Notes: a model not told the origin generated them from the sequence alone. DNA of 64,000 bases from Catajapyx aquilonaris (GCA_000934665.2 KZ538349.1:1-64000); one strand, 5' to 3'; shown: positions 1 to 64,000, counted from the stretch's first letter. Numbers and translations are program-made.

Positions 1-76
1 TTTAAATATACCGTTGGAGCCTCTCAGGCTCCACCTACGTAGTTAAAGGTGTTTCACCCACCTACGTAGTTAAGGG
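1..76. mobile_element. Probable right terminus of a piggyBac-like element (truncated by window edge)
   Basis: Ends ...CTACGTAGTTAAGGG followed by TTAA (77-80). CCACCTACGTAGTTAA is repeated subterminally (31-46, 58-73). The other end is not visible. Confidence 0.4.
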
Positions 77-123
77 TTAAGGACAAAGTTCCGAATCTGA
101 TCACATATTTAGGGGATTAGGGG

Positions 124-327
124 ATGTGCAAAGTGCAAGTGCAATGTCGTATTTGGTCATTTTGTGAACTCCCCGGGTGGATTAGTCTAGCGGAAATTTC
201 CACCCGAGACGAAGCCAGAGATGGCCCAACTCTGCACGAGATGAAGGGGGGAACCCCGGGCTGGAATCGAACCCGGGACCTTAACATCCGTGGGCGTGTG
301 CGTTACCGCAGCACCACTCCGCCTCCC
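124..327 (-). mobile_element. tRNA-derived SINE family D, 3'-truncated copy
   Basis: Reverse complement matches the D copies at 28148, 38994 and 57322: head GGGAGGCGGAGTGGTGCTGCGGTAACGC...GGTTCGATTCC, then the structured core and GACATTGCAC. Confidence 0.85.
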
Positions 328-350
328 TGCTACTCATTTATTATGATGTA

Positions 351-810
351 CCGAAGCAGTTTGGCGGAGTGGATAAGGTGTTCGACTGCTAATCGGGAGG
401 TCCTGGGTTCGAGTCCCGGGGCAGGCAATCCTAACCGTGGTTTTCTGTGGTTTCCCACGGTTCCCCCAGGATAATTCCGGGATTGCTTCCTAAAGTAATA
501 GGTCACAGCCGCTTCCTTACTTTCCGATCCTTGTCCCGTCCATGAGGAAGTGCGGTGTCGGTGGAAGTGCGGTGTCGGTGGGGGCTTTCTGACCCGCATC
601 TAGGGGATCATCTTGGCAAACGGGCCCCCTGAGGAACTGCACACGACCCCCAACTTGAGACATTGCACCTGCACCAGTGTACCCCCCTCATTATCCCTAT
701 CCTGTCCCCCTTGCACTGGAGGAAACATAGTACGAGAAAAGCGATGGTGGTGTACCACCCCCCAACCGGGCCTATACGTAGGCCTATCACGGGGTAAAAC
801 AAGAAAAATT
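351..810 (+). mobile_element. tRNA-derived SINE family A, long form
   Basis: A box TGGCGGAGTGG and B box GGTTCGAGTCC. Lm1/Talub-like block GGTTTTCTGTGGTTTCCC...GCCGCTTCCTT, structured core, tail GGCCTATCACGGGGT plus A-rich end. TSD ATTTATTATG(A/T)TGTA at 336-350 and 811-825. Confidence 0.9.
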
Positions 811-1340
811 ATTTATTATGTTGTAAAGGTAAATGAAAAAAGTAACTCCTTGAAAATACGAGTCCAAAAATTTCGAACTGAAACACAGACCTCAAATAAA
901 ACATGCCGTGTATATGTTAGGCTCAAACCCCGAAAACGGCCATTGGGCGAAAAAAAAACGTCCCTTCTGCAGAATGCTCATTTTCAAACCATCCATTCTG
1001 CAGAATGGACGTTTTAATGAAACGGCCAGACCCCGAAATTCTCTTTCTAAAAAGGCCAGAACGCTTTCCTGGGCTCAACTTACACGTCAGGACGCCAATT
1101 TCGTGTCGGGATGGCTGGTTTAGAAGACGCCCATAACTCGTTGTGGCAGTTTCCTGTTTCCCACTATGCCATGTAGATGCTGGAAATAAATCATCCTATT
1201 GTTGTTTGGCAAATGGTTGCAATATTTATTTTTGATGATCCTGTTTATTTTCCAGGAACTATTCCCTCCAAACATTTATTATCATTATTACTAGTACATC
1301 TTCTTCCAGGCACTGTTATCCTTCAGTTATTAGTCTATTT

Positions 1341-1957
1341 GTTCTTGCAGGCACTGTTCGAATGACACTTACAATTGCACTTAATATTGCTTGATCGACA
1401 TTTACATTACTTCTTATCAGTGCAGTACTCTTGCAGCTGCATCTTATAAATCTCCGCTTACTACCTGAACTTAAGCTGAAGCCGATCGAAGAGATACAGA
1501 ACTGATTGAAGGAACTTCGTTCAGATTTATAAAATTGAAATCAGCAGAATGGCAGCAGCTTCGAGTTGTTCAGCTTCAGCATGAAAACTCTGAAACAGAG
1601 TATACCTGAAGTCGGTCGAGCATGTTTTTGGCTCCTATAGGAATGTGTCAGGGTTGTTTTAGGTTCCGTTAAAGCATCTGGGCTCTACCAGTTGGGCACC
1701 AAAGAAGGCATTTTAGAGAGGCTGTATGCACACCTGCTGAATCCAATTATTTTATAGATCTGAACGAAATATATTCCTTCCACCAGATCTGCATCTCTTG
1801 GATCGGCTTCAGCTTTTAAGTTCAGGTAGTAAGCAGGGATTCGTAAGTTGCAGTTGCGTAAAGTACTGCACTGATAAGAAAATGTAAATGTCGTTCAAGT
1901 ACAGGTAATACTAAATGTAATAATATTCTAAGTGTGTCTAACGGTGCCTGTAAGAAC
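1341..1957. repeat. Degenerate inverted repeat inside the 909-3277 element
   Basis: GTTCTTGCAGGCACTGTT...CTTATCAGTGCAGTACT...CTACCTGAACTTAAGCTGAAGCCGATC is mirrored at ~1760-1957. Confidence 0.7.
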
Positions 1958-2036
1958 GCTAGAGGCGAATTCCAAGATCCCCTAAGGCAATTTTCAAGAA
2001 AAATGAGCGGAGGACATCGATTGGTAGCTTATGGTA

Positions 2037-2728
2037 CAGTACCCTGCATTAATGGCTATGCACAGACATCGCCACCTGGCGGGATTGAGCGGAACTAGGC
2101 GTCGGTGGGCTGTGTCCAAAATACTTTGATCTCAAGACTGCTCACGAGACCGCTCTAGACGGCTCAAGATATCACGGTGGATTAACAGGCATTAGCTTGG
2201 TCCGTGTAATAACTGGTTCACAACCTCAGTACATTGATAGGAATCGCAATGGCCTTATAATTCATCCCACAGATATATCTGTGATCCATCAACCGAAGCA
2301 GTGGTGGCGGAGGGGATATGGTATCCGACTGCTAATCGGGAGGTCCTGGGTTCGATCCCCGGGGCCGGCAACCCTAACCGTGGTTTTCTGTGGTTTCCCA
2401 CGGTCCCTCCAAGTAAATGCCGGGGTTGTTTCCGAAAATAATAGGCCACAGCCGCTTCCTTCCGTCCCTATCCTAGTCCCAAAAGCGAAGTAAAAATGCA
2501 AAGAGAGAGTTCCAGTCAAAATAAAACTCCCCCCTAAAGAGTCGCAGGCTGATAATGGGGTATGATATGATATGATATTATATTATTATCTGTGATCCAT
2601 CTTTGTAGCAAGAGTTTGAATCCACCGCGATATCATGAAGTATTTTGGAAGCAGCCCACCGACGTTTAATTCCGCTCGTTCTTGGACAGGTGGCGATGTC
2701 TGTGCATAGCCATTAATGCAGGGTACTG
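2037..2728. mobile_element. Tc1/mariner-type MITE (TA TSD)
   Basis: About 42-bp perfect TIR CAGTACCCTGCATTAATGGCTATGCACAGACATCGCCACCTG, with TA on both sides. Confidence 0.85.
2291..2586 (+). mobile_element. SINE family A, short form (no structured core), inserted in the MITE
   Basis: Same head and Lm1-like block as the copy at 351. Tail CCCCCTAAAGAGTCGCAGGCTGATAATGGGGT plus (ATATG)n. 15-bp TSD TATCTGTGATCCATC at 2276-2290 and 2587-2601. Confidence 0.9.
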
Positions 2729-4692
2729 TACTCCCCACCTCCTCCTGAGGTCAGAATACACCAAATGTCTCTAGGTCCAAGCAAGGAAATCGGAGAATTT
2801 TTCCAAAGCCATATAAGGCCATATATACTTTATGACGACAAAAACTCAAATTTCAAAAGGACACAAATGTACCTAGAGGGGACATTGGAATCCCGCCTCT
2901 TATGATGAAGGTAATAGTTCCTAGAAAATAAACAGTATCATCAAATGTTAAGTATTTCAACCATTTGCCAAACAAGAACAGGGTGATTTATTTCCAGCAT
3001 CTACATGGCATAGTGGGAAACAGGAAACTGCCACAACGAGTTATGGGCGTCTTCTAAACCAGCCATCCCGACACGAAATTGGCGTCCTGACGTTTTTACG
3101 TTTAGCCCAGGAAAGCGTTCTGGCCTCTTTAAAAAGAGCATTTCGGGGTCTGGCCGTTTCATTAAAATGTCCATTCTGCGGAATGGATGGTTTTGCACAG
3201 TATGCTGCAGTAGGCTGCAGTATGGACGTTTTTTTTCGCCCAATGGCCGTTTTCGGGGTTTGAGCCTAACATATACATTGCAATGTTATTTACTTGAAGG
3301 ATCATTAGCTAAGATACCATCGCATTACATGGCAACTCCATGTGGTTTAGAGGGCTTTATCTCGTCCCATTACATCTATGTTTACTCGGAGGTGGTGAAA
3401 TGAATATAATGCCGGACTAAATGTGCTATTAATTCCGTAAGTCAAATTTGAAAGGAAACACAATCCTGAATCATTCATGCCGCGAAATGCAACAATGATC
3501 ACGCTCTGGAAATGACGGCCATGGCAGCCTCCCACTTGATGTGGTATACAGTATGGCATATGGGACGACTTGGATATGTACAGTAGACTACTTGTCCTAT
3601 TTTAAAAGAGTACAGGTTAATCACTGCTGTGGTTCATGATCTCCAACAAATTATGCGGGTGCCATCTTACAAAGAACATCCTGCACATTGCGCTCGACCT
3701 GTTCATCTGGTCGATTTGGGAAGCTTAGAAAACACGCGAAATATTATTTTTATTGTCATACGAAACTCTCTTCCCGTCCCCCTCCCCCTCCCCGTCCCCA
3801 CCCTGAAAGGTATAGACACAGCAGAATTCGCTTCCTGTGAGTTTGCTTATCACACAGGCGCATGATAGTTCCGTTGTTATTTGAATTAGGGGGAGGAGGG
3901 ATAGTGAGGGTTTCAAGGATGCCAGGCACCATTGTCCACTGACATGATAACAAGCCATTCAAAGCTCTGACCGGAACTTTCCACGGTCCACACACTCTCT
4001 TTCGGAAGGTATTCCACCCTTTCTCCTCATGTAGCCTACAAATCCAGGGCAACTGACCTCCGTGCCCCGTCTTCCTCCCGGCATCATAAATCCAAGCCTC
4101 TCTTGGCTCATACAAATATTCATCCAAACATAAAGTTTCACTCGGATTCATTTTTCTGTATTACGTATATCCTTGCCATAATTCATTACATTATGTTGTT
4201 GGGCCAGGCTAAGGCTAGATAGTTCCTTCTTCCGAATTTCATAGCAGAATTTCTTGCACACTTTCCACTCACGACCTCTAACAAATGCCTTACTGTCAAG
4301 CAGTTATCTCATCGGAATTTCCCAGTCAGAAATATTCTGCTATACCCAGCTACAGAGTCGAGTGTTGTAGCTACGTATACCGTTAGATACCTCTTGTCAT
4401 TCACATGCTAGAGACTCAGCACGCCATATAATAAAGACGGCCCCCACCAGCAAAAAAACATTCGGTTGTGTCGGGAACACAAGCCCCAGCTGTTGACGTG
4501 CATACGTCTTCAAAATTGGATCAGTATTGGGGGAGTGAATTGATTGCTTATTATCAGTATTGAAGTCTGGACACTCATGGTGACCCTCCTAAGAATTTCC
4601 CTGCATGCCCCCCTGCATTCCCCCGCCATGGGCCTCATGGCAGGGCCCCATGGCAGGGCCCCCTGGCAGGGTCCTGAATATAACACTCACAC

Positions 4693-4858
4693 GCCACTTC
4701 GGATATAGTAGACTCGGTTATAATAGCCTGTAACGCTTTTCTGTAACGCTCGAGTTTGCCTCCATGCGCCCTAGAATTTAGCCACTTCGGATATAGTAGA
4801 CTCGGATATAGTAGACTGCAACGCTTTTCTGTAACGCTCGAGTTTGCCTGCATGCCCC
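4693..4858. repeat. Tandemly duplicated fragment of about 88 bp, MITE-like
   Basis: GCCACTTCGGATATAGTAGACTCGG...AACGCTTTTCTGTAACGCTCGAGTTTGCCT occurs twice. Confidence 0.6.
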
Positions 4859-5047
4859 CCATCTATACGGACCCGATTTTAAAGACGTATTCACGTCAAA
4901 AAATTGGATGGTAGTTTGGTCAATTTAAGTCGATTTTAGTACAACTCAATGAGAAAGTTACTCGCATCATGTGCACAGCATATTACAATATATTAAAGTT
5001 TCCGTAATGGCAAGCCATTTATAAACATTCGCACTAAACTGCTCATT

Positions 5048-5647
5048 CAGTAAAACTTCTCTAAGTCGAATCTCCATGGGACCGGAAATAAACTTTGAGT
5101 TATAGAAGATTCGAGTTAAAGGAATTAGGGTTTTTTAAAGCACATAACTCTATAAGGAAGCCAACTTCATATCCAGTGACAAAAGGTGTTCAAAACTTAA
5201 AAATTACTGTCACTATCACACTTACATGTTCCTCGCTGTTTTGTTGTAAAAAAAATCTCTCTTATGGACATTAGCCTACTCTTAGATTCAAGGATTCAAT
5301 TGTCGCAATCGAGTCAAACACTTCTTTTGGTACGTCTGGTAGACGGAGATCAGAAAATTGAGCCTTTCTGTACATGTGGCCTACTCTCGACCCTTCGGCT
5401 GGGAAATGAGACAATTTTCCTTACTCGCCAACATGAACTTGGACTTAGGGAGAATGAAAATGCATTGATATCCCATCGTAAGGCCCTGCCTGCACTTCGA
5501 GTTATGGAGAACTTCGAGTTATAGACATTCGAGTTAGGAAAGTTTATTTCCTATTATTATTTTACATTGGGACCAACCAACTCATCATTTTCTTCGACTT
5601 ATAGAGAACTTAGACATAGGGAATTTCGACTTACGGAAGTTTTACTG
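5048..5647. mobile_element. pogo/Tigger-like MITE
   Basis: TIR CAGTAAAACTTC...GAAGTTTTACTG followed by TA. Multiple subterminal TTCGAGTTA/TTCGACTTA repeats. Confidence 0.75.
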
Positions 5648-6117
5648 TATTCAGTCGTTACATTCGAACAGTAACTCTAGCTTCAATAAGAAATATTAAC
5701 TGTTAATAGTAGGTTGAATGGATATATTATATTTTACTCGATACGATCTACGTACGCTCCGAATGCTGCAGCGTATTGATTGCATAGTAGGCCATATCCA
5801 TGGATTCATCGACTGTCCACATGTGCCAGTGGGTCAAAACTGGTCATTCTGGTGCATTAATTGCAATGCATGGCCCTCAGACATGCTTTCCATTCAGCCT
5901 ATTAGCAGCTAGCAGCTCACTGAAACGTAACTGTGAAAACAACGCAGCTAAATGCCAAAAAAACCGATAACTCTGGAAAGAACACACTATACAGTGGCCA
6001 GTATTCAAAATTTGTTTCCACTCGATCATTTCTGGCAATTCATTAACTAGTGTTCAGTTCGATATTACGAATTGTTCACCCTAGAAACGAGCTTAAAGTG
6101 AAAACAATCCAACGGAA

Positions 6118-6810
6118 CACCGAAAAAAAGGAATAAGTTGAAGTAACCAAAAGATTTGGTAGAATGCTAAAGGGTCGATTCAACCAAAACTGCACTTGGC
6201 AGAACCAGAATTACGCGGTTGGCGCAACAAAACAAAATTGGTTGCGATTGCATTGCGGGCAGCCTCTCATGCTCAGGAGGTGAACGGGTGATTACTTTCC
6301 GCCAGATGTTTGTCAGTTATAGGCGATGATGATAATTATCATATTCATAACCAAGCCCTTGGGGCAACCTGACACTCGACATAATGTCCATCTGATGGTT
6401 GAGTGCTCACCTGTTCCAGGTAGGAGTGGATGGGCTTTTTTGGGACGTTACAGAGATTCTCTGACTACTAGTGTTTGAACGCTAGTGTGAAGGATGGGGT
6501 CTCTGTAATTGAGAGAAGCATGCTAACGGACATGCTATACTGGGGCTAACCCCCTCCAGTGTAGGTACAGAGTACAAGTAATTCGACTGGACATTGGTGA
6601 ATGACTCTTGAGCGACTGTATCATAACTTCATAAGTACCCACTGTGGGGATTAGCTTGTACAGTAGGAGAAACACGTCAGAACAACCAATATTTTGGTTA
6701 CCTATACAAAATGCGACAACCTATTTTGTTTGGTTACTTCAACCGAAATCTCGATAGGTTGTATATTAACTCTCCTAATTTGGTTCCATGAACCATATTT
6801 TGGTTCTGTC

Positions 6811-6907
<97 letters not shown>

Positions 6908-6920
6908 TGAAGCAACACTC
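6118..6920. mobile_element. Decayed element with AACC..GGTT subterminal palindromic motifs (possibly CMC/EnSpm-like)
   Basis: Starts CACCGAAAAAA. Repeated AACCAA-N-TTGGTT motifs at 6145-6245 and 6680-6810. Termini are not resolved. Confidence 0.3.
6814..6904. repeat. (TA)n microsatellite
   Basis: About 45 TA units. Confidence 0.98.
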
Positions 6921-7124
6921 AGTCACGATCCCATATCGTGATAAAGCTGATTGTGATAAGTGATGAAGTAGAACAATCCATAATTGAAAGGCTCTCCGCA
7001 ATAAGATGGTAAGTGGACTTACCTGCTTTATAGGTTTTTCGCTTTAAAAAGTTGGAAAATATTCTTAACTACCTACTGCCAAGATCTCTAAGGCCTACGT
7101 GGTGCCTTTATGTGGTAAAAAGAC

Positions 7125-7379
7125 GACACGGTGGCGGAGTGGTTAGCGCCACAGCCTTCCACCTCTAAGGTCCCGAGTACGATCCCCGGGTCGCGCAAAG
7201 GATGCTTATGTGGATAGAGTTTCGATGGGTTCTCTCCGTGTTCGCGTGGGTTTTCTCGGGGTTCTCCCGTTTCCTCCCGCAATCAAAATCCATCACACGC
7301 AGGCAATGATTAAAGACGGTTCACGAAAAGATGATCCCCTAAGAGGCCCAAGGGGCCTATCACGGGGTATCCATTATTA
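7125..7379 (+). mobile_element. tRNA-derived SINE family B with a V-domain-like core
   Basis: A box TGGCGGAGTGG. Core TTCTCTCCGTGTTCGCGTGGGTTTTCTCGGGGTTCTCCCGTTTCCTCCC resembles the V-SINE domain. Shared tail. 17-bp TSD TTATGTGGTAAAAAGAC at 7108-7124 and 7380-7396. Confidence 0.9.
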
Positions 7380-8152
7380 TTATGTGGTAAAAAGACTAAT
7401 GGCACAAGCCTTGCACCTGTATCTGGGCATAGTAAGTAGGTGGCGCCACCGCGGTGGCTTACAATAACCCGATTATTTCAGTAAATGTGCATCCCACATA
7501 CGTATATGAAAAAGGTGGCTTTCAATTCTAAACGGTATGCATAATCTGGTAATAGCATCCAAAAAAATATCGATTAAAATTACGTGTCATGTTGGCAGGA
7601 CAAAGTTCGTGACCCTTGACACTAGCCTATAGACTTGAAATTTCAGAACATTTTTGAAGTAATCCCCTATTCATAACCTTTCAGTTATGTAAGTTTCATT
7701 TTTGTATTCATAGTAGGCTCCAAGATATCAAATAAATAAGGCGCCCCCACCAGGCCCCAATGGGGAAATTTACAAGTATATTTATTTCTTGAAAAAAAAG
7801 TGTGCTCTATAATATGTTTCACGTGTATTTGATGGGACTTTATGGTATCATCAAACAGCACTACCGTCTGTTTTAGTAAAATTTTCACGAAGTCAAATGT
7901 TCAAGTGCGTTTTTCTCAAAATGAATAATTTTCACTTGCCATCTTATTGCCGAGAACCCTTCAATTCCTCCCCTACCTACTCATCACCACAGCTGTGGAA
8001 TGGCAAGTGTAACAGTTTAAAAAGTTGCCTATTTCTTGGAAAGTACATTATATCCAGTGCTAAAAATTTAGAGCCAATAATTGCATCTCTCGTAGTGTAA
8101 CAAAAACCGCTAATTCATTCATATTTCTAGTGGTTAATATTATTTTGTGAAA

Positions 8153-8396
8153 GGGCGACACGGTGGCGGAGTGGTTAGCGTCACAGCCTTCCACCTCTAA
8201 GGTCCCGAGTTCGATCCCCGGGTCGCGCAGAGGATGCTTATGTGGATAGAGTTCCATGGGTTCTCTCCGTATTCGCGTGGGATTTCTCGGGGTTCTCCCG
8301 TTTCCTCCCACTATCAAATCACAGCGCAGGCAATGATTAAAGTCGGTTCACGAAAAGATGATCCCCTAAGAGGCGGGCGGCCTATCACGGGGTATC

Positions 8397-8456
<60 letters not shown>

Positions 8457-8457
8457 G
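8153..8457 (+). mobile_element. SINE family B copy with (ATT)n tail
   Basis: Closely similar to 7125-7379. B box GTTCGATCC. TSD approximately ATATTATTTTGT. Confidence 0.9.
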
Positions 8458-9079
8458 ATATTATTTTGTTGAAAAGAATTAATAACAAGAGAGGCTTTGA
8501 TATACCGCAAAAGGTGCAACAGAGTATAACACGAGATGACCGGCACGCGGTAATACAATATTACATGGTGTATGTCAAAACCGCCCTAGAGTTAATAGAG
8601 CTTTACCATTGTAGATACAGCGCTTCATTTGAGGATTAAGGGATTCCATTCCAATTTCCAAATGGATCGCACTCGCTGATTTTTAAACCCCATTCAAAGC
8701 CTCCATTTAGAAAACATGTCACAATGTGGATGATTTTGGTAGTCTCAGGTAGGCGTACGTGGCAGATCAAATGCTTACCCTCCCTTCGGACCAGCCAGGC
8801 ACAAATCAAGGTAGCACTTACCTAGAAAGGAAAGAACGACAACATTAGGTATGATCAAACCAATAGGAATCAACGCATTATAATAATAGGTCTACAAACC
8901 CGCACTATTCAGGTATTTGTACCTCCAACAAGAGAGGAAATGATCACATACAGGCTACTGTATACTATGTACACTTGTGCTCAATTATTTTGAAAGAGTG
9001 TCATCAATCTTATCGAACAATTGGATCAAGTCTCCCAAAAAGGCGTATACTGTATAATAACTTACCCGTCACGAGAAGT

Positions 9080-9220
9080 AGTAGCTAATAAAACCCAAGC
9101 GAATACGGAGGGAACCCACCAAAACTCTTCCAACATGGAAAAATCCCCTCCGCTATCCGAGGATCGAACACGGGATCTCAGAGGTGGGAGGCTATGGTGC
9201 TAACCACTACACAGTGCATC
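9080..9220 (-). mobile_element. Degenerate SINE family B 5' part
   Basis: Reverse complement GTAGTGGTTAGCACCATAGCCTCCCACCTCTGAGATCCCGTGTTCGATCC...GGGTTCCCTCCGTATTCGCTTGGGTTTT matches the B head and core. Confidence 0.7.
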
Positions 9221-9649
9221 CCAACCTCATTCATACATAGACGACTTGGTGACTCTTGGAGAAAACCATTTATCCGATGCGTTTTAAGTCGTTCGGGTGA
9301 TAGCCACGGAGTCTATTTATATACGTACGTGCAAGGGACAGAAATGGCCATCATTCGGACGACTGGGAACAGATCGGGACACGGGTTGACCGTCCCAAGA
9401 GGCACCAACGGAGGGTTGCCCCGTTACACATGGTCGTAAAATGTCTCACAAAATTCCCCACTATATTAACTAGCCTCTCACCTATAATGCTCTCAATTGA
9501 ATACCGTCACCTGACTTCTGGATTGCTTAGGGTGAAACTCTTGCAGTCATTCAGGCATAGTTTTTTTTAGAGGTGGCCAGACAGTAACTGATGCAAAAAC
9601 TCGTGGGGGGCGGGAGCAGTTGCTCTAAAAGTTGGATCACAGGGAATCC

Positions 9650-9870
9650 GCCTGTAAAACGATCCTGACCAAATGGATCATCTTCTAAATAAACGATCAA
9701 TTTGCATCTTAATGCTCTGAAGCATTGTCTATCCCACCGGTGAATTATGCTCATCATTTCATGAAACCAATATCCAATCTGTCCGTTCAGAGAGTGCCGA
9801 CGGTACAGTTCATTACACCCAACATGGCGCAAAAAACATGCTACAGTGTACTGATATGCTACGCATAGTG
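9650..9870 (-). pseudogene. Possible decayed mariner transposase N-terminal (HTH) fragment
   Basis: Translation YQYTVACFLRHVGCNELYRR...MMSIIHRW...LEDDPFG loosely matches mariner QRAVIxFL..EIHRRL..MS..RW..LEDDPRSGRP. Weak. Confidence 0.3.
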
Positions 9871-10121
9871 GGAAAAACGACTCGAAAAGCATGTTAATTC
9901 TCGCCTTCGATGCCATGCTACCATAGCGTATTTACTGTACGAGAAATCACAACCTTCCCTTGAAAAGCGAATCGTTTTCCCAACTGAATTGCGAGATAAA
10001 AACTAATTAGCAGTAATCGTGGGATCATTTCTGCTAGTATTTTCGACAATGGTGAGCAAGACTCAGTTTGATTAGTAGCCTACGGACCTATTATTACTAC
10101 TTTCTGGGATAATGCAAGTCA

Positions 10122-11135
10122 AGCACCCAGAATGAAAACGCGCATAACTCCAAAAAAAACAACAATATTTTGTTTATGATCGCAAGTGGTACCTCAAGCC
10201 TAGGTGCAACAGCTGCAGAGAGGATACAACCCAATTCCACACGGAACACGGGATAAGATGGGGCCAAAACCCCAACCTAACTTTTTCCGGAAGTAAGGTT
10301 GCTTTCATTCTGAGTGGCCTGGTGCATGGCGATAGTCACGTGTCCAAAATTTTGGTTGGGGCAAAGTTTGATGTCATTACCATGAATGGTCATGATTTCC
10401 ATGATTTCAAATGGCATTTTGCGCCGATTTTAAGCTCTCTGTCACTAAGAAAGGTACCAAGCTTCTAATTTCAATATGAAAGATTCTGGAATACTCAAAG
10501 GTGCACAAGTTTCAAGTCAGGGTATCACAAACTATGTCTAGTACTCTGTGGTAGTCATTTGTACAGAGGAAAGCAACTGTGTCCCATTTCCTACGGAAGC
10601 ATTATACAAGGAATTCCTTCCAGTAAAGTCTGCAAAATTGACAGATGTTCTGAAACTGTCAAAGTACCTCTAATCAGCTGAAACTGACCGATTGATCAGG
10701 TCGTTGAAGTCTGTTGACGGTGACAATTACTCAGATTCTGATTAGTAAATCAGTGTGCCTGTATTGTAAGGCTTTTGGTGTATATTTTTGATGCCTGTGG
10801 GAATGAATGTTGCACCAATAAAGCAATACAGAATAAAATTGATTAACGTGTATTTATCCATGACCCGCAGCAGGAGAGTACAGTTAACTCGATAAAAGTG
10901 TTTATCAAGAATGAAAGCAACCTAACTCCACTCGATATATCTTGATTTGGCACCTATCCCATGTGGAGAAACTAGTCTGTCGGTGGTGGAAGAAGTAGCT
11001 TATAACATAGTCCTTAACCATGTGAAGCCACGTTTCACTTACTTAGGTACTAACAACAGGAGGCAGAAAAAACGTTCCCCTGAAAAATGTGTGATTTTGG
11101 AGTTATGCGCGTTTTCATTCCGGCTGGGTGATTCA
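10122..11135 (+). mobile_element. Internally deleted Sola1-like DNA transposon with a transposase C-terminal remnant
   Basis: Inverted ends GAATGAAAACGCGCATAACTCCAAAA (10130) and TTTTGGAGTTATGCGCGTTTTCATTC (11095). Inner inverted pair at 10297/10909. Broken frame at 10361-10673 reads FDVITMNGHDFHDFK...LYKEFLPVKSAKLTDVLKLSKYL, similar to Sola C-terminal motifs. Confidence 0.55.
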
Positions 11136-11991
11136 AGTGTTGGAAGAAAGCTACTGCCCCGAACGTGATGCGAGCCAAATTGCAGACCTGTTATTGTTGC
11201 GGATTTAACATGAGAAGATATCTCTTCAAGTGGCTTCATAGATGGGCATGGAAGGGAAACAGAAGTGAAAGGTTTTGAATAGCTGGTTGCAGGCGGGGCT
11301 GTTGATTATGAAGGACATTTTCATCGATTATTATTATCGATGGCAAAATGAGCAGGAATACAGACAGTGTATGCTCGAAATGAGTGAGGGTGTTACCATT
11401 GCGGCCACAGGTAGATCGTATACGGTATACAGATTGGGTTGGACGATGGGGGAGGGGGAGGGAGGGAGGGAGGGAGGGAGGGAGGGCTCTTCTCCCGCAT
11501 GACGACCACAACTCCGTTCCTGAATTGTGGCCTAAGAATCTCCCCTACACGTGCTCAATTGGATTATTCCGCTTGCCAAGCACTAAATGATCCAATAGTT
11601 GGTTTGTGGATGGGGTAGAGGGGTGGGGAGGTCGAGGGTGCGGTGCATGAGAACGTCACGTTCCACGGGTTTGTCTGCCTACTAGATCCAGGGAACCACT
11701 CATTATTTTCAACACAGCTCATTTGTGCACACTGCAATCATTCAAATTACGTGCTTCATTTGTTAGGAAGTTGACTTCTGCATCAGGTTGTCGGACATGT
11801 TTCGCTTATAAACTATTTTAATCATCGCATCACTGCTGATGATGATAACTTTTGGAAAACCTTCGCCAGCATCCCTAAAAACTAGCAAAATAAGACACTC
11901 GTAAACGACTCAAATAATGATGGAAATGCTTTCTTGATTCAGGATCCCGAGTCCTTCAAAACCAAATCTTCTGTAGGATCTGACAGATATA

Positions 11992-12555
11992 CAGGGTGTA
12001 AATGAATTCAATCGACAAACTTGTAGGGGTAATAGAGGGGACCAAGACAAGTATTTTTGACATAGGAACCCGTGTCCGGAAACGCCATCTAGAGGGGGTT
12101 CATAGACAAGGAACGGGTGCGCTCAGACGCGTCAGGCGAGAGGAGCTAGGCAAGCGGACTGTTTTGTTGATAGAGGATGCGCAGTTGTTGCCAGGTTATA
12201 TGGCATATCGCGTCATCGTAAGCAAACAACGACGTGATACGCCAAAACATGACAACAACAGAACCTTTGTTTACTCTCCACGCGTTTCCTAGGAGGCGTA
12301 CTTTAGTTGCTAGATGGCTCTGTTGTTGCCAGGTTATGGCACATCTCACCTATGTTTACTATCCGAGCGCCATCTATCAACAAAACAGTCCGCTCGCCTA
12401 GCGCCTCCCGCGTGGAGCGTCTGAGCGCACCCGTTCCTTGTCTATGAACCCCCTCTAGATGGCGTTTCTGGACACGGGTTCCTATGTCAAAAATACTTGT
12501 CTTGGTCCCCTCTATTACCCCTACAAGTTTGTCGATTGAATTCATTTACACCCTG
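11992..12555. mobile_element. Tc1/mariner-type palindromic MITE (CAGGGTG termini, TA TSD)
   Basis: About 180-bp near-perfect inverted arms, TA flanks. Related copies at 24121 and 37689. Confidence 0.92.
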
Positions 12556-12779
12556 TATACTGTACTAACGAATGAAATAATAACGATTTTCATTCTCGCA
12601 TAATTAAATCGGCATTGAGAATTCAGATGGGTTACAAATCGATTTGCAAATCAACATGCAGCATCGGGTGCCATGCCGGCTCCCCAGCGTCAGAAGCCAT
12701 TGCTAACTAACTACTTATCTAATTCAGGCAAATTGGCTTTACAGTCTCGTCATTTCATGTTCGTGCACAATTTATAGGA

Positions 12780-12782
<3 letters not shown>

Positions 12783-12816
<34 letters not shown>

Positions 12817-13239
12817 CCCAAGAATTATTATTATTATTATACCCAAGAATTATTATTATTATTATACCCAAGAATTATTATTATTCTTCTTCTTCTTCTT
12901 CTTCTTCTTCTTCTTGGGTAGTGCCTGACCCTATATACGGTATGCGGCAAGGACCTTTATTGTAACTTGTAGTACATAGACCATATTTCTGGAAATGCCC
13001 GGGCCCACGGGCAGGATGACAGGAGGGGATGTGCAAGGTGCAGTGCAATGTCTTAAACGTGGCCATTTTTAGTGAACTCCCCCGGGTGGTTTAGTCTGTT
13101 GGAAATACCACCCGAGACGAAGCCAGAGGTGACCCTGAACTCTGCACGAGATGAAGGGGGTGTCCCCAGGCTGGGATGGAACCCGGGACCTTAACATCCG
13201 TGGGCGCATACGTTACCGCAGCACCACTCCGCCTCCCCT
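12783..13239 (-). mobile_element. SINE family D, full length, with (GAA)n/(TAA)n tail
   Basis: Head at 13239, structured core, tail ...GGCACTACCCAAGAAGAAG. TSD ATTTATAGGATAT at 12770-12782 and 13240-13252. Confidence 0.9.
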
Positions 13240-13309
13240 ATTTATAGGATATAATAATGATCGTATAATTCATCACTCTCAGATCCGATTTTGCTCTCAC
13301 ACTAAACAG

Positions 13310-15092
13310 CAGGGGCGGATCCAGGGAGGAATTGGGGGGGGGGGGGGGGGGGGNNNGCACTGTAGGCGAGAATCGAAAAAACATGATCGAAAATAATAGC
13401 GCATTAATTAAGCCGTTTAAAGAGGTAAAAAAATGTCACCCAATGTTTTCGTAGTCGCTGATTTCAATTTTGAGGTTATTTTTAACGTAGCACTACCGGG
13501 TGTACCAAAAAAATATGGAAAGTTATAAAACAAGAATTAAACAATTCAATGAGGTGGAAATGAACTCTCCCTATGTTTTCCCGGTAGATTATTCAGAATT
13601 TAGATTGCCAAGAAATTTCGAACACAGAACTACAGGGTGTATGAAAAATCACAACATAAATGTTATAATATCGTAATTTAACGGTTGTATTAGCTAAAAA
13701 TTAGGTTCTGTATGATTTCGCGATCACTGATTCTGATTTCCAGGCTACTTACAACCAACCACTACAGGGTGTACCAAAAACACGATCTAATAATATAAGA
13801 GATGGCAAAATTTTAATTCAAAAAATGTGCATATTATGCAAAATTATAAAATGTTCAAATGCATAAAGAAATACAATGAAACTTCTCCATTGCGAAAAAA
13901 TTTCTGGGCCTATGCGTAGGAATGCAATGTATTTTTGACGATATAACCGAAACCTGTCCACTACATAAAGTTTTTGGTGTCCCATTCTATTCCAATACAC
14001 AGCTTGGTTTCACTGTACCACATAAATGTAAAGTCTATATGATACAAAATATTATGTAGTTTGATCATGATTCACCAGGACTTATTAACTAATTCCAAAA
14101 CCGAAACATTCCATAATCAAGTCAGCCCTATTTGATATCCACTCATTTAATTGTTTCAGTCATGTTTCATAACATTTGATCGCGTTTTTTTGGTACACCC
14201 TGTGTGCTGTGCTGAAAATAACCTCAAAATCGAAATCGTCGACCACGAAAACATAGGAATACATTATTTTTACCTGCTTAAGCGAATTAATTAAGAGCAA
14301 TTATTTTCGATTCTAATCCCACGACTGGCCTGTTTCCTACGCACCAGCTAGGTGTTTTCATTTATAAAATGACGAGTAGCGGCCAGTAGCAGCTAGACTA
14401 TATTGCGCTAGTTACTATACACCCAGACGGTCATCGTGAGACCAATTTTATGAGTCAGCCGTTGTTAGCCGCTTTTGCAGGGAAGGTTTTATCGTACGAA
14501 AAGCTGGAAAAAAAGGTTTCGGGTTTCCCCCTCCCCCCGGAAGATAAGAAAGCAATAATTACTCATTTCAGATATCATATTGTTCGTCAAGGAAAGCTCT
14601 ACAAGAGAAGGTACTCCCATGTTCAAAATACTCTTTTACGACTGAAGCCAAGCATCGTTTATAAGGGCATTTTCATGGAAAAAAATCCTGTTTAAAAATG
14701 CCCTTTTTTTCTCGGACTTTGGCAGCATGAAACAATTCACAAACAATAGGGATGGTAGAACTAACATAAGAATCACGTCAGGCCCCACACGAACTGGACT
14801 TGAATTGACGGAGTTTTGAAGTATTTACAAAAACAGTGGAAAAAGTATTTTCGATCATGCTTTTTCGAATCTAGCCTACAGTGTTGCGGGAAGGAAGTCC
14901 GCCGCAGGCGCAAATGGGGGGGGGTTCAAGGTCACACGAGCTTAGGTGAATGTGGGAGGTGTGAGTTTAGCATGAAAAAATCGCGGTTCGAATGAAATCT
15001 GAGGTGATTGCTATAATTTTCAAGGGTCTTAGGCTGATTTGGGGGAGGGGGGGGNCCCCTATTCCCCCCCCCCCCCCGTGAATCCGCCCCTG
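13310..15092. mobile_element. hAT-like MITE (CAGGGGCGGAT termini) split by a nested element
   Basis: CAGGGGCGGATCCAGGG...polyG at the left, polyC...GAATCCGCCCCTG at the right. Flanking direct repeat TAAACAG at 13303-13309 and 15093-15099. Confidence 0.75.
13358..14883. mobile_element. CAC-terminated TIR element (Transib/CMC-like), non-autonomous
   Basis: TIR CACTGTAGGCGAGAATCGAAAAAACATGATCGAAAATA mirrored at 14846-14883. Internal tandem units of about 130 bp containing ACTACAGGGTGT. Left TSD is obscured by Ns. Confidence 0.75.
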
Positions 15093-15636
15093 TAAACAGT
15101 CGTGTTCAGCTGATCTTGGCGAAATACAAATGTAACAAAATATGACAGGTTGCCAACTTGGAATTGGCACTGAACACCTAGGCATGCTTCTCACAGTCGG
15201 CATAACTCAGGTAGTAGTTTCATCACAGGTTACGAGGGTATGCGAAATGAAGAGAGATGCATTGAATCACTGGAACACGGAGCAGTGCGGACAGGGGTAT
15301 AATTATCCTGGCCTCTTCTGCTACACACGCACTAAGTTTGATACCTAGCCCAACGAATGGGAAATGGAATAACAAGTCCTGCTATGGACCTAAGTGTGAT
15401 CCAGTTCATACCTTCAGGAACGAATCGATAGGGACACACACAAAATGCACAGGCGAATGCAGGTAGCTCGTACTGTGCTTGTGCTGTAATGTGATCGCCT
15501 ATAGCGACTAATTATGAGGCGAAGGATGCCACCCACGCCACGGAATGAATACGGAAATTCTTCCCACCGGTTACGACGTCAATGTTTCGGTACGTCCATC
15601 AGACAGTTGTTCAAGCTACTCAGTATCATCACTCGA

Positions 15637-15684
<48 letters not shown>

Positions 15685-16003
15685 CTCAGTATTATTGCAA
15701 CATATACGCATCCGGTAATGCGTTTAATTATCAGCGTGTTAACGCCAGACGCAGTATTCAGGCCTTAAGCTGCAATTTGGCCTGCTATTCATAAATCAAT
15801 GCCAAGTTTGCATTCGAAACAGAGGGCTTGGTGAGACTGAGTGGTGGCAGGCCCTAACTGTGACATTGTTGACGCCCTTGACGGTGAAAATCCCAGCATT
15901 CAAGTTGCTTTCTAAATGCAATCTTATCTGTTGAAAAGTGCACATTTTGTGACAGGCTCTACCCCAATCATTAACACAAATGAAATAACTGTCAGATACA
16001 TTA

Positions 16004-16086
16004 GATGCCCAATGGCATATTATACAGAGAACACCACCGGCGCGGCGTGCCGGTGGTGTTCTCTGTATAATATGCCATTGGGCGTC
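16004..16086. repeat. Near-perfect 83-bp palindrome
   Basis: GATGCCCAATGGCATATTATACAGAGAACACCACCGGC is mirrored with almost no spacer. Confidence 0.9.
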
Positions 16087-16337
16087 TTCCGGCGGATATG
16101 GCACTTGCCAAAAAGGAGGCCTTTTTAAAAGATTTTCCAGGTAAAAGTGAAACAAGAGCAGCCTGAGAACCATCAGTCACAGTCAGCAGGCGCTGACTGT
16201 AATATATTCGAGGTGCCCACGCCCAAAACACCCACTACTTTCGAAAAAGAGACAAGCATAATTCCTTGGCCGCCTCCCTGTCACCGCCGCCGCGCCGTAT
16301 GTTTCAAACTCTTGATTATTTTGGCTTTATTGCCACG

Positions 16338-16369
<32 letters not shown>

Positions 16370-16727
16370 CATAATAATAATAATAATAATAATAATTGTG
16401 CCGAGGCAGTGGAACTTGTTCTAATCAGTACCGGTAGTTTAGGAGCTACTCCACTATACAACGGATCCATTAGATAGCAGCGGTGCGTGTTGTTTAGTTA
16501 CATGACAGTCTCGCCAGAAGCAAGTAGCAGGTTCACCTTATCTTAATGCCAGTTCAGGCCTCGCAATCATCGTCACCTTCTGCACTGTAATTGAATGCCT
16601 CAATATAGCAAGGCCTCCTAGGTGTACTGGACCTTTCGAAACATCTACATGTACATTGTTGGCTTATATTGGGCCGACGATAACTGAGGAAGCCAGGTAT
16701 CGCACTATAGAAGAAAGACAAACACCC

Positions 16728-17067
16728 GAGGAGGTGTAGATGGCCGAGATGGTAACGTCTCGGCTTGCTGAGTGAAAGGCCCGAGGTTCGATCCCCGCCT
16801 GGGAACTCCCTTTCGCCTGCGTCGAGAGGGTCTCTGACCCGCACCTTGGAGGTGTCTGGGAACCTAACCTCCTGGGGAACAACACATGACCCATTTACCG
16901 ACATTGCACATGCACCTACGTATGTTCCCTCCCCAAAAATCCCTATCCCTACCCTACATCCTTGACTCCTTGCACCGGAGAATGAAGTTAATATAGAAAA
17001 ATGGAGTAAAATGGTGGTATTCCACCCCCCTGAAAAGGCCTAGACGGCCTACCGGGATAAACAGAAA
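16728..17067 (+). mobile_element. tRNA-derived SINE family C
   Basis: A box TGGCCGAGATGG, B box GGTTCGATCCC, structured core, variant of the shared tail. TSD AAACACCC. Confidence 0.9.
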
Positions 17068-17114
17068 AAACACCCTGTACTGCACATGGTCGCGCGGCTC
17101 ATCTTATGCGTACA

Positions 17115-18044
17115 CTAGAAAAACCCTCGCTACGCTCGCATTTTTCTATGGCGCAGGCGTAGAAAACCACTCGCTTCGCTCGCTTTTTTCTAGTCCTACG
17201 GCCTACAGTGCCTGCCATATTTTTAATCGCTTCGGATTTATAGCCAATGATGATGCCCATCCCCCAACCATATGCATACACCCCCACCCGTTCCTCCGTG
17301 CGTTCACATGTCCGTGATTCTGTACCCTGCGACCAATCTGCAATCCCACCTTTGCTTTGCATTGGCTGGGAAATATGCATTTGCCCACTTCAACATACCA
17401 ATACCTTTTGAATTTTTAAAAACCCAAATTACTGTATGACCTGTACCGCTTCTACTCGCATGTACTCGCGCGCGTGTGTCTAAATTATATGCACACTTTC
17501 CGACCACGTTTTTCTAACTGCTCATAACTCCCCCCTATAAACGTCTATGGAAGTCTGCAGTGTTTGTATTAGATGATCCAAACACTGGTTTCATTCTTCC
17601 CGACACTTTCTTGTGGCGTTCTCGACCGTTCTCGACCTATCCCCGGGTTCAGTGTCCATGGAGTTGGCACCACTGATAAACACCATCCCGACCTAGCCTA
17701 TGTTCGGTTTGTTTGCGACGTTCCAATTCGGCCATTCCTCCTCTGCCCCCCCCCCNCTCCCCCCCCCCGTTGTGAGGTCACCGTGAAGACGTGGGTAGAG
17801 GAAGGTGGAAGGGTAGAAGGGTCTTCACGGGAGAGGAGATGTGTCCTCGTTGACGTCCAGCAAGCGACTGTGACGTTCTTCCACCCATTGCGCATGCTCG
17901 GAACGGGGGCCAATCGGAGGCGTCATGGTAACAATACATCCAGGTAACAATGGGCGGGGGCCAATCGGAACGTGGCGGTAACAACAATATGGGGGCGGAC
18001 CAATCAGAGGGCTTATACACACACCGCAAGCATTTTAATATACA
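17115..18044 (-). mobile_element. Candidate non-autonomous Helitron
   Basis: Minus strand ends GCGAGCGTAGCGAGGGTTTTTCTAG|T, a Helitron-like 3' end, with a second GCGAGCGAAGCGAG motif just upstream. Putative 5' start TGTATATTAAAATG is one change from TCTATA. No TSD. Confidence 0.45.
17890..18020 (+). promoter_or_regulatory. Cluster of three CCAAT boxes with GC boxes and GGTAAC (RFX half-site-like) motifs
   Basis: CCAATC at 17910, 17961 and 18000. GGGCGG at ~17952 and ~17993. CATGGTAAC and two further GGTAAC. Function is inferred only. Confidence 0.35.
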
Positions 18045-19537
18045 CCCTCCACATTTCCAAGTGTACATTATTCTGGCCCTCTCGAAACAATGCATTACGT
18101 GAATGAAACCACAACTATCCATTTCCACCCTCGATGTTGGTCCCCCAGACTCAAATTTTTCGATTTTATCCAATCGATTCCACATAACAGTGGGGAACGA
18201 AAAGAGGTTGTAAAGCACAACCTCATTTTCTTACCCACATAAAAGTTCTGCACAAAAGGCCAGCCAATTCACTTCTAATCTTCTACACATATCAATTAAG
18301 GGCTGATGGGATACAGAGTATACCATGGGTGTATACTTGCTAGAAAACCCTAGTATAGGATATCCTGCAATGATAGTGTACATTATCTTAGGGCCGGTTG
18401 GTCATTCGCAGGCACACGGTGCGGCGGATCCTCTTGTTATGATTGATTATAAACAAAGTACCAATTACTAATGTACGGCCCGTACATCATATACGTGCCT
18501 GGACACAACGGCTTCGAGGGATATTGTTTGTGAAACTTTCACATCTTATCTTGTGATCTTATCATTCACGCCACTAAACAAGGTTGTAAAATTGCATGTC
18601 TAAAGTACGAGCAGCCCCCTGACACAAATACGATACGGTAGTTTAATATAAAAGTCTCCGCCATGCCGGGAAATTGGCGCTGGCGCGCCGCCACAAGGAT
18701 CTACCACTGCCAGCCACCCGAATCCCAGTCGTCCCACGCCGTTTCCATAGCAAGAGCTCGCTAGCTTCCAATAGAAAACTTTTTAGTCAAGATGTCAAGG
18801 GACGAAAAATGTGTCAACTGTGCATTTGGTGAGGAGAGCATGAAATTTGGTACAAATGTCCCTGAGACCATATACTCTTCCAATCCAGATATGGCGCCAC
18901 GCCCGTTTTGGCTCCGGAGACCCGTAATTGCGGGTTGGCTACCCTTCAGCGAGTGAAAAGTCTTTTTCAAGTCGCTGTTCGCCGAAAATACGTACCGTAC
19001 GTGGAAAAGGTACTTTATACTTTTTTGTCGTAGCGTACATGTTTCTCTACAACCTTTGTTTGGCACATATCCATCTGAGAAGCATAGTTCACTCAGAAAA
19101 AGGCTTTTCACTTGCTTCTAGGTAGCCAACCCGCAATTACGGGCCTCCGGAGCCAAAACAGGCGTGGCGCCATATTTGGATTTGAAGAGCATGGTCTGAG
19201 GGACAGTTGTACCAAATTTTATGTTTTATCGCCAAATGCACGGTTGACCCTATTATTTTCGTCCCTTAATTCCATGACTACGGGTTCAAGTCACTGTAGC
19301 ACCGAAAATACGGAATGTACGTGGAAAAGGTACACTATACTTTTTGTAGAATATAGGTTTCTCTACAACCTTTGTTTGGCACATATCCGCCTTAGAGGCA
19401 TAGTTTCGCTCAGAAAAAAAACCTTTTCTCTCGCTTCAAGGTAGCCAACCCGCAATTACGGGCCTCCGGGGCCAAAACGGGCGTGGCGCCATATCTGTAT
19501 TTGAAGAGTATGGTCTCAGGGACCTATTTGTACCAAA

Positions 19538-21194
19538 GGATATGGCACCATCCTTGTGGGAAATGGCTTTCGGTTAAATTCTCCCAATTTTTTATATGTT
19601 GTAGAAAATAAGATGGTGATCAATTCTTAACATTGCGCCAAGACCTGAAAATCATCAGGTCACCCGCTACATCAAGTCAATAACTGCAGTCTACCGTTTC
19701 CTCATAAAGTCCACCAAATGTGGTACCAATGGGACGGGCTTGATTAGCTGGTTCTGAAAAACCCCACATGTTGACTCCTGTGACCTACAGGTCACGCGAT
19801 TTTTCGGGTCAAAGATACAAAATATCGGTCCATCAATTGGCCCATCTACTGTACAGTCCCGGACAAAATAGCATATATAAATGTAAATAACGGCTTTGGC
19901 GTTACCTGGCAACTGGGCGTGTTCTGATATCGGCATATGGAGAGTGCTTAGCGTTCTTTCTATTGTTGCCCCTGCTTACACGTAGCAATTGATGCTGGGC
20001 GACCTATAGGTCGCAGCCCGCTTATTCCGATGCCATGCATTAGACCCGTCGCTGGGTCTCCCAGCATCAATCGCTACCTGTAAACAGAAGCAACAATAGG
20101 AAGAACGCTATGCACTCTCCATACGTCGATGTCAGAACACGCCCAGTTGCCAGGTAACGCCAAAGCCGTAGTTTACATTTATGATGTGCTATTTTGTCCG
20201 GGACTGTACGGTACAGTAGATGGGCCAATTGAGGGACCGATATTTTGTATCTTTGGCCCGAAGTAGCGCGTGACCTGTATTTGACCCGATGCACAGTGTG
20301 TCCAAACGCGAGAACACTTGGACAAAAATGGTAAAACCAAGTTAGCAGAGTCGTGTCAAATCTGCCCGAATTTAATAAATGAATGTCTGAACAATAATAA
20401 AAAGAACCCTTGGTAGGTTAAATTGAGATGCGTTTTATGCCAGGCAGGTACTCAAGTCGACTGTTCGCCTGCCACCTTTTTGTCTATTCAGTCGGCTTCG
20501 AATGGTCATGGAAGAAAGGTCACTGCATTTCCTAATTCAGGCTCATCCGGATTTTAAGCTGTGCATAAAATACCTCTGGCTAAGTACTACTTACTCTCAT
20601 GTAGCAATTTCAATGTGATCTTGAAGTATCGGTGCCAGGCGGTCCTTTCTTGAGGCCTCCATCACCCGTATTTGTCACGTCAATGATTTGATTTCAAAGA
20701 CGAAAAGTAACGGATTTCACAATATTTCACTTCGAATCACACATTAAACGAAAGACTAGACTCCCTAGGTATAGACTCACTTCGTTTCAACCCCACATAA
20801 TCCCACATTTTTTCCAAAAATGAGGCAGCATTTGTCATGTTACCCCGACAAAAGTTGCAATTATGTGCACTTAAAACTAAGTGAATCTATAACACGGGAG
20901 TCTAGTCATTCGTTTGGTGTGTCATTCAAAGGGAAACTTGTGAAATTCACTACTTTTCATCTTGAAATCAGAGGAATATCGTGACCTTCGTGACAAATCC
21001 GCGCGGAATGGAAGCCATTTTTGTCCAAGCATTTCCGCGTTTGGACACACTGTGCGATGTAGCGGATGACCTGATGATTTTCAGGTCTTGGCACAATGTT
21101 AAGAATTATTGATTACCAGCTTATTTTCTACGACATATAAAAAATTGGGAGAATTTAACCGAAAGCCATTTCCCATAAGGATGGTGCCATATCC
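19538..21194. mobile_element. Spy-type (PHIS) non-autonomous element inserted at AAA|TTT without TSD
   Basis: About 135-bp TIR GGATATGGCACCATCCTT. Flanks are AAA (19535-19537) and TTT (21195-21197). The empty-site sequence GTACCAAATTT is present in the paralogous unit at ~19209. Confidence 0.8.
20292..21054. mobile_element. Transib-like MITE with RSS-like TIRs and a 5-bp TSD
   Basis: CACAGTG...CACTGTG termini with 40-bp TIRs. TSD CGATG at 20287-20291 and 21055-21059. Confidence 0.88.
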
Positions 21195-22375
21195 TTTCAT
21201 GCTCTCCTCACCAAATGCACAGTTTGGTCCCTAACGTCCTGACTATACTAGTGGTTCCCAAACTGTGGGTCGCGACTCCCAAGGGGGTCTATCGCCAAAA
21301 TTCCAGACTGGCGGAGACTCTGCAAGTTCACTACCGTGTTGAAGGAGTTGCAGGGGGCTGCTCATAATGCATTAAAGCAACGAAAGTGAACCAGCTTAAT
21401 TTTTCAACATCATTATCTCGCTTACTATACTAGATCTCTATCTACCATTCGTCCGAAATGGCCAGTAGCTGACTCCTTCTCTTTTTTTAAAAAAGTGTTG
21501 GTGTGATCGATTAATACAAAGTGTGTCAATATTAGGAACGATGACCGGCACCTTCTCTTCCTTATTTTTCCACCGCCAGACACCCCACCTTCCTATACCC
21601 CCATCGCCGGATCCTGCCTATTCTTTGTAACGATGATTGGATTGAAAGTCCCCAGGTTGGACATGGCGTTAGACATGGAAAAGGTGGCATCGATTCCGCT
21701 GCTTTGAACCGTATAGGGACCAGTCATGATAAATGCGCAACACTGCATAATATACACTTAGAAACGCAAACCGATTGTTTTTCCTGTGTTTTTCCCCCTC
21801 TCGCTTTCATGTTAATTACTGAGGACAACCAGGTAAACCCTGTGGCAGCAGGTGTGTCAAGCCCAAAGTGGGCTTTGCCCCCGGGGTTCAACCGGAAGAA
21901 GTGCGCGGATATACCAGCTGCCTCTAGGGCCACATGAAAATGAATGAAGCTACAGTGTCGAAGCCATGCAAACTCTCATGCAACAGTACGTATAATTCGC
22001 TCTTTTATGTATGATAATAATATAAAGGAGAAAAGCTGGTTTATGCTGTGTATTTAATGTAGAGCCCAAAAGAAACAGCGCCATGCGCATGTCAGCTTTA
22101 GGATATCAATTTCACGTACGTGAATAAGCGTTGTACTACATGAAAATAAGCTTGTAAGGTCGGATTCAATTGATCAAAGCTTGTTGCTGCCCACTTGCTA
22201 CCTAGCCACACTTACTCAACAACCTCTCACTACAAGTTGGGCTGTTTCATTTAATGATTTTAATACGTTATTCAACCATTGGCCCACTAGTGCACCAAAT
22301 ATCCCAAACTGACAGAATATTTCTCGTCAACTCAACAGGGTGGTGAGTAATTATTATTTCACAGTAGTCAGGTAC

Positions 22376-22606
22376 ACCGAAGCAGGTTGGCATAGTGGAT
22401 ATGGCGTCCGACTGCTAATCGGGAGGTCCTGGGTTCGAATCCCGGGGCCGGCAACCCTGACCGTGGTTTTCTGTGGTTTTCCACGGTCTTTCTAGGATAA
22501 TTCTGGGGTCGCTTCCGTATAATAGGCCACAGCCGCTTCCTTCCTTCCCTATCCCTGGAGGTTAAAAGGCAATGCTGGGCCAACCTCCTTAATATCAATA
22601 TTATAA
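22376..22606 (+). mobile_element. SINE family A with an alternative tail
   Basis: A head plus Lm1-like block, then hairpin GGAGGTT...AACCTCC and TTAA. TSD AGTAG(T/G)CAGGTAC at 22363-22375 and 22607-22619. Confidence 0.85.
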
Positions 22607-22948
22607 AGTAGGCAGGTACCTTATCCTCGAATTTTCCATGGTACGGAGCAATCATGGTCTTCTGACATCAACTTATATCAATTTGACGGAATGGCCTGCT
22701 GGTTAGGCTATCATACCAGAAATTGCGATAACATAAGAGCTGTCTAACCAGCAGGTTACTTCCAACAATTCGGGGGAATTAACCAAAAATTGAATTGCCG
22801 GTATTGGCCGACATACAAACCCCTGCGATAAAAATGGACGTACAGTATTTTGAAGGAATTGCACGACCCACCAATTACAGTACGAGTATAATGACCAAGT
22901 TGAATATGCTTTGAATTGCGCAGATGTGCTGGTATATCGATGAGAGGC

Positions 22949-23312
22949 GGGGAGGTGTGGTGGCCGAGATGGTAACGTCTCGGCTTGCTGAGCGAAAGGT
23001 CCCAGGTTCAATCCTCGCCTGGGATTTCCCTTCCACCTGCGTCGGGAGGGTCTCTGACCTGCACCAAGGAGGTGTCTGGCAACCTAACCTCCTGGGGGAC
23101 TACACATGGCCCAAACGTTTCAGACATTGCACCTGCACAGTGTCCCCTCCCCAACAATCCCTATCACTACCCCATTTCCCGAATTCATTGCACGGTGACT
23201 GAAGAAAAAATGACAAAATTATTCTAAATGGTGGTGATCCACCCTCCTATAAACCCTAATCGGATTATCACGGGGTAATAGAAATAAAAATAAAAATAAT
23301 ATAAATATAAAA
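22949..23312 (+). mobile_element. SINE family C
   Basis: Homologous to the copy at 16728. 13-bp TSD ATCGATGAGAGGC at 22936-22948 and 23313-23325. Confidence 0.92.
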
Positions 23313-23383
23313 ATCGATGAGAGGCTGCGCTTTTTAAGGGTCCGACATCTTGGATTTGAACCGAGGAAGAGAGTGCCGATTAT

Positions 23384-25259
23384 CACTGTTCTGCAAAAAA
23401 AAACACTCACATTCGCTCTTTTGAAAACTGTTATGCGCTCATTATGAATTTTAGGGTGCTGAATCCGAAACAGGCAACAGATTTGCTCCATCACGTACAG
23501 TTTTTGAGATATATCGTTTCAAAACTTTGGGCGGTTTACTAGGGGTCTTTCCGAATCAAGTGGGCCTAAATGTTGTTAGACCGCCTCGGATCTTGGTGAA
23601 AATAATCCCAGATGTACTCAACTATTCCTTAATGCTGCCTATAAAAAATCAGCCATATTGCTCAATACTATGATGAGGGAGAAAATGGCAAACATCTGGA
23701 AATTGCCGAAAATGAGGCCTTTTTTGGAGAATTTCTTTCGGTTAGTGGAAGTGGTCAAACCCAATGAACATATATATCGAAAGGAAGGGAAGCACCATGA
23801 AAATGCGCCTATGGAATTAGTTTTTCTCTAAAATGTAAAAATAAATTTTTATAGCATTTCATTGGTCACTTGATCAGTCACATGCCCAAGAATATAATTA
23901 TTGTGACCTCAACAGCATGTTCTGCAGCAAAATTATCTTCTGGATAAAAGCAGGTGTACTACATAATATAGATTAAGGTGTGCTGAATCCAGATCTGAAG
24001 TCAGAATGGCTCTATCACGTACAGCTTTTGAGAAAACTCAAAATTTGGGAGATACGACGGAAATAAGGGTCGTATCTCCCAAATTATGAGTTTTCTGGAT
24101 TCAGCACACCTTAATCTATACAGGGTGTTTATTGTAACTCTGCAAAGACTTTCAGGGGTAATAGAGGGGACCAAGACAAGTATTTTTGACATAGGAACCC
24201 GTGTCCGGAAACGCCATCTAGAGGGGGTTCATAGACAAGGAAAGGGTGCGCTCAGACGCTTCACGCGGGAGGCGCTTGTCGAGCGGACTGTTGTGTTGAT
24301 AGATGGCGCGCAGTTGTTGCCAGGTTATGTCGTATGGAGTCGTTGTAAGTAAACAGCAACTCGATACGCCATAACCTGGCAACAACAGAACCGCTGTTGA
24401 CTAGCTATCCGCGCGTCTCCTACGAGGCGGACTTTAGTTGCTAGATGGCTCTGCTGTTGCCAGGTTATGGCACATCTCATCATTGGTTACTATCCGAGCG
24501 CCATCTATCAACAAAACAGGTCGCTCGCCTAGCGCCTCTCGCGTGACGCGTCTGAGCGCACCCGTTCCTTGTCTATGAACCCCCTCTAGATGGCGTTTCC
24601 GGACACGGGTTCCGATGTCAAAAATACTTGTCTTGGTCTCCTCTATTACCCCTGAAAGTCTTTGCTGAGTTACAATAAACACCCTGTATAGTACACCTGC
24701 TTTTATGCAAAATATAATTTTGCTGCAGAACATGCTGTTGAGGGGCATGTGACTGATCAAGTGACCAATGAAATGCTATAAAAATTTATTTTTACATTTT
24801 ATAGAAAAACTAATTCCATAGGCTCATTTTCATGGTGCTTCCATTTGTTTCGATATATATGTTCATTGGGTTTGACCACTTCCACTACCGAAAGAAATTC
24901 TCCAAAAAAGGCCTCATTTTCGGCCATTTCCAGATGTTTGCGATTTTCTCCCTATCATAGTATTGAGCAATATGGCTGATTTTTTATAGGCAGCATTAAG
25001 GAATAGTTGAGTACATCTGGGATTATTTTCACCAAGATCCGAGGCGGTCTAACAACATTATTTTAGGCCCACTTGATTCGGAAAGACCTCTAGTAAACCG
25101 CCCAAAGTTTTGAAACGATATATCTCAAAAACTGTACGTGATGGAGCAAATCTGTTGCCGGATTCGGATTCAGCACCCAAAAATCCATAAAGAGCACATA
25201 AAGGATTTCAAATTAGCGACAGAAGTTTTTTTTTTTTTTTTTTTTTTTGCAGAACAGTG
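23384..25259. mobile_element. Large palindromic CACTG-terminated element (Transib/CMC-like) with a 5-bp TSD
   Basis: CACTGTTCTGCAAAA...TTTTGCAGAACAGTG. TSD ATTAT on both sides. Highly similar inverted arms of about 570 bp. Confidence 0.88.
24121..24686. mobile_element. CAGGGTG MITE (same family as 11992) nested near the centre of the CACTG element
   Basis: TA flanks. Arms nearly identical to 11992-12555. Confidence 0.92.
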
Positions 25260-26339
25260 ATTATTATTATCTACACAATCATAAGACCGTATTTGACCCC
25301 AGATAGAAATAGAACGACCATATGCTGGGTTGGCTGTCCAAAACTCATTCTTGATGTGGCTTTACACCTTCCGTCCCCAGCAGGCCGCGACATTCATCTG
25401 ACTTGATGTCAGATTAGTGCAGGTGTTCAACTGGGACTGTCCCCTAGGCGGTCAATTACCAAGGAGGCTACCGTCCCAGTCCCAGGCCTGAGCCAGGTCC
25501 CAATGTCGGTATTGTAAGTCAGCCCCATGGCATCCAATCTATCCTGGTGCTGATACTTGACAATATTCTGGTGTAAGTCTGCAAAGACGGCGGCGCAGGT
25601 TTCAAGGGGAGTTGTGCTGTGCTGTGGGTGGGTGGGTGGGNNNNNNNNNNNNNNNNNNNNNNNNNNNNNNNNNNNNNNNNNNNNNNNNNNNNNNNNGAGG
25701 GGGGGAGGGAGGGAGGGAGGGAGGGAGGGAGAGGGCTATTGATCCGAAATGTGCGCGACTTGTATGTAATCCGCTCATGTGGTTGTGGCTTCTCCTGACT
25801 CGCACCTTCCGCTTCCAACTCCAGTAATGAGATTCATGGCGTAATTCCGAAAGGCCCTGGGTAATATGAAAAGGCCTGTAGACACATGATAAAGGCAACA
25901 TTAGTCAATCTCTGCGCCTCTCTTCCCCTTTACAAATTCTGCCAAGCCAAGGATTGAGCCAGAGCGCGGTTGCCAAACCATCTCCCCCCACCCCACTGCA
26001 AACCTTTCCCATCAACCAACACCTACTCATTTGTCAGTACTCATCTTCACACACACCCCCAGTCTTAACCACGTATGCTTACCCACACCTACTTGTTCCA
26101 GTCAACGGCAATGGTCAACTGTTAGTCTTGCTCTTTGCATGTTATTTAGCGACCTATATTACTATCACCTGGTGACATACATCTCTATACAGACGACGCA
26201 TGGGGGTAGGCTCATTCTGTTGCTGAATGACTTGAACGAGTTTTGTACTGTAAATTACTTATTAAAAGGCAATAATGGCAGAATGAGACGTTCCGAGGTA
26301 TTAGATTTGCGTCTTGTATGGCTTGGTGTGCACACAAGA

Positions 26340-26670
26340 GCAAAACAATGATTTGGCTAGTGTTAACATGACAAGTGCTACCGAATACAAAATATTTTTG
26401 TTTCCTCACCGACTACCTCGGTATAACAGCACGAGATATGCAATACTTGTCGATGTTACTGCAATATGTGTGTAAAAGCATCATTATAAACCTAAACCTA
26501 TAGTACAACGCATTTATCAGGGCTATAAATACAGTCCGTGTGTGACAAATGGACCCTTGTTAAGGTTTATCCAGAGCCACCTGCAGGAAATTGTCAGGAA
26601 TCGTTCATTTCGGATCAGGAACGGAGACCTAGACTGTGAGGAAGAAGGGCCAATCAAAAATTCGTTTGTA
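26340..26670 (+). pseudogene. Decayed LINE reverse-transcriptase fragment (I/Jockey-group-like)
   Basis: YAILVDV and GPLLRFIQSHL...RNRSFRIRNGD resemble the RT motifs AVFxDxxKA and GxLLxFIxSFLxNRSFxVRxG. Broken frames. Confidence 0.5.
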
Positions 26671-27059
26671 TCCAGTACTCATCGGATTCCATGGCCATCT
26701 AAAGCAATGCATGCAAGTCCCCTAGCATTCCAAAAGTCACGCCTAGTTATTTTTTCACGTAAATACATGCCTGGATGTGGTGATTATTAGGGTGGTTTCA
26801 GAACAGTGGCACATGGTCAGTTCGTAAGCCACTTTCCTGCCGGTGAAAATGCCACAATGTTATTTCGGGCAGCAGACGCCTTTGTTGCTGTAACTCAAAA
26901 CTCACATAACTCACTTTGGGGGCAAACGGACATGGGAAGTGTGGGCAAACGGACACGCTCCAAAGTACATGGTACTAATGGACACTTTCAAATTTTGAAG
27001 GAAAAATAAATGTCCAGCAGACTATATACACTTAATTTAACATCCCCATGATGTGTATA

Positions 27060-27780
27060 CATGGTGTCCCTTACTAGTCGCCCCAACGAACCAGCTGGAT
27101 TTTTCTGCCCCCTCAACCTAGAAACATGGTGTTCGGTTTAAAAGTGACCTGAGTTCATGAGAATGTAGCGCCTTTCACAATAAATGCTGGAATTGATCTT
27201 CAGCGACCTCTATACGCAATCGACCGTAACGGGACGAGACGCGAATCTCCTTATTATCAAAGGTCCTCCCCTGCATATCGACATTAATAGTCCAGATTGC
27301 TTCGCCAAGTGTTTTGGACCAATACAGTGGCAGATGACCTCCTTTAGAATAAGAAAAATCGAACAAGTCAAGTACAGCCTGCTGGCATCACCGAAAAAGT
27401 CACTATGACGCGTTTGTCACAAGAAACTGGATATTCCGTTTTTACCTGCCAAAAAGCAGCAAATGGGGATATTTGAAGAATTGTGATTACAACAATAAGC
27501 CTTGAAGTTAGAAGACTGGGAAAGCAACATACGTAAGTGCAGCAATTCATACTGTTGATGTCAATATGCTGGGGAGGACCTTCGCTATACGATAAGGAGA
27601 TTCACGTACCGTCGTGTTCGAGTACCTATAGAGGTCACTGAAGATCAATTCCAGCAATAATTATTGTGAATGGTGCTACATTCCCATGAGCTAAGGTACA
27701 TTTTAAATCAAACCTCCTCATATTTTTAGGAAGAAAAATACAGCTGGTTCTTTTGGGGGACTACTTAGTGAAACACCCTG
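27060..27780. mobile_element. Diverged Tc1/mariner-type palindromic MITE
   Basis: TA-CATGGTG...CACCCTG-TA. Degenerate inverted arms of about 230 bp (TGCTGGAATTGATCTTCAG mirrored). Confidence 0.8.
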
Positions 27781-28147
27781 TATTTTGTGACGTGCTATTC
27801 TTGCAGAATAGTGAGAAATCGGACACTTTCCTCTACTCGCTCAGTGTTCGTGGGATACCGAATGTCTATATGGACCGAGATATCTTCTGCAAAGACGTTC
27901 TCTGTGCCAGGCAACACTCTTCGACATTAAATTCCACAATCTTATTTAATTTTTTCATGCCTAAATGTAGGTGTCTGTTTGTCCCCAGGCGGGACAAACG
28001 GACCGGCTTGCATTGTTTCAAAAAAAGCTTTATGTTGCTTCAACAACTAACACCAGTGTAACAACCAAGTAGGGGTAGATACTGCACATTCTAAGGTAAC
28101 TATACGACAGTCCAGTTGCAAAACCATGGCCACAAGAGCAATAATTT

Positions 28148-28470
28148 TAGGGGAGGCGGGAGTGGCGCAACGGTAACGTTCGCGCCCACGGATGTTAAGG
28201 TCCCGGGTTCGATCCCAACCCGGGGACCCCCCTTCATCTCGTGCAGAGTAATGTGTCTTCTCTGACTTCGTCTCGGGTGGAATATCCACAGACTAATCCA
28301 CCCGGGGGAGCTCACAAAACGACCACATGCGGACAAGGCACTGCACTTGCACATCCCCTCCTGGCATCCCTTCCTGCCCGTGGGCCCGGGCGCTGTATAA
28401 ATAGGATCCAATTGTATTCTGACGATTAATAAAGGTCCGGCAAGACCCCAATAGCCTATACCCAATTATT

Positions 28471-28511
<41 letters not shown>
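28148..28511 (+). mobile_element. SINE family D, full length
   Basis: B box GGTTCGATCCC, structured core, (ATT)n tail. 14-bp TSD AAGAGCAATAATTT at 28134-28147 and 28512-28525. Confidence 0.9.
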
Positions 28512-29216
28512 AAGAGCAATAATTTCCTTAAGGTGTCCGTTTGCCACACACTGACTGTATGCTTGATCACCAGAGTTAGGGCTGTATCTGCTAACTGGTG
28601 ATCTTTCTTTTTTGTAGGGCGATTTTTCCGCTTTCTTGTTCGCTGGTTGAGGACTTGAACCATCCCTTCCATGGCCGTGACTATTCAGAAGCGGTTCAGG
28701 CACTGTTAAACACGGCCAGGAGTCACTCATGAATATTGCCAGAAACTGTCCCCGTAACTTCAACAACAACTGCAGCAACTTGGAAGTAGCGAGCAGCAGT
28801 CACTTGAAACATGATAAGGTAGTTCACGAGAGGGGAAGACGCCCTCGAGACACGGTCAAGATGACGTAAGTACAACTCCGGCCGACTTCCTACTACGTTG
28901 GAGTATGTTGAGCGTAGCCAAGACGTCTTCGCGACCACTTCCAGACCGCCTCTGCCCCTCTCGTGTCAAACAAGTTACAAGCATTTAGGCACCATTGACT
29001 GCGTGTAGGATGTTTCCAACTGGACTTGTGTAGGTGAAACGCTTCGCTTTATAATATCGCGATATTTTTATGGCCATGCAGTATTTCTTTTGGTATGAGG
29101 ACGAATCGAAATGCCGATGGAATGGGAAGCTGTGCAACACCAACCCCAAATTGTACTGTATAGAACAGCCCAAGGACGCATTCATCCGTCTGGTCAGCGT
29201 CAGTATGGCCACGAAA

Positions 29217-29660
29217 TACTGAAGCAGTAGTGGTGGAGTGGATATGGTGTTCGACTGCTAATCGGGAGGTCCTGGGTTCGAGTCCCGGGGTCGGCAATCC
29301 TAACCGTGGTTTTCTGTGGTTTCCCACGGTCCCCCCCGGAGAATTCCGGGATTGCTTCCTAAATAATAGGCCACAGCCGATTCCTTCCTTTCCTATCCTT
29401 GTTCCGTCCATGAGGAGGTGCGGTGTCGGTGGGGGTTTTCTGACCCGCATTTAGGGGATCATCTTGGCAAACGGGCACACGACCCCCAACTTGAGACATT
29501 GCACCTGCACCAGTGTCCCNTCCCCCCCCCCCCCTCATTATCCCTATCCTGTCCCCTTGCACCGGAGGAAAGAAACATAGTACAAGAAAAGCGATGGTGG
29601 TGTACCACCCCCCAACAGGGCCTATGTAGGCCTATCACGGGGTAAAACTAATAATAAAAC

Positions 29661-29712
<52 letters not shown>
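29217..29712 (+). mobile_element. SINE family A, long form, with (AAT)n tail
   Basis: Homologous to 351-810. TSD approximately ATGG(C/T)CACGAA. Confidence 0.9.
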
Positions 29713-29716
<4 letters not shown>

Positions 29717-30249
29717 GTCACGAAGTGAGCTTTTTGTCCGATACACTGCTTGTCCTCCTTTTGTGAGGCAAATACACAAGTAAGCTTGCCGGAAGAGTGT
29801 GCTTATTTACGTCACACTCGAGTGTTTTGATTGACGTTACATGAATGAGAGTGTACATAAGCATGGGTTAATGAGTTAATAAGGGACCAAAAAATAAATA
29901 AGGGCTGGGAGTGGGGAGTGGAATGGAGGGTTTAGACCTGTACGTAATAACGTGACAATGAAAATTAATTTTATCTAAAGCCACCCACACTTGAAGATTT
30001 GTATCATAACAATGAATTTTTAAAACGTTATAAACATGTCACTGGAAAAAAGCTGCCGCCTCTACGTAATATGCACATAGATTTGCAGTGAAATCGCAGT
30101 ATGCAACCTCATTGTACTCGATTCCCATCTGAGGTAGACTTGGTTCAATCGACTCTAGTCAGGTATATACGTGGAAATATGACTATTTAAAAATTCAGGA
30201 ACAAATACACGCTAAAAATCCCAACACTCTTCTCTATATCAATCGATTT

Positions 30250-31600
30250 CGATAGCTATCAGAGCTTAGCATAAGAGTCATCAGACATTCCTCGAGGAAT
30301 CTTCTTCGGATGCAACTGGCATAAGGACGGTGGCACAGCGGCACAGGAATATGGATAGAGGAAGGAGGCGAAAAAAAATACGCGTGGCCTAGGTCTATTC
30401 CTCAGAGACCACAGAGCACTGTTGTCCCACTTCTGCACCAAGTGCTCAATTCGATTGTCTCCAACAATGCTTAACGAGAAATTCTGTAGGTGTATATTGG
30501 ACGTCTTGTCCAGCAGTGGGACAGGTGGTCTTGGAAACTACACTTGAATGAACCATTCACTCCAAGACATCATCGGTTCATTTTTTTTGCCGCCTCTCTC
30601 TACATCCCATAACACTGTGTGACACCTGATAAAGCCGAGGGTATAGCAAGATGGTGTAATTTTGGAAATATCTTGTGGCTCTCCTGCCACTCAAATGTCA
30701 ACCAAATTTGGTCCATGGTAGCTGGATTTATCGACATTTTTGGCACATTGTTCCTAAATTTCTTAATAACCATATACTCACGTAGCTGCCTGCTTCCTTC
30801 CATGTAAATGACTCTGGTAGCTTATTTTCCAAACGGATGTCCGATTCTTACCCGAGTTCTCCCAACCTCAGTTGTAGGAGTTATGGCTGCAGTCCTTCTG
30901 CAAGATCTCCCTGCCCATCTTCGCTATACGAACTCCTTCCTTTGAATGTGAGTTTGTGAGACGCCGCCGGTCCTGTCCTACTCAGTGAGGCCTAATTGAT
31001 GGGCAACCCGTAAGTGAGGATTTTCACCAAGAAATTTGCCGAGAGGAGTTCGCAAAGAAGATAATAACATGAGGCGTCTTCTCCCAAGGTGAGCACTGTT
31101 AGTAGTCTAGTCCTCCCATATCGAGGATGGAACTTTTTCTCTCCCTTTTTCTACAGAAGACCACCTGCAATTCAGCTTTGTGGAGGATTGTCACTGCAGA
31201 TTTCCTACACCGGAAAATGAACCTCCTTTCAACTATAAGGGATAAAAGCAGACCCTAGGGATCATTTCACCGCAGGCTTACTCTGATGGTATAGGTTCTT
31301 AGTTCGGTGCCTGAGGGATTTTCAGAGAAGAGTCCTCACTCCAGTATATTGCCCCATCCCACCCTGTCCTATCCCGAAATCGAACAGGTGAAAATCTCCC
31401 ATCCATTCGGAAGAAATCTAACAATGCAAAGGGTTAGTCTAGTCACTCGCTCAAATGGTGTACTGGACTGATGCCTCCAAATGAATAGGTGGAGATGTCC
31501 AGCACATATACGATCATCGTGCATCAAACTCAGTAAGTAATATTTCTGACATGCAAGGTGCTGTTTTTTTTTAATTATCTGGATTTCAAAAATCATTCGT
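30250..31600 (-). pseudogene. Highly decayed I-group LINE ORF2 3' part (post-RT, RNase H, CCHC region)
   Basis: Colinear remnants on the minus strand: LFIWRH...LCIVRFLPNGW, RVDGAIYWSEDSSLK, TNSHSKEGV (RNase H TDGSK-like), VLCGL..LGH, PLC...FLEEC. Many stops and frameshifts. Confidence 0.45.
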
Positions 31601-31664
31601 GATACAAAATCTGGGATGCCTACAACTAATAATAATTCCAATCTAACAAATAATGTATTACGCA

Positions 31665-31704
<40 letters not shown>

Positions 31705-31884
31705 CATAACTAGCAGACACTCTGCCTGATAAAAATGCTGTATTACTAGTTACGAAGAAGACGATTTAATTCAGCCCCTTCCCGGAAGGGAGGATTCCAA
31801 CTTTAGAAGTTACTAACATCAGTTGACTATACAGTAGGCATATTAGTCGAGACACTAGCATTGCTGGTTCTGAATAAACTCCAT

Positions 31885-32237
31885 AGGGGAGGTGTAGATG
31901 GCCGAGATGGTAACGTCTCGGCTTGCTGAGTGAAAGGCCCCAGGTTCGATCCCCGCCTGGGGAACTTTCCTTTCACCTGCGTCAGGAGGGTCTCTGACCT
32001 GCACCAAGGAGGTGTCTGGCAACCTAACCTCCTGGGGAACAGCACATGACCCCTTTACCGACATTGCACTTGGACCTATGTTCCCTCCCCAAAATCCCTA
32101 CCCCTACCCTACATCCTAGACTCCTTGCACCGGTGCATGAAGTTAAACGGAGAGAAAATGATGGTATCCCACCCCCTAAAAAGGCTAAGCCTTAGCACGG
32201 GGTAACGTAAAAAAATAAATAAATAAATAAATAAATA
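31885..32237 (+). mobile_element. SINE family C with (AAAT)n tail
   Basis: Homologous to the copies at 16728 and 22949. TSD approximately AAACT(C/T)CATA. Confidence 0.9.
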
Positions 32238-32365
32238 AAACTTCATATAAATTTATTGTCGGGGAGCAAAATTTCTCTGACGCATCTCTGTGGCTGGGAT
32301 CGAAATTCAAATGTACACTATAGCCTACTGCATTCCTCATGTCTCGCACCTTTGACGCTACGAAC

Positions 32366-32671
32366 CAGCCCTACGCAACTCCCTATCTAGTCCTGTGTTC
32401 ACGGTAGTTGAATATACGTAAAAGTCTCCCCCAGCCTGAAATTTAGCGCTGGCGCTGCCACACGGGTCCCACAGGCATGGTGTGGTTCGGGTGGCTGACT
32501 GGCGATCTGTGAATTCCTTCCGGACCCAGCTGCAGTGGAAAGCATGGTTCGGATTGGTTCAGGCGTCCGCGAGCGGCCGCCCCAACCACAACATCCCTGT
32601 GGGCATGCGCCAGCGCCGCGGACGGAGACTTTTATATTCAACTACCGTATCGTATGAGTTGCGGGGGGCTG
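32366..32671. mobile_element. Palindromic MITE related to 18609-21363
   Basis: ACGGTAGTTGAATAT..AAAAGTCTCC mirrored by GGAGACTTTTATATTCAACTACCGT. Confidence 0.7.
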
Positions 32672-32686
32672 CTACGAACTCTAGAG

Positions 32687-32857
32687 CAGCGGTTCTTAAC
32701 CTGGGGTGCGAGGTGGCTCACCTAGGGGTACGAGCAAGGTGCACCTCTGGACCGAGTCTAACTATGAACTTAATCAATCACCCCTGGTATAGGGAGTTCG
32801 ACAAGGACCAACTGTCTTCATAGGGGCACGGAGGCCCGAAAAGGTTAAGAACCCCTG
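32687..32857. mobile_element. hAT (Charlie-like) MITE
   Basis: CAGCGGTTCTTAACCT...AGGTTAAGAACCCCTG. Imperfect 8-bp TSD CTCTAGAG/CTGTAGAC. Confidence 0.8.
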
Positions 32858-34577
32858 CTGTAGACTCTAAGACGAACAATACAAATCAGTCACCTGATAT
32901 AGCTGAATGCATCTTGAAAACACTTTTCATGCGGGTTTAGGCGCGTGTGGCTATTCTTCAATTCGACCAGAGAGATTTTCAGGGTGATCAAATTCATATT
33001 GGCTTTGACTCGTGTGCAATGGAGACTTGAAAATGTGATATTTTTATTCAACGTGGCATAGTTGGACATAGGCTTTAATTACTCCAACTATCCCTATCAT
33101 CCCTTCCCCCTTTCGCTTCTTTCCTCCGTCCAACCAGGGCCACGTCCAGTGAAATGTCTCCAAGTTGTCTTCTCCAGCCCGCCTTCCTTCCATTCTAACG
33201 ACTAACAACTCCCAACAAAGTTACCGCCACTAGGTAGAGAAAGAAAATGATGAGAAAGAAGGCGTACCAAAATGGGTTTTAAAAATATGGGGATATAACA
33301 GCCTCCATGAATTAATTTTGTCACTTTACCAGGAGAATCCAAGAATAAAATAACTCATCCGAACGTCAATGATGTCAGCCGTTAATAACTGTTGGTTCGA
33401 TATCAAAGATGATAAATTACTTTCTGTAGCCGAAGACTTATCCACAAATGTATAAGTAACCATACACATTATCATTACTATTATGCTCAAAAATGATTAT
33501 TATCGATCGACGTACTTGGTCGAAGAAGGCTATTTATTTCAGACTCAAAATGTGCAACATCGATATATAGTCTATCCTATTTGCGGACAAAACGAATGAA
33601 AACTGAAATCAAAATCGCAGCATCCTTTTGTCTCGTCCATTATCGCATGTCCACTGATCAAGCGGTGAATCATTTTAGTGTCCAAATGTTTTTTCTTGCC
33701 TAACTGCAGCTGCACAGAATTCTACATCAGGATATAGGTCTCGATCACCACAACACAAAGCATAGTAGACAGTTGACGGCACAACTTTACAAGGATGACA
33801 ATCATAATTAAATGTGAAATTATCAAGATCAAAAGATGAATACACTGGTGAAGAGTGGATGTCGGGTTGCACTATTACTGGTGACACACCTAGATGGGTA
33901 AAGCGATTGGTATCATAATTATGACGTTCACACACAGCAGAGAAGAAAAAACAATGGCCATTTCACACCTAATCCGACATTTCCATGGAAGTTGACCCTA
34001 CCGCCAAGTGTCATAACTGGGATTGCAATTCCCACTTTACTGATGGGAAAATGGTGTATTTTGCATTAGTACTGACAGCTCCATAAAAATTCACCAAAAA
34101 TCGGATTATCAAACAATCAATGAGACAATCCACTAGATATTCGAATAATTGAGAGGGGAAACTGCAAGCGACATTTTGATTCTCCCCTTCCTGCTTAATT
34201 TTGATGTCATTCGGAATGAAAGTTAATACGAGTCACGGCTGATTCCGACTTATTCCGAACAACAACCGCACAGTGCTCCAGAATATTTAAATAGCCGGAC
34301 ATAAATAGATTTTTAAACGTTGTAATGCAATGTCATTATTTGGTCCAATATGTTCTTAGATAATGTCTTCATGCTGTATAGTATACATAATTTGACCCGT
34401 ATGTATTCATAGGTGTGTGTGCAGCTTCCCAAAACCTATGGAAATTTTGCTTCAATTAAAACTGGAATCAGTTTCAGCTGCATCAGATACAATATATTGC
34501 TCTCAGATACCCTTGAGCCTCTGCAGTCAAAAAGCGGCGCAGCTGCAGCACATTTTCAAGTTTCAACGGCTTCGCAG

Positions 34578-34685
34578 GTACTATATCGCTCAAAAACATA
34601 CAGACGATTTTGCATTTGACTCAAGTGCACCCTGCACTTGAATCAAATGCAAAATAGTCTCTTATGTTTTTGAGCGATCTAGTAC
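34578..34685. repeat. Imperfect 108-bp palindrome
   Basis: GTACTATATCGCTCAAAAACATA...ATTTTGCATTTGACTCAAGTGCA mirrored around ~34630. Confidence 0.8.
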
Positions 34686-34888
34686 AATCTCGGGACATGG
34701 GAGATTTGGTGTCTGACTGACCACATAGGAATGACATTCCCACCAGTACAACACGAGTGGGCGGCATGAAAGGATATCAACTGAATTGTCGAATGGTCCT
34801 TTGGGAGTATCACTGGCATGTATTTGACCCGGTGAAAGCAATGGTGCGGCATAATGTTGCTTCATCGCGCAAACTGTGTTTAATATTA

Positions 34889-35011
34889 TAGATGGGTCGG
34901 CGAACGAACGCAAGCGGGTGGCCAATTTTATTACAGGTCGGAATACAGTTTGTAATGTAATTCCTGTAATAAAATTGGCCACCCGCTTGCGTTCGTTCAC
35001 CGACCCATCTA
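34889..35011. mobile_element. Small, young-looking MITE (TIR about 49 bp, TA/TATA flanks)
   Basis: GATGGGTCGGCGAACGAACGCAAGCGGGTGGCCAATTTTATTACAGG mirrored with one mismatch; 25-bp spacer. Confidence 0.85.
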
Positions 35012-36925
35012 TAGCAACCACTGAACATAATTCGTTTTCAGCAATCCACGTTCTTATGGAACAACAGCCCAAGTCCAAACCAGTAAATTGCACCATGCGG
35101 TTCCCTTGGTCATTGTGTCGATGCGGAAATCTCACGATATATTCGGGTGGCCTTTATGGAACTGTTTCACGAAGTCAAATGCCTACGGCTCATTGCCATG
35201 TGCGGAAAAAAATATTTCCTTCATGCCCACCCATTTCTGTGATTGGGCTTGGGCTTTTGTTCCATTGGGCCATTCAATTTTGAATGTAATATTTTTTGTC
35301 CCATAGGAGCAGTGCAGACATCAGTTTAGATGGCATATGATTTATACTTGTGCATGTGAAAGAAAGGCCACGATGAGATCTACTAACAGACTCAGATTGC
35401 ATGATATGAGCAGTATTGCATATCACAGGACATGGCACACTGTCAATGGCATGATAGAGAGGTGCGATGAAACAAGTTTGGGAAAAATGGCCTTCTTGCA
35501 TTCAAGTCTTTTCATGAGGCACTGGTTGGGAAAAATGTACGATAGATTTGTGGGCCACTTTGACGATCATTCCGACTATTTACGCCCTACTTTATAGCCA
35601 CCTGACCGCGGACCAAGTTCTACATTGATCTCCGGCTTGATGTTCTTTTCATACTCAGCAGTGGGGTATTCAACAGATAATAATGATGAGGGTTGATGAT
35701 ACCCTCTTTTTTCAGGACACTACCACATCAAACAGGCAATCAATCACTAATAAGACAGGTCTGCAGGTACGAGCAGCATTAAGAGGTACTGCAGCAGAGT
35801 GACCTTGATCACCCCCCCCNCCCACCCCCCGGACACTCGTCTCCATCACTTGAAAATGACGTAAATCCAATCCTGGACATTTTCCTGGACTGGCTATGGC
35901 GGTTGGGTAGCTCGGTATCTCTGCAGCCTGTCTGCCTGCCTGCTTGGACTGCGCTGGCCATGGCCACCGGCTCTCTCTAGCAATAACGAAATAATGGGAT
36001 ACACGAGTGACTCCTGGCCAACTGTATGGAACACTTGCTTGGCCACACGTTTTCCATTCGGTACACGTCACCACTCGCCACTCAAAATTGTCGCATAAGA
36101 ATTCAAGCCAGCTATCTCAGGACCTATGTTTACAATAACACTGTTCTACAAGGGTTTTTTTCTCGGGTAATAGTCTAATATGTGTTTCTATAAGGGTTTT
36201 TGACGCTGATTCCATATCTGCAGTTATAATGGTGCTGTCCGGCACACCTTTTGATATATATGTATGGTTTTCGTCCCCCAAAACGAGCCAAAGGCTCGAA
36301 CACGGGGTAAATTAAATAATATATATATATATACAGGGTGATCCAACTCTATGGCACCAGTAGTTATTGAAAAAATCGCGCAAGCTGCTTGTTTATAAGC
36401 AAGTCGTTGCTAAGAGATGCTTTCTGGCTCTTTCTGGAGAATCGGGAATAACACCTGCTGATATTAGGTCCAATGGCCATGTAACAATAATATTTTATTT
36501 GCTGGTAACTAAACAACGCTGCCTGTTGACCTGTCTCAGTTTTGCCTACAGCGGCCAACAATGAACAGACCAGAAGGCCTATTTATTGACACACCCGGGT
36601 CTGTCCAGTTCCGACGGATTAGACCTTTGGTTTGGCAGCTAGTGACCTCATGTGAAACCCTCCAGCGAACACCAGAACAGGCCTGTTTCCCACGGATGAT
36701 CCTTTTTTCCCTCATTAATATTGTTACATGGGCAGAAGAAAATCATACCTATTCAGAGGAAAAGATAGAGTTTTACATACTTTCGTATATAACCTACACA
36801 TTTTGCTCTAAGTTATTCATTGCCGTATTTGGAATATTTAACGGACCATCACTTCTACGCCCAACCGTAGGGGGCTCCCCGAGCATTCTTATTATCCTAC
36901 ACTCCTGCCTACAAAAAGAGGTGAG

Positions 36926-37418
36926 ATCCCACCAAAAACCTTTTTGTAAAAAAAGGCCAAGTTCTCCTGGCTGCTTGGGGGTCAAAAGTGGTGAGATCTA
37001 AAATACGGCCAAGTTCAACGTCGTACTCATTACTGGCATTCTCCAATTCTTCAACCTAAATCACTAACTTTATTTTTCCAGGTCGACCTTAAGTTTAATT
37101 AACAGAAAATTTTAATGGAATTTCTCCTGATGTCACTTGGCCATTGCTCATGTCCGAGGTATTGTTGAATTCTACAACTGTTTCAATGTTTTAAGAGCAA
37201 TGGCCAAGTGACATCAGGAGAAATTCCATTAAAATTTTCTGTTTATTAAACTTAAGGTCGACCTGGGGAAATAAAGTTAGTGATTTAGGTTGAAGAATTT
37301 GAGAATGCCAGTAATGAGTACGACGTTGAACTTGGCCGTATTTCAGATCTCACCACTTTTGACCCCCAAGCAGCCAGGAGAACTTGGCCTTTTTTTACAG
37401 AAAGGTTTTTGGTGGGAT
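36926..37418. repeat. Near-perfect fold-back, arms about 225 bp
   Basis: ATCCCACCAAAAACC...GTCACTTGGCCATTGCTC mirrored across a spacer of about 45 bp. Confidence 0.9.
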
Positions 37419-37688
37419 ATATATATGGTTTTCAAGTTTGGAACAGTTTACTATATGTCATTCCGAATCCAGAGGTCCGAAATGCTGCTAGACCATCTCG
37501 GATTTCGCTGACAATAATCATAGCCGTACACAACTATACCACATCGTTGCATATTAAGTTCAGCCATATTTCACAATACCTTGAGAGGGGGAAAATCGCG
37601 AAAATTGGAAAAGGCTGAAAATGAGGCATTTATTGGATATTTTTTCCGGTTAGTGGAGGTGGTCAAATTACAATAAACTTACTGTATA

Positions 37689-37890
37689 CAGGGTGTTTCC
37701 TGTAACTCTGTAAAGACTGGCAGGATTAATAGAGCGGACCAAGACAAGTATTTTTGACATAGGAACCCGTGTCCGGAAACGCCATCTAGAGGGGGTTCAT
37801 AGACAAGGAACGGGTGCGCTCAGACATGTCAGGCGGTATTCCACTCCCCTATAAGGGCCTATGGCCCTATCACGGGGTAACGTAAAAAAA
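37689..37890 (+). mobile_element. Left arm of a CAGGGTG MITE fused to a SINE 3' tail
   Basis: 37689-37836 matches the 11992 left arm. It is followed directly by TATTCCACTCCCCTATAAGGGCCTATGGCCCTATCACGGGGTAACGTAAAAAAA (C-type tail). Confidence 0.8.
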
Positions 37891-38946
37891 TTTAAACATG
37901 TATGTGTCACAACTCCTGTCACCAAATATGGTTGCTGTTACGCAAATACATCACTAATATATTGTTGGGGTCCAAATACTCGGACATGGGACTGAGCATG
38001 TAACAGATGGAATGCCACGCACATTTTTCTAGTTACATTTCAAAGGAAAACAACTCCACGTGTTTCCCTTTGATTTTTTATGTTTAAGTTTTTCATGTTT
38101 AATGGGTTTTGATCACTTCGACTAAACGAAAATAATTATCCAAAAAAGGCCTCATTTTCAGCCTTTTAAAATTCTTTTCGCGATTTCTTCCCTCCTCAAG
38201 GTATTACGCAATATGACTGAAACTTGATATGCAGCTTTGTGGTATAGTTGTGTACAGCTGTGATTATTGTAAGCGAAATCAGAGATGGTCTAGCACCATT
38301 TCGGCCCACTTGATTCGGAATGACCCCTAGTAAACCGTTCCAAATTTTAAAACGATACATCTTAAAAACTGTGCCTGACAGCACAATTCTAAATGCAGGT
38401 TGGGAATCAGCGTGACAAGCACAATAAGAATCACTATTCGAATATTCATAAAAAAGAAGAAAAAAAATATTTTTGTTCTTTTTTTGTAGAACAGCGCAAT
38501 TGGTTCTGAAACCACGTGTCAGGGACTTGCAATGACTGGTGGACCCGTCAAGATGATCCAGGAGCATGCACATATATTTATTATGGGAGGAGCTTGTACT
38601 AAATGTAGCCAGTAGTCGTGCCTTTTTGCCGCGGATGTTTCTATTTGTAGTCAAATCCCAATGCGCATTTCCACGCTCACCAAGGCCAAAGGCAAAATAG
38701 CGTGACGATGCATGCGACTGGTATGTTCACTCGGATTGCAGAATTCTGCATGACATACAGATTACGTACACTACTACTTCCTTCCTTGTGGCCGTTCCTT
38801 AGGTGAATCCCATCTCATTACTAGCTTCAGAATGTGTCCTAGTTTCCACCTGTACAGCATCGATAAGTGAAAGGGGAACTGCTCGGAGCTACTCATTGCA
38901 CGACAAGAGATTGGAAGGCTCCATTTACCTCTTCGGATAGTCTATA

Positions 38947-39387
38947 CAGGGTATTCCTGATTCGTGGGTCACTTTTTGATAACTGCTATCGGGTAGGGGA
39001 GACGGAGTGGCGCCGCGGTAACGCGCGCGCCCACGGAAGTTAAGGTCCCGGGTTCAATCCCCACCCGGGGTTCCCACCTTCTTTCGTGCAGAGTTGGGCC
39101 ATCTCTGGCTTCGTTTCGGGTGGCAATTTCCGGCAGACTAAGCCACCCGGGGGAGTTCACAAAATGACGATTAGAGACATTGCACTTGCACTTTGCACAT
39201 CCCCTCCCACCCACCCTTGGAGCATACTAATTAAGATTCTTCTTAAACTCGCTCCAAAAACAATTCCAAAGGTGGCAACCCACCCCCCCTAAGGAGTAGT
39301 ATAACTCCCCCCGTGGGGTAATGAAAAAAAACTGCTATCGGGCAATACCAGTTATCAAAAAGTGACCCACGAATCTGGAACACCCTG
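38947..39387. mobile_element. Tiny Tc1/mariner-type MITE (about 90 bp when empty) interrupted by a SINE
   Basis: TA-CAGGGTATTCCTGATTCGTGGGTCACTTTTTGATAACTG mirrored at 39348-39387, followed by TA. Confidence 0.85.
38994..39329 (+). mobile_element. SINE family D with a CCCC..GGGGT-type tail
   Basis: D head and core. 13-bp TSD AACTGCTATCGGG at 38981-38993 and 39330-39342. Confidence 0.9.
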
Positions 39388-42062
39388 TATATGTAAATAA
39401 TCCCCAGAGCCAGGCTAATGGATGATCATTGTCGTCTCTCTCTCTCTCTCTCTCTTTCTCTCTTTGCAGAACAATATATTACTGTACTGTGAAATGTTTC
39501 AAGAGCCGTGTCAAACCACAGAAGTGAATTAAAAACCCATTGCTGACAGGATAACAGTTTACATTGAGTTTGTCCAGACTGGTTTAAAATGAATTCTGCC
39601 GCCCTATGAACAAAAGCAGTAACTGCAATGTGCAGTAAGGTAGAGCTTTGCTCGTCCAGCTCATTAGACCACTGCTGTCGGATACAGTAGTCCGAAGAAG
39701 ACAGACAACACTATTTACGTATACTGCACATTGTAGTTACATTTTCCCCCCCTTCAGGACGGCCAAATGATTGCGGATGTCCGCGCGTCCTTCTGTATAT
39801 CCTGTGACGGCTACTATCTGTGGCACATGCCTCACTCTCCACACGCAAGGCATGTGACCCCAGGTGGTAGTAGTGATAGTAGTAATATTAAAATTATTGC
39901 ATTATAGGCCTAGAGACGCCTTAAGGCACCTTTTAAATATCCGTCTTTATTCATTACAACTCGATATTTTTCCTCGCAAAAGGAAACGAGATGATCTGGA
40001 GAAACTGCTGGTGCTAACACGGACAGAACCCACCAAAACTGTTTGCAGATGAGAAAGCCTGTCTGTCTAATTCGGGTATCGAACTGGCGACCTCTGATGT
40101 GGCTTTAACTAATAAACTGCCTGCCAGTGGTGGTGGTGGTAGTAAACTCCGCCGAGTGATCTTTGAATGGTTTGTATATGCAAGTAGATATCCAAGAGAT
40201 TGGAAGGAGATATAAAGACAAATGATTCATTTTCGGATTGAATGGAACCAAGCGTTCATTACCAGCGACAGAGAGGAGGTTGTGGCACCTCCTTCCCACT
40301 TCCCCAAGTACAGAGGAAGGAAGCTGGCCGGAATTTCCTGCTGAGCCTAAGAAGAGCTCAATCAACTCGGTGCTCCTCAAAACCCACATCATTAGCAGCC
40401 AACGCGATCAAGTCTTTGCCAGTGTACTGTAGGCCTACTTTTGTTCTTGATAAAAGCCACGCCGCGCCGCTACCAACCCTCGCCTCGCCTCTACCTCGCT
40501 GCGCTATCCAAACAAACTCATTCATTTTCACCCAAATGCACCCACTTTGTTACTTGATAATCATCATTCATTTATTATCCTACTATTTTTATCCAGCGCC
40601 GCGCCGGTCACATTTCACTCCACACTCATTCCAAATGGTTTAGGTTGGAGTTCATTTACGCCATTTCTTTGCGATATCTGATGAGCTCATTGCGGATGTG
40701 ACGTGAGTCACTTTGTCACAGCATCTATCCCGTTCCTTTGGCATGTAGTACATTCACCATATTTCCCTGCGTAACATATGACTGTTTACACATGCAAACG
40801 TATATGTGTGTAGTTGCAACTATACTTTGTCACCCAGAAAGTATAACAGGTGATTGCAGTAGGAGGTTGAAATGCCACAGAGAAATCCCGCAATAACACG
40901 TCGTATCATTTTCATTTGTCGGTTGCTGCGAGGACAAGCTTGACACTGCAAAAACTTGACAGGTTTAACTACGTATTCTTCCAGTTGACATTATTTTAAT
41001 GCTACCTTTACGATTTCCGTGTACTTCCTGGAAATTTATCATCGGATTTCCTGTCCGCTCCATATGTTAAGAGACATGACACATTTGCTCTTTTAGCGCC
41101 CATTGTGCTGATTTTTCATAACTTGACACGAAACGCATTTATAACTTAATTGGCAAGTTTGGCGTCAAAGTTTCAATTCAACAAGTTGCCATCCTTACCT
41201 GAAACAGGTCTCCATATTATATTCCTCCAACAACGTCACGCGGACAGAAAAATAGGTTAATAGTTGGGGGACAGGGGGACAGGGGGACAGGGCAGAAATG
41301 TCAAAACGTAAATGATTTTATGCCGAAGCAAAACCGATCGTTGATTTGCGACCAAATATCACGGGCTACAAGAAGCATGTCAGATTACTTTTTTACTGCA
41401 AATTTGGGAAAAAGATGTATTGTTTCAGACCAGCTTTCTCATCTGAGGTAGAACAGGACCATAAACACAAGAGTGAAAATGAAAGCTTGCATATTAAAAT
41501 GATGTCATTTCCTACTTTTTCTACATTATAACAGCTGGCCAGAAAGTGGACTGAGCTTGAACGAATAAATGGTAGCCTCGTTAATTATTGAATGTTTTTC
41601 CTCCCCCCCCCCTCCCTCCCCTCCCCCCTTTGCCTATGTGGGGGCAGGGGGTAGGTTGTGGGCTTGCTGCTTATCGATTAGGCTTAGGATTGTCTGCCAA
41701 CGGTAGAATGAGGCCAGGTGCACGGGTTTAGCCCCTCATGGGCACATTATGTCATGCACACACCGTTATTCGGACAAGACCACTGTTTGGGACATTGAAT
41801 TACATTGCATTACATTCAATTACGATTGCTCCCTACAGATCACCTTCATTTTGGTTTATTATATTAACTCTCCACGTCAGACAGCGTTATGCGAATTAGC
41901 TCTGTTCGATACCACCTCAACTTCATATCAATGTGAAATAATTGCTCGCGCAGGGGGGAAAAAAACAACCCATCTATATGAATTCATTCCTAGCAGAACA
42001 CCAAAAACTGGCAGGATTATTACGTAACGGTCAAGGTTGACCCGCAGGTATACATTTATTAA

Positions 42063-42097
<35 letters not shown>

Positions 42098-42168
42098 GAA
42101 ACGTTCAACATAATACATGCAAGACGTGAGAAGCTGTGAGTGGCAGTGATTATACAAACACTGTATTA

Positions 42169-42285
42169 CACGGTCACCCTAAAGTCTGGACACACAGGTA
42201 ATTGTATTGTTGACAATTGGTATCCTGGCAACCCACAATACAATACTATCACCTATGACTGTGTCCAGACTTTAGAGTCACCCTG
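42169..42285. mobile_element. Small Tc1/mariner-type MITE
   Basis: TA-CACGGTCACCCTAAAGTCTGGACACA...TGTGTCCAGACTTTAGAGTCACCCTG-TA. Confidence 0.75.
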
Positions 42286-43289
42286 TAGATACAGCGTATG
42301 ATTTCCACAGGCTTGCGTTTTGTGTGTGTGTTTTTTTTTGTTGAAAACTTGAATCTGGTCGATAATCCCTTTCACGGTGAGATCCCAAGTTCAATATTGC
42401 GCTAAAACACAGGCCCAGTCAAATCCCACCTGGATATAACGTCTGGCATGAGTGGGGGCCAGAGGGGCGGGGACTAAACAAGGTAAAAAAATCCTTCGGG
42501 TATATACTGTAGTCATTGTGGATCCAAAAGCGGTTGAAGCTCAACCTTCGGATCAATGAGACGCTTTTTCATTATGTATAACCCTGTCCTCCATGTAAAG
42601 CCCTGGGCCAATTCTTTCCGCTACGATAAGGCTGGAGCTGCAATAGCCCTCCACGTCGGGGATCTCCAAATGGTAACGACATAATCAATGGGTATAGTAT
42701 ATAAAATGCACTCTACATGAAACGGCATTGCTTTCGTGGGATACAAGCAGCCTAATAGGACAATAATTATTGTAATGATACAGACAATAATAATCAAGTA
42801 GAATAGGCGCAAAGTGAGCCTGGCTGCTTTGAATATCTGGAGAAAGAATGACTGTCGAGTATTGACAGGTTCAATTCCGAACGCCATTACAAGGCATGCT
42901 ACTTTGCTTCCCCCCCCCCTCTCCTGTCCCTCCTTCCCCATGGCCCGCCCGCCCCTGTTCTCTGCACGCACGCCACAATATGGTAGTCTAGGAAACGCTT
43001 ATACACACTTCTATTCCTCAGGTGTATTAATCATTACTAGGCTGCCTACATTCAAGGACGCTCTATTCCTCCTTAACTGATACATTTCGCCCTCTATGTC
43101 GCACACTTATTTACCCTAGGTAGCCTTGTTCTCACTGTGGACTGTGCCCTTTCTAATTATCGTATGTTGTCTCGCTCTGCTTACTTGCAAGTCGGGATAT
43201 GTATATTACTTTCAGAGTTCATCATTCCAGAAACACATTTCAGCATGCACTTTCAAGATGGGCTGAGGTGTACACTACTAAGTCCCCCT

Positions 43290-43312
43290 TATTATTATTC
43301 TTCTTCTTCTTC

Positions 43313-43365
<53 letters not shown>

Positions 43366-43730
43366 GAACCTTTTATTCCGGATGCTGAAACTTCCAGGCC
43401 ACACAGTAAGTTATGATGACTTATGAGCATACAATCGAAAAAGTCAGCAAAATGGTATACGGATATGGACCCGAATGTCCTTGATGTAGTGGCACTAGAT
43501 ATGGGATTTCATGGGAGGGTATCACACTACTTCCCTGACTCTTTCTGCTTCCTGTTGGCAGATAGTCCACAGATTATTCTAAAGCTACCAGAATGTTGTT
43601 CTTTCAAGCGTGTCGTTCATGCCGATATCAATATTTTGTTTCCAGTGTTGCAAGTCATACACTATCATTTTTTATGCAGTGTTCCAACTGAAATGACCAC
43701 AGTGGTTAATGATTACCGTACTTGGATCTA
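43290..43730 (-). pseudogene. Possible decayed RTE-like LINE 3' end with a (TAA)n/(GAA)n tail
   Basis: Minus-strand YLPTGSRKSQG resembles RTE xPxGKRxRGRP, upstream of a microsatellite tail at 43290-43365. Weak. Confidence 0.3.
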
Positions 43731-44207
43731 AAGTGATTATACTCTTCAGTAGTTACTTTCAAACAGTTACTTCTAGCAGTTATCAAAAAATTAGCTGCTA
43801 GTATTGCACTGAGTAGAATCAATCATTCTGGCCCTGACTTGCGAATTACACTCCGCAACAAAAATCACCTTTTTCCCTGTCCATGGAAATTCATTGCCAT
43901 TTTCGTGTTCCTTAGGACAATCGTAACTCGTCATTACGACCATTCATTTTGTCTTGGATTTGTTTTTAACCTCGGGGCAGTCAAAAACCAAAATCCTCAA
44001 ATATATGGGTTTTTCCCAATCAAGTGGGCCTAAATGTTGCTGAAAAAATCACAGCTGTACACATCTATGCCATAACACTGCATATAAAGTTTCAGCCAAA
44101 TTGCGAAATACCGTGGAGAGGGGAAAAATCGCGAAACTTTGAAAATGGGGCCTTTTTTGGATAGTTTTTTCGGTTATTGGAAGTGGTCGAAATCCAATCA
44201 ACATATA

Positions 44208-45121
44208 CGGGTGATTCTCCAAAAACTTACCATTTTCAAAGCAAGAATGAATGAATTTCAAAACTTGTTTTAAAAATCTGGAAAAATTCTCACTTACTCT
44301 ATATGAGGTCACAAATCAGGGAAAAATATGGAGAACTAATTCTGATATTCTAATGCCAGGAGAGTGAATATTTCCAGGAGTTCGGGAGCCAGAAGATTGA
44401 CCTATGCATGCAATAGGATTAATATCACGGTCCAGAACAAACGTTGTCTATGGAGATTTCGGTGGGTTCAAGAAGACCCTTCATTCCATGGAATCAGTTA
44501 TTTCAAAACATTTAAGCCATTATGTGACATAGAAAAATGAGCCAGGAGTGTGAACTTTTTATTTCCGGGAGAAAAATGACCTTTGGATGCATTAGGATTA
44601 ATATCACGGTCCAGAACAAACGTTGACTCTGGAAATTTCTGTGAGTTCAAGAAGACCCTTCATGCCATGGAATCAGAGTTATTTCAAAATATTTAGCTAT
44701 TTTGTGACATAGAAAAATGAGCCAGGAGTGTGAACTTTTTATTTCCGGGAAAACTCGGGACACACTTTGGAGTGATGCAGCAAGGTCATGTCAAATGAAT
44801 AAATCGTTTTAAAAATGTTGTTTTATACCTGCAACTATGTACAATTTAATTATAGTATTGAAACTTGTCTAATGTTAATAATAAAATTGTAAGAAAATAT
44901 AGCATGCTTTAAAATGAGATCGGGACATGCCAAGAATAGTGATTTTAGGCCCTTTGACATTTTTTGCAGTAAAACTTAATTTAATATTTTTCTTTGTTTT
45001 CATGGGGATGGCTAGGTGTCAACTGCTTCTCCAAATGTTTAAAAATCAACTCTCTCAGTCAAGCCATTTTTGAGTTATTATGCTGGGACATGGTATTGGT
45101 AAGTTTTTGGAGAATCGCCCA
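44208..45121. mobile_element. TA-flanked TIR element with an internal tandem duplication of about 185 bp, inserted in a CACTG-family fragment
   Basis: GGGTGATTCTCCAAAAACTTACCA and TGGTAAGTTTTTGGAGAATCGCCC. Flanks 44010-44207 and 45124-45200 join into a sequence matching 23550-23860. Confidence 0.8.
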
Positions 45122-45755
45122 TACATCAAATGCAAGGGAAACGCGAGGGGAATGTGCTTATGGAATTAGTTTCTCTCGAAAATGCACCCAGAAAAACATT
45201 TATGGCATTCCATCGGTCACAAGCTCAGTATTTGCGTAAGAGCAGCCATATTTGGTGACAGGAGTTGTGACCCATACTAGATTTAATATGTTCAGTTTCA
45301 ATCCTGGGTCATACATGGCTCGTGAGAAATTACTAGCCATGTTTTGCCGAATTACCATTAATTTGCATGGAGCCAAATACTTGGACATGTGACTGATGAA
45401 ATGTCACACGTTTTTCTGGTTACATTTCAGAGGAAAACAAATTTCATGTCTGCATTCCCCTAGAGCTTCTTTTTCATTTGATGTATCTCTTGCCTAATTT
45501 TTGATGCTACCCCCATCCTCTTCCCAGAGAAGTACCCTTATATTTCATAATTCAGCATTTCCAGCTTTACCGTTGTATTCACCATCCCAAGAAACTCACA
45601 TGCACCAAAAACCTCGCCGATATCACTTACGTGGTGTGTCTAAAAAGTTCAGTGAATGTTACAATAAAAGGAACAAAACGGATAATCTTTATTGGCCTTC
45701 AAAGTGCTCTCCATCAGACACAACACACTTATGAAATCGTTCGTAAAGCACATGA

Positions 45756-45983
45756 CGGGCAGGATGACAGGAGGGGATGTGCAAGGTGCAGTGCATCTGA
45801 CGCTGTGGCCATTTTTAGTGAACTCCCCCGGGTGGTTTAGTCTGTGGAAATACCACCCGAGACGAAGCCAGAGGTGACCCTGAACTCTGCACGAGATAAA
45901 GGGGGTGTCCCCGGGCTGGGATCGAACCCGGGACCTTAACATCCGTGGGCGCATACGTTACCGCAGCACCACTCCGCCTCTCC
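45756..45983 (-). mobile_element. SINE family D, tail missing
   Basis: Nearly identical to 13007-13238. Confidence 0.88.
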
Positions 45984-47422
45984 ATCATGACAATATGACT
46001 GTCAAGACCTAAAAATTCAGGTGGATCAGAGTCACGTTTGACTGATTTCGAGTAATGAAATTTTGACGATTGTATTTTATCCCTTGTGAGATTTTTAACA
46101 CATTTCTCCAGGGGCTGCAATTCCTCTCTCAGAAAACTGACTTAACTATCAAAAAGTAATCTTCGAGTTTTATTAAACACTGCCTCGCCCAATGTTGACA
46201 AAAATGATCCTTCGGCATTTCAGGTTTTCAAGTGAATGATGGAGACCTGGGTATTTCTTTCGTAAACTGGTGGTGGGGTCAACAGTCTATCACATCTTCA
46301 TCTTCTCCCGGCTCTTGACCTGGTGATTTGGACCGTGCACCACCTGCAAAAGAAACTCTCTGCCACCCTTGAATGTAGAGTCGAGTTACTCCGGAGTGCG
46401 AGTGGTGAGGAAAAATCCGTAACTTCAAAGGTCGAGGGTAACTTAAGAGGTCCACCCACGGCCCCTTGGTTTAACCTTGGTCTAAACTACTGGTCTAAAG
46501 TCTTAGGGATCTGCCAATTCAGGCGTGGATCTGACTCAATTAGATTAGGTCAGCTGGCTGCACTAGTCTAATAGAAGATAGTATGTAGATGCAAAAATTA
46601 AGATCCTACTGCAGATTGTAGTTGGGTCAGAGTTGGGTATTATCCTGGCTACCGTACAATTTCTACCCGTATGGACGCAAGCATGTTTTTATTCCACCTG
46701 GTATACATCCGGAGTTCTAAAATCACGTACAAGTTAGTCCTGTCTTTATGAAACACCATCTTTCAAAAATGATCTCATAGAATAAATTCATACGGAATGG
46801 AACAATAGCCAGACACATATCAGCAGAAATTTAGCGGACGCATATTTCCCCTAGCTCAGCTAAATCATAACCTTCAAGTGCGGCAGAGAATTATTACGTA
46901 GTATTACTTTATTACTTGTCCGTACTAGGAAACGCTTTTTGGCACCAATCTTGCTTATTACTTTAGAACAGTTCAACTTTTATGGGTTGTCAAATATGTT
47001 AGCTTCTAATAAAAGGTTGAATGGACGCATCTTGTATGACTATTAGAGAAGCTATGCCCAAAATGCTGTCAAATCATTGACCTTGGATAGCAACAGGCAT
47101 TTTCATTATATTAAGCTGGGGAATTTAGTGCAATTTAGGACATCAAGGGCTACTTCTATCCAATCTGTTAATAAAAAATCATATTTATAGGTCCATGTAA
47201 ATGTTCGAATGTAACTGAAGAAGACTATTGCCAAAAAATCGCTAACTAACATGCGGCCACTTCAATGGGCACTCATTGCATGTGAGGGGTTTATGTTTGA
47301 GTTCTCGGGTTTCTTCAATTGAGCACAGGTACTTTATCATTACAAAAGTCAATGGCCCCTCATTCCTATTGAAATTATATGTGTTTCAGGCAAATGAATA
47401 CGGTATATATTTTAAAACTTTC

Positions 47423-47708
47423 ACCGAAGCGGGTTGGTGTAGTGGATATGGAGTCCGCCTGCTAATCGGGAGGTCCTGGGTTCGAATCCCGGGGCCGGCA
47501 ATCCTGACCGTGGTTTTCTGCGGTTTTCCACGGTCCTCCCAGGATAATTCCGGGGTAGTTTCCGTAAAAACAGGCCAAAGCCGCTTCTTTACGTCCCTAC
47601 CCTATCCCAAAAAGCAAATAAAATGAAAGCAAAGAGTTCCAGTCAAACCAAATTTCCCCCCTAAGGAGCCGCGGCTGATAACGGGGTATGAATTATGAAT
47701 TATTTTAT
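47423..47708 (+). mobile_element. SINE family A, short form
   Basis: Homologous to 2291-2586. TSD TTAAAACTTTC. Confidence 0.9.
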
Positions 47709-48574
47709 TATATCTTAAAACTTTCGCCCTTAATAAGTCGTGTCATCGATAATTCTGAAGCGTACGAATATGACATCTCCGCTTTATATTTAACTTCAAG
47801 CTGATGATAATCATTGCGGCATACTTTCTTCAGGCATAATCATTGACAGCAGCTTCGGTATACATTTTCGCAGGTCTACCTTTACATTTCAGACTTTCTT
47901 CAGCATCAACAATTGCCTTCAGCCTGACCCCGCTAGGCGACATGGAATACGCGTTTATAATATGCCTTTTAGCTACATTATGAACTGGCTCGATTTGCGT
48001 CACACATTGAACTGCTGCCAGTCCAGTAATGTAGCGTGCAAAAATAAAATAAAAACATTCCGGAAGTCATGTGTGCAACAAGAGATTTCCTCAACGACAG
48101 TCTACGTTCCATGCATTCTTCGCCGGCTTTCTAGTACATGTGAGCCTGCAATACGTGAAGCATCGCCACTCTGAAACTTGTTTTTCTGCCATTCTGTGAT
48201 AACAACCTTAGGAAAACAATAGTGTCGCAACAATGCAACCTTCAAAGGAGCGATTCGCACGGCGTTAAAAACCGCCCGAAGTATGCTAAGGATTTTCCCT
48301 TTCATTCCCATAAGGTATGCGAAAACATTGCGCTACATCCCCACACAACCGCACCACACTCGTGGGAATACGACGGAAATGATACAACTCCCGTTACACA
48401 CACAAGAAAAATAATAATATCCACTTGACTTGATACATTCACTTTGCTCGCCGGAACGATTTTTAGAGACTCTCTTGTCTCAATAGTGGACTGTCCCTTT
48501 CAGTTTTCAAATGATAAGAAAATAAGAAATGTGAGAAAGGTTTGGTCACACCTACCTTTAGTTTGTTTCCAGCT

Positions 48575-49923
48575 GAGTCATTCCATGTCAATCCTGCAAA
48601 TGGTGGTGGCCCTTCCGATATAACTGAAAAAAAATCATGTAGGTTGGGATCCGTACCTTGTTGCGAAATCCTTCATTTCAGGCCCATGGAGTCAAATCTC
48701 GCCGAGATATACTGTAACAATGGAAAGCTCAACAATGACGTCCATATAAAGTATTCTTAACAGTTCATACTGTCCTCCCAACACCAACATGATATATATC
48801 AAATGGAAGGTAATGCAGAGAGGAATAATATGGTTACAAAATATTCGACCTAACTCGTAAAACGACATTGAAAAGAATTCGTAAATATATGTGTAAATCA
48901 CTATATATTCCCGATAGCCGAAACTCGTAACATTCTGATTTTAACAAAGCGATATTTAGGATATAGGGCAATCACCTTTGCCTAAATGCACATGCAAAAC
49001 TTCATTGTGATAGGTCACGCAGGGTTGGAAATAAAAAAATCCCGGAAATAGGAATCACCTCCATTTTGCCGATTTTCGAGCTCAACTTTCTCGTGGTGGG
49101 GCTGAACCAATTATGACTTTTGGTATGTCAATAGATTCCTTGGATATTCCCCTATTCAGAAATGCATAAACCATTCTTTACCCGTGAGCGATAATTATTG
49201 ATAAGACGGATTTTCATACGTATGGGTTCACGATTCCATGCAACGCTTTATGCATCCATACGTTTGAAAATTCACCGATCAATTATCGCTCCAGGATCAA
49301 GAATGGTTTATGCATTTCTGAATCGGGGATGATCCAAGGAATCCATTGACATATCAGAAGTCAAAATCGGTCCAGTCCTACCTCGGGAAATTTGAGCTCG
49401 AAAATCGGCAAAATGCGGTAATTAATATTTTCGGGATTTTTTTTATATTTCCAACCCTGCGTAACCTATCACAATGAAGTTTTTCATGTGCATTTCGGCA
49501 AAGGTGATTGCCCTATATCCTAAATATCCCTTTGTTAAAATCAGAATGTTATGAGTTACGGCTATCGGGAATATATAGTGATTTACACATATATTTACGA
49601 ATTCTTTTCAATGTCGATTTTCGAGTTAGGTCGAATATTTTGTAACCACGTTATTCCTCTCTGCATCACCTCCCATTAATTTTCATATACACTATAACAT
49701 GTTGGTGTTGGGAGAACAGTCTGAACAGTTAAAAATACTTTATATGGACGTCATCGTTGAAATTTCAATTGTTTTATCTCCGTGAGATTTGACTCCAGCT
49801 GCCACTAATTTAGGATTTCGCAATAAGGTGTGGATCCCTACCTACCTGCTTTGTTTCAGTTACATCGGAAGGGGTCGAGCCACAACTTTTCAGAAAATTT
49901 ACAGAATTGGGATGGAATGACCC
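48575..49923. mobile_element. Sola2-like 1.35-kb palindromic element with a 4-bp TSD
   Basis: GAGTCATTCCA...TGGAATGACCC termini. TSD AGCT at 48571-48574 and 49924-49927. Inverted arms of about 650 bp. Confidence 0.85.
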
Positions 49924-50442
49924 AGCTCCATTTGTTGCTCGTAAAATGGAAATACGGTAATCGGTGTCGTGCGTACCCCGCTCAGACATGTCTGGAATCA
50001 CCATTGTGATCCTATCCCATAGGTGCTAAAGATGCCGGATTTTTTCACCATAAACTTACATACTGTATCTTCACAAAAAAGTCAACCGGGGTAAGATCTG
50101 GGCTTCGGGGCGGGGGGGGGGGGGCTAGGCAATCGGAAACTTCTCATTCAAGACGTTGCACACTGGGAGGCTGAACAAATGAAACTTTTTAAAGGAAGGT
50201 TTGTTTCATGTTGACTTTTTTATTTTTTAATTTTTTATTTGAATCCAGAATAATGTGTGTGGTGTAAATATCCGAGATATCCAGCACCTGAGGGATAGGA
50301 TCCCAACGATAATTTCAGATAATTATATGATCAAGAGGGTTTGGCACGACACCCAATACCGCCGAATACCGTATTTTTCATCTGCCGAGCGACAAATGAA
50401 GCTCATATCGAAACAAACGAAGGTGGGAACAAATGTTTAGAC

Positions 50443-50746
50443 CAGAGGTTCCCAAACTGTGCTCCGCGGAGCTTCTCCAAGTGCTCCGCGAAGAGGTTGG
50501 GAAAAAAGGAATTCTTCAATAAGCTATACCCATTCAAATCTCTCAGTAGCTTGTGTGACCTTGAACCCAAAAAAATTTCGCCTGCGGTGCCCTTTCGCCC
50601 TTCACCTTCCCATTTACTAATTTGTCACTGCCCCCCTCTCCGCCCCAGAATTTTTTCCTGCCTACGCGGTTCGATGATGTTAATGCTCCGTCACGAATAT
50701 CTCGCCTGAAAAGTGCTCCGCGACTCAAAAAGTTTGGGAACCTCTG
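50443..50746. mobile_element. hAT (Charlie-like) MITE
   Basis: TIR CAGAGGTTCCCAAACT. Perfect 8-bp TSD GTTTAGAC. Confidence 0.92.
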
Positions 50747-50905
50747 GTTTAGACCATTCTTAGCATTTCATAACTGAAATCATTTAGATATGTCTGCAAG
50801 TTTTCGAGTTATAGGGTTTTAGAATCAGGACATTCTTTTTCGACCACCCTGTATATCTTCAGCTGATGCGTTTCGGCGAAGAGGGTATAGGTCTCGTTTC
50901 ACGTA

Positions 50906-51889
50906 AGGTAAAGTGGGGGAAGTGCACAATCGGGGGAAGTGCGTCTCTGGTTGCTAGCTGGGGATGTGTGAGAGGCATTGCTGCGCCATGTGTCGTCCTA
51001 CTAGTGAATACTATGGTCTTGTAATCTGGCACAAGAGGGCAGGTTTACCTGCCCTTTTTGTCCAGAAGCACATGCTGTTTCGCGAGTTCTGCACTGCCTA
51101 CTCCTGATGTGAGATACCTGCCAGCAACATCTGAGCGAGTTTTTCCGGTAAGTTTCCATCACCCAGTGTCCCTACTACACAGTTGTGGTGGCGTTCAACA
51201 GTATTATATGTATGTACAGTATGAGTGATGGAAGTGGGTAATCATTGAATGTGGCGGGGGGGTATGCACTTCCCCCCGGAAAATGTACGGCTGGGGCAAG
51301 TGCACCTCTGCTGCTTGGGGTAAGTGCACTCATGATGTACCACATAATAATTGAGTTCCTTTTCTGTGTGAATGTTACATTTTACACTTACACTACATTT
51401 ACTTTACATGTTACACTTACTGGCACTAGCTTACTCTGAGCGTTCTGTGTTCCAAAGCAGCAAATGTCAAAATGGGGAGGACTTACTTACTTACTTACTT
51501 ACTTACTTACGCAGTTATACGCAATGAAGTTCGTATCTCCTGAACAAATTGAGATATCATCATTCTGTAAATGGCATGTTTTAGCTCTGATTTTGATTAT
51601 GGCGCACTGCCCCCATCGCAGCAGAAATATAATTGCATGCAGGAATTGGATGGGGGGATGCACTTACCCCGGGTGCCGGGGGAAGTGCACACCTCATGCA
51701 TTGTTCCGCATGATTGTTGCTGCCTTGGAAGCACTTCGTTATGAACCATTCTCCTTCTAACAGTGTCTTAGTAATGGACAGGAGTAACTGCAGGCAAAAT
51801 TTCATTCAGATACAAGGAACAGGTGGGATGCGATAGATGATTTAAAGTGATCTATTACAAAACAGGGGTGCACTTCCCCCACTTTACCT
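50906..51889. mobile_element. TA-flanked TIR element (pogo/Tc1-mariner-like)
   Basis: TIR AGGTAAAGTGGGGGAAGTGCAC. Internal GGGG(G/C/T)AAGTGCAC repeats at ~51265-51330 and ~51660-51690. Confidence 0.85.
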
Positions 51890-52793
51890 TATTTATTATC
51901 TGAAAATCTTGCCTGTGTCGAGTGCCATATTTATCTCAACGAACGTACCGTAATTCAAATTGTAGGCAATTTCCAAGCAGCTCTCTGATTGAATTAGTGG
52001 TGGAAATTCCTCTGATTATACAGTACACGATTTGTGGAGTCGATGGTACTGGACCATATGGCGACTATATAGTCACATACAGTAGATGTATGTATGATGT
52101 AGAAAGATTGGCGGGTAATAGGGACGTTTTCTAGTGGCTCATACACAACAGTAGCCTATCGTAGCCCATGTAAGCTGCAAAGTGAATGCAAGTGTGATGG
52201 TTGGATAGAGGAAAAGAGCAATAAGCAATGCAGGTCACACACCCCCAGCCAGCAGAGCCGTTCCAATAGCAGCAGCAGTAGCGTTACGTGTCTGCACAAA
52301 TTCGCAGCTCGAGAGAGCAATTAGCGTCGAGTCTTGCTCGCCATGTTGTAGGTCCCAAGGAAGTACTCATTGTGAATACGACTCGGTATTGCTCCATCGC
52401 CTTCTTCCAATGTATCCCCAACGCAGCAGCTCCCCACCTCAAGTGCATCTATTCGGCCCGAATGTCCCCAAGGATCGGACCTTAATCGAAAACATCCACC
52501 TCTACTGTGTCTTATTCCGCAATTGCTACCGGCGCCCCAGGCGCATCCTCCGGGAGGTCAACTTTTTGCACTCACTCACTCTCACTCGCTCGCTACCTTA
52601 TACCTAACCAGTATGCGCAACTGGGCTCTATGGATTTTTTATTTTTATTTTTACTTTTATTTTTATTTTTTAACCTTCACCGTACACATTTCGTACTTGA
52701 AACACACACCACCTCTATTCATTATACCATCCAACAGGTTTTGGTCGTCAATTATTATCAATGCAAAACTGTATAACTATCAATCAGTCCCTG

Positions 52794-52843
<50 letters not shown>

Positions 52844-53364
52844 CAACACGGCAGGATGAGGGTAAAGGGCAACGTCAAAACGAAAGGTACGTGTCGCATA
52901 AGCTGCGCGTTTAATCCTGCAAATGTGGTCTTAATCCTCTGAATAAGGCAACCCCTGAAGAGCATTCGAACTCGGGGACCTCCCAACTTAATATTCCAAA
53001 TGGGTTCCTGCCGCGAAAGAGCTGTTCTGTTCATTGTCCTGGAAGTTTACCTAAAGGAAACTTTCCAGTTTTTCCCTCCTACCTCTTTCCTACTAGGTCT
53101 GTCTGTACACATCTGCTTTTATTTATTCTGCACCGACCAATCGCCTTTGGAGAGTTTATCCTCTCCCTTCTACCTGCCCGTGCGAATATCTCCTAGCTTT
53201 TCCTTTGTCACATTAGGTTGGCCGATTGCTCCAGTCTAGAAAAACCCATTACTGTACTAATTGTTCACTCGGATAACTCATAGCTTGAAAGAGGCGACAT
53301 TATAGGGCCGACGAGAAGGCAGACTATAGACTCATTGACGAGATATACTATAATTATCTGAAAA

Positions 53365-53375
53365 GGCAGGCAGGT

Positions 53376-53422
<47 letters not shown>

Positions 53423-53424
53423 CA
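53365..53424. repeat. (GGCA)n microsatellite
   Basis: About 15 units; another array at 60067-60110. Confidence 0.95.
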
Positions 53425-54438
53425 TTCATCAAACCAGCCAGGGATAGAGTTGGAGAGTATGAAATGTAGGTCTGAATGCCAAGTTTTGAAATAGTGAGAA
53501 ACTGTATGGAATGGCGGATCCAGGGAAAAAATGAAAACAATCGCGTGTCGTTTGGTAGGCGGGGGAATGGAGGCCAAGGAATTCAGTTAGGTAGGAGGCT
53601 CATCTGCTGACGACACATGCAAGTCACGGAAATTTCTGGCCTCCAACTTTTGTCAGCATTCTTTGCTCTAAATCAGAGCTGCCGGCCTCTGTCTTGCCGT
53701 GATAGTCAAACAGAAACGACGAGACCAACCATACTACGCTCCCAAAATTAACCCACTTTTGTCAAACAATGTGACCTCGTGACACCCTTTTTCGCGCCAC
53801 TCCCTGACTCCTCTCCACTCCTATAATTATATGGTTACACATTTACTCTGCACACTTGATTGGCTTTCAATGGGCATTTCATAATTATGTCAGACATTTT
53901 TTGCGTGTCAGCCTAAACAAAAGGGCCCGCTTATACAACCAAAAGAATTCTAAACAGACCATATTTCATTCCCAGTGGAACTTCCCTACGCCATCATTTT
54001 CCATATACCGTATAGTATACTGTATTTTTTTCTAAAAAAACAAAAAACAAAAAACAAAAAACTAGTACAATATGGAGCAAACAGTTCGTATGCATTCAGT
54101 ACCCTGCCCAGTGTATTATTTTACGTCAGGGTGCAAGAAATTGCTTTATGAAGCCCCAACGAGAGCTCCTTTTGACTCTTTTCTTCTGCAATTTTGATCC
54201 TTTTAGGAAATCCCGTGGATCTATATATTTCCCCAATCGTTATAGGCACCGGTGTTAAGGGCCAGAGGCTTTTAACCAGACACGGGGCTGTAGAAAGGAA
54301 ATAGGATATATTCGACCAATTTCATCCGGTGGGGAAACCGGACAAAAGTGTAGCAGGCAAAGGAAAATAAGAATCCCACTGGCCGGGAATTACCACTTGA
54401 TGAGTATAGCAGACTACAGTATATGACTGTGGTCGAGC

Positions 54439-54488
54439 GTACGGAGGGATTAAGAGCTCTTATGGGCTAGTTAATCCGCCTTAAAACC
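54439..54488 (+). mobile_element. 50-bp retroposed 3' tail (extreme 5' truncation) with TSD
   Basis: Hairpin GGATTAA-GAGCTCTTATGGGCT-AG-TTAATCC, then TTAAAACC. Flanked by ATATGAC(CC)TGTGGTCGAGC at 54421-54438 and 54489-54508. Confidence 0.65.
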
Positions 54489-56163
54489 ATATGACCCTGT
54501 GGTCGAGCTTTCAATTTTTATACTAAGTAGCTACTCATAATATATTCAATCATAAATCCCAACCGAGCACTAGAATCAGTTGTTATTGTTAATGGCTGTG
54601 GGTGGTAGTTGTGTCGTTGCAGTTGCATTCATTTCATCTACAGATGGGTTACTCCATTTTAATCAACTTCAGACTTTTTCCCGCCGTCAACTTTGTTGCC
54701 CTTGTTATTGTGACTTGCTTAGGGCAGGTTGTGTGAACATGAGTTAAGGTTAACTACGGTACGGAATTATATCTTGTTTCCATATAAACTAACTCCGTAG
54801 TTAACGTTAACTCAACCGGCCCTTGGCAATCACAACAATGGTGGCCATGAGACCCAACTTTCCAATATCAGAGCCTATAACCTCAGTCCTCATCTGCAAA
54901 TTTTTATACTGTATACAGTGTATAGGCCTATATAATATTATCAACAGTCATCTCCCAACTACAGCATCCCATCCTATCGCTGTGTTCATAACTTCCCTTT
55001 AATTACTCCATGTTTTTTCGAATCAACTCACTATGGAAACCGTATGCATAAAATTTCGGATCTATAGGCAAATAAGCTGGCGCAGTGTGAATAAAATCGT
55101 TTGGAATGGCAAATACGGCATAAAAAAATTTCCCCTGCTCCGAATTATTTTCTTCGCGATGAAACAGCATAATTTGCCAACCAAATGAAATTACGTACAT
55201 ACACCAGGAAATACAGGGTTTTCCCATCGAAAATAAATTAGCGGTTAGGAATTTTTCAAACAAAGCTGGTTACATTGAAGCAGTACTTTGGGGTCGTCAC
55301 TTTTGACGTTATCTAAATGATAACCTGTTAATATTAGGCCGAATTGACTCATCTATCCAACCACTTACATTGAAGTGAATTTTATATTGCTAATGGTCCA
55401 GTGGAACAATTGGCATCTAACTTCAACGATAGAACCTGTTTTTTGCAGGCCACATGCCCTTGAAAGCATTTCAAATGATGGAGCCACGTATCCTAATATT
55501 AGTAGCTAATACTATTGAGCATCACTTGGAGTAACTATTCCCAAGTACAGTCTGCTTAATGTAGCTTAACAACGTAACTGCTTATGGCCAAATATCGCTA
55601 ACCACTAATATAATTTTAATCGGAACACCTGAATATTTATGCGAGTTTTCAGTGCAAGCAGGCCTACGTGTATGTTCCTCGCAACCTACAGACTCTATTT
55701 TACTCCCATGTTCTCGCATACAATAATTATAGAATATCATACCACAGTAATTTATTGAATTCAACAACTGACACCGTTATGAAATTCTAGACCTACCTAC
55801 AGAGTACGCAGTCACACATGATCTCATCCCATCTTCATCTTCATCAATTACTGCAGCCAATTATAAACATATGTATACTATTCCCAAATAATATATGGTG
55901 GTGGCAAAATATTTAGGCCCAGTTATGTAAGGAAAATTAGGAGGAAAAATTTCAGATTATGTCGGATGACATATTGTCAAGCCCAATACTTAATTGGAGA
56001 TTTGGCATAATATACCAGCCCTTAGTCTGGCAAAATATCGTACACCATGGTAAGAGCCTAATTTCTGCGCATTTCCTATTTGTTATAAAACAAACCGAAA
56101 GAGAGACTTTGTTTTGAGCAAATAGTACTGTACAGTAATTTGTTTCACTACTATAGCCTATAG

Positions 56164-56971
56164 CAGGGATATTCAACTGGCCGCCCGCGGTCCGGATCCG
56201 GACCGCGACGTAATTTTGTCCGGACCGCGACGATATACAGGACTGTTGGAAATGGCATTAGAAAGTACTAATTCATGTTTTTCTTGGAAAAAGTGCTACC
56301 AATTGAAGGGGTTAGTGCCATAACGTGCTAAGCCACACTTTTGTGTTTTTTGAGCTTGCACGTGTCTGAAAGTCCCACCATCGTGCTTCACAAGTGGGCA
56401 TCACGTAGTTAGAAAAATTCCCCATAGATCACGAGAAAATCACGAATAATGTTCCTTGTTTTGTATGATTTGCCATATTAAGCCAAACTTTTGAAAGCCC
56501 ATATCTCAGAATGAAGGTTTTGTGGCTTAGCACGTTATGGCACTAACCCATTCAATTTTATCAAATACACACCCATTCAAATCTCCCACTTTCACCTAAG
56601 CTCGTGTGACCTTCTACCCCCCAAAAAAATTTCGCCTGCGGCGGGCTTGCTCCCCGCCCTTTACGGCTTGTTCCCCTTGTGCTTATGAAATGAGGCCCCC
56701 TCCGAAATTTTCTGCCTTCGCGCCTGTACAGGACATCATAAAGAGCGAAAATGTCTTAATATGTCCTGTCTTGATAGACCCTTCTACCCTTGCTGCACAT
56801 GTTTCTATTTTCAAAAATGAGCCCTGTGGTACCATATAAAAATATAAAATCCATATCTTTACCCGGGGGGGGGGGGGGNNNNNNNNNNCCCGGGGGGGGG
56901 GGGGTCCGGACCTTCAATGGTCTAGGAAAGGTAAATACTGGACCTTGTCATAAACTAGATGAATACCCCTG
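56164..56971. mobile_element. hAT-like MITE
   Basis: CAGGGATATTCA...TGAATACCCCTG. Perfect 8-bp TSD GCCTATAG. Subterminal CCGGACC repeats. Confidence 0.88.
56305..56553. mobile_element. Sola1-like MITE (AATT TSD) nested in the hAT MITE
   Basis: TIR GAAGGGGTTAGTGCCATAACGTGCTAAGCCAC. AATT on both sides. Confidence 0.8.
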
Positions 56972-57321
56972 GCCTATAGTAACATGCGGCTATACAGTAC
57001 TAAGGCTTTTTAATATACAGCGTGTTCCCGAATTCGTCTGCCAAAATGATACGGGTGGTAGAGGCATGGCATGGGTCCGAAAGGCCGTCGAAGTTACGTC
57101 TTCGATAGGTCGACCTTTGACGTCGACGACGCCTATCCTTACAAGTGTGGATACCCCCGCGCATTCCTCACTGCTGGTTGCCGGGGCCAGGGGCTCGCAC
57201 TCCCACACCGTTGATCAACCGGCCGATTCCGGCAACCAGCAATGCAGGCATGTACATGTACTTGTCAGGATATACATCGTCGTCGCCGGCCGTTATTAGC
57301 TGCCAATAATAGGATGAATTG

Positions 57322-57618
57322 GGGGAGACGGAGTGGCGCTGCGGCAACGTAAGCTCCCACGGATGTTAAAGTTCCGGGTTCTAACCCAACCCGGGGATAC
57401 CCCCTTCATCTTATGCAGAGTTCTCGGGTCGTCTCTGGCTTCGTTTCGGGTGATATTTCCGACAGACTAAGTCACCCAGGGGAGCTCACAAAATGACCGT
57501 CTTAGTCGATGCACTGCACCTTGCCCTAAGTTTCTATCGGACTTTAATCGATGGCGTATAGGAGCAATGGCTCTCCCGGAATACCCCGTAGGGGTGGCAA
57601 GGGGTATTACAAATAAAA
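57322..57618 (+). mobile_element. SINE family D with a fourth tail type
   Basis: D head and core. TSD AGGATGAATTG at 57311-57321 and 57619-57629. Confidence 0.88.
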
Positions 57619-57848
57619 AGGATGAATTGAATAATGTATCCAAGATGTGAATTGAAAATAATGTACAGCATTTCCGATTGGAAGTGGCCGACTGGACTGA
57701 TCGGCATCGAACGTCAATGATAGAAGGCATTTTTGCAGGAGTTGAAAGATAATATTATGTTCATACAACCTAATATCAAAATTCATACTCACGATAACCA
57801 CTAAAATAACTACTCAGAACTGCCTAAAATTAACATTGTTAACTACTG

Positions 57849-58131
57849 AAGGGGAGCATGGTGGTCTAGTGGCTATGCTACTGGCCAGCCAAGCGGGAGG
57901 TTCGGGGTTCAAATCCCGTCCCCGTCACCTCTGCTTGGTCTGGTATTTTTCCGCTTTTCACCCGACATGTCCGGGCAGAATTGCACTCCCTTCTCTGCTC
58001 AGGGCCAAGAGAAAAGGTCAGGTATTTAAGAGGGTCAGAAATGACTACTTAGAGCGCCCTCCCTTGGGAACCTCCCCTTCCCCCCTAAGAGGGCCCTGGC
58101 CCCATCACGGGGTATTAAAAACAAAACAAAC
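57849..58131 (+). mobile_element. tRNA-derived SINE family E (single copy)
   Basis: A box TGGTCTAGTGG, B box GGTTCAAATCC, shared tail CCCCTAAGAGGGCC..GGCCCCATCACGGGGT. 17-bp TSD AACATTGTTAACTACTG. Confidence 0.88.
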
Positions 58132-60064
58132 AAACATTGTTAACTACTGCGAGCATTCAGTTTGAACACCCTGCATATTATTGAAGGCTGTGCATAAATC
58201 ACCACCTCCACTACCTCGTCCATCACTGAGAGTATGACAACTTGAAGGGTTCTTGTACATATTGCTATGATCTAAGAGGATTATGGAAAGTATCAGGGGC
58301 TGATAATCTGATTATTCTCTTGCACAATAATGTCGCTATATTCAAAGGATGTAGCTTTCAGCTTTCATAAATTCAACACTGGCAACAAAAAACGTTCGTG
58401 TCTTCAGAGTACGAACGGAGGATTTTTGTTTTGTTTACAGATGCAGCACATCGCACCCAAAATCATCATCAGAGACCTAACGTTGGACACACATGCAACC
58501 TATCCGCAAAGTTTCAGTCAAATAAGTCCAGGCATACCAGAAATGCACATTTAAATATTGAACACCTTTTGTGTGCATGTGACACCAGGTTTGCCGAGGT
58601 TTGCGACGTATATATACGAGTACATAGGTGAGAGACGATCATCTATGAACCGATCATCTTGTCCCGGTTCGGGCTTCCGCTGTCCAGTGCAGCGAGGAGA
58701 AAGCACCCATTCTCTTTCAATACTATCCACTTGGTTAGTGGCCGATGTATGTAGTATTGGACTTGTTCGTATGCACTACCCACTAAGTCAGTGCCCGTCG
58801 TATAGTGGTTGGGTTGACCCTTTACTATAGTTATCATTTTTCGTCCGTTGATCCGAGTGGCGCACCCTGTGCTGGCCCAGACAACGGGCGTACTGTACTG
58901 GCCAGGGTGGTATATAATCTAGACGACACGACGGACGCACCCTGCTGTGCTAGCCCGGTTATCGGTCAATGATGGGCTGAATACTATAGTGAGATCGGAG
59001 GCCATCGCCTCAATAACAACACTTGGTTAACAGTAGTTTATATGCATTGGTACCCAAGGAGTGTGTTCAGGTTTTAGGTCTGAGGAGAGCTCTTACTCGA
59101 CCTAGGCCAAACACAGACTGATCGGCCGTCCCAGACGCACCCCATTTTATACTCGGAGTTTGTTTATTTATATATCGCGTTTACATGGTCACTATTACGT
59201 CACAAAGCAACTTTAAACCAATCACAATAGAGTAACAATCAATGTTACTTAAAAATAATGAAGTAACAATGGCTCGATGGAACACACAATTACAATTCAA
59301 GAATCCAGCAATGTACGTATATACTACCGGCATTTTAAAATGTTCCAGAGTGGTACGTAGTTGCAACAAATGACCTCTAATGACCTATAGCTCCTATACA
59401 CAGGCGAATGATTATTTTCCCAAGTAGGCGGAACAGGGTCAATTTCCACATCTTTATTAATCAAGCAACATGTGATGTCGTCGTCGTCGTCGTCGTCGTC
59501 GTCCCTTATAGTGGCGATCGGGCCTTGGGCTTTCATATCGGCAAGGTGAATCACCTGCAAGTCCACATGGTTGTAGCGCGTTTGCATAGATTTGCATGTA
59601 GAACACACTGCACTGTATTCCACCACTTTTTTCCTTCCTTTTTTTCACAGGCGTGGCTCGTTTTAATGAATCCGGGCGGAAAAAAAGAAGAATGCTACAG
59701 ACTGAATAAATGCAACGCAGTAGTCAGCAAATCGGATAACATTGGGTTAGGTCCCGGATTTTTTGTCTACCCAATGAAATTTCAAAGTTGCCAACAAATT
59801 TAATTCAATGGTCCCTAAGGCACTAAATATTTATGACGGGCTTAGAGCATCAAAGGGCCAGGTTTTTTCTTCTTCCCACCGCACTGTGAATATTGAACCT
59901 CCTTTCCGACATAGACAATAGGTGTTATCCATTTCCCTCCATTCATATGGCCTTTTGCGTTTCAATAGGTAGGAACAAAAGTAGGTTATCGGGCACACGC
60001 ATAAAAATCTTTTACACCCAGCTAAGCTCCTACGAAAACCATTTGTTACGTTATCATTCAGTCT

Positions 60065-60108
<44 letters not shown>

Positions 60109-61058
60109 CACTGGCTGAGTGTATCTTTGCAACAATATTCTCCGGCTATGCCATTCTTAAATCCATTCTTGTGGGGGAAATTCCCATTAGCAGCCAGGTA
60201 GTTTGCACGTAATAAACGTGGTCTCCAGTACTTGAGATGGCAACAATAGTGTTCCTACCTTCATACCCTCCTTGCTTCAATGGCCACACAGCGCAGGCTT
60301 ACAAATTGCGTGCTTCCTAATATCGCTGCAGAGAAAAGTTGATGAAATTTGCAAGGTCGCGCAAAGGATTAACTGGATCTAATTCCGCACACAGAACCGA
60401 TCCTGGGGAGAACATGACGTGTTTCAACTTTTTTCCCAAATCGCAAGAGCTTAATGTCGCACGTACTATTTAATGAGCATAATGACACAAGGATAACTGC
60501 TTAACACGTGCATAATTACACGAGCGGTCGTAACAAAAGTAATGAGCAGGTAGGTAATCAACAAGCACTTTCGACACACGCACGTTACCATAAACTTTAT
60601 CTACGCCAAGTAATGGTTATTAGGCCTACTCTGTCTGTATTTTTTATCCTGGTCGAGATGGATTTGAAATCAAAGTAGCGAATCAAAATCGGGAGTCCTT
60701 TTCGATGCCTGTGACATACCTGTACGTAGTTTTACGTAGATGAATATATTTCATACTGTCGTGACATCTGATGCCAGTTACAAATATTTACCGTTAAGAG
60801 ATCTGCCTTTCCAGCGACCGCTGTCATATTCACAGTTGTTCATTAAGAAAAAGAAAATATACAGGCCTATATAACCTTCCCATACACATATTATTTTAAA
60901 TGTTACTATTCCTTCGACAGCTTACGTCCTATATGCTATGAGAAGAATTTAGTGACACCCTCATGCCCAATCGATTTAATTCGGAGCAACAAAAAATTCA
61001 TATTCATTGGAGAAAGTAAGTGACACTCGGAAGAGTGGGATAAATCTCGTGGTTACTA

Positions 61059-61556
61059 CAGTTGACTTCGGATATAACAGACTTCAAGAGACCGCAGAAA
61101 AAGTCTGTTATAACCGAGGTCTGTTAGTCGAATCGCCTTTTTTGCAACAAATACACAAGTTTTCTGCTCTCGATGTGCTTATAATGATGCATTCATTAAT
61201 GAAACTATCTACAAAAATGCAAATTAGCTCACCCGTAAATTAGGCAGGACCAAAAAAAATCGTATTTTCTTTTGCCGTCCCCTTGTTGCCTAATATACCA
61301 GAAAAAGTATTATTTTCGGTAGCTTAGATCATTGACAGATGCGAAAATCACCCCGCTCCAGTATTCGCTGCCTCCCTGCCCGTGGGAAAGGAAGTAGATT
61401 AATCAAAAATAGCGTATTTTCCCAACAAGAGGCCAAAAAAATTGTTCGTTATAGCCGAGGTAGGGCGAAATGATTCAGGAGTAAAAATACACAGGGGCTT
61501 ATGGAAGTATGACGGAAGTCTGTTATAGCCGAGGCTGTTATATCCGGAGTCAACTG
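61059..61556. mobile_element. pogo/Tigger-like MITE
   Basis: TA-CAGTTGACTTCGGATATAACAG...CTGTTATATCCGGAGTCAACTG-TA. Internal GTTATA(A/G)CCGAGG repeats. Confidence 0.85.
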
Positions 61557-62186
61557 TATATACTTTTATTCTCGGGATACTGTCCGCTTTGAGTAATTCC
61601 TGCGCGTAAAATTTTTAAAATCTTAGAATGAGCAAGTTGGCTTTTTATCCTTAAAAATACTCCTAAAAAGTAGCTCGCATCATGTACTCAGGGGGTTCAG
61701 AACCTCGAGTTTCAAATAGTTTTTTAAATGTATACTACGCAACTCGAATGGGAAGCATTCGTATCCAGTGGTGGAAATTATGGAGAAGCACAAGTATCAC
61801 CTCCTGGCGGAGTTTTTTCTTTACCTTTACATGAAGCTGCTTCATTTTTGGGGCAATTTGGTCTTATATTAGTCTTATTATTTCCATTTAGTAATATAAG
61901 ACCAAATTGGCCCAATTTGTCACGATTCAGCATAGACGCCTCAATTGATAAACATTGCCATTATCAAAAATGTCTAGTTTTATGCCAATGATATGCCAAT
62001 ACACTACTCCAGGAGACTCCAGTATAGTGAAACACAAAACACAATAGTAATGCAGACCCCCATTTTAACCATTCACACGATATCACATTAACACAAGAGG
62101 AATGCACGCTTCTAGGAAAATCCATTGTTTCTAGTGCTACGAAAGTCAATACTCGGGCACGTAACAACATCATAGTCCCAATTATA

Positions 62187-62410
62187 CAGGATGTTCCAAG
62201 TTCGTGGGTCGTTTTTAGTTATCGCTAAAATCGCCCCAAGTAGTTATTTTTGTGAGCTTGTTGTGCCCCGATCCAGTTGCCTCAGTACTATCCGGTGGTC
62301 GAATGTATTGCAGACGCACCTGGTTAGGGGCGCAACAAACTACAAAAAAATAACCGCTTGGAGCGAAATTTCCTGCAACTGAAAACGACCAACGAACCTG
62401 GAACACCCTG
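62187..62410. mobile_element. Tc1/mariner-type MITE related to 38947
   Basis: TA-CAGGATGTTCCAAGTTCGT...ACGAACCTGGAACACCCTG-TA. Confidence 0.8.
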
Positions 62411-63039
62411 TATATTCAAAAATAAACGGAATAATAGTAGTCTGAAACCATTGCCTTGGCGCATGGTGTCCCGCATCGTGTGAGGCAAAATGCCAGCTTT
62501 CATTAATTGGGCTAATTACAAGCTGGGAAAAAATGAAGGGCCCTATATGTCAAGCATGCTGAAAGAAAGTCACGTGGAGGTCTGTCATTTTTTCAGCACG
62601 TTTATAGAGCGAAGCAACTTGACATCGTCTATTAATTTTGTAGCTCTTTTGCTGATGCAACGGGAACCATTGCCAACCTAAGGACCAGCAAAGTTTTCAC
62701 ACATTCATGCAGGAATATATAGAGCCTATTGAAGAGTATCTGCCGATATTTTGGCTATATGGTACGTACGAGAAAAAGCGTTGGTTAGAGTTCCTGGATG
62801 CTGCAAATGACGAGCCATAACGTTACAGGCAAGGAGGAAGTGGGCAGAAAATGATTCTCGCTGTAATGCGATTAGGCATGCTTGCTGTTTACTTCCGCAC
62901 ATGACCCGGTTGCTCCGTAGACAATACGGCCGATCAGGTTTCGTACGAGGGGATAACATGATGGTCATTACACTCTAGTTGCATTCTAATTTACTTTCCC
63001 GCCGGGCCACGGAATGCCAAGGAGATAGCACCGCGATGT

Positions 63040-63041
<2 letters not shown>

Positions 63042-63091
<50 letters not shown>

Positions 63092-63115
63092 CCCCCTTCC
63101 TTCCTTCCTTCCTTC
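63042..63115. repeat. (TC)n plus (TTCC)n microsatellite
   Basis: Direct reading. Confidence 0.95.
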
Positions 63116-64000
63116 CCTACCCATCACCCACCCACCTCTATACATACCAACTGACTCCATCTCCAGCGGCACCTTCCAATCAGAGAGAGCACCGGCTGGT
63201 ATCACCAACAACATCCTTACAACCGGGAAATATCGATCCGTACTCACGTATTATCTCAATGCATTTATGATAACAATTATAATGCATTCCGCCATATTCA
63301 TCTCGCTAGCCTCGCACATTACTTCCACGGATTTTTTTTGTCTCTCCATATGCATAATCTGCTAAACAAGCAGCCTCGTTTGTCGCACGATAGGTGTATC
63401 ATAGCACGGCACACTTGACGCATGTGATCAATGCGTGACAAAAAAAGAGGTGTCACTTCAGAGGCAGGGTCACTTGATGACTATATGGCCACACTGAAGT
63501 AGGTTACATTTGAAATGTGACCTCCAGCCAACTCTCAGTTCAAAAACCTGCTAACAGTGTGAAATTATGTTATGGAAATGATATTTGACAGTCCCATGCA
63601 GACAGAGGAACTCGGCCGTAGGGCATAGGCGTTAGATAGCCGAAAATTCCAAGTAGCGATAGTTGCTACTGTTTTCTAGGTCGGTGCCAAAACCAGCAGC
63701 ATCAGATGGAGCCCGCAATTTGCGGACCCTTTCTCAATTATGTGGTCAATTTCACACCACTGCTTTTGACACAAACTAAAAAAAAATTAAAAACCTAAGC
63801 AGCGATACAAATTTCAACTTTTTGGCCAATTCATTCATTGATTGGGCCCTGATTGGGGTCCTCATGCACCAGCAAGTTACATCAGCTGTTGGAATAATTT
63901 CTGTAGATCGCCCGATATGATGAAAATTACAATACAAAACACATTTGGATTCATTTTGGGGCACTGATTTCAAAGTAGAGGCCTTTAGCAGTCATTGCGA

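Follow-up and report, generated by a model that had tools for sequence, protein, structure and literature searches.

Kajikawa and Okada are said to have shown in 2002 that, in the eel UnaL2/UnaSINE1, the reverse transcriptase (RT) of a stringent-type LINE recognises a stem-loop in the 3′ tail. SINE bodies also contain central domains, of which nine to ten are listed in the accessible parts of three studies, and which are common to families whose heads and tails have been exchanged (PMC5804259, PMC4758252, PMC4824008); conserved hairpins are predicted there for the Vhc and Inv domains. Tail exchange, a recombination hotspot and a host function are the roles proposed for central domains in the accessible parts of PMC5804259 and PMC4758252, and the persistence of these domains is, according to the same parts, an open question in transposon biology. 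Vhc itself is described in the available sections of one of these studies as a short conserved hairpin in the bodies of invertebrate tRNA-SINEs, present in molluscs and arthropods (Matetovici et al. 2016, PMC4758252).

Here, we analysed a module of about 100 nt that recurs in the SINE families A-long, C and D of one 64-kb stretch of DNA, which as a whole is referred to below as the window. Our preferred reading, to which we assign a probability of roughly 0.6, is that the module represents a conserved central domain of SINEs in which one hairpin is under selection, and that it was exchanged between families by recombination.

Copies of the module and their repeat status

The window is non-coding eukaryotic DNA with a G+C content of 40–47%; it is rich in tRNA-type SINEs, and no coding exon was recognised in it. 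Eleven copies of the module were found, all at the positions and on the strands that an initial annotation of this DNA had given. An nhmmer profile made from the 11 copies recovered 11 of 11 in the 64-kb window (E 1e-34 to 1.5e-20), with no further match below E = 5 in the rest of the 64 kb. The copies are listed below, together with three A-short copies that are without the module.

566..674, + strand: module copy A1, family A-long (nhmmer, E 1e-26)
29417..29510, + strand: module copy A2, in which a 15-nt deletion takes out the 3′ strand of hairpin 2 (profile, alignment)
16816..16915, + strand: module copy C1 (blastn, nhmmer profile)
23036..23138, + strand: module copy C2, in an element at about 22948–23312 with a 13-nt target-site duplication
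31976..32075, + strand: module copy C3 (blastn, nhmmer profile)
124..240, − strand: module copy D1 (blastn, nhmmer profile)
13037..13150, − strand: module copy D2, in an element at about 12783–13243 with a 13-nt target-site duplication
28240..28352, + strand: module copy D3, in an element at about 28147–28511 with a 14-nt target-site duplication
39085..39198, + strand: module copy D4, in an element at about 38994–39329 with a 13-nt target-site duplication
45780..45895, − strand: module copy D5 (blastn, nhmmer profile)
57412..57525, + strand: module copy D6 (blastn, nhmmer profile)
2292..2480, + strand: A-short copy without the module; head and body as in A-long, its own tail of the same class
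22376..22557, + strand: A-short copy without the module (whole-element alignment; tRNA predicted by Rfam and ARAGORN)
47423..47603, + strand: A-short copy without the module (whole-element alignment; ARAGORN)

The A, C and D elements are dispersed, multi-copy, retroposed SINEs. Target-site duplications, recorded as shared flanking words of 9–14 nt, were present in 6 of the 10 elements checked (13–14 nt in four elements, 10 nt in A1 and 9 nt in D5), and the elements end at their 3′ side in (AAT)n, (AAG)n or (AAATA)n simple repeats. The B-box-like motif GGTTCNANYCC occurred at 17 sites, compared with 0.98 expected, and was present in 13 of the 14 A/C/D copies. Positions 1–1100 of the window were matched at ≥80% likeness by 5,206–6,037 contig pieces per DNA run, counts that cover DNA runs only (four from one sample) and reflect contig depth, which is not the same as copy number.

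Heads of family A gave Rfam tRNA scores of 37.1 bits at 22382 and 27.3 bits at 362–419, and ARAGORN predicted a tRNA in two copies, while small-region scans of the C1 and D2 heads returned no Rfam tRNA match at E ≤ 10. Pfam detected no RT or endonuclease in 114 of the 171 window ORFs of ≥75 aa, a set that was drawn from the first 150 listed and from which ORFs overlapping SINE copies were excluded. A KH_2 candidate at 17102–17389 (− strand) scored below threshold, had no PDB relative at E ≤ 0.01 and was set aside as spurious.

Layout of the module

The order of parts that the initial annotation had described was readable in 11 of 11 copies: hairpin 1, hairpin 2, a linker ending in CAC, a C-rich strand and finally GACATTGCAC(N)TGCAC. 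With copy A1 as the reference, the parts are as follows.

568..578, + strand: 5′ arm TGCGGTGTCGG, with a partner at 589–598 (hairpin 1) or in the 3′ motif at 659–668
579..588, + strand: 'loop' TGGGGGCTTT, with a G run complementary to 647–651 (duplex −12.6 kcal/mol, shuffle p 0.058)
589..598, + strand: 3′ strand of hairpin 1, CTGACCCGCA, with the core CTGRC invariant in 11 of 11 copies
602..630, + strand: hairpin 2, AGGGG (602–606) with CCCCT (626–630)
631..642, + strand: linker GAGGAACTGCAC, with an invariant terminal CAC
645..651, + strand: downstream strand GACCCCC (alignment, duplex energies)
659..674, + strand: 3′ motif GACATTGCACCTGCAC, two tandem NTGCAC units

Outside hairpin 2, conservation at the sequence level was concentrated in TCTCTGRC, the GGGGA..YCAC linker, ATGRCC and GACATTGCAC/TGCAC. 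The exact 3′ motif occurred seven times in the window, against 0.00 expected, and variants of it were present in C3, D3, D5 and D6; it is identical across families despite the divergence of the neighbouring sequence.

Covariation of hairpin 2

We examined hairpin 2 in a MAFFT alignment of the 11 copies (columns 35–44 × 62–71), with controls in which the 3′ partner was slid by 1–3 columns and with 500 shuffles. Pairing was retained in 93.7% of 95 cells, compared with 30.6–64.2% in the slid controls, and none of the 500 shuffles matched the observed percentage paired, number of two-sided cells or covariation score. Two-sided changes were found at 4 of the 10 pairs (12 cells); with all 11 copies drawn from a single window, and representing about three families plus four D sub-lineages, nearly every such covariation 'event' is a single split. 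At one position, U-A, A-U and G-C replace one another, and the apical pair is A-U, U-A, C-G or U-G inside family D alone. When folded locally, 10 of the 11 copies formed stems of 9–14 bp with energies of −12 to −20 kcal/mol, the exception being A2, which is without the 3′ strand. In A1, the A at position 607 is a change private to that copy; most contigs have G, which makes a sixth pair.

Hairpin 2 is demonstrably a real covarying stem, and its pairing is under selection both between and within families. The pairings quoted for it in the initial annotation, which vary in sequence and keep their complementarity, were correct, and they covary. The broader claim of a selected RNA fold holds for this stem with its compensatory changes, but does not extend to hairpin 1 or to a pseudoknot, as set out below.

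Long-range pairing

An alternative that we regard as unlikely takes an H-type pseudoknot as the selected fold: hairpins 1 and 2 would form together with a helix between the hairpin 1 loop and the strand past the linker, and GACATTGCAC/TGCAC would serve as a single-stranded recognition site. The two strands of hairpin 1 are indeed complementary in every family (5–7 pairs with fixed anchors), and strongly so in A (−14.9 kcal/mol, p 0.001–0.003). However, the differences between families are all one-sided (U-A/U-G, G-U/A-U) with no compensatory change, and the hairpin appeared in 0 of the 11 RNAfold MFE folds and was missing from the RNAalifold consensus. Forcing hairpin 1 cost 1.2–16.7 kcal/mol, a figure that includes neither credit nor penalty for the pseudoknot helix.

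The loop–downstream helix was likewise divided in its support. A duplex of at least 5 bp is possible in 9 of the 11 copies. When free-register energies were compared with those of 1,000 shuffles, a comparison in which same-family copies are non-independent and the region was chosen post hoc, the duplex beat the shuffles in A2 (p 0.004), C1 (0.002), C2 (0.014), C3 (0.011) and D6 (0.045), against values of 0.058 in A1, 0.072 in D1, 0.11 in D2, 0.20 in D3, 0.21 in D5 and 0.87 in D4. In a partner-swap test, the own partner was the best one for A1, A2, C1, C2 and D3, whereas for D1, D2, D4, D5 and D6, 7–9 of the 9–10 foreign partners equalled or beat it; the earlier statement that the loop and the downstream strand change together is true only in part. 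Changes inside family D are uncompensated, as in D1 and D4, where the loop GGGCC lies opposite GACC or GACG (a C-A mismatch); the fitting GGCC belongs to D2 and D5, which have GGGTC as their loop.

With fixed columns of the MAFFT alignment (19–23 × 85–89), the same helix was 76.4% paired, compared with 25.5–49.1% when slid; three of the five pairs showed two-sided change, and 0 of 500 shuffles matched the covariation score. These two-sided changes all represent one split between A/C and D, with none inside any family, and the covariation hinges on MAFFT setting CCAT/TCAC of D, where the loop is longer, beneath GGGT of A/C. In family C, GGGTC is no free loop: a possible stem capped by 3 nt overlaps it, and the neighbouring GACC offers it a further partner; a C 'loop' of 5–6 nt would be wholly used by the helix, which would be expected to cause steric strain. 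The fixed-column covariation is real support for some long-range contact, and it is compatible with a pseudoknot and with a nested fold alike. A pseudoknot in which hairpin 1 and the loop–downstream helix exist simultaneously is not supported.

The nested fold joins the 5′ arm to the 3′ motif, through 10 contiguous bp in A, 6 + 4 bp around an A-A mismatch in D, and 3 + 4 bp around an ATT bulge in C. At least four of these pairs were present in the RNAfold MFE structures of 10 of the 11 copies, with the loop–downstream helix nested inside in 6 of the 11, and RNAalifold on the 11 sequences returned TGCR × YGCA, a mid helix and hairpin 2. Since the helix between the 5′ arm and the 3′ motif is extended by the G-rich loop and the C-rich strand, with hairpin 2 at its tip, a pseudoknot is unnecessary. 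In this helix, three pairs are invariant, two show one-sided change and none shows two-sided change, so that the nested helix is unproven too; the nested fold also leaves the highly conserved TCTCTGRC strand unpaired.

Energies for the 5′ arm differed between families. In A1, the arm formed a duplex of −14.9 kcal/mol with the 3′ strand of hairpin 1 (shuffle p 0.003) and of −12.8 kcal/mol with the 3′ motif (p 0.046), and the MFE fold joined it to the 3′ motif. Shuffles of the 5′ arm favoured the hairpin 1 partner in A and C (p 0.001–0.21, versus 0.034–0.85 for the motif) and the motif in D (p 0.007–0.051, versus 0.10–0.21 for the hairpin 1 partner). Folding z-scores for the whole module ranged from −4.32 to +1.03, with values of −1.9 or lower in 5 of the 11 copies and values between −1.1 and +1.0 in 6 of the 11. 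The data favour neither the nested nor the pseudoknotted fold, and a switch between both is possible.

Kinship between families and exchange of the module

The modules of the three families, which had been described as conserved in structure, are more than structurally alike: the sequences are homologous, with blastn identities of 72.6% over 95 nt between A1 and C2 (E 7e-10) and 75.9% over 58 nt between D2 and C2. Kinship also extends beyond the module. A-long and C align over about 215 nt of module and tail at 64–66% (A1 254–469 against C1–C3, E 6e-13 to 6e-16), and D2 aligns with C2 and C3 over 212–221 nt of head and module at 64–65%. The A-short copies (2292, 22376 and 47423) and A-long part ways immediately 5′ of the module. 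The D copies have a common head and module and at least two tail types, which diverge 10–20 nt 3′ of the TGCAC repeats. A single tail class, made up of a C run, a hairpin of variable sequence, ACGGGGTA and a simple repeat, is found in A-long, C, D1, D4 and A-short; in A1 it comprises the following.

676..810, + strand: spacer and 3′ tail of A1, common to family C, with the 10-nt target-site duplication of A1
746–759, + strand: tail hairpin GGTGGT..ACCACC, followed by a C run
769–784, + strand: tail hairpin GGCCTA-TACG-TAGGCC
788–800, + strand: tail segment CACGGGGTAAAAC

The heads and tails of the families, which the initial annotation had called different, are so in part. The A-long head is unlike those of C and D, and D has its several tail types, but the C and D heads align and A-long and C have a common tail; because one tail class serves A-long, C, D1, D4 and A-short, 'different tails' is right only in part. 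The proposed exchange of the module between SINEs was borne out by A-long, which consists of the 5′ part of A-short and a C-like module and tail, and tail swapping 3′ of the module is supported in family D. Taken together, the A-long/C, C/D and A-short alignments yield a minimal history of a C/D lineage with the module, an A-long chimera and tail swaps in D. The points at which heads and tails were exchanged lie on both sides of the module.

Joint movement of module and tail could also suggest that the module derives from the 5′ or 3′ UTR of the partner LINE and was captured in the SINE body, with the hairpin as a cis element of the LINE. We consider this origin rather improbable. The module and a LINE-type tail move together in A-long and C, and the 5′ parts of RTE and Vingi LINEs are reported, in the accessible part of the source, as a source of the middle parts of SINEs (Kojima 2018, PMC5786205). 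On the other hand, the profile matched only the 11 SINE copies and no LINE of the window carries the module; none of the 114 (of 171) ORFs scanned contained an RT domain; and in D the module is combined with at least two tail types.

A probable central domain with one selected hairpin

We return to the reading that we prefer, in which the module would be the body or central domain of a SINE superfamily. On this account, it would have reached C and D by descent, and A-long would have gained it by fusion of an A-short 5′ part with a C-like module and tail, most likely through template switching or recombination of SINE RNAs during reverse transcription. Hairpin 2 is the stem demonstrably under selection, 9–14 bp long and closed by a pyrimidine run paired with GGGG(A). 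The remainder of the domain can form mutually exclusive helices, with the 5′ arm TGC..GTC paired either to the near GAC..GCA or to the distal GAC-ATT-GCA. What the module does, like the long-range fold it adopts, is something that we infer: the domain would be a compact unit that folds by itself and acts in cis on the polymerase III transcript, and in master copies it may help to stabilise the RNA or to form RNPs. Homology combined with a stable structure would make the domain a crossover point for the exchange of heads and tails.

The mutually exclusive helices could have a further meaning. In a long-shot extension, the module would be a bistable RNA, in which the 5′ arm TGC..GTC..GGG can pair with either of two conserved partners but not with both at once, and switching between them is part of the SINE life cycle. 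In state 1, the proximal GAC..GCA would give hairpin 1 and the loop–downstream pseudoknot; in state 2, the distal CCC..GAC-ATT-GCA would give the long nested helix. If so, the two states might correspond, for example, to a compact form for storage or export and an opened form for reverse transcription or template switching, and this would be a retroelement module of a sort so far undescribed in SINE bodies.

It is very unlikely, by comparison, that the module is under no selection and merely combines recent common ancestry with structures that any GC-rich 100-mer would give. The mostly unremarkable z-scores given above and the lack of two-sided change in most helices besides hairpin 2 would fit such a view. 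Against it, hairpin 2 stays paired although A-U, U-A, G-C and C-G replace one another at 4 of its 10 positions in families that are only about 65–75% identical, and does so inside D as well, and the 3′ motif is unchanged where the sequence next to it has diverged.

Comparison with known RNAs and SINE domains

At gathering score, the tRNA at 22382 was the only Rfam match in the window. In small-region scans with Rfam at E ≤ 10, the modules had no match except for a chance-level mir-35_2 over hairpin 2 of D2 (14.2 bits, E 4.5), and the covariance models of hammerhead, twister, pistol and hatchet ribozymes, xrRNA, 5S, 7SL and snRNA gave no match in the modules. A tRNA-like reading of the module, with an acceptor-like stem and a GGG:CCC contact resembling that of D-loop and T-loop, was dropped because both ARAGORN and the Rfam tRNA model were blind to the module.

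HDV-like ribozymes are nested double pseudoknots, for which the P3 stem and L3 loop are defining. It is extremely unlikely that the module is a self-cleaving ribozyme, of the HDV-like or another type, or belongs to another known structured class such as exonuclease-resistant RNA, because its hairpin 1 loop of 5–14 nt is too small for a P2 strand, a P3 stem and L3, and three small-region scans with lax filters found no ribozyme-family match at E ≤ 10 (and none at gathering score), although the order of stem, in-loop strand, second hairpin, linker and complement is superficially like P1/P2/P4, and HDV-like types occur in retrotransposons and their non-autonomous derivatives according to the accessible part of PMC4035085. 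The module also lies 3′ of the tRNA head, and cleavage there would be expected to sever the promoter-bearing head. The ribozyme or exonuclease block that the initial annotation suggested is not supported; no such Rfam family matched the module at E ≤ 10. What likeness there is concerns Pr77 of L1Tc/ingi (PMC4035085, accessible part), in that the module is common to autonomous and non-autonomous elements there and an in-loop strand pairs past a second hairpin; the present module differs in having no P3/L3 and no Rfam match and in being internal, whereas the ribozyme is at the 5′ end of its element.

Recruitment of RT, which had also been suggested, is an unlikely role for the module. The module ends 130–250 nt upstream of the simple repeat, and the 3′-terminal place just before that repeat, where a recognition stem-loop would lie, is taken by a separate hairpin in each element; since this hairpin is separate, and since A-short is without the module, the module is not the RT-recognition tail. 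Hairpin 2 resembles the 3′-tail stem-loops of LINEs and SINEs in its drifting stem sequence, in pairing kept by compensatory changes and in belonging to a LINE-dependent element. It differs from them in being internal, 150–250 nt from the 3′ end, and A-short was retroposed without the module.

Among SINE domains, we compared the module with Vhc of the V-SINEs, and neither the sequence of the module nor its hairpin 2 is related to that block. The 37–39 bp Vhc block, searched as the pattern GGTTTTCT..GGTTTYCC, was found in 0 of the 11 modules, and all five matches in the window were in family A bodies. By-eye comparison with supplement 4 of PMC4758252 located a shortened Vhc-like block upstream of the module site in all five family A copies, and the same kind of comparison revealed no likeness between the module and the Empusa and Thermobia consensuses of that supplement. 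As a lead only, the family A body resembles Vhc SINEs of insects and other arthropods.

Searches for the module elsewhere returned no relative. None of its 7–9-mers occurred in the readable supplements of PMC9191728 (cockroach and termite SINEs, Sbg1-9, Talua-d) or in the supplements of PMC11481361 (bivalve HCD), in both of which PDF line breaks may mask matches, and the literature on the motif string and on SINE pseudoknots described no such module. The sequence GACATTGCAC(N)TGCAC was present at at least 119 metagenome loci, and among the matches listed 0 of 119 were SINE-like beyond the motif. A family D 20-mer gave two loci in genome contigs, with likeness confined to the 20-mer, and 0 loci in viral contigs, where the motif was found at 119 loci, none convincingly related. 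A single 46-nt match at one viral-contig motif locus (78%, E 2.9e-4) was taken as chance.

SINE central domains are the described systems that the module resembles in kind: the same internal domain is combined with differing heads and tails in one genome, and the breakpoints flank it. The difference is that sharing of this module is known from one genome alone, whereas spread across taxa is the defining trait of central domains. We therefore regard the module as an ordinary SINE superfamily domain and not as a new RNA class; the kind of domain is known, and this one is possibly new. There are modest odds of something more unusual in its alternative pairings. As it stands, the window offers a small, clean single-genome case in which one stem of a SINE body is kept by compensatory changes and the breakpoints of exchange lie on either side of the domain.

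Module and tail structure

The module, a body segment of ~100 nt common to SINE families A-long, C, and D, ends in a 3' motif built from a few NTGCAC units in tandem. This short array comprised two units in A and C and three in two family D copies, D1 and D4:

133-115, minus strand: three-unit NTGCAC array of D1
39176-39205, plus strand: three-unit NTGCAC array of D4

In the A-long copy A1, a 17-nt tandem duplication (546-562 and 563-579, plus strand) doubled the 5' arm of the module, and the other copy, A2, had a 15-nt deletion opposite A1 625-639, leaving hairpin 2 with no 3' strand and the linker incomplete.

Several elements had a common 3' tail frame, consisting of a GGTGG..CCACC hairpin, a C run, a second hairpin, ACGGGGTA, and a simple repeat, which was found in A2, the family C copies C1-C3, D1, and D4, and at the following positions:

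746-800: tail of A1
2480-2590: tail of an A-short element (family A without the module)
47603-47700: tail of an A-short element

The sequence of the second tail hairpin was wholly different from copy to copy with its pairing retained, and it looks like a LINE RT-recognition stem-loop. In addition, a few contigs (five in X1, a DNA sequencing run whose contigs were placed on window 1-1100) switched at 537 from the A body directly to the GGTGGT..CCACCCCCC tail; thus, family A variants with an A/C-type tail but without the module exist.

Other elements in the window

D1 (119-344, minus strand) and A1 (349-810, plus strand) were head-to-head neighbours separated by ~4 nt, reflecting either insertion of one beside the other or a preferred target. 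Four further B-box-like sites, lying outside families A, C, and D, suggest additional SINE families in the window:

23352-23362, minus strand: B-box-like site
28651-28661, minus strand: B-box-like site
42868-42878, plus strand: B-box-like site
57906-57916, plus strand: B-box-like site

An ORF at 17102-17389 (minus strand) gave a Pfam KH_2 match below the cut-off (19.6 vs. 22 bits) and no PDB relative at E<=0.01; the match was probably spurious.

Affinity of family A

Directly 3' of the tRNA head, all family A copies in the window, long and short (5/5), carried a GGTTTTCT-GY-GGTTTYCC block:

439-456, plus strand: block of a family A copy
2382-2399, plus strand: block of a family A copy
22465-22482, plus strand: block of a family A copy
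29308-29325, plus strand: block of a family A copy
47512-47529, plus strand: block of a family A copy

Given this Vhc-like block, family A may be a V/Vhc-type SINE: compared by eye, the block resembles the Vhc printed for mantis and firebrat V-SINEs in supplement 4 of PMC4758252, but is shortened.
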